Assembly (NCBI GenBank): GCA_041736895.1
Contig: JBGSSS010000210.1
Location: 7,169 to 71,168 of the forward strand
Direction: 5' to 3'
Source of the DNA: Pirellulales bacterium
Lineage (GTDB): Bacteria; Planctomycetota; Planctomycetia; Pirellulales; JALHPA01
DNA length: 64,000 bases
Shown: positions 1-64,000 of the stretch, piece after piece
Position numbering within the stretch: position 1 is the stretch's first letter
Layout: the number at the start of each line of letters is the position of its first letter
Program-made: the position numbers and the translations under genes
The notes under the pieces: generated by a model
Seen by the model: the letters and a program-made list of their open reading frames with translations, nothing else
What the model was told of the DNA's origin: nothing
The model's database searches: none

Positions 1-200
1 TCAAGTGGTCTGACGAGGCCATTTTCCACGATGCCCGACACGGCGATAGGGCGACGCTGAGTTCGAGGATGGAAGTGCTCCAACGGCATCGGCACCGAGC
101 CGGGTGGCAATTCGGGCCGGGGCATGGGAGGTTCGGCAGCGATTTTCTCATCGCGCGCGCGTCGTTCAGGACTTCGTGTGTCGATTTCGGGAGTAGACAT
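1..200 (-). CDS. hypothetical protein, N-terminal part only (continues past window start)
   Basis: Minus-strand ATG at 198-200, open to position 1 (MSTPEIDTRSPERR...VSGIVENGLVRPL). No family recognised. Confidence 0.25.
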   Translation of the reverse strand, partial: MSTPEIDTRSPERRARDEKIAAEPPMPRPELPPGSVPMPLEHFHPRTQRRPIAVSGIVENGLVRPL

Positions 201-322
201 GGTTTTGTAATCCTCAATTGATTAGTAAGCAGTGATCACAAAAATAGGCGACTCGCCGAAGATGTTGAACAATTCGTCATCTTCACGATCATAGCACCAA
301 ATCACGGTGATCCGAAGCCGAC

Positions 323-1120
323 TTATTTGGGAGGAGCAGTGATTACTTTTGCCCGGCTCAATTCATGCTGATCGAAATACTCTTCCAGAATCGGATAGGC
401 GATCGGCTGCAGCATGGGTTTCTTGTTTTCGCTGATCGTTTTGTGATAGGCGTCAATCTTCTTGATTACCTCTGCCGCGACCATGTCATTGGGATATTTC
501 TTTTGCAGTGCCGCTTTGTTGGCATCCAGAAATTTGAGCTGAATTTGATACAACTTCAAGTGATCTTCAGTCAAGAGTTTCTCGGCATTGGGGGTCTTGA
601 TGACGTCGTACAACTGGATCGATTTTTGATAGGGATTGGTCTCCTTCGCGGGGACATCCGCAAACGCTTGGTGGACCGGGAGTTCGATGATCAAGTGGGC
701 CAATCGCGCGGCGACTTCGCCGACACTGTGGTTGTAGATGAACTCGTTGTCGTTGATTGTGGAAACGCAATAGTCCGAACCGCTGATTCTCAAAAGCTGG
801 ACGACCAGCTCCTCGTTCGGATTTTTCGTCAGTCGATGAATTTCACCACGCACGCGAGCCTGCTCCTCCCAGGAAAAATCTCGGGAGATCGCGACGGTTG
901 GTTTTTCTCCGCCGTCGGGGTTATTTACCTTGGGCTCACGATTCTTGCTCGTGAGTTCCGTGCGGAGTTGAGCAACTTTCGGATCTTCTTGTTTGTCGCC
1001 GGCGAGTGTTATTGGCGCTTCGAACAGGAGAAAACAAGCAAGAAAAATCAAGCGCGATACAGAAATTGCTTGGCAACAAGTCATAGTGGCACCTTGCTTC
1101 GAGATGAGTTGAAGACGCAT
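323..1120 (-). CDS. hypothetical secreted protein
   Basis: 265-aa ORF with a signal-like hydrophobic segment (LIFLACFLLFEAPITLAG). Its ATG overlaps the TAA of the upstream VOC gene (TAATG). No recognisable domain. Confidence 0.6.
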   Translation of the reverse strand: MRLQLISKQGATMTCCQAISVSRLIFLACFLLFEAPITLAGDKQEDPKVAQLRTELTSKNREPKVNNPDGGEKPTVAISRDFSWEEQARVRGEIHRLTKNPNEELVVQLLRISGSDYCVSTINDNEFIYNHSVGEVAARLAHLIIELPVHQAFADVPAKETNPYQKSIQLYDVIKTPNAEKLLTEDHLKLYQIQLKFLDANKAALQKKYPNDMVAAEVIKKIDAYHKTISENKKPMLQPIAYPILEEYFDQHELSRAKVITAPPK

Positions 1121-1494
1121 TAACCTTGCGGCACGGAGTGCATGCCAAACATATTCCCATCCGGATCGGTCCCAAGGGCGATGAACCCGTATTGGCCGAT
1201 CGACATTTTTTCTTTAAAGATCTTCCCGCCCGCCGGCACGACCCGCGCCGCTTCGACCGCGCAATCGGCACAGCTAAAGTAGACGATCGTGCTGTTGCCG
1301 CCGGAGTGCATGCCGTCCATCTTCACGATCGCTCCGCCGGCACCCCATTGGCCCATCGCCATCGGAAACGCCCACATTTCGAGATCGCTTTGCAAGCGTT
1401 CGAGTTTTACCTGAAAGACGGTCTCGTAAAACTGCTTGGCCCGTTCGATGTCTTGCACATAGATTTCGAACCAGGCGACGGCATTGTGGGACAT
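1120..1494 (-). CDS. VOC family protein (glyoxalase/bleomycin-resistance fold)
   Basis: MSHNAVAWFEIYVQDIERAKQFYETVF...GFIALGTDPDGNMFGMH is typical of the small VOC family. ATG at 1494 was chosen over the upstream ORF-track start. Confidence 0.85.
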   Translation of the reverse strand: MSHNAVAWFEIYVQDIERAKQFYETVFQVKLERLQSDLEMWAFPMAMGQWGAGGAIVKMDGMHSGGNSTIVYFSCADCAVEAARVVPAGGKIFKEKMSIGQYGFIALGTDPDGNMFGMHSVPQG

Positions 1495-1528
1495 AGAGAT
1501 ACTCCTCAAAGTTGGACAAGAGTAGGCA

Positions 1529-1810
1529 TCAGTAAACTTCGTCGTGTGTGCCAACGCTCAATAAGAGAATCGTTTCCGTACCCGCATCGTCAACTAGATC
1601 GAAGACAATACGCAGATCATAAGCCACACTGCTCGCCCAGGAGTCCGCCAAGTCGCCTTTCAGTTTGTGCGTTCGCAACCGCGCATCAAAGGCGTCACTC
1701 TCCAAGAGCAGCAATGTTTCTTGCAGCGCCTCGCGCAGCTCGGGATTGCGTTTTACCAAGCGGCGGATAGCTCGCGCGAATCCCGGCGTTTGTTTCAGCG
1801 GGCGATTCAC
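1529..1810 (-). CDS. type II toxin, RelE/ParE superfamily (YafQ/RelE-like mRNA interferase)
   Basis: 93 aa. THKLKGDLADSWASSVAYDLRIVF...LLLSVGTHDEVY matches the RelE/YafQ C-terminal pattern. GTG start overlaps the antitoxin stop (GTGA). Confidence 0.8.
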   Translation of the reverse strand: MNRPLKQTPGFARAIRRLVKRNPELREALQETLLLLESDAFDARLRTHKLKGDLADSWASSVAYDLRIVFDLVDDAGTETILLLSVGTHDEVY

Positions 1811-2019
1811 TGGTCGAGCTCCTCCAGAAAATTTTTAGGATCGAACGGAGTAGCAAGACCCGCCTCAAAGTCGCGGCGGCCTTGCTGCACTTCCGTGATC
1901 ACACGCTGCCGCCCTTGTTCGGCCAAGCGTTTTTGAATCAAAGCCACCAGTTCAGCTTGATCTTCCAAGGGCAAAAGTTCGACGACGGAGAGGGCGTTAT
2001 TGAATGTTGTCGTGTTCAT
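1807..2019 (-). CDS. putative antitoxin partner of the RelE/ParE-like toxin
   Basis: 70-aa acidic ORF directly upstream with a 4-nt overlap onto the toxin. First ATG is at 2019; the ORF-track start at 2040 is TTG. Family not recognised. Confidence 0.6.
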   Translation of the reverse strand: MNTTTFNNALSVVELLPLEDQAELVALIQKRLAEQGRQRVITEVQQGRRDFEAGLATPFDPKNFLEELDQ

Positions 2020-2085
2020 CGAAAACTCGTTTCGTGGCAAAAGATGATATTCAAATTATACCATCGCCCGCACGTCCCGGAAGAT

Positions 2086-2523
2086 TTATTGATTCAGTAA
2101 CTCTAGCGTCCGCTCGTCCTCCGCGCCATCATAATATTTCGCCAGGAGCCATTCAAACACCGAACCCTGGTCGCTCACCGTGGCGAAGAGCGTTGCGCAC
2201 GAGCAGAGCTTCAAATCATCCGGCGCGCCGAGAATCTCGTTGATCGTGCGGCCGTTCACCGCTAGGACCAACTCCGCGCATTCGCGCAGCCGCGCGCCCA
2301 AAATCGAATGCGTCAAATACGCCCGGGCTTCGTCCGTCGATTGAATCGCGTAACGCTGGGCCAGCGAACCTGTGCCAAGGCCCGCGAACTGCGGAAAGAT
2401 GAACCACATCCAGTGCGACTGCTTCCGGCCGGCGCGCAGTTCAGCGAGAACGTCGTTATAGACGGACTCTTGCGCATCGAGGAAGCGTTGCAGGTTATGC
2501 GGGTCAGAGGCGCTGGATTGCAT
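2086..2523 (-). CDS. DUF1810 domain-containing protein
   Basis: DPHNLQRFLDAQESVYNDVLAELRAGRKQSHWMWFIFPQ is the signature N-terminus of DUF1810. ATG at 2523. Confidence 0.85.
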   Translation of the reverse strand: MQSSASDPHNLQRFLDAQESVYNDVLAELRAGRKQSHWMWFIFPQFAGLGTGSLAQRYAIQSTDEARAYLTHSILGARLRECAELVLAVNGRTINEILGAPDDLKLCSCATLFATVSDQGSVFEWLLAKYYDGAEDERTLELLNQ

Positions 2524-2603
2524 TATGTCCTCACACGATTTCTTGCTCAGCCGATTTCTGAATCGGAAGTTCCAGTTCATTTAAAAGCGCACCTGCACTC
2601 GGT

Positions 2604-2965
2604 TCATTTTTTTCTCTGTTGCGCCCAGCGCAACACCCCAGGAGCCTGAAAAACGGGGCAAAAAATGGGGAAAACGCGGGAAAAACCACCGAAAAAGCGC
2701 GGAAAAAACACGAAAAAATCGCAAAAAGATCAGAAAAAAACGCAAAAAGAACGAAAAAATTCAGAAAAAAACGCAACTGTGCGCGCCCCCGATTTCCGGG
2801 TTTAACGGAACACCGATTCGAGCCTTCGCCAGAATCTCGCGGGGAATACCGCAGTCCACGGCTCGCTCGGTCGGGCCAAAGCCGGACAAAGCGTGCGCCG
2901 CGCTATTTTTTTGTGTTGCCTTTAAAGGCAACCTTCGTTGGGCTTTTTCATTACTTCGTGCGCCC
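2604..2965 (+). repeat. phased-A-tract element, copy A
   Basis: About 360 bp, alignable by eye over its length with 44752-45110. 12 A-tracts at 2649-2771. Hairpins at 2618-2634 and 2915-2932. Confidence 0.85.
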
Positions 2966-3093
2966 TAGCAGCGCCTCACATTGCGGCTCTGCCCGGGGCA
3001 AGCCACGCGCGCAGCCCTACCCAACGCGCGCAGCACTGAGTGATCTCATGTATACTATATATGGAGATATTTGTCAAGCCCAGTATTTTTGTG

Positions 3094-3117
3094 CCAGTGC
3101 CACTGGCTCGGCCAGTG
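3094..3117 (+). repeat. CCAGTGCCACTGGCTCGGCCAGTG palindromic repeat
   Basis: Same 24-mer at 28340-28363. Hairpin CCACTGGC-TCG-GCCAGTGG. Confidence 0.6.
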
Positions 3118-3216
3118 CTCGCTTGGGCGCGGCGGTCAAATCCTAAATCGGCGCAGACCATCTGAATCTTGCGATTGCTTAGAATCCTACGCAAAGAACT
3201 TTTCGAACGACCTACC

Positions 3217-3651
3217 TCAACTCAACGGCGGCGGTGGATAGTGCCTGTTCTTATCGAGCTCTTGACGCGCGTTATATTCCGGCGGCTCGAGCGAAGGAAA
3301 TGGCAGCGAGGGGAGCAGCGAAAACGAATCACTCTGCGCCACACCGAACAGCATGGCAAACAGTTGCACGGCCAATCCGACAAGGAAGCCGACCAAGGTG
3401 CAGCCAAATAGAATCACCAAGGGGATCAAGACGAGCGCCATGACGGTGGAACGTTCACTCCAAGTGGCAGCGTAGATGACGATCGTGATGAACGCTCCGA
3501 ATCCGCCCATCTGAAGCCCAGCGACGATGCCTTGACGCAGGTATTTTGTGTGCGCGGCGGACGCCAATGTGGCGGCACTTGCCGACGGCCGCAGTTCGGC
3601 CTGCGGCGCGGCATAGGGATTCTCCTCCGCAGGTGTTACGTCTTGTGACAT
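3217..3651 (-). CDS. small membrane protein, NPYxxPQ N-terminal motif family (paralog 4)
   Basis: MSQDVTPAEENPYAAPQAEL followed by two hydrophobic helices. ATG at 3651. One of four tandem paralogs. Confidence 0.6.
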   Translation of the reverse strand: MSQDVTPAEENPYAAPQAELRPSASAATLASAAHTKYLRQGIVAGLQMGGFGAFITIVIYAATWSERSTVMALVLIPLVILFGCTLVGFLVGLAVQLFAMLFGVAQSDSFSLLPSLPFPSLEPPEYNARQELDKNRHYPPPPLS

Positions 3652-3664
3652 GGGAATTATTCTC

Positions 3665-4021
3665 TCAATCATCCACTTCAAGCAACTGGTACGGTCTTCG
3701 CCAGCCGAAATCTTGCAGCATGCGATCGGTGATGGCGGCGACCGCGCCGAGCAATAACCCGCCAACAATGCAGACAGGTAAGGCAACGATGATATAGACG
3801 AACGCCATCAATAGCCAATAACCCGGCAGTTGCCAGCCCATCCGCATGATGAGATACATTACCAGACAGCAGCCTGCTAGAAAGCCAAGCTGATAGCCGT
3901 GTTGCATGAAATACCAGCGAGTCTCGTTCGTCCGAGTCGGTGCGGCAGCATGTTCTGCGGCGATGAGCTGTGTCTGCGGGGAAGTATAAGGATTCTCCTG
4001 CGCATGTTTGGATTCATTCAC
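3665..4021 (-). CDS. small membrane protein, NPYxxPQ N-terminal motif family (paralog 3)
   Basis: GTG start at 4021 overlaps the stop of the upstream paralog (GTGA). MNESKHAQENPYTSPQTQL plus two TM helices. Confidence 0.65.
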   Translation of the reverse strand: MNESKHAQENPYTSPQTQLIAAEHAAAPTRTNETRWYFMQHGYQLGFLAGCCLVMYLIMRMGWQLPGYWLLMAFVYIIVALPVCIVGGLLLGAVAAITDRMLQDFGWRRPYQLLEVDD

Positions 4022-4389
4022 GAAGCACCTCGCACTTCTTCGTCGTTGCTTGCAGCAAGACTCGATTCAGCGAACGAATCCGGCATCACCAACACAAAAC
4101 AAGCATACGCGATTCCCCAGGCAAGCCCCAGCACCATCGTCACGACGATGAAGACGCCGGCAATCAACAACAAGTTCTGCGCATTGGCTTGATAGCCGCT
4201 GAGCAGGCGCGCCAGATACAGCAGGATCATCGAGAGCGACGCGACCAGCCCGGCGGTCAAGCCGCGAACCATGCCGCGCCAGAGATACTTCCCCGGGAAG
4301 CGCCGCACGTTGCGGCCATGCGGCTGCTCATTCGCCGCGCGAAGGTTGGTCGTCTGCGGAGCTTCGTAGGCGTTCACTTGTGCTTGCAT
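4018..4389 (-). CDS. small membrane protein, related to the NPYxxPQ family (paralog 2)
   Basis: MQAQVNAYEAPQTTNL plus two TM helices. An alternative in-frame ATG at 4494 would add a DUF1810-derived leader (MNPTPDPHNMQRFLDAQELVY). Confidence 0.55.
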   Translation of the reverse strand: MQAQVNAYEAPQTTNLRAANEQPHGRNVRRFPGKYLWRGMVRGLTAGLVASLSMILLYLARLLSGYQANAQNLLLIAGVFIVVTMVLGLAWGIAYACFVLVMPDSFAESSLAASNDEEVRGAS

Positions 4390-4477
4390 CGTTTGCCCCT
4401 GAGGTCGCGACGGAGAAATGATCGCGCCGCCATAGACCAGTTCTTGCGCGTCGAGGAAGCGTTGCATGTTGTGCGGG

Positions 4478-4819
4478 TCAGGGGTAGGGTTCATCTGTTG
4501 GCGGCTCGTCTTTTGAAGCAAATGATTGCTGTTGGACTCGGGTTCCAGACACGCTTCCTAGATAAAGTCCAATACTGGAACTTAGGATTCCGATCATCGT
4601 GAATGCGATGAGATAGTCGATCGTAGTTCGCGGGCTCGATCGGTGAGTTTTAACTTCAGGTAGATAGAGAGAGGACATTAGCGCGGCGATAAAAATTGCC
4701 GACCAAAACGCGATGCGGCCATTAAACTTGTTTGTGTAGATGACTTTGGGCGGAGCCTTTAGTAGTTCAGCCTGCGGCGCGGCGTAGGGATTATCGAGCG
4801 GAGCCGGTTCGTTGTTCAT
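4478..4819 (-). CDS. small membrane protein, NPYxxPQ N-terminal motif family (paralog 1)
   Basis: MNNEPAPLDNPYAAPQAELL plus two hydrophobic segments. ATG at 4819. Confidence 0.6.
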   Translation of the reverse strand: MNNEPAPLDNPYAAPQAELLKAPPKVIYTNKFNGRIAFWSAIFIAALMSSLYLPEVKTHRSSPRTTIDYLIAFTMIGILSSSIGLYLGSVSGTRVQQQSFASKDEPPTDEPYP

Positions 4820-4980
4820 GATGGTTATTTCAGGCGGACTAGATCATCAATGCGAGAACCGCAAAACCATTATAACTCTTCACGGGTACAGACTTGAGTC
4901 ACTTGATCCCCTAGTTCCGCCGCGTTTCGTCGTTTACCATAAGGAATTGCCCAGAATATCGCCAATTTGCCCCACACCCG

Positions 4981-5940
4981 ATGCTGCAAACCGAACGCCC
5001 CCGCGCCGAACCTGTGCCGATCCCCGCGAACCTGCGCAGCACGCAGCCCGGCGGCGGCAAGTGCTACGCGCTGGAGTTGGCTTGGGGCCGTTGGCGGCGG
5101 GCGTGGCTCAAGAAATTTCGCCCTGGTTACGTGCGCCGCATGGCGGAGACGATGACCGGCAGCGACGAAGGCGCGCCGCATGAAATTCTCGATCCGCGCG
5201 ACCTCAAGTACGCGCGCAATCAATGCACCGCCGCGTGGGCTTCCGAGCACGATCCGTTTCGCTGGCGCAATCACGTCGGCTTCGCACGCTGGGGCTTATG
5301 CGAACTGCTGATGATGGGTGGGTTCTGGCTCGCTGCGACAATTGGACTCGTGTTTCTGCCCGGCGCTTGGGCTTGGACGGCGCTCGTGCCGGGCATCGTG
5401 CTGGTGCTGATCGTCTGGTTCTTCCGCGACCCGCCGCGGCGGATTGCCACGGAGCCGGGACTGGTGGTTTCGCCCGCCGATGGAAAGCTGGTCGAGGTGA
5501 CACCGCTCGCGCATCATGATTTTGTCGGCGGGCCGGCGTATAGAATTGGCATCTTTCTTTCGATTTTCAACGTTCACATCAACCGCTCGCCCGTCAAAAG
5601 CCGGGTGATTCAATTACAATATTCTCCAGGCAAGTTCCTCAACGCGCTCGATCCCGAAAGCGCGCTGTTGAACGAGAACCTCTGGATCGGCCTCGAAGAA
5701 GAAGAAGCACCCCATCGCAAAATGGTTGTCCGGCAGATCTCGGGTTTGATCGCGCGGCGGATCGTGTGCGACTTGCGCCCGGGCGAAGTGATCGAGCGCG
5801 GGCAGAAGTTCGGCATGATCAAGTTCGGCTCGCGCACGGAGTTGATCCTGCCGCAAGCGGGGTTCGAGTTGCTCGTCAAACCGGGCCAGATGCTGCAAGC
5901 CGGCAGCACCGTGCTGGGGAAGTATGCGGAAGCGACGTAG
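4981..5940 (+). CDS. psd: phosphatidylserine decarboxylase family protein
   Basis: VVSPADGKLVEV...IFLSIFNVHINRSPV...GMIKFGSRTELILP (G-S autocleavage site region). About 110 aa of basic N-terminal extension plus TM segments; true start uncertain. Confidence 0.85.
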   Translation: MLQTERPRAEPVPIPANLRSTQPGGGKCYALELAWGRWRRAWLKKFRPGYVRRMAETMTGSDEGAPHEILDPRDLKYARNQCTAAWASEHDPFRWRNHVGFARWGLCELLMMGGFWLAATIGLVFLPGAWAWTALVPGIVLVLIVWFFRDPPRRIATEPGLVVSPADGKLVEVTPLAHHDFVGGPAYRIGIFLSIFNVHINRSPVKSRVIQLQYSPGKFLNALDPESALLNENLWIGLEEEEAPHRKMVVRQISGLIARRIVCDLRPGEVIERGQKFGMIKFGSRTELILPQAGFELLVKPGQMLQAGSTVLGKYAEAT

Positions 5941-5980
5941 TTCAATAGAGAAGTATGCTCCGAGTAGGAACGCTCCTAGC

Positions 5981-6012
5981 AGAAACGCTCCTCTTCGAGT
6001 CGCCGCTAAACG
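5981..6012 (+). repeat. 32-nt dispersed repeat (AGAAACGCTCCTCTTCGAGTCGCCGCTAAACG)
   Basis: Reverse-complement copy at 21218-21249 (CGTTTAGCGGCGACTCGAAGAGGAGCGTTCTT). Confidence 0.7.
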
Positions 6013-6043
6013 AAAGAATCATTAAGCATCACTGCCGCAGCAT

Positions 6044-6078
6044 CTCCAATCCCGAATCCCCAACCCCTAATCCCTCGC
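6044..6078 (+). repeat. C-rich heptanucleotide tandem array (CCCCAAT type)
   Basis: CTCCAAT CCCGAAT CCCCAAC CCCTAAT CCC. The last C-run ends 14 nt before the pssA ATG. Confidence 0.8.
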
Positions 6079-6088
6079 GCAGCGACAA

Positions 6089-7033
6089 ATGATTCGCCAG
6101 GAACCAACGCCGTTGAATGATCCGCCGTCCGGACGGCGGCGATTTGGGCGCGGGCCACGGCGCTTGCGGGCGGTGGCCGTGCTGCCGACGTTGTTCACGC
6201 TGGGGAATTTGGTCTGCGGTTTTTTTGCGATCGCCGTGACTTCGCGGATTCATAAACCGGAATCGGCCGAAACTCCGATTACTCAGAAAATCAATTTTCA
6301 AATTCCCTGGTCTCTGGAAATCCCTTGGACTCTGGATTCGACCGACCCGACGCACAACATGATGCTCGCCGGGTGGCTCATCTTTCTGGCGATGATTTTC
6401 GACGCGCTCGATGGTCACGTCGCGCGGCTGACCAAGGCTTCATCGCAATTCGGCGCACAGTTGGATAGTCTCTGCGATGCGGTGACGTTCGGCGTCGCGC
6501 CGGGATTATTGCTGGTAAAAATGGTTCCATCCTTTGAATATTATTACTCGGGGGCGGTGTGGATTATCGCTGCCGTCTACGCCTGTTGTGCGGTACTGCG
6601 GCTTGCGCGGTTCAATGTCGAGACGGGCGAAAAAGACGATCATTCGACGTTCCAGGGCTTGCCTAGTCCGGCGGCCGCGGCGAGTATCGCGGGGTTTGCG
6701 ATTTTGTTTTACACGCTGCGCGTCGAAACGCCACGGTATGAATGGAAGCCTTCGTTGGACACGGTGGTCCAGCATGTGTTGCCATTTTTTGCACTGGCCG
6801 TGGCGCTGCTCATGGTCTCGCGCATTCCCTATCCGCACATCGTCAACCGTATGTTCCGCGGCAAGAAAAGCTTCGGCCACTTGGTCGGCTTGATCTTTGG
6901 CATCGTCGCGATCGCCATGATCCGCGGCTATGCGGTGCCGCTCGTGAGTTGCGCCTTTGTCCTTGGCCCGCTGTTCATTTTTCTTTGGCGTCGCTGGCGC
7001 GAGCCGGAACCAGAGCCGGAGAGTTTGTTTTGA
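6089..7033 (+). CDS. pssA: CDP-diacylglycerol--serine O-phosphatidyltransferase
   Basis: CDP-alcohol phosphatidyltransferase motif DALDGHVARLTKASSQFGAQLDSLCD. Multiple TM segments. Adjacent to psd. Confidence 0.9.
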   Translation: MIRQEPTPLNDPPSGRRRFGRGPRRLRAVAVLPTLFTLGNLVCGFFAIAVTSRIHKPESAETPITQKINFQIPWSLEIPWTLDSTDPTHNMMLAGWLIFLAMIFDALDGHVARLTKASSQFGAQLDSLCDAVTFGVAPGLLLVKMVPSFEYYYSGAVWIIAAVYACCAVLRLARFNVETGEKDDHSTFQGLPSPAAAASIAGFAILFYTLRVETPRYEWKPSLDTVVQHVLPFFALAVALLMVSRIPYPHIVNRMFRGKKSFGHLVGLIFGIVAIAMIRGYAVPLVSCAFVLGPLFIFLWRRWREPEPEPESLF

Positions 7034-7173
7034 GTTGGGCCTTGGGCGCTGGCTATTGGGCGCTGGTCAGCATTTTGATGCAGAGTTCTCTCTCGAATAA
7101 TTCATTGGTTCTTGAAGCATCGTTTAACTTTGTAATTCTCCGACCAACGCCCAATCCCCAACGCCCACAACCC
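7034..7173. repeat. inverted pair of G-rich / C-rich heptamer arrays
   Basis: GTTGGGCCTTGGGCGCTGGCTATTGGGCGCTGG (7034-7066) and CCAACGCCCAATCCCCAACGCCCACAACCC (7144-7173) flank a 77-nt AT-rich spacer. The right arm ends at the ribE ATG. Confidence 0.75.
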
Positions 7174-7764
7174 ATGTTCACCGGTCTCGTCGAACATTGC
7201 TTGCCATTGACCGCGGTGATCGAAGAGCCGCCGGGGCGAAGGCTCGTGCTCGCCGTGCCGGCCTATCGCAGTGAGATTACGCTGGGCGAGAGCATCGCAA
7301 TTAACGGGTGCTGTCTGACCGTCGTCGAGATCGATGGGGACAAGCTCCATTTCCAAGCCGGACCCGAGACGCTCGCGCGGACGAACCTGGGCCAGCTTGC
7401 GACCGGCAGCCGGGTGAACATTGAGCGCTCGCTACGCTTTGGTGATCGGCTCGGCGGGCATTTGGTTACGGGGCACATCGATGGCGGCGGCACGGTCGCA
7501 AGGCGCGAGGATGTCGCCGATTGGTCGACGTTTTACTTCGCCGCGCCGCCGAACCTGCTCCGGCAAATGGCGAGCAAAGGCTCCATCGCCGTCGATGGCG
7601 TGAGCCTGACCTTGGTCGAGGTCACCGACCAACACTTCTCGGTCCAACTCATTCCGCACACACTCGCCGTGACGACACTCGGCGCGAAAAAGGTTGGCGA
7701 TGCGGTGAACCTGGAAACGGATCTGCTGGCCAAGTATGTCGAGCGGCAGTTGGTGTCCAAGTAG
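7174..7764 (+). CDS. ribE: riboflavin synthase alpha chain
   Basis: MFTGLVEH...INGCCLTVV...VNIERSL...GHLVTGHIDG...VDGVSLTLV is the duplicated lumazine-binding pattern. The ORF-track N-terminal extension (from 6742) is rejected. Confidence 0.9.
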   Translation: MFTGLVEHCLPLTAVIEEPPGRRLVLAVPAYRSEITLGESIAINGCCLTVVEIDGDKLHFQAGPETLARTNLGQLATGSRVNIERSLRFGDRLGGHLVTGHIDGGGTVARREDVADWSTFYFAAPPNLLRQMASKGSIAVDGVSLTLVEVTDQHFSVQLIPHTLAVTTLGAKKVGDAVNLETDLLAKYVERQLVSK

Positions 7765-7841
7765 TGTGGGCTTCAGCCCACACGTCAAAAAGCCATGGCA
7801 TAGCAATGAGCGCAAGTTTCAACGGCCACAACTGCCGCTGC

Positions 7842-8261
7842 TCATTTCTTCCTCGACACGAGTGGAAACACAAACTGCTTCTCGCCATCGGCCGTGACAT
7901 CGGCCGTCAGTTTGCTCTGCAGGTTGTACTCCGCGGGAAGGTATTGTTCGCGCGACCCCGTGGTTTCGCTATGGGGGTCCGACCCGGTTTTGTCGCGAAC
8001 GGCGGTGATCTCGACCCGCAGTTTGCCCAGCGGTTTGCAGTTCAGCGAGAACTTGCCGTCAATCACCTTGCCGATGCCGGCAGGGAGTTGGTCGCTGGTA
8101 AAGAATTTGATGTTTCCTTCGGGCAAGTTCACTCCGTCAAATGTCACGCTACCGCTGACCGGGACGGTGTCTTTCGGCCCGCAGCCGCTGAAGCATATCA
8201 GCGCGATGCAACCCAAGCTGGCCCAAATGCCCTGGTATTGCCGTAAGGCGTGACGCGCCAA
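7842..8261 (-). CDS. lipoprotein, carboxypeptidase-regulatory-like fold (usual DUF1559 companion)
   Basis: Lipobox LICFSGCG, then a beta-rich sequence (VSGSVTFDGVNLPEGNIKF). TTG start at 8261. Lies 40 nt downstream of the DUF1559 gene. Confidence 0.6.
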   Translation of the reverse strand: MARHALRQYQGIWASLGCIALICFSGCGPKDTVPVSGSVTFDGVNLPEGNIKFFTSDQLPAGIGKVIDGKFSLNCKPLGKLRVEITAVRDKTGSDPHSETTGSREQYLPAEYNLQSKLTADVTADGEKQFVFPLVSRKK

Positions 8262-8300
8262 GAGAACTCCTCAAAAAAGAAGATGGCTTCGATCTGCCAC

Positions 8301-9266
8301 CTAATATGAACCGATCGTTTCGCCGCCATTGCGCGAACCGAGCGCGCGATAGGCCAGCGGGTCCATCTCCGCTGCCAGGTAATGCACCGAGCCATCGACA
8401 AAGCAGGCATTCACGCCCGAGGTGTGCATGCTCCGGGCGACGAGGAACATGTTCGTGGCGTTGTACTCGCAAGGCGCTTCGGGGACCGGTTTTTTGGAGC
8501 ACCAATTGAAACGGTCCTCGATCAGCGTGTTGGGCGTGTGCAGCGTCGTGAAGTACACCCCGCCGTGGGCCGGATTGTAGTAGCGGCCGCGGATATCGTT
8601 GTCGGTTTCATCCGGCGTCAAAATGAGCTCGCTGACGGCCACCGTTTTCGAAGTGCCGTCGGTGATGTGACGGTATTTGGTTTTGGAAAGGGCGTAGATC
8701 GTGCCGTTGTTTTTCGCACTGCCCGCGGTGCCCCCTTCGTTCAGGTATTTACTCCCGGCGCAGACGACGTAGTTGCCGGAGAAACCCTGGTAACCGCCGG
8801 CGGAGCCCCCTTTGTTGAAGGTCACGGTTTTGGGATTCGTGGGATCGGCGGGGCACATGAGCACACTGATGATCTTGCCGCCGCCGGGAAAATTCAGCGA
8901 GGACGCGCCGGTGGCCATGTATTTTTCGTATTCTTTGGAGAGCTGTACCTCTTCGATAAAAGGCAAGATATCCTGCATCCAACTGCGGCGATCCTGTTTT
9001 TTGTTGTAGGGGCCGGTGTCGCCGCCGGTCGTGTCGATGTAGTTGTACGTCCCATGAGGGAAGCGCTTGTTGGCATCGGCGTAGTGGATCAAGCCGAGCA
9101 TCGCTTGCCGCATGTTGTTCTTGCATTGCGTTCGCAGCGCGGCGGCCCGGGCGGATTGAATCGCCGGGAGGAGCAGGGCGATCAAGATGCCGATGATGGC
9201 AATGACCACCAAAAGCTCAACCAACGTGAATGCGAACCGTTGCCGTCTCGCAGAAGTAACTGCCAT
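8301..9266 (-). CDS. DUF1559 domain protein with prepilin-type N-terminal cleavage/methylation domain
   Basis: [44 protein letters not shown] and C-terminal SMHTSGVNACFVDGSVHYL. ATG at 9266; GTG at 9278 is possible. Confidence 0.9.
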   Translation of the reverse strand: MAVTSARRQRFAFTLVELLVVIAIIGILIALLLPAIQSARAAALRTQCKNNMRQAMLGLIHYADANKRFPHGTYNYIDTTGGDTGPYNKKQDRRSWMQDILPFIEEVQLSKEYEKYMATGASSLNFPGGGKIISVLMCPADPTNPKTVTFNKGGSAGGYQGFSGNYVVCAGSKYLNEGGTAGSAKNNGTIYALSKTKYRHITDGTSKTVAVSELILTPDETDNDIRGRYYNPAHGGVYFTTLHTPNTLIEDRFNWCSKKPVPEAPCEYNATNMFLVARSMHTSGVNACFVDGSVHYLAAEMDPLAYRALGSRNGGETIGSY

Positions 9267-9484
9267 AATCCCCACCACGGTGAAAAGCCTTGCCGTTTAT
9301 GCCCCCGCCCGACTGAACGTGTTGTTTATTGTCATTTTCGGTTGACTGCGGGTCAAGCTCGAAATAGTTCGGCAATTCCCTGTTTCTGACCCTGGGGCTC
9401 AGGTTGAAGTGGCGAAGCGACAATGTTTCCGAATCCAAACGTGGCAAGCTGACTTAAACACTTCGGCTATGCTAAAATCGATTG

Positions 9485-10390
9485 ATGAGCACATCCCGTC
9501 AAACACTCTCGTTCTTGCGCAAGCGGCTGGAAGAAGTCGGCATCGAGCCGGTCAAGAAGCACGGCCAGAACTTTCTAATCGATTTGAATCTGCTCGAATT
9601 GCTCGTCGAGCGGGCCGATATCCAGCCCTGGGATGTGGTGCTCGAGATCGGCACGGGCACCGGTTCGTTGACAGGCTTGATGGCCCCGCGCGCGGCGCAT
9701 GTCGTGAGCGTCGAAATCGACGCGCGCATGCATCAGCTTGCTAGCGAAGAACTGATCGACGAACCCAATGTCACGTTGCTGCAACAAGACGCGCTCCGCA
9801 CGAAGAACGAACTCGACGACCGTGTGTTGGCCGAAGTGCGCAAGCAGCTCGCGGTCGATCCGAAGCGTCGGTTCAAGCTCGTAGCGAACTTGCCGTACTG
9901 TGTCGCGACGCCCATCTTGTCGAACTTGCTTTTGGTCGATCCGATTCCGCAGAGCATGACCGTCACGATTCAAAAAGAACTCGCCGACAGAATCACGGCC
10001 TCGCCGGGCGTCAAGGATTATTCGTCGCTCAGCATTTGGATGCAAAGTCATTGCCGCACGGAACTGGTGCGCGTCTTATCGCCGACAGTCTTCTGGCCGC
10101 GCCCGCAAGTTGACTCGGCGATTATCCATTTAGAGTTCGATCCCGAATTGAAGGCCCGGCTAGATGATCCGCGCGCGTTCCATGATTTCGTGCGCCAGTT
10201 GTTTCTCTATCGCCGCAAGCATCTCCGCGGCGTCTTGGTCAACGTCTACAAGGGCCAACTCGACAAGCCGGCGATCGATGCGATCCTAGCCGAGCTCAAT
10301 TGGCCGGCGACAACGCGCGCCGAGGAGCTCTCGGTCGAGAGTTTGATCGAGTTGCAGCGCGCGGTGGAGAAGGCGCTCGCGGCACACTAA
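9485..10390 (+). CDS. rsmA: 16S rRNA (adenine1518/1519-N6)-dimethyltransferase
   Basis: KKHGQNFLIDLNLLELLV...VLEIGTGTGSLT SAM motif, and ANLPYCVATPIL. Confidence 0.9.
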   Translation: MSTSRQTLSFLRKRLEEVGIEPVKKHGQNFLIDLNLLELLVERADIQPWDVVLEIGTGTGSLTGLMAPRAAHVVSVEIDARMHQLASEELIDEPNVTLLQQDALRTKNELDDRVLAEVRKQLAVDPKRRFKLVANLPYCVATPILSNLLLVDPIPQSMTVTIQKELADRITASPGVKDYSSLSIWMQSHCRTELVRVLSPTVFWPRPQVDSAIIHLEFDPELKARLDDPRAFHDFVRQLFLYRRKHLRGVLVNVYKGQLDKPAIDAILAELNWPATTRAEELSVESLIELQRAVEKALAAH

Positions 10391-10397
10391 GAAATGC

Positions 10398-10424
10398 TCC
10401 CAGGGGATGAACCCCTGGGCTTTG
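10398..10424 (-). repeat. CAAAGCCCAGGGG-N4-CCCCTGGGA palindromic repeat
   Basis: TCCCAGGGGATGAACCCCTGGGCTTTG, between the convergent rsmA and metallophosphoesterase genes. Confidence 0.7.
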
Positions 10425-10441
10425 CTTTATGTCGCTTTGCC

Positions 10442-11239
10442 TCACATTCCCGCTAGTTCCCATTCGCTCGGCAGCGGTTCCTCCCACCAGGCGAACGATT
10501 CGACCAATTGGTGGCTTGTAGGCAAGAGCGACGGAATCTCCGTGGTGGCAAGAGCCGGCCAGCGGTAGATCTTCGCCGCATCGTGGCGAATCCCGATGTA
10601 CCCGCAGGGCTGCTCGGTCCAGCAGCCGCTGTTCAGGTAATGCACCGTCTTCTGACCAGGGTCCGAGACCATCTCGTCTTCTTGAATATGCGTGTGGCCG
10701 AGGATGATGCCGTCGAAGCCGCGCTCGCGGGCGGCTTTGACCGCGGCGGTACGCAGGTTTTTCACCGCGCGGCAAAATGTCTTGCACTTGCGCTTCAGCG
10801 CCTTGGCCAAACGATGCGTCGGATCGAGCCATTGCGTGCCCGCATAGACCGCGTCGGCCATTGCGATCACGAGCGAAGGTAGTTCCATCGCCTTATCCCA
10901 GCCATGCCCGTGATAGACGAGATAGCGCGCGTCGCCAATGGTGATCGACAGTTCGTCTAGCACAGGCAATCCCAATACGCCGGGAAACCAGGCTTCTTCG
11001 GGATCGTGGTTGCCGCTCAAGAAAAGGACATCCGAGTAACGGGCATAACGACGCAACGCGTCGAGAACCTCGACATCGCCGGGCCGCAACCCGCGGAGCC
11101 ACGGGTCTTGAAACAAATCGCCGTTGACGATCAGTCGATCGGCTCGAATGGTTCGGAGGAAGCTGAGAAACTCGTCAGTGCGAGCGTTCCGTGCTCCTAA
11201 ATGCAGGTCGCTGACGACAACCGTGTCGAAGTGGCGCAT
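10442..11239 (-). CDS. metallophosphoesterase family protein (LpxH-like)
   Basis: VVVSDLHLG...NGDLF...LSGNHD...ILGHTH calcineurin-like metal-binding motifs. ATG at 11239. Confidence 0.8.
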   Translation of the reverse strand: MRHFDTVVVSDLHLGARNARTDEFLSFLRTIRADRLIVNGDLFQDPWLRGLRPGDVEVLDALRRYARYSDVLFLSGNHDPEEAWFPGVLGLPVLDELSITIGDARYLVYHGHGWDKAMELPSLVIAMADAVYAGTQWLDPTHRLAKALKRKCKTFCRAVKNLRTAAVKAARERGFDGIILGHTHIQEDEMVSDPGQKTVHYLNSGCWTEQPCGYIGIRHDAAKIYRWPALATTEIPSLLPTSHQLVESFAWWEEPLPSEWELAGM

Positions 11240-11484
11240 ATTCCCTCGCGTGGTGGAGTGGGGGGAACGAGTAGCTGTCCATGCCAAAGCGTGACATAAA
11301 CATTATCGTCTGCGTGAATGAGCGCGGGGCGAGCGCTTGATGAGAATTCGATGATTCTTGGGAAAGAAATTGCTTCTTCGAGCTCTGAGCCGTGGATGTT
11401 AATCCCCGGATGAGCGTCGCAAATCGTCGCGTCTCCTAGCACATCCGGGGACTTACGTCCCCGGCTCAGGATGCAACGCAGCGT

Positions 11485-12132
11485 CTATTTCCCCAACACG
11501 CCGCTCTTCACCACACGCGCCGGGACGCCTTGGACTTGAACATTGTCCGCGACATCGTGCGTCACGACGGAACCGGCGCCGACGACGCTCTGCGCGCCGA
11601 TACGAATCCGATCGAGGATCACCGCGCCCATTCCGATGTAGGTCGCGGTGCCGATGACCGTCGCGCCAGCCAAGTTCGCGCCGGGTTGCAGTGTGGCGTA
11701 GTCGTGGATCGTCGAATGGTGGCCGATCAATGCGCCGCGGTTAATGAAGACATGCCGTCCGATACGCGTGTGCGAGGCGACTTGCACGCCAGGACTAATC
11801 AGCGTCCCCGCGCCGAGCTGGCTCTTGCCCGAGACCCGCGCCGTGGGATGAACGAGGGTCGCGAATTTGCAGCCGAGCTGCGTGACTTGTTCGATGAATG
11901 TCACACGATGCGTCGTCGCGATCCCGCAAGCAAACAGATGGGACTTGGAAAGTTTTCCCAGGTCATCGATCCAACGCACGGGCAGGCCAGCGACTTTGAG
12001 CGTGCAGCGTTCGCGTTCCTGGTTCTCGACAAAGCCAGCGACTTCATAGCCAGGGATGTCGGCGATCCAATCCGCCAATTCCTCGGCCAAGAGGCGAGTG
12101 CCGAGAATCAGCAATGGCTTGGCCGTGGGCAT
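11485..12132 (-). CDS. NeuD/PglB-type sugar O-acyltransferase (hexapeptide repeat)
   Basis: N-terminal Rossmann-like LLILGTRLLAEEL, then left-handed beta-helix hexapeptide repeats (IGRHVFINRGALIGHHSTIHDYATLQPGANLAG). Confidence 0.8.
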   Translation of the reverse strand: MPTAKPLLILGTRLLAEELADWIADIPGYEVAGFVENQERERCTLKVAGLPVRWIDDLGKLSKSHLFACGIATTHRVTFIEQVTQLGCKFATLVHPTARVSGKSQLGAGTLISPGVQVASHTRIGRHVFINRGALIGHHSTIHDYATLQPGANLAGATVIGTATYIGMGAVILDRIRIGAQSVVGAGSVVTHDVADNVQVQGVPARVVKSGVLGK

Positions 12133-12166
12133 GCGGAAATGAACGGGAACACGTAATGCGCGACCG

Positions 12167-12193
12167 CAAAGCCCAGGGGTTCACCCCCTGGGA
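12167..12193 (+). repeat. CAAAGCCCAGGGG-N4-CCCCTGGGA palindromic repeat
   Basis: CAAAGCCCAGGGGTTCACCCCCTGGGA. Identical to 33491-33517. Confidence 0.7.
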
Positions 12194-12277
12194 TCTGAAG
12201 CTCGTAAACTGGATAGAGTTGTACCCGATATCGGGGTCTCAAAGCCAGAGCGGATTACACGGGTAAACAACGAGATT

Positions 12278-12496
12278 TTAATGTTTTACAATCCAATAAA
12301 GCGACATAAAAACGAGCAGAATCGCCGTAAAAATGACCCAGCCAGGATGTCGTGCTGCGGGCGAGGTTTCCTCGGATTGATAGCTACCGCAAGATGGGCA
12401 GCGCACCGTCTCGTCGTCGAACAGGTCCGCGCCGCAAGCACGGCAGCGGGGATAAACCTCGTCCTCGCTATCGTCGAAGTCATCATCGTCATGCAT
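12278..12496 (-). CDS. small zinc-ribbon membrane protein
   Basis: 72 aa. Acidic N-terminus, CRAC...CPSC zinc-ribbon pairs, C-terminal TM helix. Confidence 0.5.
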   Translation of the reverse strand: MHDDDDFDDSEDEVYPRCRACGADLFDDETVRCPSCGSYQSEETSPAARHPGWVIFTAILLVFMSLYWIVKH

Positions 12497-12609
12497 AGCG
12501 TTGGCGCGGAGCGAGTATCCCGATGATTTCGAACGTTAGGCATTCATGCCTAACCGCTTAGCCGGAGCGTCTACGCCCGGCGTGGCAGACTGGAAAGCCT
12601 GACCTCCGA

Positions 12610-14100
12610 TCAAGCGATCAATTCCTTGATCACCTTGGCATGTTCGACACCGGTGAGCTTGCCGTCAAGGCCCTGCGTTTTGAAGGTGAAGCGTTCGTGG
12701 TCGAGGCCCATGTTGTGGAGAACCGTCGCGTGGAAGTCGCGGATATGGACTGGGTCCTTGACGATGTTGTAGCTGAAGTCGTCCGTCTCGCCGTAGATCG
12801 TGCCACCCTTGAACCCGCCGCCGGCCATCCACATCGTGAAGCAACGGGGGTGATGGTCGCGGCCGTAGTTTTCCTTGCTGAGACCGCCTTGCGAGTAGAT
12901 CGTGCGGCCGAATTCACCGCCCCAGACGACGAGCGTGCTGTCGAGCAGGCCGCGTTGTTTGAGATCAGTGATCAAACCGTAAGTGGCTTGGTCAACGTCC
13001 ATGCACTGGCTCGGCAGCCGGACTTTCACGTTGGCGTGATTGTCCCAATTGTTGTGGTAAATCTGGACAAACCGCACGCCGCGTTCGACCAGCCGCCGCG
13101 CGAGCAACGCCGTGTTGGCAAAGTGCCCCGGCTTCTTGGCGTTTTCGCCATAGAGTTTGAACGTCTCTTCGGTTTCGGTGCCAAGGTTCGTCACTTCGGG
13201 CATGCTCCCTTGCATCTTGAACGCCATTTCGTACTGCTGGATGCGGGTGCGCGTCTCGGGATCGCCAAGTTCGGCGAGCGTCATCTCATTCAACTTGTTC
13301 AGTCCATCGAGTGTCTTGCGGCGGACTTCGCTGCTGACGCCCGGCGGATTATTGATGAACAAAATCGGATCGCCAGCGGTGCGGAACGACACGCCCGCAT
13401 GCTCGCCGGGGAGATACCCGCTCGACCAGATGCGGGCCGAGATCGCTTGAATCTGTTCGGTATTGGAGGGCTGCGCGACCATGACGACAAAGGTCGGCAG
13501 GTTGTCGTTGAGGGAACCGAGGCCGTAGCTGGTCCACGAGCCGAGACAGGGCTTGCCGGTGATTTGGTTGCCGGTCTGCATGTAGCTGACGGCCGGTTCG
13601 TGGTTGATCGCTTCGGTGTGCATCGAGCGGACGAAGCACATTTCGTCGGCGACCTTGGCGGTGTGGGGAAGGAGTTCGCTGATCCACATGCCCGACTTGC
13701 CGTGTTGGGCGAACTTGTACATCGACGGCGCGATGGGGAACCGCGCTTGGCCGCTGGTCATTGTCGTGAGCCGCTGGCCATTGCGAACCGATTCGGGCAA
13801 GTCCTTGTCGTACCAGTCGTTCATCTGGGGCTTGTAATCGAACAAGTCCAGCTGCGACGGCCCGCCGAGCATGTGCAGATAGATGACGTTTTTGATCTTG
13901 GCCGGGAAGTGCGTCGCGGGGAGCGCAGCGCGCTTGCCGATCGTCGCGGTCAGCGCAGGATCAATTTTATCGGATGTTTCTTTGCCAAACAGATGCGGCT
14001 GCATCAGCGCGGCCAATGCCGCGCCGCCAAGCAGGTGCGAACCTTGCGCAAAAAAGTGACGGCGAGTAAGGTTGAGGCCAAGTTGTTGGAGTGGGTTCAT
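12610..14100 (-). CDS. DUF1501 domain-containing protein (sulfatase-like fold, Tat signal)
   Basis: MNPLQQLGLNLTRRHFFAQGSHLLGGAALAAL Tat-like leader, then typical DUF1501 blocks (MLGGPSQLDLFDYKP; GGEFGRT; RDHHP). ATG at 14100. Confidence 0.9.
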   Translation of the reverse strand: MNPLQQLGLNLTRRHFFAQGSHLLGGAALAALMQPHLFGKETSDKIDPALTATIGKRAALPATHFPAKIKNVIYLHMLGGPSQLDLFDYKPQMNDWYDKDLPESVRNGQRLTTMTSGQARFPIAPSMYKFAQHGKSGMWISELLPHTAKVADEMCFVRSMHTEAINHEPAVSYMQTGNQITGKPCLGSWTSYGLGSLNDNLPTFVVMVAQPSNTEQIQAISARIWSSGYLPGEHAGVSFRTAGDPILFINNPPGVSSEVRRKTLDGLNKLNEMTLAELGDPETRTRIQQYEMAFKMQGSMPEVTNLGTETEETFKLYGENAKKPGHFANTALLARRLVERGVRFVQIYHNNWDNHANVKVRLPSQCMDVDQATYGLITDLKQRGLLDSTLVVWGGEFGRTIYSQGGLSKENYGRDHHPRCFTMWMAGGGFKGGTIYGETDDFSYNIVKDPVHIRDFHATVLHNMGLDHERFTFKTQGLDGKLTGVEHAKVIKELIA

Positions 14101-14108
14101 GATGGAAT

Positions 14109-14934
14109 GTAGCCTACTTGCCCCGCAAGTAGGCGAAACGGGGGAAGAGTTGATTTTACAAAACACGCGAGTAGTGAATTACTTGCCGATAATCAATCCC
14201 AGCTTCTTTCGGGTTTTCGATGATGTATCGACGTAAGCGAAAAAATTGCGCCTCGGTTCTGATCAAATGATCAAACGAATCTGGTTGCCAAAAACGTCCG
14301 TGCACATCAATTGCTTGATTGATCTGAAAGGCAGTCAAATGCTTCCAATTGCGGCAAATCTTCAGCAGCGAAACATCGTCAGGAAATGCTGCGATAAGAT
14401 GCACATGATTCGGCATAATGATGAAGTCATAGAGGATGTAATCTCGTTCATCGTCATGCTGCAATACATCCGCGACGATTTGAGCAATTCGCTTTTTGCG
14501 CAAGACGCATTCGCCATAAGCACGATCAAGCAATCGATTCCAACCTTGCGTCATTTTGCGTTTATATTCAGTTTGCAATGTTGGATTCAGTTGACTGACA
14601 TTGACCTGCAACTGTTTTCCCTGAACAACAATTCCCTTGTCTCGTAACCAAGCATTCCGTTTTTGCAGCCAACGATCCAGCACAGCCTGGGGAATCGAGT
14701 CCCAGGTGCGCCAGGTAATGAAACTCAGGGTCGCTGCTTGAGACCAGTGCGGCAATCTTCGCTGCACAACGGACTTTTCCGCAGCGTGATCATACGTGCG
14801 GAAAGGAATCGACAGTTTTGGAATGTCCGACATAAAGTCGTTGCTCTTTTGTGAAGACAAGCAAGGTTCGGAGTCTGAGAGTCTTTCTCGCCAACTTGCG
14901 GGGCAAGTTGGCTACATTCAGGCAAGTTGGCTAC
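14109..14934 (-). mobile_element. RAYT locus: transposase gene bracketed by inverted REP hairpins
   Basis: Left GTAGCCTACTTGCCCCGCAAGTAGGC (14109-14134). Right GCCAACTTGCGGGGCAAGTTGGCTAC (14890-14915) plus half copy GGCAAGTTGGCTAC (14921-14934). The arms are reverse complements apart from one compensatory base pair. Confidence 0.7.
14156..14833 (-). CDS. REP-associated tyrosine transposase (RAYT, IS200-like Y1/HUH family)
   Basis: HUH motif in IIMPNHVHLIAAF; RFWQPDSFDHLIR; catalytic-Tyr region LRRYIIENPKEAGI. ATG at 14833 (TTG at 14860 possible). Flanked by inverted GTAG-headed hairpins. Confidence 0.8.
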   Translation of the reverse strand: MSDIPKLSIPFRTYDHAAEKSVVQRRLPHWSQAATLSFITWRTWDSIPQAVLDRWLQKRNAWLRDKGIVVQGKQLQVNVSQLNPTLQTEYKRKMTQGWNRLLDRAYGECVLRKKRIAQIVADVLQHDDERDYILYDFIIMPNHVHLIAAFPDDVSLLKICRNWKHLTAFQINQAIDVHGRFWQPDSFDHLIRTEAQFFRLRRYIIENPKEAGIDYRQVIHYSRVL

Positions 14935-14944
14935 TCTTAGGCCG

Positions 14945-17900
14945 CTACTTGTTCAATACCTCGTCCAAATTCAGCAATTCATTGACCAGCATTGTCCATG
15001 CCGCGAGTTCTTCGGCCGCCAGCTTTTCATCTGGCTTCGAGTCGCCGACCGTGATGACTTGTTTCGCTTCGTCGGGCTTCCCTTTGTACGCCGCGCGGAG
15101 GTCCGCGAGCGACGCGGTGACGACTTCTTGTTCTGCCGGTTTCAATGAACGGGCGAGCAAGCGCCGCGCGATTTGATCGACCTTGGCCAAGTCATCCGGC
15201 GCGCCTGTCAGCAACACCGTTTGGGCCAAGTGCCGCGCGGATTCGACGAATTGCGGATCGTTAAGCGTTACGAGCGCTTGCAGCGGCGTATTCGTGCGAT
15301 CGCGGCGCACCGTGCAGAGCTCACGGTTCGTCGCGTTGAAGATTTCGAGCGATGCCGGCGGCGCGGCGCGTTTGACAAAGGTGTACATGCTTCGGCGATA
15401 GAGGTTCTCGCCCGTGTCTTGCTTGTAGCTGCGCGTGTCGCTGCCGGGCATCGCCACGGCTTCCCAAACTCCCGGCGGTTGATAGGGGCGAACGCTCGGG
15501 CCGCCGATTTTCGGCACCAAGATTCCGCTCGCGGCGAGCGCGTAATCGCGCACCATCTCGGCATCCATCCGGAACCGCGGGCCGCGCGAGAGCAAACGAT
15601 TCGCCGGATCCTTGAGCAACTTTTCCGGCGTCGCGACAGCCGCTTGGCGATACGTCGCCGACATGACGAGCTGTTTATAGAACTGTTTCATGTCCCAGTT
15701 CTTTTCGCGGAATTCGACTGCTAGATAATCGAGCAACTCGGGATGCGATGGCAACTCGCCGGCGATGCCGAAGTCGCCTGCCGTTTTCACAATCCCGGTG
15801 CCGAAGAGCTCTTGCCACATCCGGTTCACCGCGACACGTGCGGTTAGGGGATGCTCGGGCAACAGCAGCCACTGCGCGAGACCCAGGCGGTTCTTGGGAA
15901 GATCATCGGGGTACTTCGGCAGCGCGGCGGGAACTTGCGGCACGACTTCGTCCTTGCGCTGATCGTATTCGCCGCGATTGAGGACATAAGCTTTCGGCAT
16001 GCTCGGTTTTTCATTCATGACGTGGGCGATCGTGCCGCGCGATTTGATGGCGACTTCTTCTTGCCGCAGTTTTTCGAGCGCCGCGTTTTCTTGCTTGTAT
16101 GGTTCATCGAAATTGCTCAGCCAATAATCGCGCAGTTCATTGGTATCTTTGGCATCGCGTTTGTCGGCCGGTTTGGCAAAGATTTCGCGGAGCTTGGTGT
16201 TTTTGCTCAGGCCAGCAATTTCGGTCCCGGCCAGTTGCTTGGCGAAGATACGGACATCCTGGATTTGCAAGCCTGCGACACGGCTCGTGCTGCTGCGCTG
16301 GCCGAGTTTCCAGGGCACATCGGTTGCGAGTTCGCCGCTGAGTTTATCCGCTTCGACGTCGAACGGTTCGAGTACACCATTGATGTAAATCTTGATACCG
16401 CTGCTTTTCTTCGAGCCGTCATACGTCACAAAAACGTGGTACCACTGCTTCGGTTTGAGCTTCTGCTTGCCGACGACCTTGAGCGCGTTGTCGGGCCAGG
16501 CTGAAACGAGATGGGTTCCGATCCGGTCGTCTTGCAGCCAAAGGTCCCAGCCGCGAAAGTCTTTCTGATCATCCATCCGCGCAAACACGGCGCCCGTGAA
16601 GCCGCGCTTGGGAATTTGAATCCAGGCTCCGAAACTAAAAGCGTCCGCGGCTTTGAAGTTGCCGACTTGCGGCAGTTCCAGCGTGTTTTTCTGAGCCTCG
16701 ACCGCGAGCGCTTTATCAGTGAGCGTTTTGGGGTTTTTGCTCACGACCCATTTGTAGCCGTTGTTGAACTTGAGCTTGGTAGGCTCGTCGTTGACGGCAC
16801 AAGTCACATCATTTCCCTTGCCTTCGTCGAGCTTGAGCTGCAATTGCAGTTGGTCACGCGCTTCAGCGCCGAAAATCTTGTCAGCCGAGGCGCCCGCGAG
16901 CCAAATTTGGAACTCTGGTTCCGCGGCTTTTTTTCGGGCTTCGAGCTTGGCATTGGCCGCGTCCATCGCGACGAGCAATTTCTCGTAGCGCGGCTGATCG
17001 CTGAGTGACGGAACTTGGATGATCGGCGGCGTGTTGCGGACGTTGCCATCTTTGGCGGCTTGCGTCGTGTTGTTGAAGAACGCCGCGAGTTGATAGAACT
17101 CCTTTTGCGAGACGGGGTCGAACTTGTGATCGTGGCAGACAGCGCATTGCGTGGTTAACCCGAGCCAAATCTGCGACGTCGTTTCCGTCCGATCACGCGT
17201 GTAAAGGACCAGGTACTCTTCGTCGATGATCCCGCCTTCGTTGGTGGTGATGTTGCAGCGGTTGAACCCACTGCCGATCTTTTGCTCGAGCGTTGAATTG
17301 GGCAGCAGATCGCCCGCCAGGTTTTCGAGCGTGAACTGGTCATAGGTCATGTTGCGATTGAACGCCCCGATCAGCCAATCGCGGTACGACCACATCTCGC
17401 GATAGTTGTCAAAGTGAATGCCGTGGGTGTCGCCATAGCGCGCGTAGTCGAGCCAGTATCGTGCACGGTGTTCGCCCCATTGCGGGGTGGCCATCAATTT
17501 GTCAACGTAACGCTCGTAATAATCTGGCCGTGTGTCGGCGACAAACGCTTCAACCGCCTCGGGTGTTGGCGGCAAACCAGTTAGGTCGAGACTCAAACGC
17601 CGCGCGAGTGTCCGGCGATCGGCTTCGGCGGCCGGGGCGAGGCCCGCCTCTTCGAGCTCGGCAAGGATGAACTGATCGATGGGGTTGCGGACCCAGGCTT
17701 TGTTCTTCACCGCCGGCAGTTCGCCGCGCTTCGGGGCGATGAACGACCAGTGCGGCTGATACTCGGCCCCTTCGCTGATCCAGCGCTTGAGCAGCTCGCG
17801 CTCCTCGGGCTTCAGCTTCTTATGCGAAGCCGGCGGCGGCATGATCATCTCGGGATCGGTGCTGGTGATCCGCTCCCAGGCGGAGCTTTTCTCGAGCTTG

Positions 17901-18148
17901 CCCGGGACGATCGCGCCGGCTTCGATCGCCGCTTCACGTTTGTCGAGCCGGAGGTCGGCCTTGCGCGAAGCCGAGTCGGCCCCATGACAGGCGAAACAGT
18001 TCTCGACCAAGATCGGGCGAATGTCGCGGTTGTATTGCAGCGGCTTCTTGGTAGCGGTGGCTTCAGCCGCCGAGGCAAGAGAGATGCACGCCAGCGAAAA
18101 GCCTATGACGAGCGTGAACCGATCCAGTGTCTTTAGCGCATTCAACAT
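14945..18148 (-). CDS. PSCyt1/DUF1549/LamG-like/DUF1553 (PSD1) protein
   Basis: Signal peptide; planctomycete cytochrome-c motif ENCFACHG; DUF1549 and DUF1553 blocks; central concanavalin/LamG-like insert. Confidence 0.9.
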   Translation of the reverse strand: MLNALKTLDRFTLVIGFSLACISLASAAEATATKKPLQYNRDIRPILVENCFACHGADSASRKADLRLDKREAAIEAGAIVPGKLEKSSAWERITSTDPEMIMPPPASHKKLKPEERELLKRWISEGAEYQPHWSFIAPKRGELPAVKNKAWVRNPIDQFILAELEEAGLAPAAEADRRTLARRLSLDLTGLPPTPEAVEAFVADTRPDYYERYVDKLMATPQWGEHRARYWLDYARYGDTHGIHFDNYREMWSYRDWLIGAFNRNMTYDQFTLENLAGDLLPNSTLEQKIGSGFNRCNITTNEGGIIDEEYLVLYTRDRTETTSQIWLGLTTQCAVCHDHKFDPVSQKEFYQLAAFFNNTTQAAKDGNVRNTPPIIQVPSLSDQPRYEKLLVAMDAANAKLEARKKAAEPEFQIWLAGASADKIFGAEARDQLQLQLKLDEGKGNDVTCAVNDEPTKLKFNNGYKWVVSKNPKTLTDKALAVEAQKNTLELPQVGNFKAADAFSFGAWIQIPKRGFTGAVFARMDDQKDFRGWDLWLQDDRIGTHLVSAWPDNALKVVGKQKLKPKQWYHVFVTYDGSKKSSGIKIYINGVLEPFDVEADKLSGELATDVPWKLGQRSSTSRVAGLQIQDVRIFAKQLAGTEIAGLSKNTKLREIFAKPADKRDAKDTNELRDYWLSNFDEPYKQENAALEKLRQEEVAIKSRGTIAHVMNEKPSMPKAYVLNRGEYDQRKDEVVPQVPAALPKYPDDLPKNRLGLAQWLLLPEHPLTARVAVNRMWQELFGTGIVKTAGDFGIAGELPSHPELLDYLAVEFREKNWDMKQFYKQLVMSATYRQAAVATPEKLLKDPANRLLSRGPRFRMDAEMVRDYALAASGILVPKIGGPSVRPYQPPGVWEAVAMPGSDTRSYKQDTGENLYRRSMYTFVKRAAPPASLEIFNATNRELCTVRRDRTNTPLQALVTLNDPQFVESARHLAQTVLLTGAPDDLAKVDQIARRLLARSLKPAEQEVVTASLADLRAAYKGKPDEAKQVITVGDSKPDEKLAAEELAAWTMLVNELLNLDEVLNK

Positions 18149-18522
18149 CGCACGAACCTGATTACAGAGGCGGATACGAGGAAATCAACTAGCGGGTGAC
18201 GTCGACGAAGGTGGGATTGTGGACTGTCGAAGTCGTTTGCAGTAGCGAAGCAGAGGACCAGTCCTGCAATCGCGAAATGGCATCTCATTGTTCGGCAAAG
18301 CCAAACAACGCCCAATCGTTACAGGAAGAGTGCAGGGCAAGAACGTTAGACGTCAGCCCGGTCCATGAGATACCCTGCGGCCTTCAAAAAACTGAAGTAA
18401 CGCAGAGGTCGCAGGAAGTAACCGCCGGTAGCACTCTTCGCCACGACAGAATTTTAGTATAGTTTTGCGGAGGAAACTTGGCAAGGAAAATGACGAATCT
18501 GTTCTTAGCCGATTTTTGGCAT

Positions 18523-18585
18523 AAGGATAAAGGAACAAGGAAAAAGGTGGTTTTACCCCACCTTTTTCCTTATCCCTTTTTCCTT
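18523..18585. repeat. long imperfect palindrome (core GGAAAAAGGTGG-TTTTACC-CCACCTTTTTCC)
   Basis: Core stems at 18539-18550 and 18558-18569, extended by AAGGATAAAGGAACAA / TTATCCCTTTTTCCTT. Lies in the divergent promoter region between 18148 and 18612. Confidence 0.55.
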
Positions 18586-18611
18586 CGAATATAAGTGCGA
18601 ACATTTCAATT

Positions 18612-19877
18612 ATGGAAAAGCCGCATCCCATTGCGCTGCCCTCAGTTCTCATCATCGGCGGTGGCGTCATCGGCGCTGCTTCAGCGCATTATCTTTCGCA
18701 AGCTGGCTGCAAGGTCACCATCATTGACCGCGGCCGGTTCGCCGGGGCATGCTCGCACGCCAATTGCGGTCTCATCTCCCCGAGCCATGTCCTGCCGCTT
18801 GCCGAACCGGGGATGCTGAGCGCTGGGCTCAAAGCGATGCTCAACCCGGCATCGCCGCTGCGCATCAAGCCCCGTTTGGATTGGCAGTTCCTGAAGTGGC
18901 TATTCAACTTTGGCCGGCGCTGCAACTTCGAGGACATGCTAGAAAGCGCGCGCGGCATTCAACCGTTGCTCGATTCTTCGCGCGAATTGTACGATGAATT
19001 AGTCAAGGTCCAAGGGCTCGCCTGCGAGTGGCAGACGCAAGGGTGCTTGTTCGTCTACAAGACGAAGGAGGCACTCGACCACTTCGGCGCAACCGACAAA
19101 CTACTAGGCGAAGTTTTCAACGCCGGCAGCACGTTGATCCGCGGCCATGAACTCACGGACTTCGAACCGGCGCTCAAGCCGGGACTCGCCGGCGGCTGGT
19201 TTCACTCGCACGATGCGCATCTGCGCCCTGATGTGTTGATGAAGTCGTGGCGGGCGCACCTGGAACGCGGGGGCGTGACGATCCGCGAGCAGTGTGAGCT
19301 GCAAGATTGGATCATGACCGATGGCCGCGTGACCGGAGCGCGCACGTCGCAAGGGAACTACGAAGCTGATCAAGTTGTCGTCGCCACGGGCGCGCTGACG
19401 CCGCTCTTGCACAAACTCCTTGGCGTCAAAGTTCCGATTCAACCGGGCAAAGGTTACTCGATCACGATGCCGCGCCCGAGCATCTGCCCGACGCACCCGA
19501 TGCTCCTGCCCGAGGCGCGCGTCGCCGTGACGCCGTTCGACACCGGCTATCGTCTCGGGTCAATCATGGAACTCGCTGGGTACGACGACACGCTCGATCC
19601 CAAGCGCGTCGCGCTGCTCAAGAACGGCGCGCGGGATTACTTGCATGAACCGACTGCCGAACCGGTAGTCGAAACGTGGTTCGGGTGGCGGCCAATGACA
19701 CCCGACAGCCGGCCGATCATCGACCGCGCGCCGATCGCGGAGAATGTCTGGCTCGCGGCGGGCCACAACATGCTCGGCCTCAGCATGGCCCCGGCGACGG
19801 GTAAACTCGTCAGCGAATTGATCCTCGGCAAGCAACCGCACGTCAACCCGCGGCCGTATCGATTGGATCGGTTTTGA
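18612..19877 (+). CDS. FAD-dependent oxidoreductase (D-amino-acid dehydrogenase-like)
   Basis: VLIIGGGVIGAASAHYLSQAGCKVTIIDR dinucleotide-binding motif. DAO-family length and C-terminal GHNMLGLSMAPATG. Confidence 0.85.
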   Translation: MEKPHPIALPSVLIIGGGVIGAASAHYLSQAGCKVTIIDRGRFAGACSHANCGLISPSHVLPLAEPGMLSAGLKAMLNPASPLRIKPRLDWQFLKWLFNFGRRCNFEDMLESARGIQPLLDSSRELYDELVKVQGLACEWQTQGCLFVYKTKEALDHFGATDKLLGEVFNAGSTLIRGHELTDFEPALKPGLAGGWFHSHDAHLRPDVLMKSWRAHLERGGVTIREQCELQDWIMTDGRVTGARTSQGNYEADQVVVATGALTPLLHKLLGVKVPIQPGKGYSITMPRPSICPTHPMLLPEARVAVTPFDTGYRLGSIMELAGYDDTLDPKRVALLKNGARDYLHEPTAEPVVETWFGWRPMTPDSRPIIDRAPIAENVWLAAGHNMLGLSMAPATGKLVSELILGKQPHVNPRPYRLDRF

Positions 19878-20066
19878 TTTTGCTTGCGCGAAGGAATGCA
19901 ATTTTCCTTCGCGCTCCTCGCGGCTGCGCGCGAAATTAGCGTTATTTCTGTAAGAGTTGGGTTGCTGAACGGTAATCCTTATGATGCGTCATGAATTTGA
20001 CTTTTTCGCCTTTGCTGCAAAGATTCTGCGACGATTCCCAAGTCGAGCTCTCCCTTTTTAAATCTT

Positions 20067-21158
20067 ATGCCTGATCTCTTTTCTGAATTCGAACTCCGCG
20101 GCGTTCGTCTCAAGAATCGCATTGCGATGTCGCCGATGTGTCAGTATTCGGCCATCGATGGGGTGCCAAATGAATGGCATCATGTCCATCTCGGGTCGCA
20201 TGCGATTGGCGGCACGGGGTTGATCATTGTTGAGGCGACGGCCGTCTCGCCCGAGGGGCGGATCAGTCCGGGTTGCACGGGGCTCTGGAACGACACGCAG
20301 CGCGACGCATTTGTGCCGATCGTGAAGTTCCTTGAAAGCCAAGGTTCGATGCCGGGCATTCAACTGGCCCACGCGGGCCGCAAAGCCAGTGCCCAGCGGC
20401 CGTGGGAAGGGGACGCGCATCTGCCCGCCGAACATCCCGACGCCTGGGAACCGGTCGCGCCGTCGGCGCTGGCGTTCGGCGCAAATCTGCCGCGCGTGCC
20501 GCGTGAATTGACCATCCCCGAGATCACGAAGATTCGCGAAGACTTTGTCGCCGCGACGAAGCGCGCCGTGCAAGCCGGGTTCAAGTGGCTGGTTCTGCAC
20601 TTCGCGCATGGGTACCTGGGCCAGAGTTTCTTTTCGCCGCTGGCGAACAAACGCACCGATGACTGTGGCGGCAGCTTCGAGAACCGCGCACGGTTCTTGC
20701 TTGAGACGTTGCAAGCGGTGCGCGAAGTTTGGCCGGCCGAGTACCCGCTCACCGCGCGGCTCGGCGTGATCGATTATGTCGAGGGCGAACAGCCGCTCGA
20801 AGAATCAATTGAACTCGTGCGGCAAATGAAAGCCGCCGGGCTCGATCTGGTCGATGTCAGCATGGGCTTCAACACGCCGAATATCAGTAATGTGCCGTGG
20901 AAAGAACACGCCTTCCTCGCCCCGATCGCCGCGCGGATCAAGCAAGAGGTCGGTATCCCCGTCACGTCGTCTTGGAACTTCAGTGACACGGTGAAGATCA
21001 ACGAACTGATCCAAAACGGGTCGATTGACTTGGTCAATCTCGGCAAGACGCTGCTCAGTGATCCCAACTGGCCGTATCATGCGGCGCAGACACTCGGAAA
21101 AAATCGACCGCAGGATATTCTGGCGATACAATACGGGCATTGGCTGAAGCAACGCTGA
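20067..21158 (+). CDS. NADPH dehydrogenase / NADH:flavin oxidoreductase, Old Yellow Enzyme family (YqjM/NamA-like)
   Basis: LKNRIAMSPMCQYSA...WHHVHLGSHAIGGTGLIIVEATAV...HFAHGYLGQSFFSPLANKRTD. Confidence 0.9.
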   Translation: MPDLFSEFELRGVRLKNRIAMSPMCQYSAIDGVPNEWHHVHLGSHAIGGTGLIIVEATAVSPEGRISPGCTGLWNDTQRDAFVPIVKFLESQGSMPGIQLAHAGRKASAQRPWEGDAHLPAEHPDAWEPVAPSALAFGANLPRVPRELTIPEITKIREDFVAATKRAVQAGFKWLVLHFAHGYLGQSFFSPLANKRTDDCGGSFENRARFLLETLQAVREVWPAEYPLTARLGVIDYVEGEQPLEESIELVRQMKAAGLDLVDVSMGFNTPNISNVPWKEHAFLAPIAARIKQEVGIPVTSSWNFSDTVKINELIQNGSIDLVNLGKTLLSDPNWPYHAAQTLGKNRPQDILAIQYGHWLKQR

Positions 21159-21164
21159 GCAAAT

Positions 21165-21192
21165 GATAGTTGATAATGGACAATTGACAATG
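21165..21192 (+). repeat. AT-rich heptanucleotide tandem array (GACAATT/GATAATG type)
   Basis: GATAGTT GATAATG GACAATT GACAATG, between the OYE gene stop and the cupin gene start. Confidence 0.75.
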
Positions 21193-21217
21193 AATACGAG
21201 TCGTTGCTTCGTTCTCC

Positions 21218-21249
21218 CGTTTAGCGGCGACTCGAAGAGGAGCGTTCTT
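21218..21249 (-). repeat. 32-nt dispersed repeat, inverted copy
   Basis: See 5981-6012. About 30 of 32 positions match by eye. Confidence 0.7.
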
Positions 21250-21275
21250 CGGCTGATATTTCAAGAAAGATTTTT

Positions 21276-21746
21276 ATGAGCACGACCTCCCTCGCCGGTT
21301 CCGTCTACTCCGTCGTCGGCGACAAGTACGTCTTCCTGACCACCGGCGCGGAGACGAACGGCGCGTATGCCGTGTTCGAGTTCTTCATCCCGCCCGGCGG
21401 TGGTTCACCGCCGCACATGCATACGCGCGAGGACGAGGCGTTTGCGGTGATCGATGGTCAATTCGATTTTCATGTCGCCGGCAAAGTCGAACGTCGTGGC
21501 CCGGGGGAGTATCTCTTCGCGCCGCGGAACATCCCGCATTTCTTTCACAACGTTGGCAAGACGGTCGGGCACATGATCTGTATCGTGACGCCGGCCGGCT
21601 TGGAAAACTTCTTTGCGGAATTTGGGACGCGGCTGGCCTCGCGCGACGCGACGGCGATTCCACCCGGTCCGGAGGAAATCTCGCGGCTTAAGGCCGCCGC
21701 GCCGAAATATGGCCTCGAACTCTTGCCGCCGCCGGAGCAGGATTGA
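21276..21746 (+). CDS. cupin domain-containing protein
   Basis: GGGSPPHMHTREDEAFAVIDGQFDFHV...PRNIPHFFHN cupin motifs 1 and 2. Confidence 0.8.
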   Translation: MSTTSLAGSVYSVVGDKYVFLTTGAETNGAYAVFEFFIPPGGGSPPHMHTREDEAFAVIDGQFDFHVAGKVERRGPGEYLFAPRNIPHFFHNVGKTVGHMICIVTPAGLENFFAEFGTRLASRDATAIPPGPEEISRLKAAAPKYGLELLPPPEQD

Positions 21747-21753
21747 AGGGGCG

Positions 21754-22692
21754 TTAGTCCTTGAGCAATTCCGCCAGCGGAGTCAGCTTCGGGAATTTCT
21801 GGGCTTCTAGTTCGCGCAGATACACGGCCCCAAGTTTCTTGTCGCGCTCCAGCAGTTCCGCGGCGGTGATGTTGGGGAGCAACATGCGAACTTGCTCTTC
21901 TTTCTCTCCGCCCATCGCAATGATGCCTTTGGCAAACCACAGCCGATATTTCAACAAAATCTTGCTGGCAAAATCGCTGGCCCCTTCGTTCTCGGTGATC
22001 CGATCTTCATTCCAGCGCAGTTTGTCGCTGAATTTTTTCGGATCGGGAAACTGCAACAGTTCCGGCGGGATCTTTTCCCCAATTCGGGACGCACGGACCA
22101 CCAACTGCGGCTCTTCGTCGTCCGGACCAGTGCAGGTGTAACGAAACCAATCACGTTTCTTACGATCAAATTCCAACAAGTCGAGTTTCTTGTTCTCGCG
22201 TTTGGTCATGAGCTGCACATGATCTTGTTTCGTCTGGCCGCGGACCAAGTCTTTCGCTTCTTCAAATGTTTGGAATTCGATCTTGGGGAGACACTCGAGG
22301 AGTTTGTCGGCGTCCTTGCTGGCTCCGCCACGGAAGTTAAAGTAAAACGCTTTTTCTTCGGGCAAGTAGCGCAGATGAAAGCCAAAACAACTTTTCGGCA
22401 CCAAGGTCACTTGATCCTGTGCCAGGTCGTAGATCAGAGTCTCGTCCCCGTTCGAGATGAAGATGGGAACGTTATCCACGGCGTCGAAGATCGAGAACAA
22501 ATGTTTTTGGCCATCGGTCGCGACCCGATAGGCGAGACCGCGCTTGTTCGGGTCGATCACATAGCTCTCGACAACAAACGACGTTTTCCCCTCGGCCACC
22601 CGCAAGGCAGGCACGACCGGGAGCTGTTCCTCGGCAGACAAAGCGGTAGCCAGCGTTAGGATCGCGAGCATTACAAAGAACGGACATTTCAT
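21754..22692 (-). CDS. hypothetical secreted protein
   Basis: MKCPFFVMLAILTLATALSAEEQ signal peptide at the internal ATG 22692. The ORF-track 5' extension runs through a heptamer array and is rejected. No family recognised. Confidence 0.6.
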   Translation of the reverse strand: MKCPFFVMLAILTLATALSAEEQLPVVPALRVAEGKTSFVVESYVIDPNKRGLAYRVATDGQKHLFSIFDAVDNVPIFISNGDETLIYDLAQDQVTLVPKSCFGFHLRYLPEEKAFYFNFRGGASKDADKLLECLPKIEFQTFEEAKDLVRGQTKQDHVQLMTKRENKKLDLLEFDRKKRDWFRYTCTGPDDEEPQLVVRASRIGEKIPPELLQFPDPKKFSDKLRWNEDRITENEGASDFASKILLKYRLWFAKGIIAMGGEKEEQVRMLLPNITAAELLERDKKLGAVYLRELEAQKFPKLTPLAELLKD

Positions 22693-22895
22693 CGTCGCAC
22701 CCCGTGTCCAGAGATTGGCTGAAGACCATACAAGAATACGACAGCTCGAGGTTTTCGAACAATCCCGATTCGCCGAGCCTTTTCCGTAGTCCAAGCTGTC
22801 AGCATCGAGTATCTTGAGGAATTCCGCGCGGCGGGGAAGATCGCGCGGGCGATCCAGCGGGCGGAACCGCTGGGATTCGACAGGGCATGGGTATG

Positions 22896-22931
22896 CCCCC
22901 AACCCTCAATCCCGAACCCCCAATCCCGAAC
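22896..22931 (+). repeat. C-rich heptanucleotide tandem array (CCCCAAT type)
   Basis: CCCCCAA CCCTCAA TCCCGAA CCCCCAA TCCCGAA C. Ends 2 nt before ATG 22934. Confidence 0.8.
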
Positions 22932-22933
22932 TC

Positions 22934-25900
22934 ATGCCTCCGTCCCGTCCCGCTTGGCTGTGGTGGATGTTTGCTGGCACGATTGTGCTGAGCGCGTTTC
23001 TGCTCTTCTTGGTCCAGCCATTGATCGCCAAGATTCTCTTGCCCTGGTTCGGCGGGTCGACCGGCGTGTGGGCGACGTGTGTCGTCTTCTTTCAGGTCAT
23101 GCTTGTCTTTGGCTACGCTTACGCGCATGCGCTGACCACATACTTGACACCGAAGCAACAAATGCTGACGCATCTGGCATTGCTCGGGCTCGCGGTCCTT
23201 GCCGCCGGATGGTCGATCATGCCCGGCGATTCGTGGCGGCCCGAGAATAGTGATCTGCCGATTCTCAAATTGGGCTTGCTGCTGTTGCGTTATGTGGGGC
23301 TGCCGTATTTCGCGCTGGCGACGACGGGTCCGCTGGTCCAGGCTTGGTTCGCGCGATTGTTTCCGGGCAAGACGCCGTACCGGTTGTACGCGCTGTCGAA
23401 CTTCGGCTCGCTGGCGTCGCTGCTCCTGTTTCCGACGGTGTTCGAGCAGTTTTTTGGCCTGCGCTTGATGTCGACGGGGTGGTCGTTGCTGTTTGCGATG
23501 TTCGCGGCGTTGGCTGCGGGCGTGGCGTACTTGACCTGGCGTGAAGCGCCGCATCCTATTTCAGCAGTTCCAGCCTCAGCAACTGATGTTGTAGAAGAAC
23601 AAAACAGCAAGGGACAAAATCGCAAGCAAGTCAAACTCAAGCGGAATGAACTTCCAACTTCCGAAGCCGCCGCCGAACCGACTTGGGGCAGTTATCTGCT
23701 CTGGCTTGCGCTGCCGGCGTTTGCGTCGTACATGCTCGTCGCCGGCACGAATCACCTCTGCCAGGACGTCGCCTCGGTGCCGTTCTTGTGGGTGATGCCG
23801 CTGAGTTTGTATTTGATTTCGTTCATCATTTGCTTCGATCACGAGTATTGGTATCAGCGGCTGGTCTTCGCGGCGATCGCCTTGGCCGGGTTGTACATGT
23901 CGGCCGGCATGTACCAACTCGATTTCGAGCCGACGCTTTCCCAAGGGCTGCTGGTGCGCGGCACATGGCCCGTCACTCGGCCGCTGTATGAATCCATGGA
24001 TTGGTACAATCACCCCACCCGCAAGCACGAGATTCCGAATTATCAACAATGGCTTGCGGAGTTGGAGAAAACGAAAAAAGAGCAGCATGACAAGACGCCC
24101 CTGGTACAAGCCGACTTGCCTGCGATGTATCAAGATTATGTCAAAGTGAAAGATCAGGAGCGGTACGATGCTTGGCTGGCCGCAGAAAAAGAAGTCGACC
24201 CGCTCGTGAAGGCGAACCTTGAAAGCACGGAGTACATCAAAAAAAAGTACAAAGCCTGGCTCCAGCAACGCGCAAATATCAATTGGCTCGAGAATGAACA
24301 ACACGTCCCGCTGCTCAACGTCAATTTCATCGGCCAGATTCTCGCCCACTGCGTTGGGCTGTTTGGGTTGTTCATGATCTGCCACGGGGAACTGACGCGG
24401 CGCAAACCGCCGGCGCGCTACTTGACGTCGTTTTATATGATGATCGCGATCGGCGGCGCCATCGGCGGCGCGCTGGTCAGTTTGGCCGCGCCGTTTGTGT
24501 TCGATACCTATGCCGAGTGGTTCCTCGGTCTGATCTTGGCGCTGCTCTTGGTGGGCGGGCTGTTGTTGGATCAACCCGGCGGCGAATGGTACAAGTCGCG
24601 GTTCTTTTGCCTCGCGCTCCCCGCCGCGCTGGTTTCTCTCTATGTGATCTGGAAAATTTCCAACCTGCCCGAAGAGTACCTGAATTGGGCTGACCCCGAG
24701 GCGTATCAGAAGTATCTCGAAGAGAAAAAAGGAGTCGCCGCGCTCAAAGAGGTTTCTTTGCCCGAGGGAAAACTCTTCGGACTGCATTACGCGTTGCCCT
24801 TGATGGGACTGCTCTTTGCGATTATCGGCATCGGATTTTATGCGTTATGGGAGCGCGCCTGGCAGCGCGACAAACTGCGCTTCTGGGTCGTCAATTTGTC
24901 CATGTTGCTCTTGGTATGTTTTGCGGTTTGGGATGGCTTGAATTTTCTGGAACTAATCAGAGATGCCGAGGGTCAGGAAAAAGCGAATTGGAGCCTATAC
25001 AAAGACCTGCCCCCGATCCCGTTTGATTCCGACGAATCCTACCAGCAACTGATGGCCAGCGCTCGCGAAATCCGGAGCCAAAACACGAATGGTGCTGAAG
25101 AAGACGAGGACGACCCCTTCTATGAAAAGAAGATCTTCCAAGGCCGCAACTTCTACGGCGCTCTCTCGGTCCATGAACAGATTCACCTGATTAATCCCGA
25201 ATACAGTTTTCGCTATCTAATGCACGGGCGAATTCTACATGGAAATCAGTTCCTCGAAGGGCCGTTGCGTTATCAGCCGACGAGCTATTACCCGACCGAT
25301 AGCGGGGTAGGGTTGGCCATCGGGCATTTTGGCCGGACGAATAAGCTGGAGCTCGATGAGGTCAAGTTTGGCAACCCAAACTATGTTGCCTATGCCGCGT
25401 TTATCGCCAGTAAGATCGGTTTCACCAGCAAGTTAAGCCTTGTTGTGAAGTCGCCGGCTTTCACAGCGATGTTTATCGCTAACAATGTGTGTCTCGCCAG
25501 CAAAGTCAGTTTCTTTTTTTACGAATCTCAACGGAACATCAATCTGGATCTCGAAAAATTTTTAGCCGAGTCTGCGGCGCCTGCCTCTTATGCCGCGTAT
25601 ATCGCCAGCAATGTTGGTCTCGCCAGTAGGCTTGGTCTCGCGGCCAGCGAAGCTCGCCGGGATCGCAAGCTGAGTCTCGAAGAATTCAAAGTCATGTTCT
25701 TGAAGCCTGCCACCTATGGTGCGTTCCTGACTACCAACATCGGCCTTGCCATCGCGGATAAGATGCACATCGGCGCGATTGGGCTTGGCACTGGCACAAT
25801 TGCTGCTTATGGCAAACAGCCCGGCCAGCAATTCACGATCTACGAAATTAATCCGCTCGTCGAGCAACTCAGCGCGACGGATGACGGCTTTTTCAAGTAC

Positions 25901-26440
25901 ATTTCCGATGCCAAAAAGCAGTTTGGCTGTCTGGTCAAGATCGTGCTGGGCGACGCGCGGCTACAGATGCAACTCGAAGCGGATGCCGGAATCAAGCGCA
26001 ACTTCGACGTGTTGGTCGTCGACGCGTTCAGCGGCGACTCGATCCCGACACACTTGCTAACGCGCGAGGCGATGGATACTTATGTCAAGCACATGCGCTC
26101 CGACCAATCGATCATCGCGATTCATATTACGAACCGCTACTTGAATCTGCGGCCCGTCTGCCGCGGCCTGGCCGAATACGCCAAGCTCGACGGTTGCATC
26201 GTGCGCAATGAGCGCAAGGATAACGGCTGTTCGCCGTCAACCTGGGTGCTGCTCACGAACAATCGCGTGTTCCTTGATCAAACAGTACCAAGTGTTGGAT
26301 TTAATTACGGCCCCCTCTTCAACAAGAAAATCGACCGCATCCTCTGGACGGACGATTTCACGACGCTGATCAATATCCTGCACGGCACGGGAGGCAAACC
26401 CGAGGAAGATTCTGAAGACGAAGCCGTCGAGGATGATTGA
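22934..26440 (+). CDS. fused polytopic membrane / spermidine-synthase-like (class I methyltransferase fold) protein
   Basis: N-terminus LFLVQPLIAKILLPWFGGSTGVWATCVVFFQ and many TM helices. C-terminal IGLGTGTIAAYG...VLVVDAFSGDSIPTHLLT spermidine-synthase-like motifs. ATG at 22934 directly after a heptamer array. Confidence 0.8.
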   Translation: MPPSRPAWLWWMFAGTIVLSAFLLFLVQPLIAKILLPWFGGSTGVWATCVVFFQVMLVFGYAYAHALTTYLTPKQQMLTHLALLGLAVLAAGWSIMPGDSWRPENSDLPILKLGLLLLRYVGLPYFALATTGPLVQAWFARLFPGKTPYRLYALSNFGSLASLLLFPTVFEQFFGLRLMSTGWSLLFAMFAALAAGVAYLTWREAPHPISAVPASATDVVEEQNSKGQNRKQVKLKRNELPTSEAAAEPTWGSYLLWLALPAFASYMLVAGTNHLCQDVASVPFLWVMPLSLYLISFIICFDHEYWYQRLVFAAIALAGLYMSAGMYQLDFEPTLSQGLLVRGTWPVTRPLYESMDWYNHPTRKHEIPNYQQWLAELEKTKKEQHDKTPLVQADLPAMYQDYVKVKDQERYDAWLAAEKEVDPLVKANLESTEYIKKKYKAWLQQRANINWLENEQHVPLLNVNFIGQILAHCVGLFGLFMICHGELTRRKPPARYLTSFYMMIAIGGAIGGALVSLAAPFVFDTYAEWFLGLILALLLVGGLLLDQPGGEWYKSRFFCLALPAALVSLYVIWKISNLPEEYLNWADPEAYQKYLEEKKGVAALKEVSLPEGKLFGLHYALPLMGLLFAIIGIGFYALWERAWQRDKLRFWVVNLSMLLLVCFAVWDGLNFLELIRDAEGQEKANWSLYKDLPPIPFDSDESYQQLMASAREIRSQNTNGAEEDEDDPFYEKKIFQGRNFYGALSVHEQIHLINPEYSFRYLMHGRILHGNQFLEGPLRYQPTSYYPTDSGVGLAIGHFGRTNKLELDEVKFGNPNYVAYAAFIASKIGFTSKLSLVVKSPAFTAMFIANNVCLASKVSFFFYESQRNINLDLEKFLAESAAPASYAAYIASNVGLASRLGLAASEARRDRKLSLEEFKVMFLKPATYGAFLTTNIGLAIADKMHIGAIGLGTGTIAAYGKQPGQQFTIYEINPLVEQLSATDDGFFKYISDAKKQFGCLVKIVLGDARLQMQLEADAGIKRNFDVLVVDAFSGDSIPTHLLTREAMDTYVKHMRSDQSIIAIHITNRYLNLRPVCRGLAEYAKLDGCIVRNERKDNGCSPSTWVLLTNNRVFLDQTVPSVGFNYGPLFNKKIDRILWTDDFTTLINILHGTGGKPEEDSEDEAVEDD

Positions 26441-26446
26441 AAAAAT

Positions 26447-26514
26447 GGATAATTGACAATTGATTATTGACAATGTGCGAGACACTTGCATTGTCCATTG
26501 TCCATTATCAATTC
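26447..26514. repeat. inverted AT-rich heptamer arrays (hairpin-forming), 3' of the fur-family gene
   Basis: GGATAATT GACAATT GATTATT GACAATG, then a 13-nt loop, then CATTGTC CATTGTC CATTATC AATTC. Between convergent stops at 26440 and 26523. Confidence 0.8.
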
Positions 26515-26522
26515 GATTGCGG

Positions 26523-26969
26523 TTACTTCGGACAACTCCCGCAGTGCCCCTTGAGCAGCACCTCGGTCACTTCGAGCTTCTTCGCCGCTTTGTTCGTCGG
26601 CTTGATCGCGACGTTGACGTCCTCCAGGCACGTCACCTCGCCGCAATCGACGCAGACAAAGTGCGGGTGCTCGAGCGTGCCATCTTGATTTGGCCGCTTG
26701 AGTTCAAACCGATAAAGATGATCGCCGAGTTCGATCCGCGAGACAAGACCCGCGTCCGAGAGCTCGATCAAGTTGCGATAGATCGTCGCGCGGTCAAAGC
26801 CCTTGGACTCGAGCGCGTCAGCCATTTGCGCATGGGTCAGCGGCGAAAGCGCATCGATCAGCATTTGCATGACCCAAAGCCGCGCGGCCGTCGAGCGCAG
26901 ACCCGCCTCGCGGAGTTTCTTGCGGACAATGTCCAGCGAAGGTTCGGCGGCAGCAGGAGGTTTGGGCAT
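26523..26969 (-). CDS. Fur family transcriptional regulator
   Basis: GLRSTAARLWVMQMLID...THAQMADAL...ATIYRNLIELSDAGLV winged helix; HPHFVCVDCG...CGSC metal sites. ATG at 26969; upstream codons are a translated repeat. Confidence 0.85.
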   Translation of the reverse strand: MPKPPAAAEPSLDIVRKKLREAGLRSTAARLWVMQMLIDALSPLTHAQMADALESKGFDRATIYRNLIELSDAGLVSRIELGDHLYRFELKRPNQDGTLEHPHFVCVDCGEVTCLEDVNVAIKPTNKAAKKLEVTEVLLKGHCGSCPK

Positions 26970-26974
26970 CGGGG

Positions 26975-27067
26975 CAATGGATAATTGATAATGGACAATT
27001 GACAATTAAAAACAGCAGCAGCGACAGCTTCCATCATTGTCCATTATCAATTGTCAATTATCAATTG
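26975..27067. repeat. inverted AT-rich heptamer arrays, 5' of the fur-family gene
   Basis: CAATG GATAATT GATAATG GACAATT GACAATT, then a 24-nt spacer, then CATCATTGTC CATTATC AATTGTC AATTATC AATTG. Begins 6 nt upstream of the fur-family ATG. Confidence 0.8.
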
Positions 27068-27079
27068 CTATCCCTTGCG

Positions 27080-28246
27080 TTAATTGGCCTCAACGGCCAG
27101 CGCTGCCGCATAATTCAGCAAATCGCCCCGTTCGCGGCAGAGGGACTTGAGCGTCCCAAAGTCCCGGGCTTGCTTGGATAGTTCCAAAAGCGTTGGGGCG
27201 AAGCCGCCGGTTCGTGTGCCGGGCGGCAAGAGTTTGGCCGACGCGGCGATTGCGTCGCTCCAACGGCCCAGCCGTTGCAACAGGACGATGTACGTCTCGG
27301 CCGCGCCGGTGCCGATCACCAATTGATCGTCGGTTTCAGCCCGCGCGTGAAAAAAGGCAAGTGCTTTGTCAACATCCTGCCCGAGTTGCGCATTGAAATA
27401 GAGCAGGTGCGTGGAGTAGGTTTGCTCGAACGGCGCATCGCCCTCGAATTGGAATTGCTTGGCGAGCTTCAACCCATAAGCGCAAAGATCCGCCAAGAGC
27501 GACAAGACGGTGGCGTCTTCGACGATCCGCCCGATGCGCACGACCGAGTTGAGGTGTGTCGTATCGACGTGATAGTTGTTGTCGCTAAAGAGCCAATCGC
27601 GTTCGGCAACGAGTTCCGCCAGGCTCGTGGCTTGCGCTTCGCGTCCTTCGCGGCGATGGATTTCGGACCGGAGATTGCGGCTGAGTTCCTTGTACAGATG
27701 ACGAACCAAGAGCTCGGCGCAGCGCTGTTGGTCACGCGGCGCTGCATTGGCTAGCTGACTGTCGTAGACGGTGATCGCGTTACAGGTTCCGTGCCACTCC
27801 AGCAACAACTCGAACCCATACGCGGGGTCGATTCGTTCTTGCAGCCCCAGTTCGATCAGATCCTCGGCCGTGTCGTCATCGACTTCGACAGCGCGCAGCG
27901 CGGCGGCCATTTCTTTTGTTGAACCCGTGGGGCGAAGGTACATCCACGCTTCGCGGAGCTTGCCCGCGGCGAGCATTTTCGCGCCGATTTCCTGACACGC
28001 GGCGAGGTACGCCTGTTCGACCTTGTCGCGTTGTTCGTTCGGCAACTCATCGAGCGAGCCGCTGCCGACGGGCGGCAAACCGAGCTTGACGCGCGCCTGC
28101 ATCAAGCGCGTGTCGAAGAGTTCATGCAGCCGATTTTCGCGCGCGAAATGATCGGCGAGTGCGGCGAGCATCCCCTCGACGCCGCCTTGCGTCAATGCTT
28201 GATCCAAAGCATCTAACGAGGCAGTCGGGCTAGTGGCAGTAGACAA
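27080..28246 (-). CDS. hypothetical protein (alpha-helical)
   Basis: Long ORF with coding-like composition. The only ATG (28426) lies beyond a dispersed palindromic repeat. In-frame TTG at 28246 is preceded by GAGGAG. No family recognised. Confidence 0.55.
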   Translation of the reverse strand: MSTATSPTASLDALDQALTQGGVEGMLAALADHFARENRLHELFDTRLMQARVKLGLPPVGSGSLDELPNEQRDKVEQAYLAACQEIGAKMLAAGKLREAWMYLRPTGSTKEMAAALRAVEVDDDTAEDLIELGLQERIDPAYGFELLLEWHGTCNAITVYDSQLANAAPRDQQRCAELLVRHLYKELSRNLRSEIHRREGREAQATSLAELVAERDWLFSDNNYHVDTTHLNSVVRIGRIVEDATVLSLLADLCAYGLKLAKQFQFEGDAPFEQTYSTHLLYFNAQLGQDVDKALAFFHARAETDDQLVIGTGAAETYIVLLQRLGRWSDAIAASAKLLPPGTRTGGFAPTLLELSKQARDFGTLKSLCRERGDLLNYAAALAVEAN

Positions 28247-28339
28247 AGCGGAGGCTCCTCGAAAAGTTTCCTCGCCAGGAAGTTGGCGAGGAATCTTTAT
28301 TTTAGATGCCCCGGTGAACTGATGATAGGGAGCAGTCTT

Positions 28340-28364
28340 CCAGTGCCACTGGCTCGGCCAGTGG
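28340..28364 (+). repeat. CCAGTGCCACTGGCTCGGCCAGTG palindromic repeat
   Basis: Second copy. Lies inside the ATG-initiated 5' extension of ORF 27080-28426. Confidence 0.6.
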
Positions 28365-28566
28365 AATTTTTCAAATGCCAAATGTTCCAGATGTTCACGA
28401 GATACTGCTCGCGAAAAGGACAACACTTGAAAGTGTTTCCTAGAATCAGGTGTTTCTCAGCCGACCGAAAAGACACTCGCCGCGGCGAGTGGCACGATTC
28501 GGGCGTTTCAGAATCATTGCTGATCAGTCTGAATCAGCAACATCAGCCCAATCAGTGTCCAATTCG

Positions 28567-28761
28567 CTAGCCCACGGCGTCGAAGCCGTCGCCTTTGCCG
28601 GCGGCTTTGCTGAGATTGGCCGCGGTTTGCAAGAGCTGCACCACGGCCGCACCCTGAGCTTTCGCCGCGTCTTGCTGCTTCTTCAAGAGCGCAATGCCGA
28701 TCTGCTGCGAGAGGGCATCAGACTGCGCCGACGAAACACTGCTAGCGGCACTGGTGGACAT
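28567..28761 (-). CDS. YjfB-family small protein (putative motility protein)
   Basis: 64 aa. SSAQSDALSQQIGIALLKKQQDAAKAQGAAVVQLL resembles the YjfB_motility pattern (S-Q..Q..V...LKK..D.Q...A..LL). Confidence 0.55.
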   Translation of the reverse strand: MSTSAASSVSSAQSDALSQQIGIALLKKQQDAAKAQGAAVVQLLQTAANLSKAAGKGDGFDAVG

Positions 28762-28981
28762 TGGTTTTTAGAAGCCCGCGGCGTGAGCCAGGGAGTGAAA
28801 TCAAAGTCAAAAGTCGAAAGGCAAAAGGAATGGTTTTCATTTTTCATCGGCCAAAGCCGCGGCGAGTCATGCGGCAAATCGTCCAAGTGACGGATCTTGC
28901 CGACGGTAACGATTACGCAGGCCATTGCGGACCAGCAGGGGATGATTTATCACACTGAGCAGCGGCTTGCATCGAAAATAC

Positions 28982-29008
28982 TCCCAGGGGAAAATCCCCT
29001 GGGCTTTG
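28982..29008 (-). repeat. CAAAGCCCAGGGG-N4-CCCCTGGGA palindromic repeat
   Basis: TCCCAGGGGAAAATCCCCTGGGCTTTG. Confidence 0.7.
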
Positions 29009-29026
29009 CAGGTTTCATTTCGCATT

Positions 29027-29061
29027 CCCCAACCCCCAATCCCGAATCCCCAACCCCCAAG
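29027..29061 (+). repeat. C-rich heptanucleotide tandem array (CCCCAAT type)
   Basis: CCCCAAC CCCCAAT CCCGAAT CCCCAAC CCCCAAG. Ends 6 nt before ATG 29068. Confidence 0.8.
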
Positions 29062-29067
29062 CAACCC

Positions 29068-29529
29068 ATGTCCCCCGAAACACAACTCACCGCTCTTGGC
29101 ATTACCCTCGCGATCCCCGGCAAGCCGGCCGGCGTTTACAAACCGGTTGTGCAGGTCGGCAACCTGCTGTACCTCAGCGGGCACGGGCCGATTCAGACCG
29201 ACGGCAAGGGACTCTGCGGCAAAGTTGGGGCGGACCTGACGCTGGAGCAAGGCAAAGAAGCCGCGCGGCTGACGGGCCTATCGCTGCTCGCGACGCTGCG
29301 AGCGTACCTCGGCTCGCTCGATCGCGTCGTGCGGATCGTCAAAACGCTCGGCCTGGTGAACAGCGCGCCGGACTTCACGCAACACCCTGGTGTGATCAAC
29401 GGCTGCAGCGAATTGCTTCGCGATGTCTTCGGCGAAGACGCAGGGATCGGCGCACGGAGTGCGTTCGGCGCTGCAGCGCTGCCAGCCGGTTGGGCGACGG
29501 AGATTGAGTTGATTGTGGAAGTCGCGTAG
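29068..29529 (+). CDS. RidA/YjgF family protein
   Basis: VGNLLYLSGHGP...GKVGADLTLEQGKEAARL...ARSAFGAAALPAGWATEIELIVEV. ATG at 29068 after a heptamer array. Confidence 0.85.
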   Translation: MSPETQLTALGITLAIPGKPAGVYKPVVQVGNLLYLSGHGPIQTDGKGLCGKVGADLTLEQGKEAARLTGLSLLATLRAYLGSLDRVVRIVKTLGLVNSAPDFTQHPGVINGCSELLRDVFGEDAGIGARSAFGAAALPAGWATEIELIVEVA

Positions 29530-29550
29530 CTCGTAGCCATTGCTACGAGC
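29526..29550 (+). repeat. GTAG-headed REP-like hairpin
   Basis: GTAGCTCGTAGCCATTGCTACGAGC. The TAG at 29527-29529 is the stop codon of the RidA-family gene. Confidence 0.6.
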
Positions 29551-29568
29551 GAGATGTATCCCGTGTGC

Positions 29569-31242
29569 TCAATCACGCTCTTCGTGGTTTGGCATCTGCG
29601 CGCGATCGAGAATGCCTTCGGCGACGCCCATCAGGGCGTGGATTCGTTGAGTGACGGCCCACCTAGTCTTCGAATCATCCTCTTGAATTTTTGCATCGCT
29701 GCCGATCTGCTTCGCCCACGAGATGGCTTCTTGAACATCGCCGTGGGCCGCATGCGCGCGGGCGAGCGCTTGGATAATCTCGCTATTGATGACTTCTTCA
29801 AAGCTATCCGCATACGGCTCCGTCGGTTTTAACTCAAGAGTTTGTGCCAAGGTCATGGCGGCATACGCCACATCCGCGGTTTTCAGCACGGAAGTCAAAT
29901 AAGATGAAGTAGAATACGCGGCTCCGTGACCATAATTGATACCCCAGGTCGTAGGGTTTTTGTAATCAAAGGGAATGGCTTTTTTCAGGCGAATCGTACC
30001 CCCCTCGGCGGAAGTTAATTCGATGGTTTTCGCCACCTGATCCGCCATTTGACGATTTCCCTGCTTGGCGCAACTGGTCGCGATTTTGAGCTTCGTCACG
30101 ACTTTGAGCGACCAATCACGCATCGAATCCGCTAATTTCGCGGCTTCGATAAACTGTTGTTTCTCGGTAAGTGCCGTGATGAGTTGTTCCAGAACGTCGT
30201 CGCTATTTTGTCTGTTATCTTTGGCGGTCTTCCAAGTCTGCATCGCCGCCGCTAGATCGTTGGCATGAATCTGGGCCAGCGCGATGGCAACGTGAATCCT
30301 TCCCCGTTCGTCAATGCCATTGTGTTGCGAAAGTTTTTTCGCTTCGTCAAAGAGGCCGGCTTCGACTTGACTCAAGGCAATCCGCTCCAGCGCATTGAGT
30401 TTATTTCGATCGTCGACATCCTTCTGAGCGTCGATCGCGCACTGGAAGAGTTTCTTCGCCCCGTTCGTATCGCCCAATTTCGCCGTGATCACGGCCGCTT
30501 CTTTCAGCGATATGATCTTAATCCAAGGGTCAAATTTCTCGCAGGTATCGCACAATTGGAGCAACGTCGCCTTGGCCGCTTCGGGCGAACTTGCGGTTTT
30601 TTGTGCTGCGGCGACATCAGAGAAGACCTGGGATATTGCGTAGCGACTATCCTCATCGGCCGGGATGGCGAGGGTCAGCTTCAAGTATGTTTTCACCGCG
30701 TCTTGATTGCAAGCTTTGACATAGGCAAGTGCCACGGCGCGGTAGCCCCGTGCGCGCCAGCTTCCAACCTGCAAGGATTCGCAAGCCTTTGCGGCTTGCT
30801 CTAGCTGGTCATTGGAAATTAGGGCCTCAATCCAACTCAACTGAATGCTGTCGCTTAAATGGTCCTCGCTCCAGCCATGCTTCGGATCCAAGAGCTTCAA
30901 GATTTCAATCGCGCGTTCGCGCTTGCCTTGTTGCGCAGTAAGCCTTGCAAACTTGACGATCAAGGCATTGGCTTGGTAGTTGTTTTTCAGGTTCCGGACA
31001 GTAGCAACAGCCCCTTCGAGATCCTGGCCTCGCGCTTGCAGGTTCGCGACTTGGCAAACGACGCGCTCGGTCCAGAAGTTTTGATTTTCTTCCTGAAGCA
31101 GCGCTATCTCGCGAGCCGTCTTGAGCAGTGAATGGACATCCGCTGCGGCAGCATCCGAGAGTTTTGGCGCTGGTTCGCCAGCGCTGCAGACGGCGAAGCT
31201 ACCCAGAATGAGCTGCAAGCCAATTGTCAAAGTAGCGCGCAT
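29569..31242 (-). CDS. hypothetical secreted helical-repeat protein
   Basis: Signal peptide MRATLTIGLQLILGSFAVCSA. Repetitive alpha-helical (TPR/ARM-like) composition. No specific family recognised. Confidence 0.65.
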   Translation of the reverse strand: MRATLTIGLQLILGSFAVCSAGEPAPKLSDAAAADVHSLLKTAREIALLQEENQNFWTERVVCQVANLQARGQDLEGAVATVRNLKNNYQANALIVKFARLTAQQGKRERAIEILKLLDPKHGWSEDHLSDSIQLSWIEALISNDQLEQAAKACESLQVGSWRARGYRAVALAYVKACNQDAVKTYLKLTLAIPADEDSRYAISQVFSDVAAAQKTASSPEAAKATLLQLCDTCEKFDPWIKIISLKEAAVITAKLGDTNGAKKLFQCAIDAQKDVDDRNKLNALERIALSQVEAGLFDEAKKLSQHNGIDERGRIHVAIALAQIHANDLAAAMQTWKTAKDNRQNSDDVLEQLITALTEKQQFIEAAKLADSMRDWSLKVVTKLKIATSCAKQGNRQMADQVAKTIELTSAEGGTIRLKKAIPFDYKNPTTWGINYGHGAAYSTSSYLTSVLKTADVAYAAMTLAQTLELKPTEPYADSFEEVINSEIIQALARAHAAHGDVQEAISWAKQIGSDAKIQEDDSKTRWAVTQRIHALMGVAEGILDRAQMPNHEERD

Positions 31243-31393
31243 TTTGATCGTCCATGATCGAGTCTCGAAGTCAGCAATACTTTTTGTTTAGCAGATATTG
31301 ATTTCGAGAGATACGCGAATTGCGGGTGAGTTCCTCAATAGGAGACCACCCAGACGATAACTCATGCTAGCAGATCAGGAACTTCCTCTTTTC

Positions 31394-31417
31394 GCTCGAA
31401 GCACGGCTTCGAGCTAC
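31394..31417 (-). repeat. GTAG-headed REP-like hairpin
   Basis: GCTCGAAGCACGGCTTCGAGCTAC (minus strand reads GTAGCTCGAAGC...). Contains the TAG stop of the PQQ-propeller gene (31414-31416). Confidence 0.6.
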
Positions 31418-32700
31418 TTCCCAATGCAATAGATCGCTTCGTTCGACCGCAGAAATAACTCGCCGTTGCTGACTGCCGGACTCGCATTGCAGTCGCTGGT
31501 GTCGTCGCCGAGTTTGTTGGTGTGGAGAATCTTAAACTTGTCGCCGAGTTCATAGACGAATGTCCCGCTGTTGCGGCTCACGGCGTAGAGTTTGTCGCCG
31601 ATCAGCGAGACCGACGCGTAGAACGGCCGCCCGCGGAGGCCGCCGCTGCCGGAGCCCATGCGTTCTTTGTAGATCGACTCGCCCGTCTTGGCATCGACCG
31701 CGCAGGCGAGGCCCGCGTCGCTGACCCAGTACAGCCGGCCGTCGTGATAGACGGGTGTCGGAACATAGCTGCCGTTCCGGACGGACCAGAGGACGTTCGT
31801 TTTGGTGACGTCGCCTTTGCCGCCGACTTTCACCGCGGTCGTGCCAGCCGGACGTCCGCCGGTGACGTAGACAGTGTCGCCGTGCGCGATGGCGCTTGGC
31901 GAGGCGTTCCCCTCGACGTTGGTCTTGGCGTACCAGATCAACTTGCCCGTCTTGGGATTCATCCCCCAGACTTCGCCCGGAACCGAGACGATCATCTCGG
32001 TCTTCTCGGCGGTCTTGACCAGGATTGGCGTCGAGTAGGTCAGGTGCAGCGTATCGGCGGGCGACTTCCATTTGATCTCGCCAGTCAGCTTATCGAGACC
32101 GTAGATCGTCCGGCTTTCGATCGCCGCGTTGACGATGACGAGGTCCTCGAACAAGATCGGGCTCGCGCCGGAACCCCAGCGCGGCTGGCTCGTGCCGGTG
32201 CCGACGGAGGTCTCCCAGAGTTTCTTGCCGTTCAAGTCATACGCCAGGACGCCGCTCTTGCCGTAGAAGACATAGACGCGTTCGCCATCGCTCGTCGGTG
32301 TGCTGCTCGCGTAGCCGTGATCGTTGATGAAGCCTTCGGCTGGGTCTTCGGGCAGAATGGCTTTGACCTTTTGCTCCCATTGGATCGCGCCGGTCTTGCG
32401 GTCGAGGCAAATCAGCGAGCGTTCCAACTTGCTCGGCGACCCGCCGCTCGCGGAGTAGCCAATGAAGCTGGTCACGAACACGCGATCGCCCACGACGATG
32501 GGACTCGACGTGCCGGGGCCGGGCAGGGGGGTCTTCCAGCGCAGGTTTTCCGTCGCGCTCCAGGTTTCGGGCACGATTTCCGAACTGATTCCGCCGCCAT
32601 CCGAACCGCGAAACCGCACCCAATCCGCGGCCACTAGAGTGGTGAAGCCCAAGGAAAGAAAAGTGCCAAGCACGACGGCCCGGGCAAATGTAAGTCGCAT
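31414..32700 (-). CDS. PQQ-like beta-propeller repeat protein
   Basis: Signal peptide, then DWVRFRGSDGGGIS...WKTPLPGPGTSSPIVVGDRVFVTS and repeated blade motifs (G.LYAV, DG.LYWVS). Confidence 0.85.
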   Translation of the reverse strand: MRLTFARAVVLGTFLSLGFTTLVAADWVRFRGSDGGGISSEIVPETWSATENLRWKTPLPGPGTSSPIVVGDRVFVTSFIGYSASGGSPSKLERSLICLDRKTGAIQWEQKVKAILPEDPAEGFINDHGYASSTPTSDGERVYVFYGKSGVLAYDLNGKKLWETSVGTGTSQPRWGSGASPILFEDLVIVNAAIESRTIYGLDKLTGEIKWKSPADTLHLTYSTPILVKTAEKTEMIVSVPGEVWGMNPKTGKLIWYAKTNVEGNASPSAIAHGDTVYVTGGRPAGTTAVKVGGKGDVTKTNVLWSVRNGSYVPTPVYHDGRLYWVSDAGLACAVDAKTGESIYKERMGSGSGGLRGRPFYASVSLIGDKLYAVSRNSGTFVYELGDKFKILHTNKLGDDTSDCNASPAVSNGELFLRSNEAIYCIGK

Positions 32701-32828
32701 ATTAGAAAGATGTTAAGGTGATAAGTCCGGTCAAGAAAAGAGCCGCCGCGCGCAAACCATGGGCCGGGTTTCCGCGTAGAGGTTAGCAATGAAACCCCGG
32801 ATGAGCGGGGAAGTATCGCCCCTCACAT

Positions 32829-32905
32829 GTAGCCAAGGTCGTGAGACCTTGGATATGCAGACTAGGTCCAGAGGTTATCATCTGAAGTCTCACGACTTCA
32901 GCTAC
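32829..32905. repeat. REPIN-like inverted doublet of GTAG-headed hairpins
   Basis: GTAGCCAAGGTCGTGAGACCTTGG (32829-32852) and CTGAAGTCTCACGACTTCAGCTAC (32882-32905), heads pointing outward. Confidence 0.6.
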
Positions 32906-32928
32906 AAATCACTTACAAGCGACAACAC

Positions 32929-33465
32929 ATGTCCACGGAACTCGCAACTTTCGGCGGCGGATGTTTTTGGTGCATCGAGGCGGTCTTCGAACAACTGCGC
33001 GGCGTCAGTAAAGTCGAGTCCGGCTATGCCGGCGGCGCTTCTGAGAAGACGACCTACCGCGATGTCTGCAACGGTAACACGGGCCACGCCGAAGTGATTC
33101 AGGTCACGTTCGACCCCGCGGTGATTCCGTACCGCGACCTCCTGCAGATATTCTTCGGCATGCACGACCCGACGACGCTCAACCGCCAAGGTGCCGACGT
33201 CGGCACACAATATCGCTCGGCGATATTCACGCACTCGCCGGAGCAAGACAAGACCGCACGCGAAGTGATTGCCGAACTCAACAGCCAGCAACTGTGGGAA
33301 AAGCCGATCGTCACCGAAGTGACACCGCTGACGACGTACTGTCCGGCCGAAGATTATCATCAAGGCTACTTCCGCAACAATCCCGAGCAGGGGTATTGCC
33401 TGGCGGTGATCCCGCCGAAGCTGGCGAAGCTGCGGTCGAAGTACGGCAAGTGGGTGCAGGAATAA
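32929..33465 (+). CDS. msrA: peptide-methionine (S)-S-oxide reductase
   Basis: ATFGGGCFWCIEAVF active-site motif; GHAEVIQVTFDP; DYHQGYF. Confidence 0.95.
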   Translation: MSTELATFGGGCFWCIEAVFEQLRGVSKVESGYAGGASEKTTYRDVCNGNTGHAEVIQVTFDPAVIPYRDLLQIFFGMHDPTTLNRQGADVGTQYRSAIFTHSPEQDKTAREVIAELNSQQLWEKPIVTEVTPLTTYCPAEDYHQGYFRNNPEQGYCLAVIPPKLAKLRSKYGKWVQE

Positions 33466-33490
33466 ATCGCGAGAATCATCGAATCACGAG

Positions 33491-33517
33491 CAAAGCCCAG
33501 GGGTTCACCCCCTGGGA
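33491..33517 (+). repeat. CAAAGCCCAGGGG-N4-CCCCTGGGA palindromic repeat
   Basis: CAAAGCCCAGGGGTTCACCCCCTGGGA, between msrA and the hydrolase gene. Confidence 0.7.
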
Positions 33518-33586
33518 GCATTCTGGGCATGCAGCAACTCTCCTTTTCACGCACTCTCCCCCCGGTCATTGACCGGGGGCTAATTT

Positions 33587-34468
33587 ATGTCCAACGACAT
33601 CGCCGCTACTCCCCAACGTCCCAGTAAATGGAAGCGCTGGCTGCGGGGGCTGCTCTGCATCTACCTGGTCTACATGGGACTGATGTACTTCTTTCAGCGG
33701 TCGCTCATTTTCCCGGGGCAGTATCGCGCTGCCGAGCCGCCACTGCGCTTAAGCGATGGAATGGAGCAGCTCTGGATCGAAAACGACGGAGCCAAGGTCG
33801 AAGTCTTGCTCCTCGCGCCGCTGAAGACAGAGGATCAAGCCACAAGTGCCGGCGTGAAACCAGCTCCGGCGAAACATCCGGCCATCATCTACACGCACGG
33901 CAACGGCGAGCAGATCGATGATTGGCTGACTGAACTGCGGCCGTATCGCGAGTGGGGCTGTTATGTGGTCCTCGTTGAATACCCCGGTTATGGCCGATCA
34001 ACAGGCAAGCCTAGCGAAGCGGCGATTGCCGACATCGTGACGCGCGTTTATGACGAATTGCTCAAGCGGCCGGACATCGACTCGACCCGGATCGTCGCGC
34101 ATGGGCGATCGCTAGGCGGCGGCGCGGCGTGTTTGCTCGCCGCGCGGCGGCCCGTTGCCGCGCTCGTTCTCGAATCGACATTCACGAGCGTTCGCTCGAT
34201 GGCGGGGCGCTATGGGTTGCCCGGGTACTTTTGCAGTGACCCGTTCGACAATTTGCAGGTCGTCAACGAGTGGCAGAAACCGTTGCTGATCTTTCACGGG
34301 ACGAAGGACCGGGTTATCCCGTTTTCGCATGGCGAAGCGCTGGCCAAGGCGAATCCCAAGGCCGAGTTCATTCCTTGGAAAGACGCCGACCACAACGATT
34401 TCCCGCCGGCGATTAGTCGCAGTTGGCCCGCGGTGCGGGTGTTCTTGGAGAAGGCGGGAGTCTTGTAG
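33587..34468 (+). CDS. alpha/beta hydrolase
   Basis: N-terminal TM; IIYTHGNGEQIDDW; nucleophile elbow GRSLGGG; C-terminal DHNDF. Confidence 0.8.
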   Translation: MSNDIAATPQRPSKWKRWLRGLLCIYLVYMGLMYFFQRSLIFPGQYRAAEPPLRLSDGMEQLWIENDGAKVEVLLLAPLKTEDQATSAGVKPAPAKHPAIIYTHGNGEQIDDWLTELRPYREWGCYVVLVEYPGYGRSTGKPSEAAIADIVTRVYDELLKRPDIDSTRIVAHGRSLGGGAACLLAARRPVAALVLESTFTSVRSMAGRYGLPGYFCSDPFDNLQVVNEWQKPLLIFHGTKDRVIPFSHGEALAKANPKAEFIPWKDADHNDFPPAISRSWPAVRVFLEKAGVL

Positions 34469-34488
34469 CTCGAAGCCATGCTTCGAGC
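34465..34488 (+). repeat. GTAG-headed REP-like hairpin
   Basis: GTAGCTCGAAGCCATGCTTCGAGC. The TAG at 34466-34468 is the stop codon of the alpha/beta hydrolase gene. Confidence 0.6.
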
Positions 34489-34532
34489 GTTATTTGCTAA
34501 GTCAGTCATCGAGTAAAGCAGAGACACACAAA

Positions 34533-34711
34533 GTAGCCAACTTGATCTGCAAGTTGGAACTCGCTGAGTGCCATTTCAAGTTCATGCACTATTTGCGAGC
34601 GGCGCATCTTTCCTTCTCGCGGGGCGAGAGGTCCACTTTGAATAGCTAACACTCGATTCAATGCGTCTTGGCCGCGCAGCGGTCTTCCAACTTGCAGAGC
34701 AAGTTGGCTAC
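34533..34711. repeat. REPIN-like inverted pair of the RAYT-flank REP type
   Basis: GTAGCCAACTTGATCTGCAAGTTGG (34533-34557) and CCAACTTGCAGAGCAAGTTGGCTAC (34687-34711). Same stem as the REP at 14890-14915. Confidence 0.65.
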
Positions 34712-34718
34712 TCTTTTC

Positions 34719-34742
34719 GCTCGAAGCATGGCTTCGAGCTAC
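34719..34742 (-). repeat. GTAG-headed REP-like hairpin
   Basis: GCTCGAAGCATGGCTTCGAGCTAC. Contains the TAG stop (34739-34741) of the enoyl-CoA hydratase gene. Near-identical to 31394-31417, including the preceding CTCTTTTC. Confidence 0.6.
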
Positions 34743-35518
34743 GGCCAAACCGGCGGTCGTTTTTCGATAAAGGCCCGCAGCCCCTCGGCTGCGCTTTCGG
34801 TCGTGCGTGCCGCGGCGCTCACCGCTGCGCCAGCGGACAATTGCATCGACAGTTCTTCGCCGATCATTTCATTCAGCATTCGCTTGCTCATCAAGAGCGC
34901 CTCGGGCGCGTTGAGCGCGATCTCTTCGGCAATCAGCGTGGCCCGCGCCCAGAGCAGATCGTTGCTGACCAGCTCGTGAACCAATCCGATGCGAAACGCT
35001 TGATCGCCATCAATCACTCGGCCAGTTAGCAACAGCGGTGCGGCTTGGCCGGCGCCGATTCGAAACGCCAAGAGCGGACTGACGATCCCCGCGACAACGC
35101 CGCGGCGCGGCTCGGGCAAGCCGAACTGTGACTCGCTCGACGCGATCACGATGTCGCAGGCCAACATGAGCCCCAGCCCGCCAGCCACGGCGGGGCCGTT
35201 GACCGCGGCGATCAGTGGTTTGGGAAACCGGAGCATCATTTCGAGCAAATCGCGGTAGATTTCAGCATCTTCTTGGAGACGTTCCTGGGCATCTTCGCCC
35301 GTGCCGGCGGCTTGCATCTCGGCCAGGTCCATGCCGGCGCAGAACGCGCTGCCAGCGCCGGTGATGACCACGGCGCGGACCGGCTTCTCGCGATGAAGCG
35401 TGCGCAGGGCACCTTCGAAATCGGCGAGCAACTCGCGGCTCAGCGCGTTGCGCTTCTCGGGCCGATTCAGGACAATCGTGCCGGCGTGCTGGTGCGCCAT
35501 GATTTTGACAAGGGACAT
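34739..35518 (-). CDS. enoyl-CoA hydratase/isomerase family protein
   Basis: IVLNRPEKRNALS...VVITGAGSAFCAGMDL...AAVNGPAVAGGLGLMLACD crotonase motifs. Confidence 0.9.
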   Translation of the reverse strand: MSLVKIMAHQHAGTIVLNRPEKRNALSRELLADFEGALRTLHREKPVRAVVITGAGSAFCAGMDLAEMQAAGTGEDAQERLQEDAEIYRDLLEMMLRFPKPLIAAVNGPAVAGGLGLMLACDIVIASSESQFGLPEPRRGVVAGIVSPLLAFRIGAGQAAPLLLTGRVIDGDQAFRIGLVHELVSNDLLWARATLIAEEIALNAPEALLMSKRMLNEMIGEELSMQLSAGAAVSAAARTTESAAEGLRAFIEKRPPVWP

Positions 35519-35706
35519 GCAAAGCTCGCGTGCGAAGTGATCACGGATCGGACGGATGACACGGATTTTAACAGATTTTACTCAATGCGAAGCCCGAGCG
35601 TCCACGCCGAGCCCTTCAGCACGCCGGGCGTGGACGCTCCGGCTAAGCGGTTCGCTATGCGAAGCATTACTAAATGACTCCCTGGCTTACGCCGCGGGCT
35701 TCCAAC

Positions 35707-35740
35707 AAAAAAAGCCCCGCGATCAGCGCGGGGCTTTTTT
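35707..35740. terminator. bidirectional Rho-independent terminator
   Basis: AAAAAAA-GCCCCGCG-ATCAG-CGCGGGGC-TTTTTT, 26 nt downstream of the histone-like gene stop. Confidence 0.85.
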
Positions 35741-35765
35741 ACTTCTATTCCTTGCAACGCACAAC

Positions 35766-36266
35766 TTACTTCTTCTTCGCCTTCTTCACCGGCTTGGCTT
35801 TCGGGGCTGGCTTTTTTGGCGCTGCCTTTTTCGGGGCGGCCTTCTTGACTGGCGTCGGTTTCTTCATCGCGGCTTTCTTGGCGACGGGCTTCACGGCCTT
35901 GGTCAGTTCGGGCTTCTTGCTCATCGCGCCCGATTTGGTCGTGCCGGCTTTGGCATTGTGGGCGACGCTGCCGACAGAGCTGGTGATCGGCGAGCCGTGC
36001 GCGCTGCCGGGGGTCGGAATCGGGATGGGCATGCCTGGGAGTTGTATGCCTGGCGTTGGATCGACCTTGGTTCCTTCGTGGACGGCCATCTCGGAGGCGT
36101 ATTTTTTGGCCTCAACTTCGGCCTTGCTACGGCGCTTGATGTCCATTCCATGCGCTCGTTTGAATGTCTGAATGTCCTTGAACGTGCCATCGGCTTTACG
36201 GACGGCGTAGAGCTTGGTCCCTTTGCTGGTTCGGAGCGTTGTGCGTTGTGCTTTTTTCTTGGCCAT
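35766..36266 (-). CDS. lysine/alanine/proline-rich histone-H1-like protein (putative nucleoid-associated)
   Basis: ATG at 36266. N-terminus MAKKKAQRTTLRTSKGTKLYAVRKADGTFKDIQTFKRAH. C-terminal tail KKPELTKAVKPVAKKAAMKKPTPVKKAAPKKAAPKKPAPKAKPVKKAKKK. Followed by a perfect terminator. Confidence 0.65.
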   Translation of the reverse strand: MAKKKAQRTTLRTSKGTKLYAVRKADGTFKDIQTFKRAHGMDIKRRSKAEVEAKKYASEMAVHEGTKVDPTPGIQLPGMPIPIPTPGSAHGSPITSSVGSVAHNAKAGTTKSGAMSKKPELTKAVKPVAKKAAMKKPTPVKKAAPKKAAPKKPAPKAKPVKKAKKK

Positions 36267-36690
36267 GTGCCGATGTTCTCGCGAAAAATTCGACGCGCGC
36301 GGCGTCCTGAAACGTCCTACGACCGTGGCGGAATCGCTCCCTCGGCTTCCGCCCGAACGGCTGACGAAATGCCGTCCGTCAAACTTGTCGTAGGTTGTAC
36401 TCTCCGCCGGAACAGCTAGCAACGGTTTTTGGAGTGGGAGGGGTGATTTTTGCGAAAAAGGCAGGAAATCCATAATGCGGCGGCCACTCGTGGGACGCAG
36501 AGGAATTGGCAGTTTTATAAAAATCCAGTTTTTTCACGGACGAATCCGTGCGCTTGGCAAGGTTTCAGCGTTTCCCTCTCTAAGGTCTGCTATTCAAAAC
36601 TCAACGGCTTGAGTTGTGTCCGCGGCAAGGATTAACAGACCGAGGCCATTTTTCCACAATCATTCTCATTTCCACAAAGGTTCATTTCCC

Positions 36691-37104
36691 ATGTTTCTCA
36701 AGAAAATCATCGCGTCTTTCTGCATGCTGATTGTTGTTGGTGGCGTGGCTTCACTCGCTCAGGCGCAGCATTATTATGCTGTACCGCAGCCGTTGGGCAT
36801 GCACCAAGTTCACCACATGGTTGCCCCACAACAAGTCTCCGGTAGTGGGATGACCGTCCTCAGTAACGGCAGTACGTATTCCGGCAACTATGGCTATCCA
36901 GGAGGTTCGAGTTTTCCGGGAAACCCTGTTCCGACGGGCAGTTTCCTCGGAGGCGGGACACTGTCGGGATCGTGGAATGGTCCGTTCAACCCCAACAACC
37001 AATATCACGGGTCGATCAATTCCCAAGGGATTCATTGGGGCTACAACAACCCACTGACTGGACGCGGAGCCGAGATTTACTTCAAGCCGAAGAAAGGTCC
37101 GTGA
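36691..37104 (+). CDS. small secreted Gly/Pro/Asn-rich protein
   Basis: MFLKKIIASFCMLIVVGGVASLAQA signal peptide at ATG 36691. Low-complexity mature part. Confidence 0.5.
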   Translation: MFLKKIIASFCMLIVVGGVASLAQAQHYYAVPQPLGMHQVHHMVAPQQVSGSGMTVLSNGSTYSGNYGYPGGSSFPGNPVPTGSFLGGGTLSGSWNGPFNPNNQYHGSINSQGIHWGYNNPLTGRGAEIYFKPKKGP

Positions 37105-37194
37105 CATTAGAAAGTGTCGCCGCGCGGAGTGAACTCCGCGCGGCGACGTTATTTTTAGTGGTCCATGCTTTTATCGCGTGGGTTAAAACCCATG

Positions 37195-40100
37195 TTACTG
37201 ACTCACCGCCCGTCGGCTGCTCAGATTCCGCGCCGGGGGCGTGCCGAGGTACTGGAACAGGTCCGCGATCTCTTCGAGTGTCAGCGTGTTGAGCAACCCC
37301 GCTGGCATCGCCGAGATCTTGCTCGGTTGGAGCGTGTCGATTTGGTCCTTGGCGATCGGCATCTTTTGGCCGGTGCTCGTCAGGACGACGATGCTTCCGT
37401 CGGGCTGCGGCGAGACGAGGCCGTTGATCGTGCGGCCGTCTTGCAGTTGCACGATCTGGCTCGCGTACTGATCCGAGATCGTCTGCGAGGGGTGCAGGAT
37501 CGATTCGAGGATTTCCTTCTTTTGGAAACGCTTGCTCACGGTGCTTAGGTCTGGCCCGATCCCTTCGCCGCGATCGCCGTAGCGATGGCAGTCGGCGCAC
37601 TTGGCCTTGGCAAAGAGTTTCTCGCCGCGCGTGGCGTCGCCGTGCGCGCCTTCGGGGCTAGCGAGGAACGTCGCCAACTCGTCGAGCGTCCATTTGGCCG
37701 TCGCGTCATCGATCGGCAGTTTCGCCGCCGGCTCGTTCGGATACGTCGTCGCGAACCAGTTTTGCCACTTGCCGAGTGTCGCCATGACGGGTTCGCCCGC
37801 TGCGTTGACCGATTGGCCGGTCCAGCGTTCGAGCAAGGCAATCGCCGGCCGCCCGCCGCTCTCGCCGAGACGGAGGCCGCGGAGGATGACCTGGCGAATC
37901 GCTTCCGGTTTTTCCGGCTTACGATCGACGCCGGCGAGCTTGATGAGGACTTCTTGCGCGAAGAGACCTTCGACGCTGCCGATCGATTGCACCAGCAGCG
38001 GCCAGTTCTCGCCCGAAGGCTTTTGGGCCAACGACATCGCGATGTAACCGCGGCGATTCGGGTCGCGCTCGTAAACTTCGCGGAGGTAGGCCTGTGCCTT
38101 GGCGTCGGGACAGCGGCCCATGATGGCGATGATACCGATGCCAAGTTTCTTGGCCGCTTCGCCTTCGGTGGCGGGCAAGCGGCGATCAAGGGCGATAATT
38201 TGCTCGAGCAGTTCGTCGTTCAATTGCGGCGGCAACTTGGCAAGGACCGACAATGCGCTCGATGGCCACTTCGTCCCTTCGGCGAGGACCATCTGGCGTT
38301 CGCTTTCGCTGAGACCGACGAAGAAATCGCGCGAGACGTTTTCGATATAGCCCTGGTAGCTGTGGCCTCCTTCGAGGGTCCGTGCGAATTCCAGGTACGT
38401 CAGCAACTCTAACTTCTGCGGCGTCGTCCAGGCGGTCAGGAACCGCGCATGGAGAGCGACGTGCAACTTTTCTTCATGCGGCGCATTGCCGCGGAGTTGT
38501 TCTAGGAACAATTCGGTCGCGCGGGGCTCTTGCAGGTACGCCATTAGCCGGACCAACTCGCGATTCATGCGCGAATCCTTGGTCGGATACTCGTCGGCGA
38601 TCTTTGCGCGGAGTCCGGCGACTTCTTCAGGGGCGATCTTGCCTTGGGCAAGCGCTAGCTCACTGAGCCGCAACACGCTAAGGAAATCAGCATCGTTCAA
38701 AAAACCCCCGAGCAAGCGCAGGTTGCGATTCAAAATGGCCATACAGGTAGCCTTTTCCGGCGCTACACGAATCAGTGCCAGTCCTCCTTGCAGGAACACG
38801 CGCGTATTTTCGTGTTTTAGGATTGCGTCCTGCCAATCGGCGACGGGCAACGTTTCGAGCACGCGCGTCGCAGCCCAGGCGACTTGTGGCGAGGTTGAAT
38901 TCAAGAGCGGCAGCAGATCCTTTAGCGGCGGCAGCACGTCGGCGCGGACCAGCGATTCGCACGCGACTCGCTGGACGTTTGGATCCAGGTCGCGCAGCAA
39001 GCGGAGCAGCTTCGGCTCAAGGCTCGCATCGTAATGAAGGCCCATCAATGCCGCAGCCTTCATTCGGATTTGTTCTTGCGGATCGACGGCCAGCTTCGTG
39101 AGCAGTTCTGGCGTCGGGAACGGGCCCATCAACTGCATCAAGTCGAGCCCGCGCAGCCGGTGTTCCAATTTCGTGTCCGTGCTGAGCACAGCCGCAGGCA
39201 GTTCGGCGTCCCACTGTGCGCCCATCGACTGCCGTACGATCGCACATTGTTGGCGAGCGTAGGCGCTGTCGAATTGCGGCTGTTTGAGGGCCACTTCGAG
39301 GCCCTTGCCTAGATCGGTCATCGACGGCGGAACTTTGCCGTTCCAAGTCACACGGTAAATCCCGCCGTCCGTCGCGCGGCCGCCAGTGCAGAAATACAGC
39401 CAACCATCGGGTCCGACGGCGAGGTCAGTGATGTTCAGCGGTTTGCCTTCGACAAACGTTTCACCTTCGATCGAGTAGCCGCCGTTGTTTGGCTTGAGTT
39501 TTAGTGCGACGATCCGCCCACGGCCCCAATCGCCCATGAACAACGCGTCATGATATCGGCGCGGGTACATCACATGGTTGTACGTCGCGATGCCGGTCGG
39601 CGAGCCGCGGCCCGTGTCGGCGACGCCGGGAATGCTGTCGTAGTAATACTCTGGCCAGACGGACCAACCGCTGCGCCAGCCGCAATCGCCGCCGGCAAGC
39701 ATCTGGAAGACACGCGTCGGACGATACCACGGCGTGCCAACGTCCCATTCCATGTCGCTGTCGTAAGTGAACAAGTCGCCGTTCCGCGTCCAGACCATGT
39801 CATACGCGTTACGCATCCCGCCCGAGTAGCACTCCAGGAAACTCGCATCGGGATCGGTGCGGAGAATCCGTCCGCCAGGGGCTTTGATGCCCACGGCATG
39901 GCCGCGCGGGTCTTCGTACTTGGGGGTGAGGAGATCGGCATCGTAGTAGTTGCGGTAAGGACTCGATTTGGCGACTTCGCGCTCCGGTTCGGTCTTGTTG
40001 CCGAGCATGATGTAGACCAAGCCATCGGGTCCGAGCGACAGTCCGTGCGGCCCATGCTCGCCCATCTCGCCCTTGAATTTGAGCAAGAGTTCGATCTTCT

Positions 40101-41250
40101 CGGCCTTGCCATTGCTGTCTTCGTCGCTGAGGCGATACAGCCCTGGCCCCTTGGGTCCGGCGGCGATGACCAGGACTTGTCCGTTGAGCGGCAAGATTCC
40201 TTGGCAGGCACGAATCTGATCGCAGAAGACGGTCGCCGTATCGGGTCCGCCGTCTTTGTTCGTGTCACGGAGCAGCAAGAGCCCGCCATCTTCGCGGCTG
40301 GCTAAAAGTTCGCCGAACTCGTTAAAGGCAAGGCAGATCACCGAGCCGGTTTGCTCGTTGCTGAGGATTTGCTCGACGGTGAAATCTTTTTGCGTCTTGA
40401 ATCGGCTGGCCATGCCGCCGCCGGCGAGGACGACCTCGTCGAACCACGGCTTGGTCGAGCCAAACGGACCAATCACACGTGCGGCGAGCCATTGCCGATC
40501 ATCGGCGTTGACCTTGTTCCATTGCGGCAGTTCCTTTTGGGCCGTCTTCCACGTCGCATCGCTCGGATAGCCGACATAAGTTCCGCCGGCTCCTTTGACG
40601 ACGACGCGGGCGACGAGCGCGGCGTCGGCACTCGAGACGTTGGTGCACTTCACGGCGATCGTGTTGCGGCCGCTGAGGAGAAACTTGGTGATGTCGTGTG
40701 TATCGAGTTGTTGCCACTTCTGGCCCGTCGCGACACTGCGGCCGTTGACGAAGAGTTCGTAGGTGTCGTCGGCAGTGATTTGTATTTCGCCGCTCTCGGG
40801 CAGGTTCACGTCAAACGACTTGCGGAAATAGCACGCCGCGTCAGCCGGGATTTCGCCCTGCTGTGCCGGCGACCAGATCCATTGCGGCTCGTTGGCGGCA
40901 TAAGCTGAATTGCTGAGCAGCAAGCCAAAAGCGAGCACCAGAGTGTATTTTGCCAGTGAAGCATGGCCCAGCGTCCCGTGGCGTTTGGGCGATTCCGAGA
41001 GGCGCGTCGCGGTGTCGCGCACGGAGCTGCACGCCGCCTTGCGGGGGGCGATTTGTTGCGCCGTTGGCTGTTCGCCGTTACTAGCCCGCGCTAGCTCGCC
41101 GAGCATCCGGACGCCGGTAAAGACACGGGTGATTTTCCCGAGCAACGAACGAACCATCCCAACCATCGGCCGCGCATCCATGCGGATCATCTCGATAAAG
41201 GAACGAGCAGTGGGGCAGGGACTTCGCGCGGCACGTTCCATGCGCCGCAA
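37195..41250 (-). CDS. PVC-type heme-binding CxxCH protein (membrane-bound dehydrogenase-like beta-propeller + HEAT repeats + cytochrome c)
   Basis: C-terminal KCADCHRYGDRGEGIGPDLS...ISAMPAGLLNTLTLEEIADLFQYL; central HEAT-like repeats; N-terminal QWIWSP...TADDTYELFVNG galactose-binding-like domain and propeller. Start uncertain (TTG 41250, ATG 41241 or later). Confidence 0.85.
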   Translation of the reverse strand: MRRMERAARSPCPTARSFIEMIRMDARPMVGMVRSLLGKITRVFTGVRMLGELARASNGEQPTAQQIAPRKAACSSVRDTATRLSESPKRHGTLGHASLAKYTLVLAFGLLLSNSAYAANEPQWIWSPAQQGEIPADAACYFRKSFDVNLPESGEIQITADDTYELFVNGRSVATGQKWQQLDTHDITKFLLSGRNTIAVKCTNVSSADAALVARVVVKGAGGTYVGYPSDATWKTAQKELPQWNKVNADDRQWLAARVIGPFGSTKPWFDEVVLAGGGMASRFKTQKDFTVEQILSNEQTGSVICLAFNEFGELLASREDGGLLLLRDTNKDGGPDTATVFCDQIRACQGILPLNGQVLVIAAGPKGPGLYRLSDEDSNGKAEKIELLLKFKGEMGEHGPHGLSLGPDGLVYIMLGNKTEPEREVAKSSPYRNYYDADLLTPKYEDPRGHAVGIKAPGGRILRTDPDASFLECYSGGMRNAYDMVWTRNGDLFTYDSDMEWDVGTPWYRPTRVFQMLAGGDCGWRSGWSVWPEYYYDSIPGVADTGRGSPTGIATYNHVMYPRRYHDALFMGDWGRGRIVALKLKPNNGGYSIEGETFVEGKPLNITDLAVGPDGWLYFCTGGRATDGGIYRVTWNGKVPPSMTDLGKGLEVALKQPQFDSAYARQQCAIVRQSMGAQWDAELPAAVLSTDTKLEHRLRGLDLMQLMGPFPTPELLTKLAVDPQEQIRMKAAALMGLHYDASLEPKLLRLLRDLDPNVQRVACESLVRADVLPPLKDLLPLLNSTSPQVAWAATRVLETLPVADWQDAILKHENTRVFLQGGLALIRVAPEKATCMAILNRNLRLLGGFLNDADFLSVLRLSELALAQGKIAPEEVAGLRAKIADEYPTKDSRMNRELVRLMAYLQEPRATELFLEQLRGNAPHEEKLHVALHARFLTAWTTPQKLELLTYLEFARTLEGGHSYQGYIENVSRDFFVGLSESERQMVLAEGTKWPSSALSVLAKLPPQLNDELLEQIIALDRRLPATEGEAAKKLGIGIIAIMGRCPDAKAQAYLREVYERDPNRRGYIAMSLAQKPSGENWPLLVQSIGSVEGLFAQEVLIKLAGVDRKPEKPEAIRQVILRGLRLGESGGRPAIALLERWTGQSVNAAGEPVMATLGKWQNWFATTYPNEPAAKLPIDDATAKWTLDELATFLASPEGAHGDATRGEKLFAKAKCADCHRYGDRGEGIGPDLSTVSKRFQKKEILESILHPSQTISDQYASQIVQLQDGRTINGLVSPQPDGSIVVLTSTGQKMPIAKDQIDTLQPSKISAMPAGLLNTLTLEEIADLFQYLGTPPARNLSSRRAVSQ

Positions 41251-41558
41251 CTCCGAGTGCCGCTACTGTCTTACCCGCGCGCACTCAGTCCCCGCCGGAC
41301 GAATCCAGGGCGAACCATACGAGAGGCGGGGAAATCGGACAAGAGGTGTTTTGCTAGCGAGTTTTAACGATTACGCATCCCAACTTCGAAACGATTAGAT
41401 TTTTCCAATGTAAAAATGCTGATGACACACCCTGTAAAATCTTTCCATTCATAAACTATCAACCCATCACAATTACCAGTCATACCAGCCCTATCATTTT
41501 ATAATCTGCGTCAAAAGCCTGAGATGATTGAGCATCGCCAGAACGGTTGCTCCTAATC

Positions 41559-41591
41559 AAAAAAAGACCCGGCGAATTTTCGCCGGGTCTT
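41559..41591 (-). terminator. Rho-independent terminator of the PEP-CTERM gene
   Basis: Minus strand reads GACCCGGCG-AAAATT-CGCCGGGTC-TTTTTTT. Confidence 0.8.
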
Positions 41592-41643
41592 GGTGATTCA
41601 ACATCTCGCATGACTTGCCTGCGAGCAAATTTCAGCCTGGAGT

Positions 41644-42342
41644 TTAGCGGCGGCGACGGCGGAGCAGCAATCCACCGACGCTGGCAGCCGCGCCGAGCAC
41701 GCACAAGCCTGGTTCGGGAACCGCTACCGGGGTTTGGCGAATCGTAAACGAGGTGACCCCGGGTGGCAGATCGGGCACATCGATCCGAAACTGATACGTT
41801 TCCGAACCGGTCGACTGCAGACCATTGGAATAGACCAGTAGATCTTCGTTCAACGCCACATTAGTAAAGGCGCTCGAAGTCGGAGGCGTGTCAAAGTTGG
41901 GAAAGTCGAAATCGAGGCCATCAAGCGCACCGCCGATATTGGTGAACCCCGCCCCGAACCCATAACCCAACTGCATCGTGTAGCTTGACCAAGGCAGAAA
42001 CGTATTGTTGTCAACCGATTCAAAGACCTTGTATTCGGTCGTGCCGCCAGTATTGGCGACATTGAAAACAATGTCGATGTAACCGACATTGTCAAAGCGT
42101 TTGACTGGCACCGTGATATTATTGTCCGTAATACCGCCGGCGATGTTGTCGTTATTCATATTCAGCGTCAAGATAGCTGGCACTGAAACAGTTCCCAATC
42201 CGGGACCAGTGCCAGCTTGACTGCCGAAAATTTGGGCGCTCGTGATCATCCCCGCATGAGAAATCGCGGCACACGAGAAGAATGCGATAAGAGTGGAGAC
42301 AAGCTTAGAGCTTGCGGTAAAGCGACTGATTTTAGCCAACAT
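41644..42342 (-). CDS. PEP-CTERM sorting domain-containing protein
   Basis: Signal peptide. C-terminus VAVPEPGLCVLGAAASVGGLLLRRRRR. Confidence 0.8.
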   Translation of the reverse strand: MLAKISRFTASSKLVSTLIAFFSCAAISHAGMITSAQIFGSQAGTGPGLGTVSVPAILTLNMNNDNIAGGITDNNITVPVKRFDNVGYIDIVFNVANTGGTTEYKVFESVDNNTFLPWSSYTMQLGYGFGAGFTNIGGALDGLDFDFPNFDTPPTSSAFTNVALNEDLLVYSNGLQSTGSETYQFRIDVPDLPPGVTSFTIRQTPVAVPEPGLCVLGAAASVGGLLLRRRRR

Positions 42343-42874
42343 TAGCTACCCCTTCTTGAAAGTTCTGCAAACAGGGTGTCTTAGGGAGTTTCAATCCAAC
42401 GAGTCATACTTTATTCCCCCCAACTGGCAAGGTCAAGCAAATAGACGTTAATTTCAGAGGAAAATACCCAAATATTTTCTAAATGAAATCCAAACATTCG
42501 CCTATTAGTCGGCCACTAATTCCATAGGCAATAAGCACTTGTGTCGCGCTATTGCATCCAGACAAGTGCTCTTCTTGTCTGGTCGTTCTTCCCAAAAGCG
42601 GTCATTGAGATCAAACACCTTTCATTTCAGTGGTTCGAGATTCCCACCGCGTGAAGACGGGAGGGGTTTGAAAAGCGAAGCTCCTTCGCTATCACAAATG
42701 TTCAAAAAACGGGCTTTCCCTGCGAGTTGAACCCACAGAATCCTGGGCGTTTCGCCATCTGGGGGTGAAAATGAACCAATTTCTCGCCGCGTTAGTATAA
42801 TATGACTACGGGCATTCCCCCCGAACGATCATCTTCATCCAACTCCGCAACTTGGCCCAACCGAACGAACGACC

Positions 42875-43108
42875 ATGAGACTTATGGATTTCCACAGCAT
42901 CGAAGAAATTGAGTTAGCCGAAAAAGTTCAAGCCGTTTATCCCACCGCCCACTGCATCAACGTCTTGGATGACGAACGTCATCGCTATCGGGTGGTGTCC
43001 GATGAAAAGGAATGGCCGCTTGCGGCCGATCCCGTCGGTGCCTGGAGTGCGGTGCTGCGTGAGATCGGCGCGACGCTGCAAAAGCTCAAAGGAAATCACA
43101 AGACTTAA
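42875..43108 (+). CDS. hypothetical small protein
   Basis: 77-aa ORF in an otherwise empty region, followed by a strong terminator at 43143-43191. No family recognised. Confidence 0.4.
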   Translation: MRLMDFHSIEEIELAEKVQAVYPTAHCINVLDDERHRYRVVSDEKEWPLAADPVGAWSAVLREIGATLQKLKGNHKT

Positions 43109-43142
43109 TAACGAGAAGCCCCAGATCTTGTTGGAAAAAATC

Positions 43143-43191
43143 AGCAGCGAGGGAACTGCTCCGCGCGAGCAGCCCCTCGCTGCTGCTTTTT
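43143..43191 (+). terminator. Rho-independent terminator
   Basis: AGCAGCGAGGG...(inner hairpin CTGCTC-CGCG-CGAGCAG)...CCCTCGCTGCT-GCTTTTT. Confidence 0.75.
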
Positions 43192-43415
43192 CCTGGCATC
43201 GAGTCTGATTATTCGGAAAAACGAAGGCGTTCATGAAATATTTGTAATTCTCCGATCTTTTGGTAAGGTAAAACTCGTATTGTTCAAGGGCAGCGCTTCT
43301 CTATCGGTTGGACTAAGACTTGGCATAACGGTTGATTTGCTGCTCGGTCTTGTCCAAGGTCCGTTTGAATTCTTGAAGGTCGCACCAGGCAGCTTCTCTG
43401 TGGGAAGAGAATCCG

Positions 43416-44678
43416 ATGTCTCGCCGTGGGTTTACCCTAGTCGAACTGCTCGTCGTCATTGGGATCATCGGAATCCTCGTGGCGCTGTTGTTGCCCGCCG
43501 TGCAATCGGCCCGCGAATCGAGCCGCCGTTCCCATTGCGCCAACAATGTCAAGCAACTCGGCGTAGCGCTGCACAACTTTCATCAGACCCACCGCCAACT
43601 GCCGACCTACAACGGCATCTTCCCCCTCGCCAAAACCTCGCTCCAATCGGCCAACACCAAACGCGTCTATGGCAGTTGGTTCGTTCATCTGCTCCCGTTT
43701 GTCGAGGAAAAGGCGCTCTACGACAGCATCGCCAACGACGTCCAGAAGTATTCCAACTCCGGCGCGAAGCAAGTCGTCCCCAGCACGCCCGCCTCGGCCG
43801 GCCACTACGAGCCTCCTTGCAAAACTATTAAGGGCGTCCCCGCCACCTACAACCAGTACACGGGCTCGCTCCAACCTGTCACCACCACCAACGGCAACGG
43901 CTACACGATCACCGAGATGAAATGGGTTCCGCCGCGCACCCCGGATCCAGGCACCGGGACACCCGATACCAAGGACTGCACCAACAGCAAGTGGATTCCC
44001 GGCACCTCGGCCGGTCCGCCGATCGAGAACAACGGCTACGTCGGCATCTGGCGGCCGGCTCATCGCAAGCGCACCTTTGCCATCCTCCGCTGCCCCACCG
44101 AACAAACGTCGCCCGATGGCTTGGTCTACAAAGGCGAATGGGGCGCGACGAACTACCTGGCCAACTGGAACTCCTTCACCAATCGGATTGCCAAAGACGG
44201 CTACAAGGCCAAGAACACCAACTTCTCGAAATACGCCGACGGCACCAGCAAGACGCTCCTCCTCGGCGAAGGCTACGCCGTCTGCGAGACCAAAGAGCGC
44301 ACGGCGTTCCTTGCCTGGCACAAAGGCTCCGACGGCGGCTTCTCGAACTACGGCGGCGTCCACAACTTTGGCCTGACCTTTAGCTTTACCGCGGCCCAAC
44401 AGGTCGACAACGGCACCGGCCCGGTCAAAGTTGCCTCGACCAACGGCTTTCCGAACCCCTCGCTCAGCCCCTACCTCGTTTTCCCGATCCAAATCCAACC
44501 GAGCCCCACCGCCACGGGCGACAACGGCTGCACCAGCCTTACCGCCCAGACCCCGCATCAGGTCATGAACACCCTCTATGCCGACGGCTCGGTCCACACG
44601 ATCACCGGCGACATCGACCGCGACCTCTGGGCCACGATGATGCTGCCGAGCGACGGAAAAATCGCAGCGGCCAAGTAG
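43416..44678 (+). CDS. DUF1559 domain protein with prepilin-type N-terminal cleavage/methylation domain
   Basis: [50 protein letters not shown]-terminal ADGSVHTI. Confidence 0.9.
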
Positions 44679-44751
44679 CTTGTTCCAAGGGACCCAACCG
44701 CAGCCTTCCGCCTCCTCAACATTCGTCCGCGTCCAGACAGCCGCGAAAGTG

Positions 44752-45110
44752 TCATTCTTTTTTCCTGTTGCTCCCGGCGCAACACCGCCAGACTCTCGAA
44801 AAACCGGGCAAAGCTGGGAAAAATCCGGGAAACACCACCGAAAACGCGCGAAAAAACCCAAAAAAATCGCAAAAAGATCGGAAAAAAACGCAAAAAGAAC
44901 GAAAAAAATCAGAAAAAAACGCAAATGTGCGCGCCCCCAATGTCCGTGTTTAAACGAACACCGCTTCGAGCGACTACCACAATCCCGCGGGCAAACCACA
45001 CTCGCCGCGCGCCGGGTCAGGCCCAAGCCGGACAAAGCGCGCGCCGCCCGATTTTGGGGTGTTGCCTTAAAAGGCAACACTCGCGGGGCTTTTGGGTCGT
45101 TCGTCGCCGC
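44752..45110 (+). repeat. phased-A-tract element, copy B
   Basis: Same orientation and architecture as copy A. A-tracts at 44799-44919. Hairpins at 44767-44783 and 45061-45078. Confidence 0.85.
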
Positions 45111-45112
45111 CT

Positions 45113-45217
45113 GTAGGTCCCGCGGTCCTCCGCGGGACCTGGTGCGGGGGGACGCGTGACGTGTCCTCTCGCGGCGTCCAACGCCGCACCGGGTCCCGGT
45201 CTCCGACCGGGACCTAC
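45113..45217. repeat. REPIN-like inverted doublet (GTAGG head)
   Basis: GTAGGTCCCGCGGTCCTCCGCGGGACC (45113-45139) and GGTCCCGGTCTCCGACCGGGACCTAC (45192-45217). Confidence 0.55.
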
Positions 45218-45729
45218 AACGTGCCTGCGCGCGCCTATTCCGGCCATTCTCTTTACACGCAGTATTCATATGAACACAACCGCTGGCCCAAAATCAACCC
45301 CCCACGGAGGTAAAAAAGGGGTTCAAGGTAAAAAAGGAAGGTAAAAAAGGGGTCAGAATGTCTGCCCCCTTACTCGCGGGGAAAGAGCCTTAAATCCAAG
45401 GTTATTTCCCACGATGTCATGGAGAAAAAAGAGGGCAGAACTATTTCATCAATTTTTCGGACTTCTTTTCTCCTCCGCCAAATTTCTAGAAGCCTTTGGG
45501 TTTTCCGCCTGAAATATTGTTCGATTTGCCAACGGGGCCTGTCTATAATCAAGCTTTCTCAAGGCGGCAAGGGAGCGATGCGGCAGAATCATTTCGGAGT
45601 GAAACAAGGTTAGGTGGAGCGCGAGGGGAAGCGTTTCCAGAGTGCCGGATCTGAGAATCGCCGCGCAGATGCTGCAACACAATTACGCGCTGGTCAAGTA
45701 CAACACCTAGGACTTGGGCTGGTCAGGAG

Positions 45730-48700
45730 ATGACGATGAGAATCACTTGCAATTCTCTGTTCAGGAACAGCACCTTATTTGTAGGGTGTATTTTATTTTG
45801 GGCTTTGTTCGTTGGAATTTCGAGCCAGGGACTTGCCCAACAAGTTCGCCCCAACATCATCCATATCTTGGCCGACGATCTCGGCTGGGGGAGCGTGGGG
45901 TTTAATAATCCGACAACCTACATTCAAACACCAAACCTCGATGCCTTGGCCATTGGCGGGATGGCGTTGTCGCGTTCTTACGCACCGACAGTTTGTTCCC
46001 CGACACGCGCTAGCCTGATGACGGGCTTCCATAATGGCCGGGCTTTCAACGATCGGAATGGGAATATTGCCGCGGGTCTTCGTGCTGAGGATGTCACGGT
46101 AGCCAACGTCTTGAATGATGCTGGCTATCGGACGGCGGTTGTCGGCAAATGGGGTTGGGGAGCGGACAATGCCGCTTCCCCCGCAATCAATAATTCAGGG
46201 ACTCTCCCAGCGAATCAGGGGTTCGATCAGTTCTATGGCTACTTGAATCACACCAGTGCCCATGATTACTACTATCCTCAGATGTGGCAATCCTCGGCGT
46301 TGGGCGGTCCCACGGTCACAAGCCCCAACAATGGCGGACCAGGCGGCGCGGCGCAATATACCCACGATCTCTTCACGCGCAGCACCGAAGCCTTTGTTCG
46401 GGATAACGCGACGGCGAGCCAGCCATTCTACCTGCAAGTCAGTTACACGATTCCCCATTTCAGTTTGAGCGACGTGGATGCCGCGCCGGCGCTGGTCAAT
46501 CTCGCGAACCAAACGATCTATCCCGGCGGTCAGGCACAATACGCGGCGAACGCCAGTCTGAGTACGGCCGAGAAGCGGCACGCCGCCATGATCTCGAGGA
46601 TGGATGCCTCGATCGGCTCCTTGATGCAGCGCTTGCAAGATCCGAACGGAGACGGCAATACGGCCGACTCGATCCTGAACAATACACTGATTCTCTTTAC
46701 CTCGGATAATGGCGCGTCGGCCGAAGGACTCGGCGCAACGGCCGCGGCGAGCAATGCGATTTCCGGCGGTTTGCGCGGCGGGAAACGGGATTTGTATGAA
46801 GGTGGAATTCGAATGCCCACGATTGCCTTTTGGCAAGGAACGATTGCCGCCGGTTCGAGTTCCGCCATCACAACGGACGTCGCCGACTTCCAGGCAACCG
46901 CTGCGGAACTGGCTGGCGGAAAAGCTCGCGTCGGCACCGATGGCGTTTCCATCCTGCCAACTCTGCTGGGAACTCCGGGGCAGCGCAATCGCGGCGGTTT
47001 GCTGTTCGAGAACTTTGAAAACAGCCAGTACGGGCAAAAGAATTCCGATTGGGCCGTGGTGCGGGATGATTACAAGTTGATCAAGTTTCGCGACGGCACC
47101 TTCGAACTCTACAACGTCACGACGGATCAAGGCGAAGCAGCCCCACTCAATCTAAGCATTCCGGCCAATGCAAACCTGCGCGCTGAACTCGAAGCTTTTG
47201 CGCTCCGGCAGGGAGCAGGCCAAGCCGACAGCTATGCGGTGGGTTTTCGTGATTGGAAAGGCGCGAATGGCGCGGACCTGGCGAGCCCTGCCAACTACGA
47301 AGTCACCAATGATCCGACGGCCAGCGTGGGGCCAGTTGCCGAAACATGGTCGGCACTCATTGAAAACCGCTCGGGTTCGCCGCAGTCTGCCAGGATGTCG
47401 AGCAGCGTCACGGTTCTCGGCCTCGAGGTCAGCGGCACAACACACCAGCAAGAGGTCGACATTCGCCCCAGCACGATCTTGACCGGCCGCAACGAGGTTC
47501 GAATTGGCAGTCATGGCAAGATTCAACTGACCAACGCCGAACTCCAATCGGATCGTTGGCTCGATCTGCAAGCGGGCGGCGTGCTGACAGGTCAGGGGAC
47601 GATCCGTGGGGATGTTTATCACAGCGGCACCATCAAACCGGGGTTCGATGGCGTCATGGGAACTCCTCCGCCGCCGCCGGTAACTGGCGGAACATTTAAT
47701 GTCGCGCTCGATTTTTCTGCAATCGATAATCGAGCCGGCAAAGACCTCGTCTACACCCCGCTGATCAGAACAATCGATCAGGGGGTGGTGAGCTTGGATT
47801 ACGGTCCATCCATCGGCTCCCGGCTCCTCGATCGCGGCTTCAACGATTTTGCCAGTGAGTTCAATCTCCAGAATTGGACAGTCGGCGGGACGCTGCAAGA
47901 TGCGATCAACGACAATGCTTTTGTAAGCATCACGGTCGATCCCACGGAGGGTCTGGCGGTATCGTTGCAGTCGGTCAAATTCAACTTCTGGAGGAATGGC
48001 GCCAACTCTCCGTCGCAATACGCCATCTCAACCAATCTCGACGGCTTTAATGCAAGCTCGCCTTTGGCAACCACCTCGGTAACAACTTCTGGCTCGGCAA
48101 ACACCGTTCAATTTCAGGCCAGCGGAACCGGTTTGTCGACCCGCGAGCAACTGGCGGTACGCCTGTATGGCTGGGGAGCAGGAAACATCAATGGCCATAC
48201 GCATTTAACCGGCGCAGCCCTCGATCTCCTCTTTACGACGGTCTCGGAAATCCCGCTAGCGCCCGCCGGCGTACTCACCATCGAAGGCGATTTGATCCAT
48301 ACGGCCTCGAGCAAGATCGAAATCGGCGTGGGAGGGTTCGACAACTCGAATATCAATGCGCGCGAGTTCGACTTGATTCAAGTGATGGGCGATGTCAATT
48401 TGCTCGGGGAGCTAATGCTCTTTGCTGAGGACGGCTTTGTTTTGGCTGGCGAGTCCCAGTTTACTTTCCTCACCGCCGATGCCGTTACCGGGAGTTTTTC
48501 CAGCTTCGAAGCCATCGGCTTTGATGGTTACAACGTCTCGCTGGTATACGGAAGCAATTCGGTATCCGCCAAGTTTACCCCAGTCCCCGAACCAAGCACC
48601 GTCCTGCTCGTGCTCGCCTGCGGCGGTTACTTGATCGTCAAACGACGTCGCGGATTAGAAAAAGGGGTCAGGCCCCTTTTTCTTGTTGACCGCGGCGGTG

Positions 48701-48762
48701 CGGCACTGCGTGCAGCGCGGCTGTCCCTAGGGCAGCACGGAATGGCGGGAGCAGACCAGTGA
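45730..48762 (+). CDS. sulfatase (formylglycine type) with long C-terminal domain and PEP-CTERM anchor
   Basis: PNIIHILADDLGWG, then CSPTRASLMTG (CxPxR). TPVPEPSTVLLVLACGGYLIVKRRRG near the C-terminus, followed by 36 extra codons. ATG at 45730 or 45736. Confidence 0.85.
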   Translation: MTMRITCNSLFRNSTLFVGCILFWALFVGISSQGLAQQVRPNIIHILADDLGWGSVGFNNPTTYIQTPNLDALAIGGMALSRSYAPTVCSPTRASLMTGFHNGRAFNDRNGNIAAGLRAEDVTVANVLNDAGYRTAVVGKWGWGADNAASPAINNSGTLPANQGFDQFYGYLNHTSAHDYYYPQMWQSSALGGPTVTSPNNGGPGGAAQYTHDLFTRSTEAFVRDNATASQPFYLQVSYTIPHFSLSDVDAAPALVNLANQTIYPGGQAQYAANASLSTAEKRHAAMISRMDASIGSLMQRLQDPNGDGNTADSILNNTLILFTSDNGASAEGLGATAAASNAISGGLRGGKRDLYEGGIRMPTIAFWQGTIAAGSSSAITTDVADFQATAAELAGGKARVGTDGVSILPTLLGTPGQRNRGGLLFENFENSQYGQKNSDWAVVRDDYKLIKFRDGTFELYNVTTDQGEAAPLNLSIPANANLRAELEAFALRQGAGQADSYAVGFRDWKGANGADLASPANYEVTNDPTASVGPVAETWSALIENRSGSPQSARMSSSVTVLGLEVSGTTHQQEVDIRPSTILTGRNEVRIGSHGKIQLTNAELQSDRWLDLQAGGVLTGQGTIRGDVYHSGTIKPGFDGVMGTPPPPPVTGGTFNVALDFSAIDNRAGKDLVYTPLIRTIDQGVVSLDYGPSIGSRLLDRGFNDFASEFNLQNWTVGGTLQDAINDNAFVSITVDPTEGLAVSLQSVKFNFWRNGANSPSQYAISTNLDGFNASSPLATTSVTTSGSANTVQFQASGTGLSTREQLAVRLYGWGAGNINGHTHLTGAALDLLFTTVSEIPLAPAGVLTIEGDLIHTASSKIEIGVGGFDNSNINAREFDLIQVMGDVNLLGELMLFAEDGFVLAGESQFTFLTADAVTGSFSSFEAIGFDGYNVSLVYGSNSVSAKFTPVPEPSTVLLVLACGGYLIVKRRRGLEKGVRPLFLVDRGGAALRAARLSLGQHGMAGADQ
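48658..48682. repeat. GAAAAAGGGGTCAGGCCCCTTTTTC hairpin repeat
   Basis: Lies inside the last 36 codons of ORF 45730-48762, just after the PEP-CTERM motif. Confidence 0.65.
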
Positions 48763-48814
48763 AAAACTCGGCCTGGAATCGACCCTCCGCCCCCGCGGCC
48801 GACCCAAGAAACCC

Positions 48815-48838
48815 GAAAAAGGGGCCTGACCCCTTTTC
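48815..48838. repeat. GAAAAAGGGGCCTGACCCCTTTTC hairpin repeat
   Basis: Inverted relative to 48658-48682. Between convergent genes. Confidence 0.65.
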
Positions 48839-48871
48839 CTCCCCCTTTCCGTTTGTTCCGTTTGAGCGTGT

Positions 48872-49828
48872 CTAGCAATTCGCTCTCCAACGCAACGCCG
48901 TCGCTAGTCCACCAACGGTCAGCAGCAACAGCGGAAACAAAGTCGGTTCGGGGACCGCAGCGACTACCGTGAATCGATAGCTTTGCATCCGTCCCTCACC
49001 TTCCAGACGACCAAACGCGACCCCGTCATCGTTGAGGTTCAACGCAAAATTGCCCTCGCTTAACTCGAACACATCGGCGTTCGACGGGATAGCAAATCCA
49101 TCGCCGTACTCGGTCAATGCCCCGCCTAAGGCGATCACATAGTCTCCGGGCGCGAGGTCGGCGTTGATTAGACTGGCAAACTCGTCGTCGCCGAAGAAGC
49201 GGTTGTCGTCGAACTCGTCATCGCTCTGGGCAAGCAGCGTGCCGTCAATCGTGTACAAGGCGATGCTCGTATCCATAGTGCTGCCGAGCGTGTCAATCGA
49301 CATGGCGCCCGCGTTGAATGACCCGAGGTCGATTAGCGGCGTCGGGGGAGACCCGATGCCTCCCGCATGCTCGCGGAGCACCAACCGGGTGAGTATGTCC
49401 CACCGGGCGTCAGCGCCGGGGCCATCATCGAAGTCTTCAAACGCTTCAAAGCGAAACTCGTCGTCTTGCTGGGCGAAGACGAGCAACTGCGGAGTCGTGA
49501 CGATGGTGACGCTGGTCGAGTCGTCAAAATCGCCTTCTTCGTCCGTTGCGATCTGGACCGAGAAATCGTAGCCCTGCGTGACGTTCGTGATTTGGAAGAA
49601 TGCCTCGTCAAGTCGAGAGTCGTCGAGCACTCGTCGCCAACGGCCGAGAAAGTTCATCTCGGTGAAGATCGTCGTCGGGCCGCCGTAGTTTGCCGAAGCC
49701 GACCCGTTGCCGGCTTCGCCGAAAGCGCCGATCGAGTCGAGGACCTGATTGTCGATTCGTACCTCAGCGGCGTCGGCTCCAATCGAGGCCAGGAGTAATA
49801 GAGTGGCGAGCAGGATTATTCGCGTCAT
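48872..49828 (-). CDS. PEP-CTERM sorting domain-containing protein
   Basis: MTRIILLATLLLLASIGADA signal at ATG 49828. C-terminus AAVPEPTLFPLLLLTVGGLATALRWR. Confidence 0.75.
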   Translation of the reverse strand: MTRIILLATLLLLASIGADAAEVRIDNQVLDSIGAFGEAGNGSASANYGGPTTIFTEMNFLGRWRRVLDDSRLDEAFFQITNVTQGYDFSVQIATDEEGDFDDSTSVTIVTTPQLLVFAQQDDEFRFEAFEDFDDGPGADARWDILTRLVLREHAGGIGSPPTPLIDLGSFNAGAMSIDTLGSTMDTSIALYTIDGTLLAQSDDEFDDNRFFGDDEFASLINADLAPGDYVIALGGALTEYGDGFAIPSNADVFELSEGNFALNLNDDGVAFGRLEGEGRMQSYRFTVVAAVPEPTLFPLLLLTVGGLATALRWRANC

Positions 49829-49999
49829 ATTCTGTAGTTCCGGGGTGCAGCAAGAGCCAAGGTAGGTTACGATGTCCACGAGTTTAATCTGCTGTTTACC
49901 GGGTCGCTTGTCCAAAAGTGCTCCAAACCCGTACACATGCACGAACTCGATCACTCGCGGACAAGCAGATTGGCTAGTGAGACGCCAGAAACATAACCG

Positions 50000-50917
50000 A
50001 TGAAATCAACGCCTTCCAATGAGACTCGCCGCCGCGTGCTCGACGCCGCGATCGCGGCCGAGCGGGACTCCTCCCCCGACCTAACCGTGGAGCTGATGGC
50101 CGAGTTTGTGGGGCTTTCTTTAAAGCACTTTCAGCGTGCTTTTCTTGCTGTGCTCGGTGAGACACCAAAGGAGTACTTGCGTAGGGTCCGCTTACAACGC
50201 GCCGCCTACTTGTTGAAATGGTCGGATCTGCTTGTGATCGACATTGCCATCGAGTCGGGCTTTCACACTCACGCTGGTTTCACTCACGCATTCGCCAAGG
50301 CCTACGGGTGTTCACCCCTCGTGTTTCGGCAAGAGGAGGGCATAGCGCCGTTCCTGAGGCGGCGTACCCATGTGCCAGGCCCCAACGGCCTCCAGTCCGG
50401 AAACTTCGACACGTCGCGGCTGGTGGTTCGCGTTCAAAAGCTTGATGCGGTACGAGTCGCCGCAATGAGGCACATCGGCTCCGTTGAGAGTTGCGCCCGG
50501 GTCTGGGTCGCTATGAGAACGTGGGCGAGAGAGGTTGGTCTTGCGAACCGCAACACTGAGTACTTGGGAATCCACAACGACTACTGGGACCCACTCGCCG
50601 AAGACAAGTATCGCTACGATGCAGCGGTGGTGATCCCTCCAGGATTCGAACACCGCCTCGTTAATGACAATCGAGTCAACTTCTTCACCATCCCCGGCGG
50701 CGCCGTCGCGAAGACAGAGTTTGCGGGCTCGTTGGCAGAAGCAGACGCCACCTGGCGGCGGTTCGTGGACCAATGGCTACCGATCAGCGGATATCGACCG
50801 CGGACCGCCTACGCGTACGACACCTACCCACCCAGCCTCATCCAGGCCGGTGCGCTCCAGAGGATCCTTCAGGCTTTCACTGGAATTCGGGCAACGCTTT
50901 GTCTGCCGATTGAGTGA
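50000..50917 (+). CDS. AraC family transcriptional regulator with GyrI-like effector-binding domain
   Basis: HTH region LSLKHFQRAFLAVLGETPKEYLRRVRLQRAAYLL...IAIESGFHTHAGFTHAFAKAYGCSP. C-terminal GyrI-like half. Confidence 0.85.
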   Translation: MKSTPSNETRRRVLDAAIAAERDSSPDLTVELMAEFVGLSLKHFQRAFLAVLGETPKEYLRRVRLQRAAYLLKWSDLLVIDIAIESGFHTHAGFTHAFAKAYGCSPLVFRQEEGIAPFLRRRTHVPGPNGLQSGNFDTSRLVVRVQKLDAVRVAAMRHIGSVESCARVWVAMRTWAREVGLANRNTEYLGIHNDYWDPLAEDKYRYDAAVVIPPGFEHRLVNDNRVNFFTIPGGAVAKTEFAGSLAEADATWRRFVDQWLPISGYRPRTAYAYDTYPPSLIQAGALQRILQAFTGIRATLCLPIE

Positions 50918-50930
50918 ATGGCCGAACCCA

Positions 50931-50953
50931 ATAAAGGGGCCTGACCCCTTTTC
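50931..50953. terminator. AAAGGGG-CCTGA-CCCCTTTT hairpin (terminator-like dispersed repeat)
   Basis: 14 nt after the AraC-family stop. Same hairpin at 48658-48682 (inverted loop) and 48815-48838. Confidence 0.65.
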
Positions 50954-51064
50954 TTCTCAAAGCTGCCTCAAATTCAAGGTTAATTCCCACGATTTCAAAC
51001 GTCCGCGGGAATATACTAATAGTCTGCCTGAATTCGGCCTGCCGCGGAGCAACTCGCCGCGCGG

Positions 51065-54000
51065 TTGGCGTTCCCACCTTGCTCGAATCGCCTTGCGGAG
51101 GCGTCCTTGATTTTGCTTGCTCGTTGCCGTTTTGCGCTCGCGCTCTTCACGCTACTGCTCGCGGTCTTGCTTCGCGCTGGCGTAGGCGCCGAGCCCGAAC
51201 GAAAACCGCTTGCCGCCGCGCCGGCCGACATGGCCGGGCTGCAAACTTTGTTCACGCGCTACTGCGTCGAGTGTCATGGCGCCAAAACAGCCGAAGCCGA
51301 ACTACGGTTCGAGGCCGTGGCCGGGCTGGGTCTGGAAACGCGGCTCGATTTTTTGAACCGCGCGCAGGAGCAAATCGTCATCGGCGAGATGCCGCCGGCC
51401 GAGGCCCAACAGCCGACGGAAGCCGAACGCCGCCGGTTGTCTGATTTGATCGGCACGGAACTGCGTAGGCACAACGCGTCGAAGCTCGAAGACAAACTTC
51501 GCAAACCGGAATACGGCAATGTCGTCGACCACGAGAAGCTGTTCTCCGGCCAATACAAAGATCTTCCCGGCGCGACACCCGACCGCCGCTGGCTGATTAG
51601 CGAATACATCTTCGACGCCAAGTTCAACACGCTCCTGGGTTACGTCGGCCAGCGCGATATCGACGGCAAGCGTTACCAGATCATCGGCGACAACAACCGG
51701 AACGGCGCACGGGTGAATCTGACGAACCCGTTTTTGTTGCCGACGCTGAGCGGCGTGCGGTATTACGATACGGCTTCCTTGGATGGCGGCCATCTGTTGA
51801 CGATGCTGACCAATGCCAAGGAAGTGTCGGCGTACTTGCTGATGCGCGCGAGAAATAAGGGCTTCATTCCCGCAGTCGATACGATCATGAAGCTAGAATG
51901 GGAACATGAAAAGATTCTCGCGGCGCGCGAAGGGTATTTGAAGCTGAATATCGAGCCGTTGCTCAGCGAGCTCTACCCTGAGCAGCACGAGCGTTTGCTG
52001 CCGAAGTTTACGGCAAGCAAATACACGCCGCCTCCGGTCGCTCTGGGTGCTGACGGCAAGCCGCTCAAGAAGCCGGTCTTCGATACGGCGAAACCGTCGA
52101 ATGATGAACTGAATGAGATCTGGTCAGGCATCCGCAGACACTCGCCCGATGGGGCCGCGGACCCGGCGCTGATCGAGAAATGCGAGCGCGACTGGTTTTA
52201 TTTTGGCGTGAACGAGCGAACGATCCAAGCACGGTTCTCGTTCATGCACGCCTACCTGGAGGACCTGCTCAAGAAGATGCCCAAGGCGAGCGCCGTGAAG
52301 CTCAAACCGCAGGCGGATGCCGAGCTGGCGATCATCCGCGCCGCGCTGCTCAAGCACCGCCAAGCGGGTGATACCTTCGCGGCGATCATTGCCAAATGCA
52401 TGGCCGAGTGGAGCGACGAATTCCGCCGCGAGCGCGAAAAAATTAGCGTCACCGACGAGACGCTGAGCGCGCTCGTGGACCAACTTTTTGTCAAGATTCT
52501 GGAGCGTTCGCCGACGCCCGAGGAACTGACCGAGTACCTAGCCCTGACGAAATCGTACCTGCCCCAGTTGGGGAACGCAAAAACGATCGAGCGGCTGCTG
52601 CAAACATTGATCCTGCGCACCGATTTCGTCTATCGCCAAGAGTTTGGCGTCGGCGAAGCGGACGAGCACGGGCGGAAGCTGCTCTCGCCTCGTGATGCCA
52701 GCTACGCGCTCGCTTACGCGCTCACCGACAGCAGCCCCGACAAGGAACTGCAAGAAGCGGTCAAGAACGGTAAGCTCAACACGCGCGAAGACTACCGCCG
52801 CGAAGTCGAGCGGATGCTCAATAATCGCAGCCAGTATTACCTGATTGAGGAAGCCGTCGACCGCAGCGGGCACGACAGCCTGACCAACCTGCCCATTCGC
52901 AAGCTCCGGTTCTTTCGCGAATTTTTCGGCTATCCCGGGATGCTCGCGATCTTCAAGGATAACAAACGCTTCGGCGGCAATTATACCGATGCCGCGGGGC
53001 GCTTGGTGAGCGAAGCCGATATGCTGGTGGAGCTGATCCTCAAAGAAGACAGAAATGTCTTCGAGCGACTGCTCTCTACCGAGGAGTTCTACGTCTATCA
53101 CAGCGGCAACAATGCGGCGATGGCCGCGGCCACCGATCGCATTCGCAAAATCTATGATCACTTCAAAGATCTCGATTGGCAAAACTTCGATGCGGAACAA
53201 TTGATCGCGCATGTGCCGTTTCTCAAAGAGAATCCCATGCCCGGTCTGAATTTGGACGTGATCGGCAAACCGGGCGGCCGTTCGGATCAGGTCAAGATAT
53301 TCAAAGGAATGATGACCAACTACACGCAACGGCTGGGGACCAAGCAAACGGTGACCGCGCCTTTCTCCTCGGTCTTCGGAGTCCCGAGCGCCGCGAATAC
53401 GCGCACCGGGAAAAGACTCGGCGGCGCCGAGGTGGCCAAGGCGTTCAATCTCGATATGCTGAGTTGGGACTATCCAACGACCCAACCCGCCAAGATGGAA
53501 CACCGTCGCGGCCTCTTGACGCATCCCGCTTGGCTCATCGCGTTTGCCGGCAACACGGCGACCGACCCCGTCCGCCGCGGCAAGTGGGTGCGCGAGAAAT
53601 TGCTCGCCGGCACCATCCCCGATGTGCCGGTGACGGTCGATGCCGTGATCCCCGAGGATCATCACAAGACCCTGCGCCAGCGGCTGGAGCTGAAGACGTC
53701 GGACAGCTACTGCGCGAAGTGCCATGACCGCATGAATCCGTTGGGCGTGGCTTTTGAAATGTACGATGACTTTGGCCGCTTTCGCACCGAGGAATCGCTC
53801 GAACACCCCGATAACCTAGTCAAGAAGATGCCCGACAAAGGCGCGCCGCACGACGACCTCCGCGACATTTACAAGACACTCCCGGTGAACGCCGCGGGCA
53901 AGCTCACAGGCACGGGCGACCCGAAATTGGATGGCGAACTGCGCGATGCGCTGGACCTTGCCCAGCGGCTGGCGAAGTCCGCAAAGGTCCGGCAATCGAT

Positions 54001-54172
54001 CATTCGCCACGCGTTTCGCTTTTTCCTGGGCCGCAACGAAGTTTTATCCGATTCCAAAACGCTGATCGATGCCGATAATGCTTATGTCCAAAGCGGCGGC
54101 AGCTTCGACGCGGTCATCGTTTCGCTGCTAACATCAGATTCGTTCATTTACCGCAAACCTGCGACCAACTAA
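51065..54172 (+). CDS. DUF1592/DUF1588/DUF1585-type planctomycete cytochrome-domain protein
   Basis: YCVECHG near the N-terminus and CAKCHDRMNPLGVAFEMYDDFGRFR near the C-terminus. Followed by its usual DUF1552 partner. TTG start at 51065 is uncertain. Confidence 0.85.
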   Translation: MAFPPCSNRLAEASLILLARCRFALALFTLLLAVLLRAGVGAEPERKPLAAAPADMAGLQTLFTRYCVECHGAKTAEAELRFEAVAGLGLETRLDFLNRAQEQIVIGEMPPAEAQQPTEAERRRLSDLIGTELRRHNASKLEDKLRKPEYGNVVDHEKLFSGQYKDLPGATPDRRWLISEYIFDAKFNTLLGYVGQRDIDGKRYQIIGDNNRNGARVNLTNPFLLPTLSGVRYYDTASLDGGHLLTMLTNAKEVSAYLLMRARNKGFIPAVDTIMKLEWEHEKILAAREGYLKLNIEPLLSELYPEQHERLLPKFTASKYTPPPVALGADGKPLKKPVFDTAKPSNDELNEIWSGIRRHSPDGAADPALIEKCERDWFYFGVNERTIQARFSFMHAYLEDLLKKMPKASAVKLKPQADAELAIIRAALLKHRQAGDTFAAIIAKCMAEWSDEFRREREKISVTDETLSALVDQLFVKILERSPTPEELTEYLALTKSYLPQLGNAKTIERLLQTLILRTDFVYRQEFGVGEADEHGRKLLSPRDASYALAYALTDSSPDKELQEAVKNGKLNTREDYRREVERMLNNRSQYYLIEEAVDRSGHDSLTNLPIRKLRFFREFFGYPGMLAIFKDNKRFGGNYTDAAGRLVSEADMLVELILKEDRNVFERLLSTEEFYVYHSGNNAAMAAATDRIRKIYDHFKDLDWQNFDAEQLIAHVPFLKENPMPGLNLDVIGKPGGRSDQVKIFKGMMTNYTQRLGTKQTVTAPFSSVFGVPSAANTRTGKRLGGAEVAKAFNLDMLSWDYPTTQPAKMEHRRGLLTHPAWLIAFAGNTATDPVRRGKWVREKLLAGTIPDVPVTVDAVIPEDHHKTLRQRLELKTSDSYCAKCHDRMNPLGVAFEMYDDFGRFRTEESLEHPDNLVKKMPDKGAPHDDLRDIYKTLPVNAAGKLTGTGDPKLDGELRDALDLAQRLAKSAKVRQSIIRHAFRFFLGRNEVLSDSKTLIDADNAYVQSGGSFDAVIVSLLTSDSFIYRKPATN

Positions 54173-54191
54173 CGATAGAAAGCTCGCCAAC

Positions 54192-55583
54192 ATGAAAACC
54201 CGTCGCGATTTTCTCAAAACGACTGCCCTGGGCGCTGGCGCGTTGGCGCTGACTCCGAGCTTTGCTGCATTTGGTGCGGCACCCGCCGTAGGCATCCCCA
54301 AGCGGTTTGTGTTTATTCGCAAATCGAACGGCGAGCGGCCGAACGAAGTCGCGCTGCCGACGCTGGCTGCCAAAGAAAAAGCGCTCGAGGAAAAGAAGGA
54401 AGCCTTTGAGGTCGACCTGCACAACCACGAGCTGCCCGTCTATCTCCGCGCGTTGGAAAAGCACAAAGCCAATCTGGGCATCCTGCAGGGCTTGTCGTGC
54501 ATGATGAGCGAGAACGGCCACTTCTCGTACTCGTCGATCATGGGCGCGTTCAAATCGAACCGCAATTCGCTGAGCGGCATCAAGCGCGCCACGATCGATT
54601 TCGAATTGGCCAAGCTTTTTCCCTCGCCCTTTGGCCATGTCGAACTCTCGCTCACCGGCGACTACAACACCTATCGCACCGGTATTGTTTCCGGGTATTC
54701 GGCGTCGGGCCCTCATCAGCGCAACTATTGCTACGCCGATCCGCAGACCGCGTTCAATGAGCTGTTCCAGGCGGTGACCAATCCGGGCGCGGTGAACTCG
54801 GACAATGCGATGCTGAACTTTCTGGAGCGCGAAGAGTCGTTCAAGGAGCGCATCCTCGTCGGCTACGAGAAGCAAAAACTCAGCAACCACATTAGCTCGA
54901 TCGAAGCGATCCAAGCCCGCAACCAGAAACTCGCGCAGATGGCCGGCTCCATCGAGAAGCACATCCCCGCGCTCGCCAAGGTCCACGCCAACGGCGGACC
55001 GACCGCTAGTTACCCAGAAAAGCAAGAGGCGATGACCGACATCCTCATCGCCGCGCTCGTCACGGGTCTGACGAATGTCGTGACCTACACGATCGACGAG
55101 CTCTCGACGCCCGTGCGCGGACTCCCCGGCAACGAAACGGATCGCATCTCGATCCACGCCATCGGCCACAACGAAAGCTACAGCGGCGTGCCGGCCGACA
55201 AGATCCGCGAGAACATCCGCATCGGCCAAATCGCCCAGGTCGCCAAAATCGTCGAACGACTCAAGGCCACACCCGAGGGCAGCGGCACCATGTTCGACAG
55301 CACGATGATCATGTATTTCCCCGAGGGGGGCGAAACGCATCACGGCTGGGGCTATGAAGCGCCGTTTGTGATCCTGGCCGGGGACAAGTGCAATCTGAAC
55401 ATCGCCGGCCGTTACCTCCGCCTGCCCTACCACGGCACCGCGGGTCATAAAACCATTGGCAATTGGTACACGACGCTGCTGAACGCCCACGGCAACCCGC
55501 TCAAACATTACGGCGACCTCGATCTCGAGATGTCGCGCAAGAAGCTGGATCAACTCGGCGCGATTCAACCGTTGCTGGGGTAA
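54192..55583 (+). CDS. DUF1552 domain-containing protein (Tat signal)
   Basis: MKTRRDFLKTTALGAGALAL twin-arginine leader. Family-typical length and position after a DUF1592-type gene. Confidence 0.85.
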   Translation: MKTRRDFLKTTALGAGALALTPSFAAFGAAPAVGIPKRFVFIRKSNGERPNEVALPTLAAKEKALEEKKEAFEVDLHNHELPVYLRALEKHKANLGILQGLSCMMSENGHFSYSSIMGAFKSNRNSLSGIKRATIDFELAKLFPSPFGHVELSLTGDYNTYRTGIVSGYSASGPHQRNYCYADPQTAFNELFQAVTNPGAVNSDNAMLNFLEREESFKERILVGYEKQKLSNHISSIEAIQARNQKLAQMAGSIEKHIPALAKVHANGGPTASYPEKQEAMTDILIAALVTGLTNVVTYTIDELSTPVRGLPGNETDRISIHAIGHNESYSGVPADKIRENIRIGQIAQVAKIVERLKATPEGSGTMFDSTMIMYFPEGGETHHGWGYEAPFVILAGDKCNLNIAGRYLRLPYHGTAGHKTIGNWYTTLLNAHGNPLKHYGDLDLEMSRKKLDQLGAIQPLLG

Positions 55584-55659
55584 GGGATCACTCAAAAATG
55601 AGTTCCGCATTTTTTGTCGCCCGCAGAGTTACAACATGATGCAACTGCTATCACGGAAT

Positions 55660-55761
55660 AGCTCCGAAGGAGCGGCATTGTGTAGCCAGGGGTGTAAGCC
55701 CCTGGTTGACTTCACCAGGGGCTTGCACCCCTGGCTACATTCCTTCGCTCCTTCGGAGCTT
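55660..55761. repeat. nested ~100-nt palindrome containing a GTAGCC-headed doublet
   Basis: AGCTCCGAAGGAGCG...GTAGCCAGGGGTGTAAGCCCCTGG...CCAGGGGCTTGCACCCCTGGCTAC...CGCTCCTTCGGAGCT. Confidence 0.6.
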
Positions 55762-56070
55762 TGCCAGCAGATGTAGAATGTTGGTTAGCGAGGGCGACAA
55801 TAAACTTATGACGCCCTCGCTAACGCTACGGGCTATAAATTCCTCACTCACGGCAGGTGCCTGGGGTTGAGCAAGCGGTCCTCCGCACCAGGAAGACAGC
55901 GAACCCCCAGCGAGTTCAAGCTTGCGCTAAAAAAACAATAAAGCTGGGGGCCGCGCGATTGCGCTCCGACCCCAGTCACCCGTTGTTTTTAAAGAATTTC
56001 AAGCTTTTTTCTCGCTTGGTGTCGAATCATGTCGCGGCACTGTGTTTGTCTTGGTAAGGAGACATGACAA

Positions 56071-56682
56071 GTGACAAATAACGACAGCCAATTCCCGGAG
56101 ACCGCGGCCAGCTTGCTGCTGCAATTGCAAGCGGGCGGCGATCACGAAGCCTGGCTCGAATTTGTCTCGATCTATCGCCCGATCATTTATCGCCTGGCGC
56201 GCCAGCGCGGCTTGCAAGATGCGGATGCCCAGGACTTGGCTCAGCAGGTTCTGCTGTCGATCTCCCGCTCGATCGCGCAGTGGCAGAAAAATGACGAGTC
56301 CGTGCGCTTTCGCCACTGGCTGCGCCGCGTTGCCAAGAATGCCATCTGCAATGCCCTGACTCGCCAGCCCCGAGATCGCGCTGCCGGCGGGACTTCGGTG
56401 CTAAACCTGCTCGCAGAACAAGCCGAGCCCGGCGAAGATGTTACCCGCGAACTGGAACTCGAACATCGCCGCGAGCTCTTCCTGCGCGCGGCGGCTATCG
56501 TGAAGATGAGCGTGGCGGCGGAGACCTGGCAGGTGTTTCAGTTGGCCGTGATCGAAGGTCTCCCCATCGAACAAGTCGCGGCGCGCTTGAACAAATCCGT
56601 GGGGGCTGCCTACGCGGCGCGCGGCCGGATCATGAATCGTTTACACCAAACTATTGAGCAATTGGAGCTGAATGAATCATGA
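56071..56682 (+). CDS. ECF-type RNA polymerase sigma-70 family factor
   Basis: Region 2 (YRPIIYRLARQRGLQDADAQDLAQQVLL) and region 4 HTH (IEGLPIEQVAARLNKSVGAAYAARGRIMNRL). GTG start 8 nt after AAGGAG. Stop overlaps the next gene (ATGA). Confidence 0.85.
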   Translation: MTNNDSQFPETAASLLLQLQAGGDHEAWLEFVSIYRPIIYRLARQRGLQDADAQDLAQQVLLSISRSIAQWQKNDESVRFRHWLRRVAKNAICNALTRQPRDRAAGGTSVLNLLAEQAEPGEDVTRELELEHRRELFLRAAAIVKMSVAAETWQVFQLAVIEGLPIEQVAARLNKSVGAAYAARGRIMNRLHQTIEQLELNES

Positions 56683-59099
56683 AAGTATCTCCCTGTGAAA
56701 AAGACCGCATCAACGAGTTCTTTCAGAGCGAGAGTAGCTGTGCGGAAGTTGAATTGGCCCAGCACCTTGAAGCCTGTGAATCGTGCCGTCAGTACTTCGA
56801 CTACCAAGCTGCTCCGCCGTACCGGTGGCGGGAAGCCACGCAACTGCTCCAACCCACCGAATTCGATCAGGCCAGCACCGCGGAGTTTTCCGCCGCAGCC
56901 CTGGGCCAGCGCGCGCCGCATCAGCCGTTGATGATTCAGTCGGTGCTCGATAGTCTCGCCCCCACGGATGATCCGCATCGCCTCGGGCGCTTGGGCGGTT
57001 ATGAGATTTCTGGCGTGATTGGGGTCGGAGGGATGGGCGTCGTGCTCAAAGCTTTTGATCCGGCGCTGGATCGTGTGGTGGCCATCAAAGTGATGGCTCC
57101 CCATCTGGCCAATAACGGCAGCTCCCGCAAGCGATTTACGCGCGAGGCGCGGGCGGCCGCGGCAGTGCTCCACCCCAACGTGATTCCCATCCACAGTGTG
57201 TCCAGCGATGCAGCGCTGCCGTACTTGGTCATGGCCTACATTCGGGGCGGCTCGCTGCAAAAACGGCTGCAACAACAGGGACCATGCACGACGGTCGAGT
57301 GTTTGCGGATCGGCGCGCAGATCGCAGCGGGCTTAGCTGCGGCCCATGAACAAGGGCTAGTGCATCGCGACATCAAGCCGGAAAACATCCTGCTCGACGA
57401 AGGGGTCGAGCGCGTCACGCTCACCGATTTCGGCTTGGCCCGCGCGGTGGACGATGCTTCGGTCACGCGCGATGGGACGATCGCCGGCACTCCCCAATAC
57501 ATGTCGCCCGAGCAAACACTCGGCAAATCGATTGATCAGCAGAGCGATTTGTTCAGTCTGGGATCCGTGCTCTATACTCTCTGCACGGGACGTCCGCCGT
57601 TTCGCGCGGATTCCTCTTATGCCGTGATGCGCAAGATCAGCGATGAAGCGCCGCTGCCGATTCGTGAATTGAATCCAGAAATCCCGGCGTGGCTCTGTGC
57701 CATCATCGGCAAGCTGATGGAGAAGAACAAAATCCACCGCTATAAAACTGCCCGCGAAGTTCATGAACTGTTGGAAGCGTGCTTAGCCCATGCTCAGCAG
57801 CCGACGGTCTTTCAACTGCCTGCTCCGCTCCGTGCTGGCAACAACAGCGCCGGCCGATTCCTGAAATTGGCGGCCGGATCACCGAGATTGCTGACTGTTT
57901 CCGCGGCTTTGGCCATCTTTCTAGGGATTGGCATCGACGCGGCATTTTTTGCCCCACCCCCGGCCAATCAGGCGGCCAATGAAATCCCCGGCGAGGGCGA
58001 AGCCCTGGGCTTTAGCTACACGCGCAAGGGCGACTTCATCTACTATAACGGCCGGCGCATCGACCAAGCTGGCAAAGAAACCCTTCTGCGGGCATCGTTG
58101 CGCCTGGGGCAAATGCTGAAACTTGCCCAAGACGTCGATGCCGCGAGCTTCAAAGTCCTGAGCGATGAATACACCAAGGACAAGAACAAGGTCTATTACA
58201 AATGGAACAGCCCTGATGGGCAATTTTGGGTGGTTGAACTGCCGAAAGCCGAGGCAATGAGCTTCGAAGTCATTGGCTTTAACCTTGGCAAGGACAACAA
58301 ACAGGTCTGGTGGTATGGCAGTCCGATGCCCGGCGTCGATCCCAAAACTGTCGAACTGGTGAACGATGGTTTCGTCTGGAAGGATGCTAAGAATGTCTGG
58401 TACCAGGATGAACAAATTGTCGAGGCAGATCCCCGGACATTTCGGCACCTGGAGCAAGCGTTTTATTCCGACAAGAGTCATGTTTATTGGTCGGGTACCC
58501 GCCTGAATGGCGCGAACCCTGTCCTCTTTCGGACGTTTGGCGACGAGAGTCCTTACGGCGCTGATCTGAATTGTGTGTGGCGGGGCTCCGAGCAAATTTT
58601 CAATGTTGATGCGCCATCCTTCGAGACGGTTCACCAGTCGGTCTATCTCGACAAGAATGGCGTTTACGCTAGCGGGAATCCCCTGGACAACGCCGATCCG
58701 AAAACCTTTCGCAAGTTAGTTAACCTGGACATCCATTTCACCGCGTTGCTGGCGGATGCGAATCAGCACTACGTCTATCTGCCGTATCGCGGCGAAGTCT
58801 ATCGCGTCTGGTTGGAAGACAAGGCGCTGAAAGTCGAGCGGCGGATTTGGTCTCTCAAGGACCCGCGAAAACCGGCCGCTGGATATAAATCCGTAGGGAT
58901 CTTCTCGGCAGAACTTGGAGCCAATGGCTGGATCAACCCCGTCTTCGCCTCGGACCTTCCGCCGAAAGAAAGTCAGTCGTTTGTGGATGAAGATATTCGA
59001 CTGCTCAAGCTCTACGACGGCCGATTCGCGAAAGCAAAGGAGATCCTGAGTAAAAAGCCCGATGCCAAAGAGGATGTTCCAAAAGAAGGCAATCAGTAA
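56679..59099 (+). CDS. anti-sigma (zf-HC2)-Ser/Thr protein kinase fusion with TM helix and DKNYY-repeat periplasmic domain
   Basis: HLEACESCRQYF zf-HC2. Kinase motifs GVGGMGVVLKA, HRDIKPENILL, DFGLA, GTPQYMSPE. TM segment LLTVSAALAIFLGIGI. Repeats DKNKVYY / DAKNVWY / DKSHVYW / DKNGVYA. Confidence 0.9.
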   Translation: MKVSPCEKDRINEFFQSESSCAEVELAQHLEACESCRQYFDYQAAPPYRWREATQLLQPTEFDQASTAEFSAAALGQRAPHQPLMIQSVLDSLAPTDDPHRLGRLGGYEISGVIGVGGMGVVLKAFDPALDRVVAIKVMAPHLANNGSSRKRFTREARAAAAVLHPNVIPIHSVSSDAALPYLVMAYIRGGSLQKRLQQQGPCTTVECLRIGAQIAAGLAAAHEQGLVHRDIKPENILLDEGVERVTLTDFGLARAVDDASVTRDGTIAGTPQYMSPEQTLGKSIDQQSDLFSLGSVLYTLCTGRPPFRADSSYAVMRKISDEAPLPIRELNPEIPAWLCAIIGKLMEKNKIHRYKTAREVHELLEACLAHAQQPTVFQLPAPLRAGNNSAGRFLKLAAGSPRLLTVSAALAIFLGIGIDAAFFAPPPANQAANEIPGEGEALGFSYTRKGDFIYYNGRRIDQAGKETLLRASLRLGQMLKLAQDVDAASFKVLSDEYTKDKNKVYYKWNSPDGQFWVVELPKAEAMSFEVIGFNLGKDNKQVWWYGSPMPGVDPKTVELVNDGFVWKDAKNVWYQDEQIVEADPRTFRHLEQAFYSDKSHVYWSGTRLNGANPVLFRTFGDESPYGADLNCVWRGSEQIFNVDAPSFETVHQSVYLDKNGVYASGNPLDNADPKTFRKLVNLDIHFTALLADANQHYVYLPYRGEVYRVWLEDKALKVERRIWSLKDPRKPAAGYKSVGIFSAELGANGWINPVFASDLPPKESQSFVDEDIRLLKLYDGRFAKAKEILSKKPDAKEDVPKEGNQ

Positions 59100-59182
59100 T
59101 CGACCTGCCGATCGCGATGCGACGTATCTGCGTCAAAAAAGGGGGCAGAACGGCTCTGGTGAAAAAGGAGTCCCAACTGAAG

Positions 59183-59488
59183 ATGAGCATGTTCAGACAA
59201 AACACAAAGTCCGTCGACCCCCAGGAGCTGCTGCCGCTCGAATTTCAGGCGCAGTGGGCGGTTGTCCCCAAGTTCGAACTCTATCAATTATTCGTGGCCG
59301 GCTTCGTAATCGGCGCTGGGGCCATGGCCTCGATTCTCGACATCACCGTGGGCCCGGCGTACCTCTGGTATGGGTTTCCCTTGGCTCTGGCGTATTGTGT
59401 TCTTCAGGCCATGATCCTGGGCCGGTTCGCCGATCGCCGGCTGCGGGAACTCGACGAGAGCCGCGCGAAGAATGAAAAAGAGAAATGA
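59183..59488 (+). CDS. small membrane protein
   Basis: ATG 59183 preceded by AAAAGGAG. Two hydrophobic helices and a basic C-terminus. No family recognised. Confidence 0.45.
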   Translation: MSMFRQNTKSVDPQELLPLEFQAQWAVVPKFELYQLFVAGFVIGAGAMASILDITVGPAYLWYGFPLALAYCVLQAMILGRFADRRLRELDESRAKNEKEK

Positions 59489-59602
59489 TGGCTCTGTAGG
59501 GAACTAAGGGTAAAGAAAAGGTGTCAGTAATGCATGGCACTTGGAGAAAAAGGGGGGGACAGAACTATTTGTTAGATTGTGCTAACCTCGTTTAGCCCAT
59601 TC

Positions 59603-61513
59603 CTACTCCACCTCCAGCGGCACCAGCTGGTCCCCGCCGCGCGGCGTCAGCCACGGCAGGAGTTCCGCGAGCGTCACGTTTTTGCGGATCGCCCGGATGT
59701 CGCCGCTGGCCATGATCACGCGCGCGAGCGGCTGGCTCTTGAACCCGAGTTCCGGCAATGGCTGCGCGTCGTCGATCAATAGATCGTCGGGCTTAGTCCA
59801 CGGGATCTCGGTCGCCGTTTCCAGGATCGCGATCGTCTTGCTGGTGCCGTCGTAGAAACGCTGTTCCGAAAAACCGAACTTCACGGGGATTTCGGGGCAC
59901 ATCGACTTGGGATGGACCGGCATGACATAGCACGTTGTGTTCGATTTCGGGTCCGAACCCGGGGCGCGGTACATGTTGGGCATTTGCGCGAGAACTTTGA
60001 GATTCGTTTCGCTATCCCACGGTTCGTCTTGATTGTATTTTTCGTACAGCGATTGTTCGCCGAGGAATGGCAGCAGTTGCACGCGCCAACTGACGGGCTG
60101 GCCTTCTTTGGACAGCGTCGTGGCGGGGTAAGTGCGCTTCGCGCGCACATGCTCGCGCATCGCTTCGCTGACCCAGCGGATGCCTTGCAATTCTCTTTCC
60201 ATTTGGACGAGCGTGGCGAGCGATTTTTTCACGGCCGCTTCCCACACGGCGGCGGGGATCGTGAGATTCAGCGAAATGACGCGGCCCTTTTGCGTGAGCT
60301 TGAGATCTGTGAGCGCCGCTTGCAACTCGCGGCCCAGCAACGCGCCGCCGCCGGGAATCAGGCGATTGATCTCGCTCAGGAACGGCAGCGCCAGCCCAGG
60401 TGCCTTGGCGCGCAGTTTTTCGAGCAGCGTGAGCGCCTGTTTCGCGGCGTCTTCGTCAGCAGCTTCGAACCGGCCGTAGAGTTTCAACCCCTCGGCCGTG
60501 TCCACGGCGACGAGCGCCAAATCGAGCTGCTCGATCAAGTCGCGCAGCGTTTGCTGTACCTCGGGCTGCAACTCGGAGAGGTAGCGGACGTTGACATAGC
60601 TCTTGGCGTAGTCGCGCACTTGCGCGAAATTGACCGCGGCGGAGAACGGGTAGCCCGCGATCTTGGCGTAGTCGGCGGCCCAGGCGGGGCCGTTTTTGGC
60701 GTCGAGCATTTGTGCGACGATCTGCCCGCGATACGAAAAGAGCAGCGTCCGGTCGCCCTCGGTGCAGATGGTCGCGGCATATTTCCATTTCTCTTCGGTG
60801 GGGAGCGGCTGGCGGTCTTCTTCCTCCTCCAGATTGCGCCGCGGGGGCGGCGCGGGCTTGCGGGGAGGAAGCGGTTCGCCCTTGACCGGCGGCGTTTCGT
60901 ATTCTTCGACCTCGACACGCGCTTTGTATGCGACCGGGTTAAACGGTTTTTCATGTTGCAGCGTCGAGACGCTGTGTTCCTGCTGCAAGACTTCGCGCGT
61001 GAAAGCCGGAACGGTTGCCGGTTTGTAATCCTGCTTGGCGTAGTTCAGCGCACGGTTGAATTGCGCGGCGTCCTTGTAGCGATAGACACGGCCTTCGAAG
61101 GGAGTCAGCAGATCTTTCTTGTGCGAGATGCGCGAGCAGAGGTGCCGGGTGTACGATTCGAGATCCAGGAACCCGGAATGTTCGCCGCCGGGAAAAATCC
61201 AGCGGCTATTGCGGTTGAAGTACATTGATTTCTGCCGCTCGCGTTCCTCGTCCGCTTTGGCGGCTTTGGTCAAGTGGTCATACAATTGCCGCACGGCCGG
61301 TTGTTGCAGCAACTCCGCCGGCCGCGCGGTCATGGTCATGTAGGCCGTCGCGGGGAGGAACTCGGGCGTTTGCGCCGCGCGGGTGCCGCCGGGGGTGGTG
61401 CTAGTTTCAGTAATTTCAGAAGCAGGAGTTGCTGGCGGTTTTTCTCCGCAGCCCGAGTTTCCCATACAGAAACTACCGACGACGAATGCCAAAAAGATTG
61501 CCCGCCAAAGCAT
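59603..61513 (-). CDS. lipoprotein with DUF1559-like C-terminal domain (no prepilin N-terminus)
   Basis: Lipobox MGNSGCG. C-terminal SWRVQLLPFLGEQSLYEKYNQDEPWDSETNLKVLAQMPNMYRAP...YDGTSKTIAILE matches the DUF1559 core. Confidence 0.7.
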   Translation of the reverse strand: MLWRAIFLAFVVGSFCMGNSGCGEKPPATPASEITETSTTPGGTRAAQTPEFLPATAYMTMTARPAELLQQPAVRQLYDHLTKAAKADEERERQKSMYFNRNSRWIFPGGEHSGFLDLESYTRHLCSRISHKKDLLTPFEGRVYRYKDAAQFNRALNYAKQDYKPATVPAFTREVLQQEHSVSTLQHEKPFNPVAYKARVEVEEYETPPVKGEPLPPRKPAPPPRRNLEEEEDRQPLPTEEKWKYAATICTEGDRTLLFSYRGQIVAQMLDAKNGPAWAADYAKIAGYPFSAAVNFAQVRDYAKSYVNVRYLSELQPEVQQTLRDLIEQLDLALVAVDTAEGLKLYGRFEAADEDAAKQALTLLEKLRAKAPGLALPFLSEINRLIPGGGALLGRELQAALTDLKLTQKGRVISLNLTIPAAVWEAAVKKSLATLVQMERELQGIRWVSEAMREHVRAKRTYPATTLSKEGQPVSWRVQLLPFLGEQSLYEKYNQDEPWDSETNLKVLAQMPNMYRAPGSDPKSNTTCYVMPVHPKSMCPEIPVKFGFSEQRFYDGTSKTIAILETATEIPWTKPDDLLIDDAQPLPELGFKSQPLARVIMASGDIRAIRKNVTLAELLPWLTPRGGDQLVPLEVE

Positions 61514-61612
61514 TGGGGTTGCCCCTGGTAGATGTGATGAAGTGAATGCCTCAATCTTAAAAAGATCGTACTCCGTCGTCTTACTATATCAGTCGTTAGA
61601 GGCGAATGCGCG

Positions 61613-61695
61613 CAAAAAACGGGCGACGGATTCCAATATGAAATCAGTCACCCGCATGGTTTTTTGTCAGTTTGCTAAGCGGCGAAGCGGCGGGG
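61613..61695 (-). repeat. ~85-bp repeated terminator-containing element, copy 1
   Basis: CAAAAAACGGGCGACGGATTCCAATATGAAATCAGTCACCCGCATGGTTTTTTGTCAGTTTGCTAAGCGGCGAAGCGGCGGGG, downstream of the stop at 61786. Confidence 0.7.
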
Positions 61696-61785
61696 ACTTT
61701 TGCTCGTTGCTTTACTTGCTCCCTTTTTTGAACCACGGACTGGCGCCGTGATCATGCGAGACGGACGGGTTGCATGGAGATTGAA

Positions 61786-63597
61786 TCAAGGCGCTTTGTT
61801 GCTTGGTTGTTTAGCAGAAGCTTGTTTTTCCCACTTCGCGATTTCGGCGGCAACCTGTGCACGATAGGCCTCCCACTCTTCGTCGGTGCTTTCTTCCTTG
61901 GGATCCTCGATATCCAATTCGAGCCACTTCGCCCATTGCAGATGCAAATAATTTCGCATCGTGATCTCGTCGTGCATGTGGCCGGCGAAGAAGCCCGAGG
62001 GTTGCTTGCCCCGCAGCACCTGACTATCTTGGTAGGGCTTGTCGAGCTGGCGAAACCGGAGCATGCCGGCGGGATTCGGCTCCAAACAATAAATGAGTTC
62101 CATCGCAATAATCGGTTCGACGCGTTTTAACGAGGCCTCGAATTCTTGCCAGAGTACCTCGCTGCTGCTCTCGCCCACCATTCCTGCCAACCCGACATTT
62201 TGCCTGATGACGTCTTCTCCTTTTTTCTCGACGTGCGGCGGAATATGCTGCAACAAGTCGAGCAAAATTTTTTCTCCAGCCCGTCGATCGATTTTGAGCA
62301 ACTGCTCTAGCGCAGCATTGCGGTGAGCTGGCCGCTTGGTCGCAATTCCGGCCAAGAGCAACTCGTGTTTTTGCTTGTCCGAAATGGCTTTGCTCGCCAT
62401 CAAATACTTCAGCACTTGCTCGCTGTACTCGTCGGTTTGCAAAAGTCGCAGGTACATTCCCGGCAGGCTTTCGGGATACCGTGTACGTGCCAGGTAGAGC
62501 AGCGGAGAGCTGATTCGACATTGGCCGTCTCCCTCTTGCTGGATGGTATATTTTTTAACGTACTCCTGCTCGCCCATCGCCGCAGCTCGTTCCCACCACA
62601 AGTCGAATTCCTTGTCGAAGCGTTTTTTATCTTCCTCATCATCTTCGTTCGGTCTCGCGAATTGTTCGTTGGCGAGGTCTTGCAGATGACCCTGAATCGC
62701 TTCGGCCGCGTTCCAGCGATGCCCGATAATATTGTTGATCGTGGGCGTATAGAAGTTGGTAAACCGCGGGGAATGGCGTTGCTTGAGCAGTGTCGGCACC
62801 GCTTGAAAGCCAAACTTGAACAGATTTTCTTCGCCCGGCCAACAATCGTTGACGATCAGTTTCGCCGTTTCGCTATGACGCGCGCCGCTCAGCAGATATT
62901 CATCGATCGCGCGTTCAACCGAATGGGGCGGAGAAACGGGATGCGCGACGCTTGCTTGTAACGAAGCTAGAAGTTCTTTGTAGATCGCTTGATTGATGGG
63001 CACATCGGCCAGAACGCGCTCGATGCGCTGTTTGCACTGCGCGAGGTTCGGCCGGGGCTTGTATAGTTCTTGATCGAACTGACACACAAAACAATGCGCC
63101 AACAAGGCTTCAAGCGAAGTATCCGGGAGGGAGACATACCCGTGGCGATTTTCAATGTTGATGGATTTCTCAAGCAACTTTTGTGCGGCTTTCTGTTGGC
63201 CGCTCCGGAGCAATTGAACCGCGACGAGCAACCCATGCAAGTTGTCGTTCTCACCGCAAATTTGCTCGAACGGCAAGCTATCGGGATCATCAACGGGGGC
63301 GACTTTTCTGAATTTGCCTAGCTCTTTAAGTTCGAAGCCGACGCGCATTTGCGGCGGCTTGCCCGGCTCGCGATAGCCGAGGATATATAAATCGGTAGCG
63401 GGCTCATCGCCGACCCGAAAGGAGCCATTTTCAATCAGGTATAGTTGCGAACTAGGCCGGAGTGGCGGCAGCCCCCATTTGTCCGCCAGCTTGACGAGCT
63501 TCTGCATCAGTTCGTCCGTGACGGGCTGCGGCTTTGGTTCCGCTGCCAAGCAGCTGGCTGTGAAGGCGAGCAAGCAGAGCACTGTTTTCATCGCCAT
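61786..63597 (-). CDS. hypothetical secreted protein
   Basis: MAMKTVLCLLAFTASCLAAEP signal peptide. 603 aa, helical. No family recognised. Confidence 0.65.
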   Translation of the reverse strand: MAMKTVLCLLAFTASCLAAEPKPQPVTDELMQKLVKLADKWGLPPLRPSSQLYLIENGSFRVGDEPATDLYILGYREPGKPPQMRVGFELKELGKFRKVAPVDDPDSLPFEQICGENDNLHGLLVAVQLLRSGQQKAAQKLLEKSINIENRHGYVSLPDTSLEALLAHCFVCQFDQELYKPRPNLAQCKQRIERVLADVPINQAIYKELLASLQASVAHPVSPPHSVERAIDEYLLSGARHSETAKLIVNDCWPGEENLFKFGFQAVPTLLKQRHSPRFTNFYTPTINNIIGHRWNAAEAIQGHLQDLANEQFARPNEDDEEDKKRFDKEFDLWWERAAAMGEQEYVKKYTIQQEGDGQCRISSPLLYLARTRYPESLPGMYLRLLQTDEYSEQVLKYLMASKAISDKQKHELLLAGIATKRPAHRNAALEQLLKIDRRAGEKILLDLLQHIPPHVEKKGEDVIRQNVGLAGMVGESSSEVLWQEFEASLKRVEPIIAMELIYCLEPNPAGMLRFRQLDKPYQDSQVLRGKQPSGFFAGHMHDEITMRNYLHLQWAKWLELDIEDPKEESTDEEWEAYRAQVAAEIAKWEKQASAKQPSNKAP

Positions 63598-63686
63598 TGT
63601 TTCGTCTCCGCCGAATGAAAGCTATTGAGTTGAAGCTCGTTGCCAGCGTTCCCGAAAAATTTTATAGTTTCCTAGGTCATTCTACA

Positions 63687-63778
63687 CAAAAAATGGGCGA
63701 CTGATTCCAATATGAAATCAGTCACCCGCATAGTTTTTTGACAGATTGCTAGGCGGCGAAACGGTGGGTGCATTGACG
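63687..63778 (-). repeat. ~85-bp repeated terminator-containing element, copy 2
   Basis: CAAAAAATGGGCGACTGATTCCAATATGAAATCAGTCACCCGCATAGTTTTTTGACAGATTGCTAGGCGGCGAAACGGTGGG, downstream of the stop at 63794. Confidence 0.7.
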
Positions 63779-63793
63779 GTAGATTGATGCGGT

Positions 63794-64000
63794 TCAAGTT
63801 TGCGTAGCTCGGCGCTTGCGACGCAACAGCGTCACCCCCATGAGCCCGCAACCGACGAGCGCAAGCATTCCCGGTTCGGGGATCGCGGTGACGCTGAGAC
63901 TGCCCGTGCTGTACAACTGGCTCGTGTTCCAAGCGAGGCCCGAGCCGAGTGTGGGCAAACTGAGCGTGTCAAAGCTGCCCGTCGTGTTGCCATCGAGCAG
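63794..64000 (-). CDS. PEP-CTERM sorting domain-containing protein, C-terminal part only
   Basis: Hand translation of the minus strand: ...LAWNTSQLYSTGSLSVTAIPEPGMLALVGCGLMGVTLLRRKRRATQT, stop at 63794-63796. Truncated by the window end. Confidence 0.75.
   Translation of the reverse strand: MLDGNTTGSFDTLSLPTLGSGLAWNTSQLYSTGSLSVTAIPEPGMLALVGCGLMGVTLLRRKRRATQT

Follow-up and report, generated by a model that had tools for sequence, protein, structure and literature searches.

Phased A-tracts form the core of a modular repeat with a palindrome near each end in a Pirellulales chromosome

Introduction

Several families of short bacterial repeats combine palindromes with a site at which the DNA is bent. 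In the BIME-1 (RIP) elements of E. coli, two REP palindromes are joined by a linker that contains an IHF site, and in Neisseria the Correia repeat-enclosed elements bind IHF (PMC2649163, PMC2229807). The PATEs, which are derived from IS200/IS605, are built differently, with hairpin-capable palindromes placed just inside their ends.

Runs of a dozen phased A-tracts are textbook material in kinetoplast minicircles and in synthetic DNA. Phased A-tracts upstream of promoters are also well known, as are nucleoid proteins that prefer curved or A-tract DNA, and designed A-tract bends stabilise Lac-repressor loops between two operators. The periodicity of A-tracts in prokaryotes has been covered in reviews (PMC3940949, PMC3431218). 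Literature searches turned up no relevant report of phased A-tracts, either in Planctomycetes or in the repeat elements of bacteria. We know of no bacterial interspersed repeat that is built around a dozen phased A-tracts.

Here, we follow up an earlier note which pointed out two such arrays in one 64-kb stretch of DNA (the window, meaning the whole stretch analysed). The note had missed that the array forms the core of a larger modular repeat, interspersed and with sharp boundaries, which carries a palindrome module at each end. On our best reading, this ~343-bp element of a Pirellulales (Planctomycetota) chromosome is a lineage-specific, non-coding interspersed repeat, which acts as DNA and not as a gene.

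Results

The array of copy A (2649–2771, plus strand) is a degenerate tandem repeat of ~10.5 bp with strong predicted curvature. Its A-runs of at least four start at 2649, 2660, 2671, 2681, 2692, 2703, 2713, 2723, 2734, 2744, 2754 and 2765; these twelve runs are 4–7 nucleotides long and are spaced by 11, 11, 10, 11, 11, 10, 10, 11, 10, 10 and 11 bp (mean 10.55 bp), with every start and spacing exactly as previously claimed. For copy B (44799–44919, plus strand), all 12 positions listed earlier are real and in phase, with a mean spacing of 10.36 bp, but those at 44810 and 44830 are A3 only, so that this copy has 10 runs of at least four. The resultant-vector strength of the tract centres peaked at R=0.94 for a period of 10.55 bp in copy A (0.38 at 10.0) and at R=0.95 for 10.45 bp in copy B (0.52 at 10.0), which bears out the helical phasing proposed for both copies. 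Phased A-tract DNA is recognised by several A4–6 tracts repeated in step with the helix (10–11 bp), and the twelve tracts here conform to this.

Nothing comparable was found elsewhere in the window: a scan for five or more A≥4 or T≥4 runs in a row, each starting at most 13 bp after the one before, picked out the two arrays alone. At most four A-runs were present in 12,740 of the 12,774 sliding 130-bp segments taken from both strands (99.7%), and the 34 segments with 5–12 runs, counted without their positions being printed, form a tail that is consistent with overlapping segments over the two arrays. A makes up 57% of the array and T 5%; the window as a whole has 57% G+C. TRF reported periods of 11/21/22 in copy A and 10/11/21/31 in copy B. 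The tandem units (consensus ~CGCAAAAAGA) mostly start with CG or CA; they are 63–86% alike, and what they conserve is essentially the A-run that they have in common. The spacers contain 6 T in ~56 bases. Spacer T-depletion had been considered as a sign of an RNA role, and since the deficit is only mild it is not decisive.

Curvature was predicted under three dinucleotide wedge models. The earlier note had proposed curvature prediction as a check, and the two arrays ranked as the two most curved sites of the 64-kb window under all three models. For the copy A array, the predicted curvature was 62–74 degrees per 30 bp against a median of 11–14. The predicted ratio of end-to-end distance to contour length was 0.35–0.54 for the arrays (0.38–0.54 for copy A) against a window median of 0.97–0.98, with an ideal phased A6 repeat giving 0.27–0.37 and the array after de-phasing giving 0.98. 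Predicted curvature is thus high in both arrays and gone once the phase is destroyed, as expected of curved DNA, and under the AA-wedge model it equals that of the ideal A6 repeat. According to these models the array should form a static bend of roughly 200–250 degrees, i.e., more than half a circle over ~130 bp.

Alignment of the two copies with each other delimits copy A to 2604–2947 (344 bp) and copy B to 44752–45093 (342 bp), both on the plus strand; they are the only two in the 64-kb window. BLAST gave 82.7% identity over 342 bp, and in a MAFFT alignment of the bounded element 274 of 344 columns were identical (80%), with 67 mismatches and 3 gap columns. Identity is 34% in the left flank, 69–94% inside the element and 33–41% beyond 2947, and the flanks of the two copies resemble each other no more than shuffled sequence does. 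An element of ~360 bp present twice in the same orientation had been claimed; the repeat and its orientation hold, but its similarity stops sharply at 2947/45093, and the extension to 2965/45110 was rejected because the flanks past these edges align no better than shuffles. The best-conserved part is the 3' half of the array (94% identity), and the least conserved is the GC-rich middle (2791–2870, 70%). Positions with A are under-represented among the differences, accounting for 14 of the 67 mismatches against 33% of positions. A diversity-generating retroelement template/variable pair was also considered and rejected, given this small share of A positions and the lack of a reverse transcriptase among the scanned ORFs.

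The whole ~343 bp is repeated, end palindromes and GC-rich part included, and not the bend alone. In both copies, a T-run with a TGTTGC-N7-8-GCAAC(A) palindrome comes first; the A-tract array follows, then a GC-rich segment that holds a conserved hairpin, and last a second T-run with its palindrome. End module 1 of copy A begins with a T7 run (2607–2613, plus strand, read directly), and the T-runs before the other palindromes lie at 2906–2912, 44758–44763 and 45052–45055. The palindromes were located by a scan for the pattern TGTTGC-N3-12-GCAAC. In copy A they are TGTTGCGC-cca-GCGCAACA at the 5' end (2617–2635) and TGTTGCC-tttaaa-GGCAAC at the 3' end (2914–2932), and in copy B they are TGTTGCTCccgGCGCAACA (44766–44784) and TGTTGCC-ttaaaa-GGCAAC (45060–45078). 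The pattern matched seven times, every time inside the two element copies, where 0.62 matches were expected and none of 100 shuffles reached seven. One palindrome lies near each element end (13 nt inside the left edge and 15 nt inside the right one in copy A), and the changes between the copies all fall between conserved half-sites; they include one inner-stem change in the 5' palindrome of copy B, which is uncompensated. Both modules, with the T-run ahead of the palindrome, face the same way and lie ~295 bp apart. The distance between palindromes is 297.5 bp in one copy and 294.5 bp in the other, and because of this 3-bp difference the relative helical phase of the palindromes is not strictly kept.

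Between the array and the second end module lies the GC-rich segment (2772–2905 in copy A). It carries the conserved hairpin GTC-g-GGC-caaa-GCC-g-GAC (2870–2887), which in copy B reads GTC-a-GGC-ccaa-GCC-g-GAC (45017–45034), with differences in the loop and in a 1x1 mismatch and with the stem unchanged. At the junction with the array, a scan for terminator-like sites picked out, on the minus strand of both copies, a weak hairpin GCGCAcagtTGCGT with a 5-bp stem and T7 behind it (2771–2784 in copy A); the number of such hits is no higher than chance predicts for this region. On the plus strand, the scan found a terminator-like AGCGTGcgcCGCGCT followed by A and T7 in copy A only (2890–2912), and this T7 also serves as the T-run of end module 2; the scan did not pick up the corresponding sequence of copy B (AGCGCGCGCCGCCCGATTTTGGGG).

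At the right boundary of copy A, TTCATT (2947–2952, plus strand) repeats the TTCATT of the left boundary (2603–2608), and copy B is bounded by GTCATTC (44751–44757) and GTCGTTC (45097–45103), the latter offset by GGG. Judged from these letters, TTCATT could have arisen as a target-site duplication or be a motif that insertion prefers. The TCATT core, present in both copies, may be a favoured target or else belong to the element itself; the contig ends described below place ATT (2606–2608) inside the shared sequence.

As the earlier note had stated, copy A lies upstream of a DUF1810 gene, which starts at 2523 on the minus strand with the array 126–248 bp away, and copy B lies in a gene-free gap of about 1 kb, which measures 1.05 kb from the end of a DUF1559 gene (44678) to the start of a sulfatase gene (45730–45736). 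Copy A sits between two minus-strand genes and copy B between two plus-strand genes, and since the element keeps the same orientation at both, its orientation is independent of its neighbours. No gene lies downstream of copy B in the equivalent direction, where the 3' end of the convergent DUF1559 gene is found. A true GTAG-tagged inverted pair at 45113–45217 adjoins copy B and is a different element. A Pfam scan of ~45 window ORFs found no transposase, reverse transcriptase or Y1/HUH gene, and no ParR/ParM, RHH or Rep-like gene among the scanned ORFs adjoins either copy; tRNA and tmRNA genes were looked for and none was found. The window also encodes a Lys-rich protein with an H1-like KKAAPKK tail (35766–36266), and a link between it and the element would be pure speculation.

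Contigs in the Logan assemblies, which are built with k=31, point to further copies. Of these short-read contigs, the ones that match the window at 100% identity end at 2635/2606 and 2761 in the case of copy A, and at 44910 and 45139 in that of copy B. A-tracts alone do not break assembly, since one Logan contig runs unbroken through 10 of those in copy B. The longest exact run common to copies A and B is 27 nt, and they have no 31-mer in common. Since contigs of the same strain nonetheless break at the element edges, further copies probably lie elsewhere in the genome, outside the window, sharing the segments 2606–2790 and 44880 onward.

Relatives of the element were sought more widely. The pattern AAGCCGGACAAAGCG-N15-40-TGTTGC gave 16 chance matches in unrelated phyla, without wider similarity, among genome contigs from which the source genome is evidently absent. 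Metagenome contigs gave no match to AAAAACGCAANTGTGCGCGCCCC, and two chance matches without arrays to the architecture pattern TTTTTNNNTGTTGC-N5-10-GCAACACC-N5-22-GAAAAA. Both palindromes and the mid hairpin matched viral contigs only by chance inside coding regions, and blastn at a distant setting found no match in plasmids and phages. Thus, no homologue was present in the genome, metagenome, viral, plasmid, phage or protein collections searched. Phosphatidylserine decarboxylase homologues placed the organism in the Pirellulales; the best of them is 90% identical and the others are at most 75%. Neither the element nor any A-tract array occurs in the phosphatidylserine decarboxylase loci of two family-level relatives (L027 and L028, ~21 kb each), or in that of the 90%-identical relative (L026), whose 3.05-kb contig stops short of the orthologous position. 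Because the element breaks short-read assemblies of its lineage, it is probably under-represented in databases, which is perhaps why no relatives were found.

Other explanations of the locus were weighed against these data. It is scarcely credible that the array is low-complexity sequence arisen by chance, or a stretch of a translated gene for a Lys-rich protein. All three plus-strand frames are open across the array, and ORFs of 175 and 159 aa cross the two copies; these frames are open only because T, and hence stop codons, are nearly absent. Indels between the copies shift the frame, so that they are read in different frames thereafter, and 5 of 5 substitutions in the one shared frame alter the amino acid. 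Neither the 175-aa spurious ORF nor all six frames joined scored anything in a set of 5.8 billion proteins. A coding element was rejected on these grounds, and the view that no conserved gene explains the A-tracts stands. As for chance, only segments over the arrays plausibly approach 12 phased tracts when 99.7% of 12,774 hold at most four. A gene for a small non-coding RNA, present as at least two paralogues, would be easier to accept and is still quite unlikely. Its plus-strand product would be rich in A and have a structured, GC-rich 3' domain, serving, e.g., as a sponge for an A-tract binder such as Hfq or S1; transcription from the minus strand would give a GC-rich RNA with the GCGCA...TGCGT+U7 hairpin at its end. 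An RNA would account for tracts that are all A on one strand, with T at only 5%, and for the conserved local hairpins, and the copy A plus strand has both a good terminator-like site (6-bp stem, then T7) and a folding z-score of -2.2, with 0 of 100 shuffles folding as well. However, that terminator is lost in copy B, the other three folds score only -0.9 to -1.1, and no terminator is conserved between the copies, although the weak minus-strand hairpin with T7 occurs in both. RNAalifold found 5 double-sided changes among plus-strand pairs, a covariation that means little from two sequences, and the sole change in a palindrome stem is uncompensated. Rfam returned no family match on the element at gathering score or at E up to 10, and no sigma-70-like promoter was found inside or adjoining either copy; since the flanks have nothing in common, any RNA promoter would have to be internal. 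To our knowledge, a period of 10.5 nt has no meaning for RNA. Thus, the element is not marked as a structured ncRNA by covariance model, by promoter and terminator, or by fold stability (z -0.9 to -2.2), and the A-rich RNA that the earlier note had offered as a role finds little support.

The bend could also belong to a duplicated, non-mobile host site, regulatory or architectural, such as a curved upstream activator or a site where a nucleoid-associated protein (H-NS-like, HU or the H1-like Lys-rich protein) nucleates, which would affect neighbours such as DUF1810. Extreme predicted curvature, the position of the copy A array 126–248 bp upstream of the DUF1810 start and the H1-like protein encoded at 35766–36266 are consistent with this; we nevertheless regard it as unlikely. 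Copy B, next to the 3' end of the convergent DUF1559 gene, has no gene placed like DUF1810, and accordingly the upstream promoter activator suggested before fits copy A but not copy B. Moreover, the full 343 bp is repeated with sharp edges, and the contig breaks suggest extra near-identical copies, which spreading fits better than an ancient duplication does. The ~21-kb neighbourhoods of L027 and L028 are without the element, and the 3.05-kb contig of L026 stops short of the position. Very unlikely, in our judgement, is an iteron or centromere-like array, in which 10–11-bp units would bind a cooperative protein on one helix face, as in type II parC, with curvature as a by-product. TRF does resolve degenerate tandem units of 11, 21 and 31 bp, the array's 3' half is 94% conserved, and the units mostly begin with CG or CA and have an A-run in common. 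Yet they are only 63–86% alike, with the A-run as essentially their conserved part, and no ParR/ParM, RHH or Rep-like gene adjoins either copy. The location is chromosomal and intergenic, in several copies. Against known parC sites and iterons, with 10–11-bp or 20-bp units beside a par or rep gene, the locus has the right period, degenerate units and no such adjacent gene.

Discussion

We favour, with a probability of about 0.45, the reading that the element is a lineage-specific, non-coding interspersed repeat acting as DNA, whose built-in bend would unite two palindromic modules for a cognate protein. Of the roles offered earlier, a curved architectural or protein site is on our best reading the closest. 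Sharp boundaries, unrelated flanks, an orientation independent of the neighbouring genes and the short direct repeats that flank both copies (TTCATT/TTCATT and GTCATTC/GTCGTTC) argue for an interspersed repeat; on the other side, two copies were seen directly with the others deduced from contig ends, terminal inverted repeats are lacking at the very ends, and the ~45 scanned ORFs include no transposase. That all tracts are A on one strand could point away from a DNA bend, to a strand-specific role as RNA or single-stranded DNA. Under the favoured reading, the A-tract bend would fold the short element and bring the two palindromic end modules together, and the paired palindromes would be the site for the cognate protein, for which the candidates are a host DNA-binding protein and a transposase or recombinase responsible for spreading the element. 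Mobility, protein binding and the role of the bend are inferred, like the additional copies. It is a doubtful further step that the element represents a new class of bacterial interspersed repeat carrying its own architectural bend, in which the nearly ideal phased arc of ~120 bp would replace IHF/HU and pre-fold the ~340-bp element so that its modules meet for a recombinase or looping protein. If the bend of ~200–250 degrees is real, it offers a test case for DNA shape substituting for bending proteins in synapsis, looping and nucleoid organisation, for which Planctomycetota proteins read curved DNA, and for how short mobile elements overcome DNA stiffness.

The element resembles BIME-1 in being intergenic, non-coding and repeated, with two short palindromes around sharply bent DNA. 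Its bend is intrinsic and predicted, from 12 A-tracts over ~123 bp, in place of the protein-induced bend at the IHF site between REPs, and its palindromes are ~295 bp apart, compared with tens of base pairs in BIME-1. The REP, BIME and REPIN families are built from imperfect palindromes of 20–40 nt with a 5' GTAG (or CGTC) tag, two of them inverted around a short linker; here, T-runs and CTC or G precede the palindromes in place of the GTAG tag, and the modules are direct repeats ~295 bp apart without a REP/iREP inverted pair. The element is also like Correia elements and MITEs, which are small (100–400 bp), non-coding, intergenic and in either orientation to genes, possibly with short flanking direct repeats in both cases, and the A-tract bend would be the counterpart of the internal IHF site of Correia elements. 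An IHF site between the REPs of BIME-1 or within Correia elements does the same job as the bend proposed here. Unlike Correia elements and MITEs, the element has no terminal inverted repeats reaching its ends: when the left end (TTTTTCTCTGTTGC...) is set against the reverse-complemented right end (AAAAGCCCAACGAAGGTTGC...), agreement is confined to the core of the two subterminal palindromes, which are the element's sole symmetry. It also has no known parent insertion sequence; it is 343 bp and non-coding, as a MITE might be, with two copies seen directly and the others deduced from contig breaks.

Like PATEs, the element has a palindrome able to form a hairpin just inside each end, both on one strand; it also lacks terminal inverted repeats and has a short conserved motif at its boundaries (TCATT-like in the element). 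PATEs rely on a cognate Y1 (HUH) transposase and go in 3' of a fixed tetra- or pentanucleotide, with no duplication. Among the window ORFs scanned no Y1_Tnp match was found, and the single stem change of the element is uncompensated; in addition, the TCATT-like motif is present on both sides, like a target duplication, whereas the IS200/IS605 family makes none. Copy A recalls the curved upstream activating regions of bacterial promoters in placing phased A-tracts upstream of a gene start (DUF1810), but those regions usually have 3–5 tracts beside a recognisable promoter, compared with 12 tracts and no recognisable promoter here, and copy B has no gene in the corresponding position. In the array itself, A4–7 tracts with G/C spacers recur every 10.5 bp on one strand, as in the bent region of kinetoplast minicircles and in synthetic (A5-6N5)n; unlike this classical curved DNA, the element is a natural bacterial chromosomal repeat whose curvature is predicted. 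Its layout, two palindromic sites flanking a phased A-tract bend, presumably matches that of designed hyperstable repressor loops, and if the favoured reading is true, the element would be the natural counterpart of these engineered, A-tract-stabilised loops.

Phased A-tracts and predicted curvature

The plus-strand A-runs of copy A, the first of two occurrences of a non-coding element in the window, start where the earlier note placed them, at 2649, 2660, 2671, 2681, 2692, 2703, 2713, 2723, 2734, 2744, 2754 and 2765, with lengths of 4–7 nt and spacings of 11, 11, 10, 11, 11, 10, 10, 11, 10, 10 and 11 bp (mean 10.55). The twelve tract positions claimed for copy B are also present, but those at 44810 and 44830 are A3 only. 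The resultant length of the tract-centre phases was maximal at 10.55 bp in copy A (R=0.94) and at 10.45 bp in copy B (R=0.95), and reached only 0.38–0.52 in the two arrays at a period of 10.0 bp. Conservation of phase among further copies could be judged in copy B alone, because searches gave no relatives and the source genome is missing from the genome collection; copy B retains it. The array is 57% A and 5% T, against 57% G+C in the window. Across both strands, 12,740 of 12,774 sliding 130-bp windows (99.7%) held at most four such runs, and the remaining 34 held 5–12, a tail that, in counts given without window positions, fits overlap with the two arrays. When chains of closely spaced A- or T-runs were sought across the window in a further scan, these two arrays alone emerged.

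The standard dinucleotide wedge method was used to predict curvature, under the AA-wedge, Bolshoy-Trifonov and De Santis parameters. The curvature proposed for these tracts was borne out by prediction, in that the two arrays are the top two peaks in the 64-kb window under all three models, at 60–74 degrees per 30 bp relative to a median of 11–14 and a 99th percentile of 34–42, although the absolute figures are approximate. The modelled end-to-end/contour ratio of the 141-bp array segments was 0.35–0.54. By comparison, an ideal (A6N4-5)n repeat gave 0.27–0.37, the same tracts when de-phased 0.98, shuffles 0.93–0.95 and the median window 0.97–0.98. Such ratios would correspond roughly to an arc of about 200–250 degrees.

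Boundaries and anatomy of the repeat

Each array forms the core of one copy of a bounded repeat (2604-2947 and 44752-45093); the two copies share the same orientation, and the window holds no others. Their identity is 82.7% over 342 bp in BLAST, and 80% (274/344 columns) over the bounded element in a MAFFT alignment. The repeat that the earlier note drew at 2604-2965 is thus real, but similarity stops at 2947. Identity is 34% in the left flank, 69% in the first 45 bp of the element, 74% in the 5' half of the array, 94% in its 3' half with the junction, 70% in the GC-rich middle, 83% in the 3' module and 33–41% past 2947; the flanks are no more similar to each other than shuffled sequence.

Copy A begins with a T7 run (2607-2613) and a palindrome, TGTTGCGC-cca-GCGCAACA (2617-2635), followed by the array (2649-2771), a GC-rich segment that includes a conserved hairpin, GTCgGGCcaaaGCCgGAC (2870-2887), a second T7 run (2906-2912), a second palindrome, TGTTGCCtttaaaGGCAAC (2914-2932), and a terminal GGGCTTTT (2940-2947). 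Each element thus has two modules of T-run and palindrome, about 295 bp apart and directly oriented. Within the window TGTTGC-N-GCAAC is confined to the element (7 matches versus 0.62 expected). Its outer half-sites, TGTTGC and GCAAC, are invariant in all four palindromes, and all differences between copies lie between the half-sites, one of them disrupting an inner stem pair without compensation. The element has no terminal inverted repeats besides the subterminal palindromes. TTCATT borders copy A on both sides (2603-2608 and 2947-2952); the borders of copy B are GTCATTC (44751-44757) and, three G's past its end, GTCGTTC (45097-45103). These borders resemble target-site duplications at a favoured TCATT-like target, or the motif may instead belong to the element.

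Alternative explanations

That the array is chance sequence or part of a coding region is hardly credible. All three plus-strand frames are open across it, only because T is nearly absent; indels shift the copies into different frames, and in the stretch where they share one (KKSQKD...VRAP..RV*) 5 of 5 substitutions alter the amino acid. Protein searches with the ORF and six joined frames found no match, so the earlier statement that no gene accounts for the array stands. A template/variable pair of a DGR was considered and rejected, since adenines account for no more than 14 of the 67 differences between copies. A non-coding RNA is a quite unlikely reading. Folding z-scores were –2.2 and –1.0 for the plus and minus strands of copy A and –1.1 and –0.9 for those of copy B, and RNAalifold found five double-sided changes on the plus strand and two on the minus, counts that are uninformative with two sequences. 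Against an RNA, Rfam matched nothing in the element, either at gathering score or with E allowed to reach 10, no sigma-70-like promoter was found and the flanks of the copies share nothing; a good plus-strand terminator in copy A (AGCGTGcgcCGCGCT, A, T7) has decayed in copy B, and the minus strand of both copies has only a weak 5-bp hairpin followed by T7.

The array, to which TRF assigns degenerate tandem periods of 11/21/22 (also 31 in copy B), could be a set of iterons, which we consider improbable. The window is ordinary Planctomycetota chromosome, with genes for DUF1559/N-methyl proteins, DUF1501, DUF1549/1553, sulfatases, KsgA, riboflavin synthase, Fur, an ECF sigma factor and a Ser/Thr kinase; none for a transposase, a reverse transcriptase or partition turned up in it. 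Phosphatidylserine decarboxylase homologues assign the window to the Pirellulales, the nearest relative being 90% identical and the next at most 75%. A non-mobile architectural or regulatory site of the host is unlikely, if less so than an RNA. Copy A is flanked by two minus-strand genes and copy B by two plus-strand genes, so that the element, in the same orientation at both loci, is oriented independently of transcription in its neighbourhood.

Probable further copies and the search for relatives

Exact-protein look-ups recovered Logan short-read contigs 100% identical to the window from SRR28170465 and SRR28170466, two runs of the same strain. Around copy A, the left-hand contigs stop at 2635 and 2606 and the right-hand ones at 2761 in both runs, so that 2636-2760, essentially the array, is unassembled. 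At copy B, a single contig extends from the DUF1559 gene across ten A-tracts to 44910, so A-tracts alone do not halt the assembler; the next starts at 45139, within the neighbouring GTAG-tagged palindrome pair. The longest exact run common to both copies is 27 nt, and they therefore cannot mutually break a graph at k=31, which we take to be the value used for Logan assemblies. At that value, the end at 2635 would require another locus identical from 2606 onward, and the ends at 2761 identity elsewhere up to 2790. This pattern of breaks leads us to infer that the genome has, beyond the window, at least one or two additional copies of greater similarity.

No relative was found by one pattern scan of the genome contig collection lacking the source genome (16 chance matches), two scans of metagenome contigs, three of viral contigs, or BLAST against plasmids and phages, and three loci of related Pirellulales have no such element. 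An unexpectedly long match to the left end of the element in JGI metagenome contig Ga0058698_10013071 (1576-1627, GTTTTTTTCTCTGTTGCctgtgGCAACACCTGAAAC) was judged coincidental, because it has no A-tract array and its surroundings are AT-rich.

Other repeats and genes in the window

Two GTAG-headed palindromes, GTAGGTCCCGCGGtcctCCGCGGGACC and, on the opposite strand, GTAGGTCCCGGTCggaGACCGGGACC, lie 20 bp to the right of copy B (45113-45217) as an inverted pair with a REPIN/BIME-like layout; since a same-strain contig starts inside the pair, other loci of the genome probably repeat it. Further right, in the gene-free gap beside copy B, GGTAAAAAAGG occurs three times in 50 bp (45300-45350). Two Rfam Acido-Lenti-1 RNA matches, at 55660-55705 (–) and 55715-55760 (+), score 46.3 and 39.3 bits (gathering score 37) and form an inverted doublet 9 nt apart; the complementary strand of each carries GTAG and then a CCAGGGG...CCCCTGG palindrome, so this 'sRNA' motif here resembles a REP/REPIN-type repeat. 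Hairpins related to these, CCCAGGGG-N-CCCCTGGG, occur at 10392, 28976 and 57982. An A-run, GGGGCCTGACCCC hairpin and T-run recur at 48653-48684, 48810-48841 and 50925-50956, and this motif looks like a bidirectional terminator. The two copies of an 82-nt direct repeat (61613-61694 and 63687-63768), 2 kb apart, are 90% identical, and a secondary peak of predicted curvature lies at 63673.

Arrays of a 7-bp repeat (ATTGTCA / TGATAAT type) at 26442-26510 and 26974-27067 bracket a minus-strand Fur-family gene (26523-27005; PF01475, E=1.6e-12), and another (21159-21194) lies upstream of a cupin gene at 21276; their resemblance to Fur-box arrays suggests Fur autoregulation. To the right of copy A, 3217-4819 (–) encodes a cluster of small membrane proteins, three or four paralogues whose N-termini are of the NPYAAPQAEL type, and an ORF at 4018-4521 includes a DUF1810-like N-terminal fragment whose DNA is 82% identical to 2451-2510. 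The Lys/Ala/Pro-rich protein at 35766-36266 (–), named in the earlier note, has an H1-like tail, KKAAPKKAAPKKPAPKAKPVKKAKKK, and a 15-bp tandem repeat forms part of its coding sequence; Pfam gave no match for it, and nothing ties it to the element.

Interpretation and comparison with known elements

The finding is real and unusual: the repeat is interspersed, non-coding and built around phased-A-tract DNA with predicted curvature. We favour, with a probability of about three in four, a lineage-specific non-coding interspersed repeat that would act as DNA, its two palindromic end modules separated by a near-ideal static bend. By folding so short an element, the bend may bring the two modules together for a cognate protein, a mechanism that we put forward as doubtful; structure and mechanism taken jointly fall a little short of even odds.

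The element is assigned to none of three known classes because of how it compares with each: it lacks the terminal inverted repeats of a MITE, its palindromes have neither the GTAG tag nor the inverted pairing of REP/BIME, and of IS200/IS605-derived elements it shares the structural feature only. Its closest analogues are the designed A-tract bends that have been placed between lac operators, together with BIME-1 and Correia elements. In BIME-1 the linker between two REPs frequently has an IHF site (PMC3333891), and Correia elements bind IHF (PMC2649163, PMC2229807).

Follow-up and report, generated by a model that had tools for sequence, protein, structure and literature searches.

The window, the whole 64 kb stretch of DNA analysed here, contains four consecutive minus-strand genes, which we call A to D, encoding proteins of 113–144 aa. 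All four open reading frames are present where a first-pass annotation had placed them. Gene A (4478–4819, minus strand, from ORF and translation) encodes 113 aa from an ATG start; a public contig encodes an identical protein. Gene B (4018–4389, minus strand) encodes 123 aa from an ATG start that is uncertain: its reading frame is open upstream as far as 4521, and a gene caller annotated a 158-aa version on the identical public contig. We favour the start at 4389 because AGGGG lies six bases upstream of that ATG. Gene C (3665–4021, minus strand) encodes 118 aa from a GTG start. Gene D (3217–3651, minus strand) encodes 144 aa from an ATG start and is a member of every related array. Two junctions are tight or overlapping, as had also been noted: the stop codon of B overlaps the start codon of C in GTGA at 4018–4021, and 13 nt separate C from D. 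The spacer between A and B is 88 nt.

The conserved, divergent upstream neighbour is psd (phosphatidylserine decarboxylase; 4981–5940, plus strand; Pfam PF02666, E 7.9e-40), whose protein is 93% identical to its copy in the related contig L001. The divergent intergenic region between A and psd (4820–4980, unstranded; 160 bp by the gene coordinates) presumably holds the promoters of both genes; a promoter search there returned nothing beyond weak consensus matches. The conserved downstream neighbour is an intact DUF1810 gene (2086–2580, minus strand; Pfam PF08837, E 2.6e-58). A duplicated 5′ fragment of DUF1810 sits between A and B (4442–4484, minus strand) and encodes DPHNMQRFLDAQELVYGG, in the reading frame that extends ORF B upstream. 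The fragment is 91% identical over 43 nt to 2468–2510, the start of the intact gene, and marks a rearrangement. DUF1810 in L001 comes immediately after the A orthologue, and the two overlap. In the window and its relatives, the array is surrounded by psd, a CDP-alcohol phosphatidyltransferase, DUF1810, a glyoxalase and a YafQ toxin pair. No conserved neighbour in the window or the related contigs suggests a receptor; the neighbours are housekeeping genes.

Each protein has a polar head carrying a short motif, followed by two hydrophobic segments by hydropathy, in agreement with the first-pass description. In A, the tag core NPYAAPQ (4772–4792, residues 10–16; full form DNPYAAPQAEL) precedes segments at about residues 35–56 and 65–90 and an acidic, proline-rich C-tail with DEPPTDEPYP. 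B carries the degenerate tag NAYEAPQ (4354–4374, residues 6–12; sequence VNAYEAPQTTNL), a basic juxtamembrane stretch and segments at about 39–66 and 67–107. The tag core of C is NPYTSPQ (3974–3994, residues 10–16; full form ENPYTSPQTQL), with segments at about 41–65 and 61–102. D carries NPYAAPQ (3601–3621, residues 11–17; full form ENPYAAPQAEL), a conserved KYLRQG ahead of helix 1 and a conserved C-tail, SLPFPSLEPPEY..QELDK..PPPPL. Two helices also emerge from an AlphaFold2 model of D, which places them at residues 26–62 and 70–102 (pLDDT about 90) between predicted disordered tails at 1–25 (pLDDT about 50) and 103–144. Similarity among B, C and D through the helices is weak but detectable (26–30% identity), with Y37, G45, G49, G88 and G92 invariant (D numbering). 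A is the most divergent member; its only ties to the rest are the motif and a relative on another contig (L3_1; 29% identity over 136 aa).

The pattern N[PA]YxxPQ has exactly four matches in six frames of the whole 64 kb, all of them in A–D at 6–11 residues past the start; by our arithmetic about 0.04 matches are expected by chance. Looser patterns gave no convincing further copies of the tag in the window. We define the class by N-P-[YF]-x-x-P(-Q) with acidic flanks in an N-terminal tail, which A, C and D match in full and B in degenerate form.

A–D match no recognised family, in line with the first-pass annotation. The best Pfam scores are 13–22 bits against cut-offs of 25–34 bits, NCBIfam has nothing near its cut-offs, PADLOC gives no match and PHROGs no meaningful one. 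The models for DUF805, RDD, DUF2569 and DUF5362 do not match A–D but do match tagged proteins of other genomes. Fold comparison of the D model returned generic helical hairpins alone, all at E>1, and no PDB chain carries the motif. A phage origin was considered and rejected; viral contigs gave no match.

The gene order psd, array, DUF1810, glyoxalase is kept in five related metagenome contigs, and the psd-then-array arrangement in L001, L003, L029 and L031. Related arrays have 2–5 copies and comprise at least six paralogue types. D has nine orthologues (49–100% identity). Orthologues of A occur in L001 (109 aa, 47% identity), P0032, P0038 and P0052; those of B, with an intact NPYAAPQ, in L001 (27–30%), L029 (35%) and L031 (32%); and that of C in L029 (114 aa, 41% identity, tag NPYQAPQ). 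L030 has a truncated B-type copy whose decayed tag reads NRYAAPH. A metagenome search for relatives added one further true orthologue; its other apparent relatives are RDD proteins that have only the tag and one helix in common with the array. The array genes are real: synteny is kept, D has a dN/dS of 0.21 and A of 0.34 against L001 (below 0.5 for the array), and all four genes have orthologues. The conservation in relatives on which the first-pass annotation depended is present.

Between the window and L001, the flanking proteins are 83–93% identical (dN 0.05–0.13), whereas the array proteins are 70% (D), 47% (A), 27% (B) and 29% (C) identical (dN 0.22–0.94). Array dN is 2–19 times that of the flanking genes. 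With copy content also differing, these values indicate that the array evolves fast and has a rapid turnover; its low identity does not show great age, as had earlier been read from it. The motif is fixed nonetheless: all D orthologues, together with B, C and D, have the N, Y, P and Q of the tag. The first-pass description, tandem paralogues in which an N-terminal tag is selectively retained, stands. Not every member need be functional: the tag of B is degenerate and the B-type copy in L030 is truncated.

The tag extends well beyond the array. A position-blind DNA scan of 185,579 species genomes found 21 matches to NPYAAPQAE, where our calculation (2^-40 per site × 1.2e12 sites) expects about one. 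All except one of them (20/21) lie 2–16 residues past a start codon, as anticipated for a tag enriched at N-termini, and the other follows a GYF_2 domain. A stretch with mean hydropathy of at least 1.6 over 19 residues follows the tag in all but one match, a protein in L024 that peaks at 1.46. The matches come from Planctomycetota, Proteobacteria, Myxococcota, Acidobacteriota and Verrucomicrobiota, and the proteins that carry them are membrane proteins unrelated to one another: DUF805, RDD, DUF2569, DUF5362-like and unclassified. Further carriers are DUF4328 and DUF5362 proteins and a half-EamA protein, and in every carrier the tag lies outside the Pfam domain. A motif profile compared with 1.84 billion proteins gave 45 matches at E≤1e-3, 41 of them beginning at residues 1–9. 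The census as a whole is biased: it began from the exact AA variant, and the profile included the initiator Met and some hydrophobic columns. A word-indexed protein search for the motif returned only 16 very short proteins and is unusable as a census.

In the P0062 family the tag is internal, within the linker that follows GYF_2, and in P0058 it comes after a zinc ribbon; in both cases it lies ahead of membrane domains. Some tagged RDD proteins have zinc-ribbon-like CxxC pairs (L015). Tandem tagged pairs are found in Massilia/Pseudoduganella (DUF805), Luteibacter (RDD) and a Lysobacterales MAG. Because many unrelated membrane-protein families in several phyla carry it, the tag is a portable motif and not a family signature. 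It is present in A–D as first described, but is not specific to their paralogue family.

The consensus is [DE]-N-P-Y-A-A-P-Q-A-E-[LVI]. Across the set of tagged proteins N, P, Y and P are invariant and Q nearly so, and the tails are generally rich in proline, alanine and acidic residues. Synonymous codons vary at every motif position, so it is the peptide that is under selection. An RNA or DNA element is rejected, since all synonymous codons are used and Rfam gave no match. The distance from tag to first helix has a median of 31–35 residues (IQR 29–36, n=126), with first helices set by a crude hydropathy window and about one-third of the sample being DUF5362; it is the same for terminal and internal tags. 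The first hydrophobic segment begins at about residue 35 in A and 40 in D, whose tags at residues 10 and 11 fall within the class spacing of about 25–39. The tag sits in a tail predicted to be disordered, about 30 residues ahead of the first helix. In an AlphaFold2 model of P0062 (87-sequence alignment), the motif has pLDDT of about 50–59 and the linker about 50, and the motif is not docked on the GYF_2 domain of its own chain. GYF_2 as a receptor in cis is therefore not supported; the result bears on that arrangement only and leaves room for binding in trans.

We propose that A–D are small helical-hairpin proteins of the inner membrane with both tails probably in the cytoplasm (N-in, C-in), a topology suggested by the positive-inside rule. 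Counts of K+R in the N-tail, loop and C-tail are 7/1/1 in B, 3/1/3 in C, 3/1/3 in D and 4/3/2 in A, which is ambiguous. The N-tail, predicted to be disordered, begins with the short linear motif; this would serve as a docking peptide for a conserved partner that binds it in the cytoplasm, and the array would be a set of fast-diversifying membrane ‘bodies’ that keep one ‘handle’. We consider the chances evenly balanced that the tag is a portable cytoplasmic docking motif, present on the hairpin array and on unrelated membrane proteins. The more specific claim, that a dedicated receptor binds the NPYAAPQAEL-type peptide and sorts, tethers or turns over a whole class of small inner-membrane proteins in several diderm phyla, is tentative, and we lean against it. 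Candidate partners, offered only as leads, are binders of proline-rich sequences, such as bacterial GYF or zinc-ribbon modules, and a membrane AAA+ protease or its adaptor.

A portable tag would account for one identical stretch in four otherwise dissimilar proteins. If the proposal is true, DUF805, RDD, DUF2569, DUF5362, DUF4328 and the hairpin array would be joined in one pathway, and bacteria would have a counterpart to the tyrosine/NPxY-type signals of the eukaryotic cytoplasm. Eukaryotic catalogues of short docking motifs are extensive, whereas only a handful of such motifs are known in bacteria. The tag has 8–11 residues, four invariant positions, a steady distance from the membrane and a range of at least five phyla, which makes it a cheap experimental handle, and it could give a first functional clue to several large families of unknown function. 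Literature searches outside subscription journals, covering the motif, its families and bacterial GYF, turned up no account of the tag in bacteria.

Several known systems share parts of this arrangement. Proteins of the DUF805 (PF05656), RDD (PF06271), DUF2569 (PF10754), DUF5362 (PF17319) and DUF4328 (PF14219) families resemble A–D in an N-tail opened by an NPYAAPQ-type peptide, in a similar distance from tag to helix and in occasional tandem tagged pairs. They differ in their domains: A–D are two-helix hairpins that lack them, whereas for the carriers in these families hydropathy and the P0062 model point to three to five hydrophobic segments. In GltJ of Myxococcus xanthus and other bacterial membrane proteins, cytosolic N-terminal zinc-ribbon/linker/GYF modules bind linear and proline-rich peptides, the known GYF ligand being a proline-rich region of AglZ (PMC11135422). 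The NPY tag also occurs in linkers after GYF_2 or zinc-ribbon modules of this type, ahead of membrane domains. Unlike GltJ-type proteins, A–D have neither a GYF nor a zinc-ribbon domain, and the AglZ region differs from the tag. In the t-SNARE Sso2, N-terminal NPY motifs reportedly bind the PH domain of Sec3 (PMC9427108). The bacterial tag is like the eukaryotic NPY/NPxY/NPF motifs in being a short N-P-Y peptide, with a proposed docking role, in a predicted disordered and probably cytoplasmic N-tail of a membrane protein, and unlike them in its unrelated organisms and proteins, its longer consensus (NPYAAPQAEL) and the absence of a known PH, PTB or EH receptor here. The likeness is an analogy of mode and not homology.

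In a special case of docking, the tag would be a degron or an initiation site for a membrane AAA+ protease (FtsH-type) or its adaptor, and would let the turnover of a whole class of small membrane proteins be regulated through one shared signal. To begin degrading a membrane protein, FtsH requires a flexible tail in the cytoplasm, at least some 20 residues long. The predicted disordered cytoplasmic tail, the rather constant 25–39 residues between tag and first helix and the many unrelated small membrane proteins among the carriers are consistent with such a role. However, initiation by FtsH is regarded as largely sequence-independent, no protease or adaptor gene is linked to the array, and the exact-motif scan places the tag only in some diderm phyla, whereas FtsH is universal. 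We consider this reading unlikely. A related precedent is MgtR, a small membrane protein that promotes degradation of MgtC by FtsH. As in regulators of this type, A–D are tiny and hydrophobic, and could use the membrane part to recognise a partner and the tail to engage cytosolic machinery; unlike A–D, such regulators are not known for a common tag or for arrays, and there is no sequence relation.

The spacing could also reflect a co-translational role, in which the tag leaves the exit tunnel while the first helix is being made and recruits or primes a targeting or insertion factor (SRP, YidC or another ribosome-associated factor). The nascent chain inside the ribosomal tunnel has a length close to 30–35 residues, about that from tag to helix; terminal tags and those behind a GYF_2 domain do not differ in this spacing, and the carriers are all membrane proteins. 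Spacing is the sole basis of this idea, however, and a similar distance suits any membrane-proximal receptor. We know of no factor that reads such a polar peptide, and the phyletic range of the tag looks narrower than that of SRP or YidC. A co-translational role is therefore quite improbable.

The tag might instead have no partner in trans. It could act physically or in cis, for example by setting topology, capping the interface or contacting its own membrane domain, or it could have arisen by convergence in acidic, proline-rich tails. That the searches gave no partner, that the tails are in general rich in proline, alanine and acidic residues, and that AlphaFold2 shows no fixed structure for the tag would all fit. 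Composition alone is insufficient, because an exact nine-residue match recurs in 21 species from five phyla where about one is expected, with N, P, Y and P invariant and Q nearly so. A common contact in cis is unlikely because the membrane domains behind the tag have unrelated folds. Overall, we give these possibilities little credence.

The fast turnover of the array raises the question of conflict-type genes, for example immunity, exclusion or decoy membrane proteins diversified by an antagonist, with the tag incidental. Related arrays do have 2–5 copies, with paralogues gained and lost and dN 2–19 times that of the flanks, and A–D are small, tandem, translationally coupled membrane proteins. 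On the other hand, the array has no toxin, secretion or defence gene next to it (the closest toxin, an unrelated YafQ-type pair, lies 1.4 kb off and beyond DUF1810), PADLOC and PHROGs give no meaningful match, and the surroundings are housekeeping genes. Weakly constrained membrane helices can absorb substitutions quickly, and dN/dS is below 0.5. A conflict origin is accordingly judged rather improbable.

The first-pass annotation suggested a sorting, recognition or processing signal. Recognition, as in the docking proposal, is the most reasonable of these functional classes. A sorting or processing signal handled, and perhaps removed, by a dedicated peptidase or transporter would suit a short, strongly conserved peptide common to paralogues and N-terminal in 20/21 position-blind matches, but is very improbable: the acidic, polar heads of A–D have no similarity to Sec, Tat, lipoprotein or prepilin signals and match neither N_methyl nor another signal model (unlike a DUF1559 protein of the same window, at 8301–9278, which matches N_methyl), the motif can be internal, behind GYF_2 or a zinc ribbon, the positive-inside rule points to a cytoplasmic tag, and the local context in the window, L001, L003 and L029–L031 has no peptidase, transporter or sortase-like gene of the kind expected to co-occur. 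The tag is like the classical N-terminal signals in position and in being common to unrelated proteins, and unlike them in having no hydrophobic core, twin-arginine, lipobox or G-F-T-L-I-E, in being acidic and in its capacity to be internal. It probably stays in the cytoplasm.

Two local features remain. The tag regions of A and D are 91% identical over 32 nt; gene conversion is not needed to explain this, as the same peptide occurs across phyla with different codons. Between D and DUF1810, in a gap of 636 bp, lies an inserted dispersed repeat element (2608–2947, plus strand) that is absent from the related loci and has no Rfam match. It has about 11 phased A-tracts with a period of about 11, is 82% identical over 341 nt to 44758–45093, and is context outside the array.

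The first-pass annotation had described four consecutive minus-strand ORFs, and all are present: array genes A (4478–4819, 113 aa), B (4018–4389, 123 aa), C (3665–4021, 118 aa, GTG start) and D (3217–3651, 144 aa). Its structural description also stands. A and B are spaced 88 nt apart and the later junctions are tight, with the stop of B and the start of C overlapping as GTGA and a C–D gap of 13 nt. In each protein, hydropathy shows two hydrophobic segments behind a polar head, and all four carry the shared N-terminal motif N[PA]YxxPQ (the tag). A six-frame scan of the whole 64-kb window gave four matches to this motif, all in A–D, and looser tag patterns searched across the window gave no further convincing copy. 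For D, AlphaFold2 (11-sequence alignment) models helices at residues 26–62 and 70–102 with pLDDT ~90 and low-confidence tails at residues 1–25 and 103–144. For B, C and D, K+R counts favour a predicted N-in/C-in hairpin; those of A are ambiguous. The family search that the annotation had proposed was run on A–D with Pfam and returned no match; NCBIfam, PADLOC and PHROGs models likewise gave none. A–D are outside every described family and belong to an operational class defined here, NPY-tagged membrane proteins, for which full-text searches of the non-subscription literature returned no description.

A–D are real genes. The annotation had allowed that the ORFs might lack conservation in relatives; D has nine orthologues in metagenomes (49–100% identity), on contigs that preserve the neighbourhood, where phosphatidylserine decarboxylase and CDP-alcohol phosphatidyltransferase genes flank one end of the array, and DUF1810 and a glyoxalase-family gene the opposite end. 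Compared with L001, a related contig, dN/dS is 0.21 for D and 0.34 for A, and therefore the array genes are under purifying selection. They evolve far faster than the surrounding genes: protein identity to L001 is 83–93% for flanking genes (dN 0.05–0.13), 70% for D (dN 0.22), 47% for A (dN 0.44), 29% for C (dN 0.87) and 27% for B (dN 0.94). Low identity had been read as the mark of an old paralog array; with divergence this fast relative to the flanks, great age is not required. The hairpin bodies may diverge fast because membrane helices are weakly constrained, or because the bodies are diversifying toward different membrane partners. The proposal of a retained N-terminal tag held up; NPYAAPQ is intact in all five L001 genes. 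The L001 order is X1-B'-X3-D'-A', where primes mark counterparts of A–D and X1 and X3 are further paralogue types. Other related contigs carry X1-B'-C'-D' (L029), B'-X3-D' (L031), X1 with D' and a truncated B' whose tag has decayed (L030), or two genes (L003). At least six paralogue types occur across contigs, and D is the member never missing from those compared.

The tag is not confined to the array family, as judged from sequence. We scanned a degenerate DNA pattern for NPYAAPQAE over 185,579 species, one genome each; by our own arithmetic, a probability of 2^-40 per site over 1.2e12 sites predicts ~1 chance match, and 21 were found. Planctomycete matches lie in Pirellulales, Thermoguttaceae, Aeoliella and another Planctomycetota MAG, and further matches in Massilia, Pseudoduganella, Burkholderiales, Luteibacter, Lysobacterales, Steroidobacteraceae, a gammaproteobacterial MAG, Polyangiaceae, Myxococcota, Holophaga and Prosthecobacter. 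All 21 are inside ORFs. In 20 of 21 matches the tag is N-terminal, starting 2–16 residues past the start codon. A stretch of mean hydropathy ≥ 1.6 follows the tag in 20 of 21 (the exception, locus L024, peaks at 1.46). Pfam assigns carriers to DUF805 (two scanned plus two close homologues), RDD (five) and DUF2569 (one), with the others lacking a family; the tag is outside the Pfam domain in every carrier assigned. The sole internal case, L006 from Holophaga, runs GYF_2, proline/alanine linker, tag, DUF5362-type membrane domain. Two architectures occur in the DUF5362-type family: this one, and tag-domain, in which residues 3–10 hold the tag. A motif profile searched against 1.84 billion representative proteins (E ≤ 1e-3) gave 45 matches, 41 starting at residues 1–9; of the other four, two probably have mis-called starts, one has a zinc ribbon ahead of the tag and one is a long, serine-rich protein containing internal repeats. 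Additional carriers include a half-EamA protein, DUF4328 and an unclassified family of ~180 aa that recurs. The census was seeded with the motif in its exact AA form, and the prevalence of the tag is a lower bound because short-motif E-values are weak.

Three residues, N, Y and the second P, never vary among 87 distinct tag instances; the first P is kept in 86 and Q in 79. D or E predominates at the two positions ahead, and in 73 instances the ninth residue after N is L, V or I. N is most often residue 4 (M-x-x-N-P-Y) and lies at residue 10–11 in the Pirellulales array. By a crude hydropathy measure, with one family over-represented, the distance from tag to first hydrophobic window has a median of 31 residues for terminal and 35 for internal tags (IQR 29–36, n=126). 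Every synonymous codon is used at each tag position, within the array and across phyla, and therefore selection acts on the peptide. Viral contigs, PDB sequences and Rfam gave no match to the tag.

The tag is a short, invariant, acidic peptide containing proline and tyrosine. The tail that carries it is predicted to be disordered and probably lies in the cytoplasm; the tag keeps a set distance from the membrane, is found on unrelated membrane domains and is conserved across phyla. This anatomy suggests a short linear docking motif, and we see about an even chance that the tag is a cytoplasmic docking peptide with a conserved partner. Bacterial GYF/zinc-ribbon modules are a candidate partner class, offered as a lead. 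Such modules lie in the cytosol at the N-terminus of membrane proteins; in GltJ their ligands are a proline-rich sequence and a linker peptide, and the authors of that study propose them as general switches (PMC11135422). The tag is found in linkers of GYF/zinc-ribbon-type proteins; in an AlphaFold2 model of a GYF_2 protein (87 sequences) it is undocked with pLDDT 50–59, a prediction that does not support a cis tag–GYF_2 interaction. A less likely rival reading is a co-translational cue, as the tag-helix spacing resembles the ribosomal tunnel length. The tag might otherwise be a protease degron or initiation tail, or play a purely physical role. Least supported is a cleaved sorting signal, the cleaved form of the sorting or processing signal first suggested for it. 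No toxin or defence context supports an immunity role for the array. For a docking peptide, the nearest analogues in mode of action, by analogy only, would be eukaryotic NPY/NPxY/NPF motifs, among them the Sso2 N-terminal NPY motifs, which bind Sec3 (PMC9427108). We rate the tag as a putative new bacterial linear-motif class. Interest in the array itself is modest; the tag makes a useful lead, since a peptide allows it to be tested directly.

Tagged genes also occur in pairs. Massilia/Pseudoduganella have a tandem DUF805 pair with TNPYSMPQAQL and NPYAAPQAEL (loci L004 7388–7975, L011, L022), Luteibacter a tandem RDD pair with NFYAAPQAEL and NPYAAPQAEL (L019 1309–1858, L023, L026 3388–4483), and a Lysobacterales MAG an adjacent pair from the 180-aa family (L017 154–1200). 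Protein P0050 (143 aa) has two tandem copies of the module MDENPYEAPQ(A/E)K(L/P)VD(P/R)PR-helix, the second beginning at an internal Met; two small tagged genes could have fused here, or a stop between them been missed. Three Planctomycetota loci (L012, L014, L016) encode tagged proteins with a common R-C-V-x-C-N-x-P-A between tag and helices and no Pfam match; they may form a membrane family of planctomycetes, so far undescribed, that carries a cysteine motif. P0033, a serine-rich and probably eukaryotic protein of 949 aa with a membrane segment near its N-terminus, has four exact copies of EENPYAAP[ND]LPVKTVESLY, a fifth degenerate copy (MENTPYAAPNLP) and DDPYASV/DDPYESV motifs; from its sequence it looks like convergent use of an NPY-type cytoplasmic signal. 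D-type proteins (D, window 3217–3340; orthologues P0002–P0008) have a second conserved linear element in the C-tail, SLPFPSLEPPEY.A.QELDK.G..PPPPL, containing the PPxY-like LEPPEY, and A-type proteins have acidic, proline-rich C-terminal ends (DEPPTDEPYP, EEPAVNEPPP); both C-tails may be docking sites.

The array order is rearranged in the window, where A comes first; the L001 A orthologue directly precedes DUF1810. Between A and B, 43 nt (4442–4484) duplicate the 5' end of the DUF1810 gene (91% identical to 2468–2510), recording the rearrangement that shifted A from the array's end to its front. The duplicate is in frame with B (ORF extension 4390–4521), and in an identical public contig the gene caller's B is 158 aa, starting inside it. 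The D–DUF1810 gap is occupied by a dispersed repeat of ~340 bp (2608–2947), with a second copy at 44758–45093 in the same orientation (82% identity). Its ~11 phased A-tracts follow GAAAAA-N5 with a period of ~11, and a hairpin, GGTGTTGCCTT(T/A)AAAGGCAACAC, lies near its end. It was not found in related contigs and has no Rfam match; its sequence suggests DNA that is intrinsically bent, or else a small element of mobile or regulatory kind. A 24-nt exact repeat (3094–3117 = 28340–28363) also joins this gap to a far site in the window. The array neighbourhood is housekeeping and no island; window neighbours include riboflavin synthase, KsgA and a DUF1559/N-methyl protein, of a kind typical of Planctomycetes. 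Between the glyoxalase gene and DUF1810 lies a minus-strand gene pair (1529–1810 / 1807–2040), one a YafQ-family toxin gene (Pfam PF15738, E 1.6e-8) and the other an overlapping upstream 77-aa ORF, presumably the antitoxin. L001 and L030 have similar small gene pairs after the conserved block.

Follow-up and report, generated by a model that had tools for sequence, protein, structure and literature searches.

Organization of the locus

The window, i.e., the whole 64-kb stretch of DNA that was analysed, contains a gene for a RAYT (TnpAREP-type) transposase that is placed between two GTAG-tagged hairpins (REPs) of opposite orientation. Together, these components form a putative REPtron, which takes up the entire 844-nt gap between a DUF1501 gene and a gene with PSCyt1, PSCyt2 (DUF1549) and PSD1 (DUF1553) domains (the DUF1553 gene below). 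The features of the locus are as follows.

12610..14100, minus strand: DUF1501 gene (509 bits), downstream of the REPtron; syntenic in L001, L033 and L038
14109..14134, plus strand: REP on the DUF1501 side (T·A variant), GTAGCCTACTTGCCCCGCAAGTAGGC; GTAG tag, 10-bp stem and 3-nt loop
14156..14833, minus strand: RAYT / TnpAREP-type Y1 HUH transposase gene; 225 aa, ATG start at 14833
14890..14915, minus strand: REP on the DUF1553 side (A·T variant), GTAGCCAACTTGCCCCGCAAGTTGGC; inverted relative to the other flank
14921..14934, minus strand: half REP copy of 14 nt, GTAGCCAACTTGCC; tag and 5' stem arm only
14945..14948, minus strand: GTAG in which the DUF1553 gene ends with its TAG stop; three GTAGC motifs in tandem run into the REP, and this is the first
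14945..18148, minus strand: PSCyt1/PSCyt2(DUF1549)/PSD1(DUF1553) gene, upstream of the REPtron; syntenic in L001, L033 and L038

The DUF1553, RAYT and DUF1501 genes are all co-directional. Each flanking REP is 26 nt long, with the final G of GTAG serving as the first stem base, and the GTAG tags of both REPs point outward from the RAYT gene. On the DUF1501 side, 8 nt separate the end of the REP from the DUF1501 start codon. On the other side, the AAGTAG sequence that ends the DUF1553 gene is also present in L038, a relative without the REPtron. The inverted arms around the RAYT gene extend to 32 nt with 94% complementarity, and the sole difference between the two flanking REPs is one stem pair, which is T..A in the first and A..T in the second. 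A preliminary description of this locus had reported the inverted GTAG hairpins and the half copy, and all of its statements on these sequences, coordinates included, were reproduced here.

Folding and covariation of the flanking REPs

When folded as single-stranded DNA, the two flanking REPs gave predicted dG values of -10.9 and -11.5 kcal/mol, with z-scores of -7.1 and -7.3 relative to shuffled sequences. The 26-mer REP pattern had three matches in the window and none in 100 shuffles, and GTAG-tagged hairpins with a stem of at least 8 bp were found 13 times in the window, compared with none in each of 20 dinucleotide shuffles. No Rfam family covers the flanking REPs. A terminator scan gave nothing at the REPs, and the flanking hairpins are not intrinsic terminators because they have no T-run.

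It could be argued that the hairpins are generic intergenic palindromes or terminators and that their adjacency to the gene is coincidental; the window does hold several other GTAG-hairpin families without an adjoining RAYT gene, which speaks for such an explanation. However, the shuffled sequences gave no matches, the inverted 32-nt arms bracket the RAYT gene exactly, and the flanks were kept in relatives (both in L001, and the DUF1501-side flank also in L033). In addition, GTAG hairpins were found at the flanks of all five homologous RAYTs that were examined (L001, L033, L034, L036 and L037), with stems that are specific to the lineage. A chance association is therefore hardly credible, and the flanking hairpins are treated below as REPs that belong to the RAYT gene.

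The preliminary description had also interpreted the T·A/A·T difference between the two flanks as a compensatory change by which the hairpin is preserved. This interpretation was strengthened by an alignment of 48 REP copies (37 distinct), in which 91% of the cells were paired and double (compensatory) changes were found at three stem pairs. The third stem pair is A-T in 23 copies, T-A in 6, G-C in 4, C-G in 3 and G-T in 1, and it is never unpaired. The seventh pair changed from T-A to C-G in 5 copies, and the first pair changed from C-G to G-C once. The observed covariation score was reached by none of 500 shuffles, and slid registers fell to 20-40% pairing. A match in L025, which has a T..C mismatch at the variable pair and a different loop and is probably a chance match, was omitted from this alignment. 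Since double changes occur at three pairs across the copies, the change between the two flanks is one instance of a general pattern. Judging from the aligned copies, these data indicate that the flanking hairpins are under selection for pairing. The T·A and A·T forms can be understood as two REP variants frozen by stem-preserving selection, and their difference need not be a side-specific signal.

Dispersed copies of the same REP family

In addition to the flanking REPs, two copies of the same REP were found in the 64-kb window, and these form an inverted doublet with the following parts.

34533..34557, plus strand: dispersed REP copy with loop ATCT; left arm of the inverted doublet
34558..34686, no strand assigned: doublet spacer of 129 nt, with an internal hairpin motif CTTCTCGCGGGGCGAGAGGTCCACTTT at 34613-34639
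34687..34711, minus strand: dispersed REP copy with loop CTCT (the commonest in the metagenome copies); right arm of the doublet

The GTAG tags of this doublet (34533-34711) point outward. With the outer pair, the doublet folds at a dG of -84.8 kcal/mol (z = -11.3). Its two inverted REPs, its short spacer and its capacity to form a long hairpin correspond to a REPIN/BIME-type doublet. The conserved hairpin motif CTTCTCGCGGGGCGAGAGGTCCACTTT of the spacer also accompanies the REP in L008 and L033.

When metagenome contigs were scanned with a pattern that allowed any base at the third stem pair and in the loop, the motif was detected on 28 contigs. Of these, 26 carry copies of the family with unrelated flanks, and 14 of the 26 are from one sample. 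Among the dispersed copies, AGA-GTAGCCAACTTGCTCTGCAAGTTGG-AAT is the most frequent form. L016, L021, L026 and L028 contain tight inverted doublets with 4 nt between the arms, and wider doublets have spacers of about 60-480 nt. The doublets often join two different REP variants, as do the flanks of the RAYT gene. A scan of the genome-contig collection for the REP pattern gave only three single matches, all in unrelated MAGs (Saccharibacteria, Verrucomicrobiales and an unclassified bacterium). The REP family is thus dispersed as singles and as inverted doublets that resemble REPINs or BIMEs, and the preliminary expectation that the flanking hairpins occur beyond the locus agrees with their recurrence in the window and on the 26 metagenome contigs.

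No further RAYT was detected by tblastn of the window RAYT against all REP-bearing metagenome contigs, and tblastn of DUF1501 and DUF1553 against these contigs gave no match either. By the latter search, L007, L024 and L030, in which REPs of the flank type have a CCCC loop, do not carry orthologous remnants of the locus. The commonest dispersed REP has a TCT loop and a 9-bp stem, whereas the flanking REPs have a CCC loop and a 10-bp stem. Because of this difference, the current mobilization of the dispersed copies by the window RAYT is something that we can only infer.

Many of the GTAG hairpins in the window stand exactly at gene ends, where the GTAG gives the TAG stop codon. For the REP type described here, the effect is weak: of 39 metagenome copies, 9 donate a TAG stop, compared with 3 and 5 in control frames. 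In the window, the effect comes mostly from the other GTAG families, and the case at 14109 is merely an antisense shadow frame of DUF1501.

The RAYT gene and its product

The ORF at 14156-14833 carries IIMPNHVHLI, in which the HUH motif is H143-V-H145, and LRRYIIENPKEAGI. The HUH motif and the Tyr region described previously were confirmed, and the ORF was assigned to the minus strand with a product of 225 aa. The L001 orthologue uses the same start codon. The catalytic Tyr is Y203, within LRRYIIENP, and the Tyr motif (YIIENP, residues 203-208) has the class-2 signature Y-x3-NP. In the published classification, from which the class signatures were taken, RAYTs have Y-x3-NP and IS200 transposases have Y-x3-Q (PMC6006769). 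Among 60 homologues, H143, H145, Y203, P208, W182, D188, H189 and R192 are invariant, and N207 is conserved in at least 90%.

Comparison with known structures gave a consistent picture. The sole PDB sequence match of the window RAYT is E. coli TnpAREP (4ER8). An AF2 model built with 60 homologues (pLDDT 87, pTM 0.79) also has 4ER8 as its best fold match (E = 2.7e-5), followed by the ISDra2 and IS608 TnpA structures. In the phmmer alignment to 4ER8, W182, Q183, D188, H189 and R192 pair with the residues W94, Q95, E/D100, H101 and R104 of the E. coli enzyme, which are listed as GTAG contacts in PMC6006769, and these equivalents are invariant or nearly so across the RAYT homologues. The AF2 model also contains a conserved two-helix insertion of ~55 aa (about residues 49-103) between beta1 and alphaA.

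The window RAYT matches Pfam Y1_Tnp with 29.6 bits, which exceeds the cut-off of 23. Its top NCBIfam model is REP_Tyr_transpos (NF047646) with 58.4 bits, and the IS200 model transpos_IS200 reached 22.3 bits against its own cut-off of 55. Since the equivalog cut-off of 80 for REP_Tyr_transpos was not reached, the window RAYT represents a divergent subfamily and not a close orthologue of the curated set. These scores, the 4ER8 match and the Y-x3-NP motif support a RAYT-like rather than an IS200-like protein, in line with the earlier assignment to the REP-associated type. They also indicate, together with the conserved residues above and the substitution rates below, that the gene encodes an intact Y1 nuclease under selection, as far as this can be read from its sequence.

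The homologue family comprises 6,996 cluster representatives at E <= 1e-3, of which 103 remain at E <= 1e-30. The close homologues are from Pirellulales/Pirellulaceae MAGs, and some of them have already been annotated as "REP element-mobilizing transposase RayT". The 64-kb window contains one RAYT copy, and no tnpB was found in it.

Occupied and empty sites in relatives

The gene order DUF1553-RAYT-DUF1501 of the window is also present in L001 (ENA contig) and L033 (NCBI MAG), in which the RAYTs are 74% and 56% identical to that of the window, respectively, and this drop in identity parallels the divergence of the neighbour genes. In L001, the half copy is retained and the two full REPs, which are identical to those of the window, have the same placement, with T·A next to DUF1501 and A·T next to DUF1553. 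L033 has an identical T·A REP on the DUF1501 side. Therefore, the RAYT gene and its flanks have kept one chromosomal position while the lineages diverged substantially.

In a comparison of the window with L001, the neighbour genes have a dS of 0.65-0.84 and RAYT has a dS of 1.07. The REP blocks of the two are identical at 46 of 48 and 29 of 29 positions, and the adjacent non-coding spacer is identical at 16 of 29 positions and has a 13-nt indel. For the same pair, dN/dS is 0.16 in RAYT versus 0.07 in the neighbour genes, and the window RAYT thus appears to be a functional gene, but one that evolves faster than its neighbours. In the first 40 RAYT codons, dS is 0.25, compared with about 1-2.5 elsewhere.

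An empty site was found in L038 (Logan contig). Here, the DUF1553 and DUF1501 genes adjoin, with an unrelated 52-nt spacer and no REP, which substantiates the preliminary claim that the locus splits a DUF1501/DUF1553 pair. At the nucleotide level, the window and L001 share 84.2% identity across the block, and the two identities to L038 are 81.5% and 81.7%. The DUF1553 identity is 84.6% between the window and L038 and 80.8% between the window and L033. Since the phylogeny of DUF1501 alone is star-like and uninformative, the argument on gain versus loss rests on DUF1553 and the block-wide nucleotide identity. These favour (L033,(L038,(window,L001))) as the likely tree, with a rooting on few genes. 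On this tree, the ancestor would have had the REPtron and L038 would have lost it, so that the empty site is most likely a loss.

These comparisons bear on the possibility that the locus is an autonomous IS200/IS605-type insertion sequence, which was recently inserted between the two genes and whose left and right ends are the hairpins. Such an element could account for the Pfam Y1_Tnp match, for a compact unit with a hairpin at each end and for an empty site in a relative. However, the same site is occupied in three lineages with diverged RAYTs (74% and 56% identity), and the likely tree makes the empty site of L038 a loss. Instead of a distinct LE and RE, the unit has the same dispersed repeat at both ends, in symmetric inverted orientation, and copies of this repeat occur without a RAYT gene. 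In addition, the protein has the Tyr motif Y-x3-NP instead of the Y-x3-Q of IS200 transposases (PMC6006769), the IS200 models score below the RAYT models, and tnpB is missing from the window. We consider a recent insertion of this kind very improbable, and a resident RAYT gene with its own REPs remains the preferred explanation.

A different question is whether the RAYT still mobilizes REPs. It could have been fully domesticated for a host function, or merely retained, and would then mobilize nothing, while the REPs function for the host at the RNA or DNA level. They may, for instance, stabilize or attenuate transcripts between DUF1553, RAYT and DUF1501, or they may control the translation of DUF1501, the start codon of which is 8 nt away. 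The perfect conservation of the REPs at a site that in L038 is an operon junction of 52 nt, the common direction of the three genes, and the many GTAG hairpins of the window that supply a TAG stop at exact gene ends are all in favour of such a role. The low dS (0.25) over the first 40 codons of RAYT is a hint that a second constraint overlaps there. In contrast, the catalytic and GTAG-contact residues are invariant and dN/dS is 0.16, from which it follows that the nuclease itself is under selection; the REPs must have spread in the past to give dispersed copies and doublets whose stems vary; and hairpins without a T-run are not intrinsic terminators. On balance, we find it improbable that the RAYT mobilizes nothing. 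A host role for the REPs is nevertheless compatible with the REPtron interpretation.

More distant homologues extend the association between enzyme and repeat. In L034, L036 and L037, the RAYTs are 45-49% identical to that of the window, and the flanking hairpins have other stems (GTAGRCCTCACGC..., GTAGYCATCACGC...), with some doublets. Homologues also differ in the way the GTAG tag faces with respect to the RAYT gene; it is outward in the window and inward in L036. The lineage-specific stems beside the RAYT genes correspond to the enzyme-repeat co-variation that is expected of RAYT/REP systems.

Proposed mechanism and relation to known systems

Taken together, it is highly probable that the locus is a REPtron, i.e., a domesticated, chromosomally fixed and vertically inherited class-2 TnpAREP RAYT gene, for an HUH/Y1 endonuclease-ligase of single-stranded DNA, with two inverted cognate REPs. 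Some observations weigh against this interpretation: the REP_Tyr_transpos score is below its cut-off, the 64-kb window has just two REP copies away from the flanks, the REP-bearing metagenome contigs have no RAYT, the flanking REPs differ from the commonest dispersed type, and the tag orientation varies among homologues. By analogy with the systems of E. coli, Stenotrophomonas and Marinomonas (PMC3479197, PMC8266576), the enzyme would bind the REP in its folded form, on single-stranded DNA and on just one of the two strands. The 5' GTAG would be read by residues around W182, Q183, D188, H189 and R192, a metal would be coordinated by H143/H145, and cleavage and rejoining beside the hairpin would proceed via Tyr203. 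In this way, REP or REP-doublet units may occasionally be excised or copied to new intergenic sites, and the RAYT gene itself would be immobile.

The locus shares several features with the REPtrons of Proteobacteria (E. coli TnpAREP, 4ER8, PMC3479197; Stenotrophomonas/Marinomonas/Pseudomonas, PMC8266576, PMC3116915, PMC2817692). First, the enzyme is of the HUH/Y1 type with Y-x3-NP and has conserved equivalents of the GTAG-contact residues. Second, the gene lies between inverted REPs with a 5' GTAG, and the window REP is a short perfect palindrome like the 'group 3' REPs of Proteobacteria. Third, the REPs are dispersed as singles and inverted doublets. Fourth, the gene is single (here, within the 64-kb window) and vertically inherited; single or low copy number and vertical inheritance of RAYTs have been established in Proteobacteria (PMC5581495; bioRxiv 10.1101/2021.07.10.451892). 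Unlike the proteobacterial systems, the host is a planctomycete, the REP stem is different, and the REPtron is located inside the junction of a two-gene operon. In addition, the window RAYT (225 aa) has the ~55-aa two-helix insertion, which is absent from E. coli TnpAREP. IS200/IS605 elements (IS608, ISDra2) share the catalytic fold, and they likewise act on ssDNA hairpins that have a tetranucleotide on their 5' side. The window locus differs from them in having no tnpB, symmetric inverted flanks, Y-x3-NP and a position that is fixed across lineages.

Related systems have already been described in planctomycetes. Di Nocera et al. 2013 (PMC3733652) described GTAG REPs in Planctomycetes and Verrucomicrobia (PVC superphylum); Rhodopirellula baltica was found to have several coexisting REP families and "a plethora" of flanked tyrosine-transposase genes, and the GTAG often donates TAG stop codons. 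R. baltica belongs to the same phylum as the source of the window, and probably to the same order, and the coexisting GTAG REP families, the flanked Y1 genes and the TAG stops from GTAG are shared with the window. For the window REP family (GCCWACTTGC...) and its locus, this comparison is one of descriptions. The preliminary description, in which this arrangement was noted for what looked like a planctomycete, overrated its novelty with respect to this 2013 account. The window locus is genuine and well conserved. Since GTAG REPs and flanked Y1 genes have been reported in R. baltica (PMC3733652) and homologues have already been annotated as "RayT", it is an ordinary new example of the REPtrons described so far, planctomycetes included. 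It leaves the current picture of RAYTs and REPs unchanged.

Nevertheless, RAYT-REPIN systems have been studied almost only in Proteobacteria, and the window locus is a clean planctomycete example. Relative to the R. baltica report (PMC3733652), it adds synteny, an empty site and covariation. Particularly, an occupied and an empty orthologous site can be compared here together with three diverged RAYT orthologues, the REP flanks are identical while neutral sites are near saturation, and natural compensatory variants exist at three stem pairs. The locus can therefore be a useful comparative system for what keeps the flanking REPs constant and for how the hairpin sequence co-evolves with the enzyme.

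The class-2 subclasses 2.7, 2.4 and 2.5 of Quentin et al. 2018 (PMC6006769) are the nearest candidates for the placement of the window RAYT, by description only. TnpAY1 subclass 2.7 is characterized by [ND]HVH, WQ and YI[LR][NQ]NP, a median length of 213 aa and GT[AG]G REPs, and the NHVH, WQ and YIIENP of the window RAYT, its similar length and its GTAG REP flanks are compatible with these properties, the comparison being one of motif descriptions. The planctomycete-rich group in that classification is class 3 (Y-x4-Q, CnGA foot), and the window RAYT falls outside it; no planctomycete entries were found in the supplements of the same paper. A more far-reaching proposal, which we put forward tentatively and regard as unlikely, is that a RAYT subclass outside the present classification, dominant in Pirellulales, has its type locus in the window. 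This subclass would be marked by the conserved insertion of two helices between beta1 and alphaA, with the same domain occurring also as a fusion to Eco57I/MmeI-type restriction-modification methyltransferases. Under this proposal, the REP pair at the flanks would be invariant in the operon junction for a job beyond that of transposase substrate, e.g., by serving as a master copy or by regulating how RAYT and DUF1501 are expressed, and its two sides would not be interchangeable. At the position of E100, the window RAYT has D, as do subclasses 2.5 and 2.7.

Other GTAG-tagged repeats and stop codons in the window

Besides the REP family (GTAG-tagged hairpin repeats) flanking the REP-associated tyrosine transposase (RAYT) gene, at least four other families of GTAG-tagged hairpins, for example GTAGCTCGAAGCCATGCTTCGAGC, are present within the window, mostly as inverted pairs with their tags facing outward.

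GTAG-tagged hairpins of other families in the window
7761-7783, (+), hairpin
29526-29550, (+), hairpin
31394-31417, (-), hairpin
32829-32852 (+) / 32882-32905 (-), hairpin pair
34465-34488 (+) / 34719-34742 (-), hairpin pair
45113-45140 (+) / 45192-45217 (-), hairpin pair

The pair at 34465/34742 encloses the CCAACTTG-type doublet in a nested arrangement; folding of this 288-nt unit gives z = -11.3. The 64-kb window contains no further RAYT gene that would account for these families.

Seven of the window's 15 GTAG hairpins (at 7761, 29526, 31417, 32905, 34465, 34742 and 45113) have a long open frame of 145-432 codons that terminates precisely on the TAG within their GTAG. The stop codon of the DUF1553 gene likewise lies inside a GTAG (14945-14948). 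The outer REP pair (34465/34742) contains the ends of two convergent genes, 33587-34468 and 34739-35518. Di Nocera 2013 (PMC3733652) had already described, in general terms, the supply of TAG stops by GTAG. Copies of the CCAACTTG REP type on metagenome contigs showed a weak enrichment of TAG stops (9/39 versus 3-5 in control frames).

A palindromic doublet matching Acido-Lenti-1 RNA

Rfam family RF01687, with a gathering score of 37, matches both arms of a doublet at 55660-55760. This doublet is a perfect palindrome, about 101 nt long, and its cores are the GTAG hairpins GTAGCCAGGGGTGYAAGCCCCTGG.

RF01687 matches in the window
55660-55705, (-), arm 1, 46.3 bits
55715-55760, (+), arm 2, 39.3 bits

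RF01687, named Acido-Lenti-1 RNA, is reportedly a candidate sRNA from the work of Weinberg in 2010. Because its Rfam consensus matches the complement of a GTAG-tagged REP together with a second small hairpin, the family may be a REP/REPIN-type DNA repeat.

Structured spacer and distribution of the RAYT-flank REP family

The RAYT-flank REP family (CCAACTTG type) is accompanied by a spacer, about 125 nt long, that is both structured and conserved; it is found in the window, in L033 (a relative with the RAYT gene at the same site) and in L008 (another contig compared).

Copies of the structured spacer
L033, 3081-3210
L033, 3934-4055
window, 34558-34686
L008, 140-330

In L033 and L008, a further tagged hairpin, GTGGCCTGCTCAC.CCGTGAGCAGG, forms the beginning of the spacer. 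The spacer carries the hairpin CTTCTCGCGGRGCGAGAAG and then GCCACTTT, which is complementary to AAAGTGGC at the 5' side of the element. REP and spacer together look like a BIME-like composite element. The RAYT gene of L033 is bracketed by two direct spacer copies, and its DUF1553-side REP is absent.

Exact matches to the REP pattern also occur in unrelated genomes (L003/L029, 8923-8947; L004, 5702-5726; and L002). An unclassified MAG carries a C·G variant, a Verrucomicrobiales MAG a G·T variant, and a Saccharibacteria MAG a single match; the matches in these three MAGs may be related REP families or chance.

The RAYT gene and its homologues

Synonymous sites are much better conserved at the 5' end of the RAYT gene (14714-14845, covering the initial ~40 codons plus 12 nt of upstream sequence) than in the remainder of the gene: dS against L001, a second relative with RAYT at this site, is 0.25 there versus 0.96 and 2.48 elsewhere. 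Within this stretch lie GAGCAACGACTT, in the upstream part, and a potential 8-bp stem, TTTCCGCA...TGCGGAAA. The low dS could come from a regulatory element or local recombination; such conservation of the stretch is absent in L033.

In a more distant DUF1553-DUF1501 gene pair (L039:2910-3569 / L040; DUF1501 80% and DUF1553 62% identical, with different genes downstream), the intergenic position holds a DUF4058 gene (219 aa) in place of RAYT. Small selfish genes may thus have landed repeatedly at this junction.

The RAYT-type Y1 domain, insertion included, was also found inside proteins of 1,000-1,500 aa (P0299, P0358, P0287 and P0362) with 37-40% identity across ~200 aa; its fusion partners there are Eco57I/MmeI-type N6-methyltransferase and TaqI_C specificity domains. 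An HUH nuclease domain within a type IIG/IIL-like restriction-modification enzyme may merit separate study. Many stand-alone homologues are labelled 'type I restriction enzyme R subunit' by JGI, and these fusions probably account for the labels.
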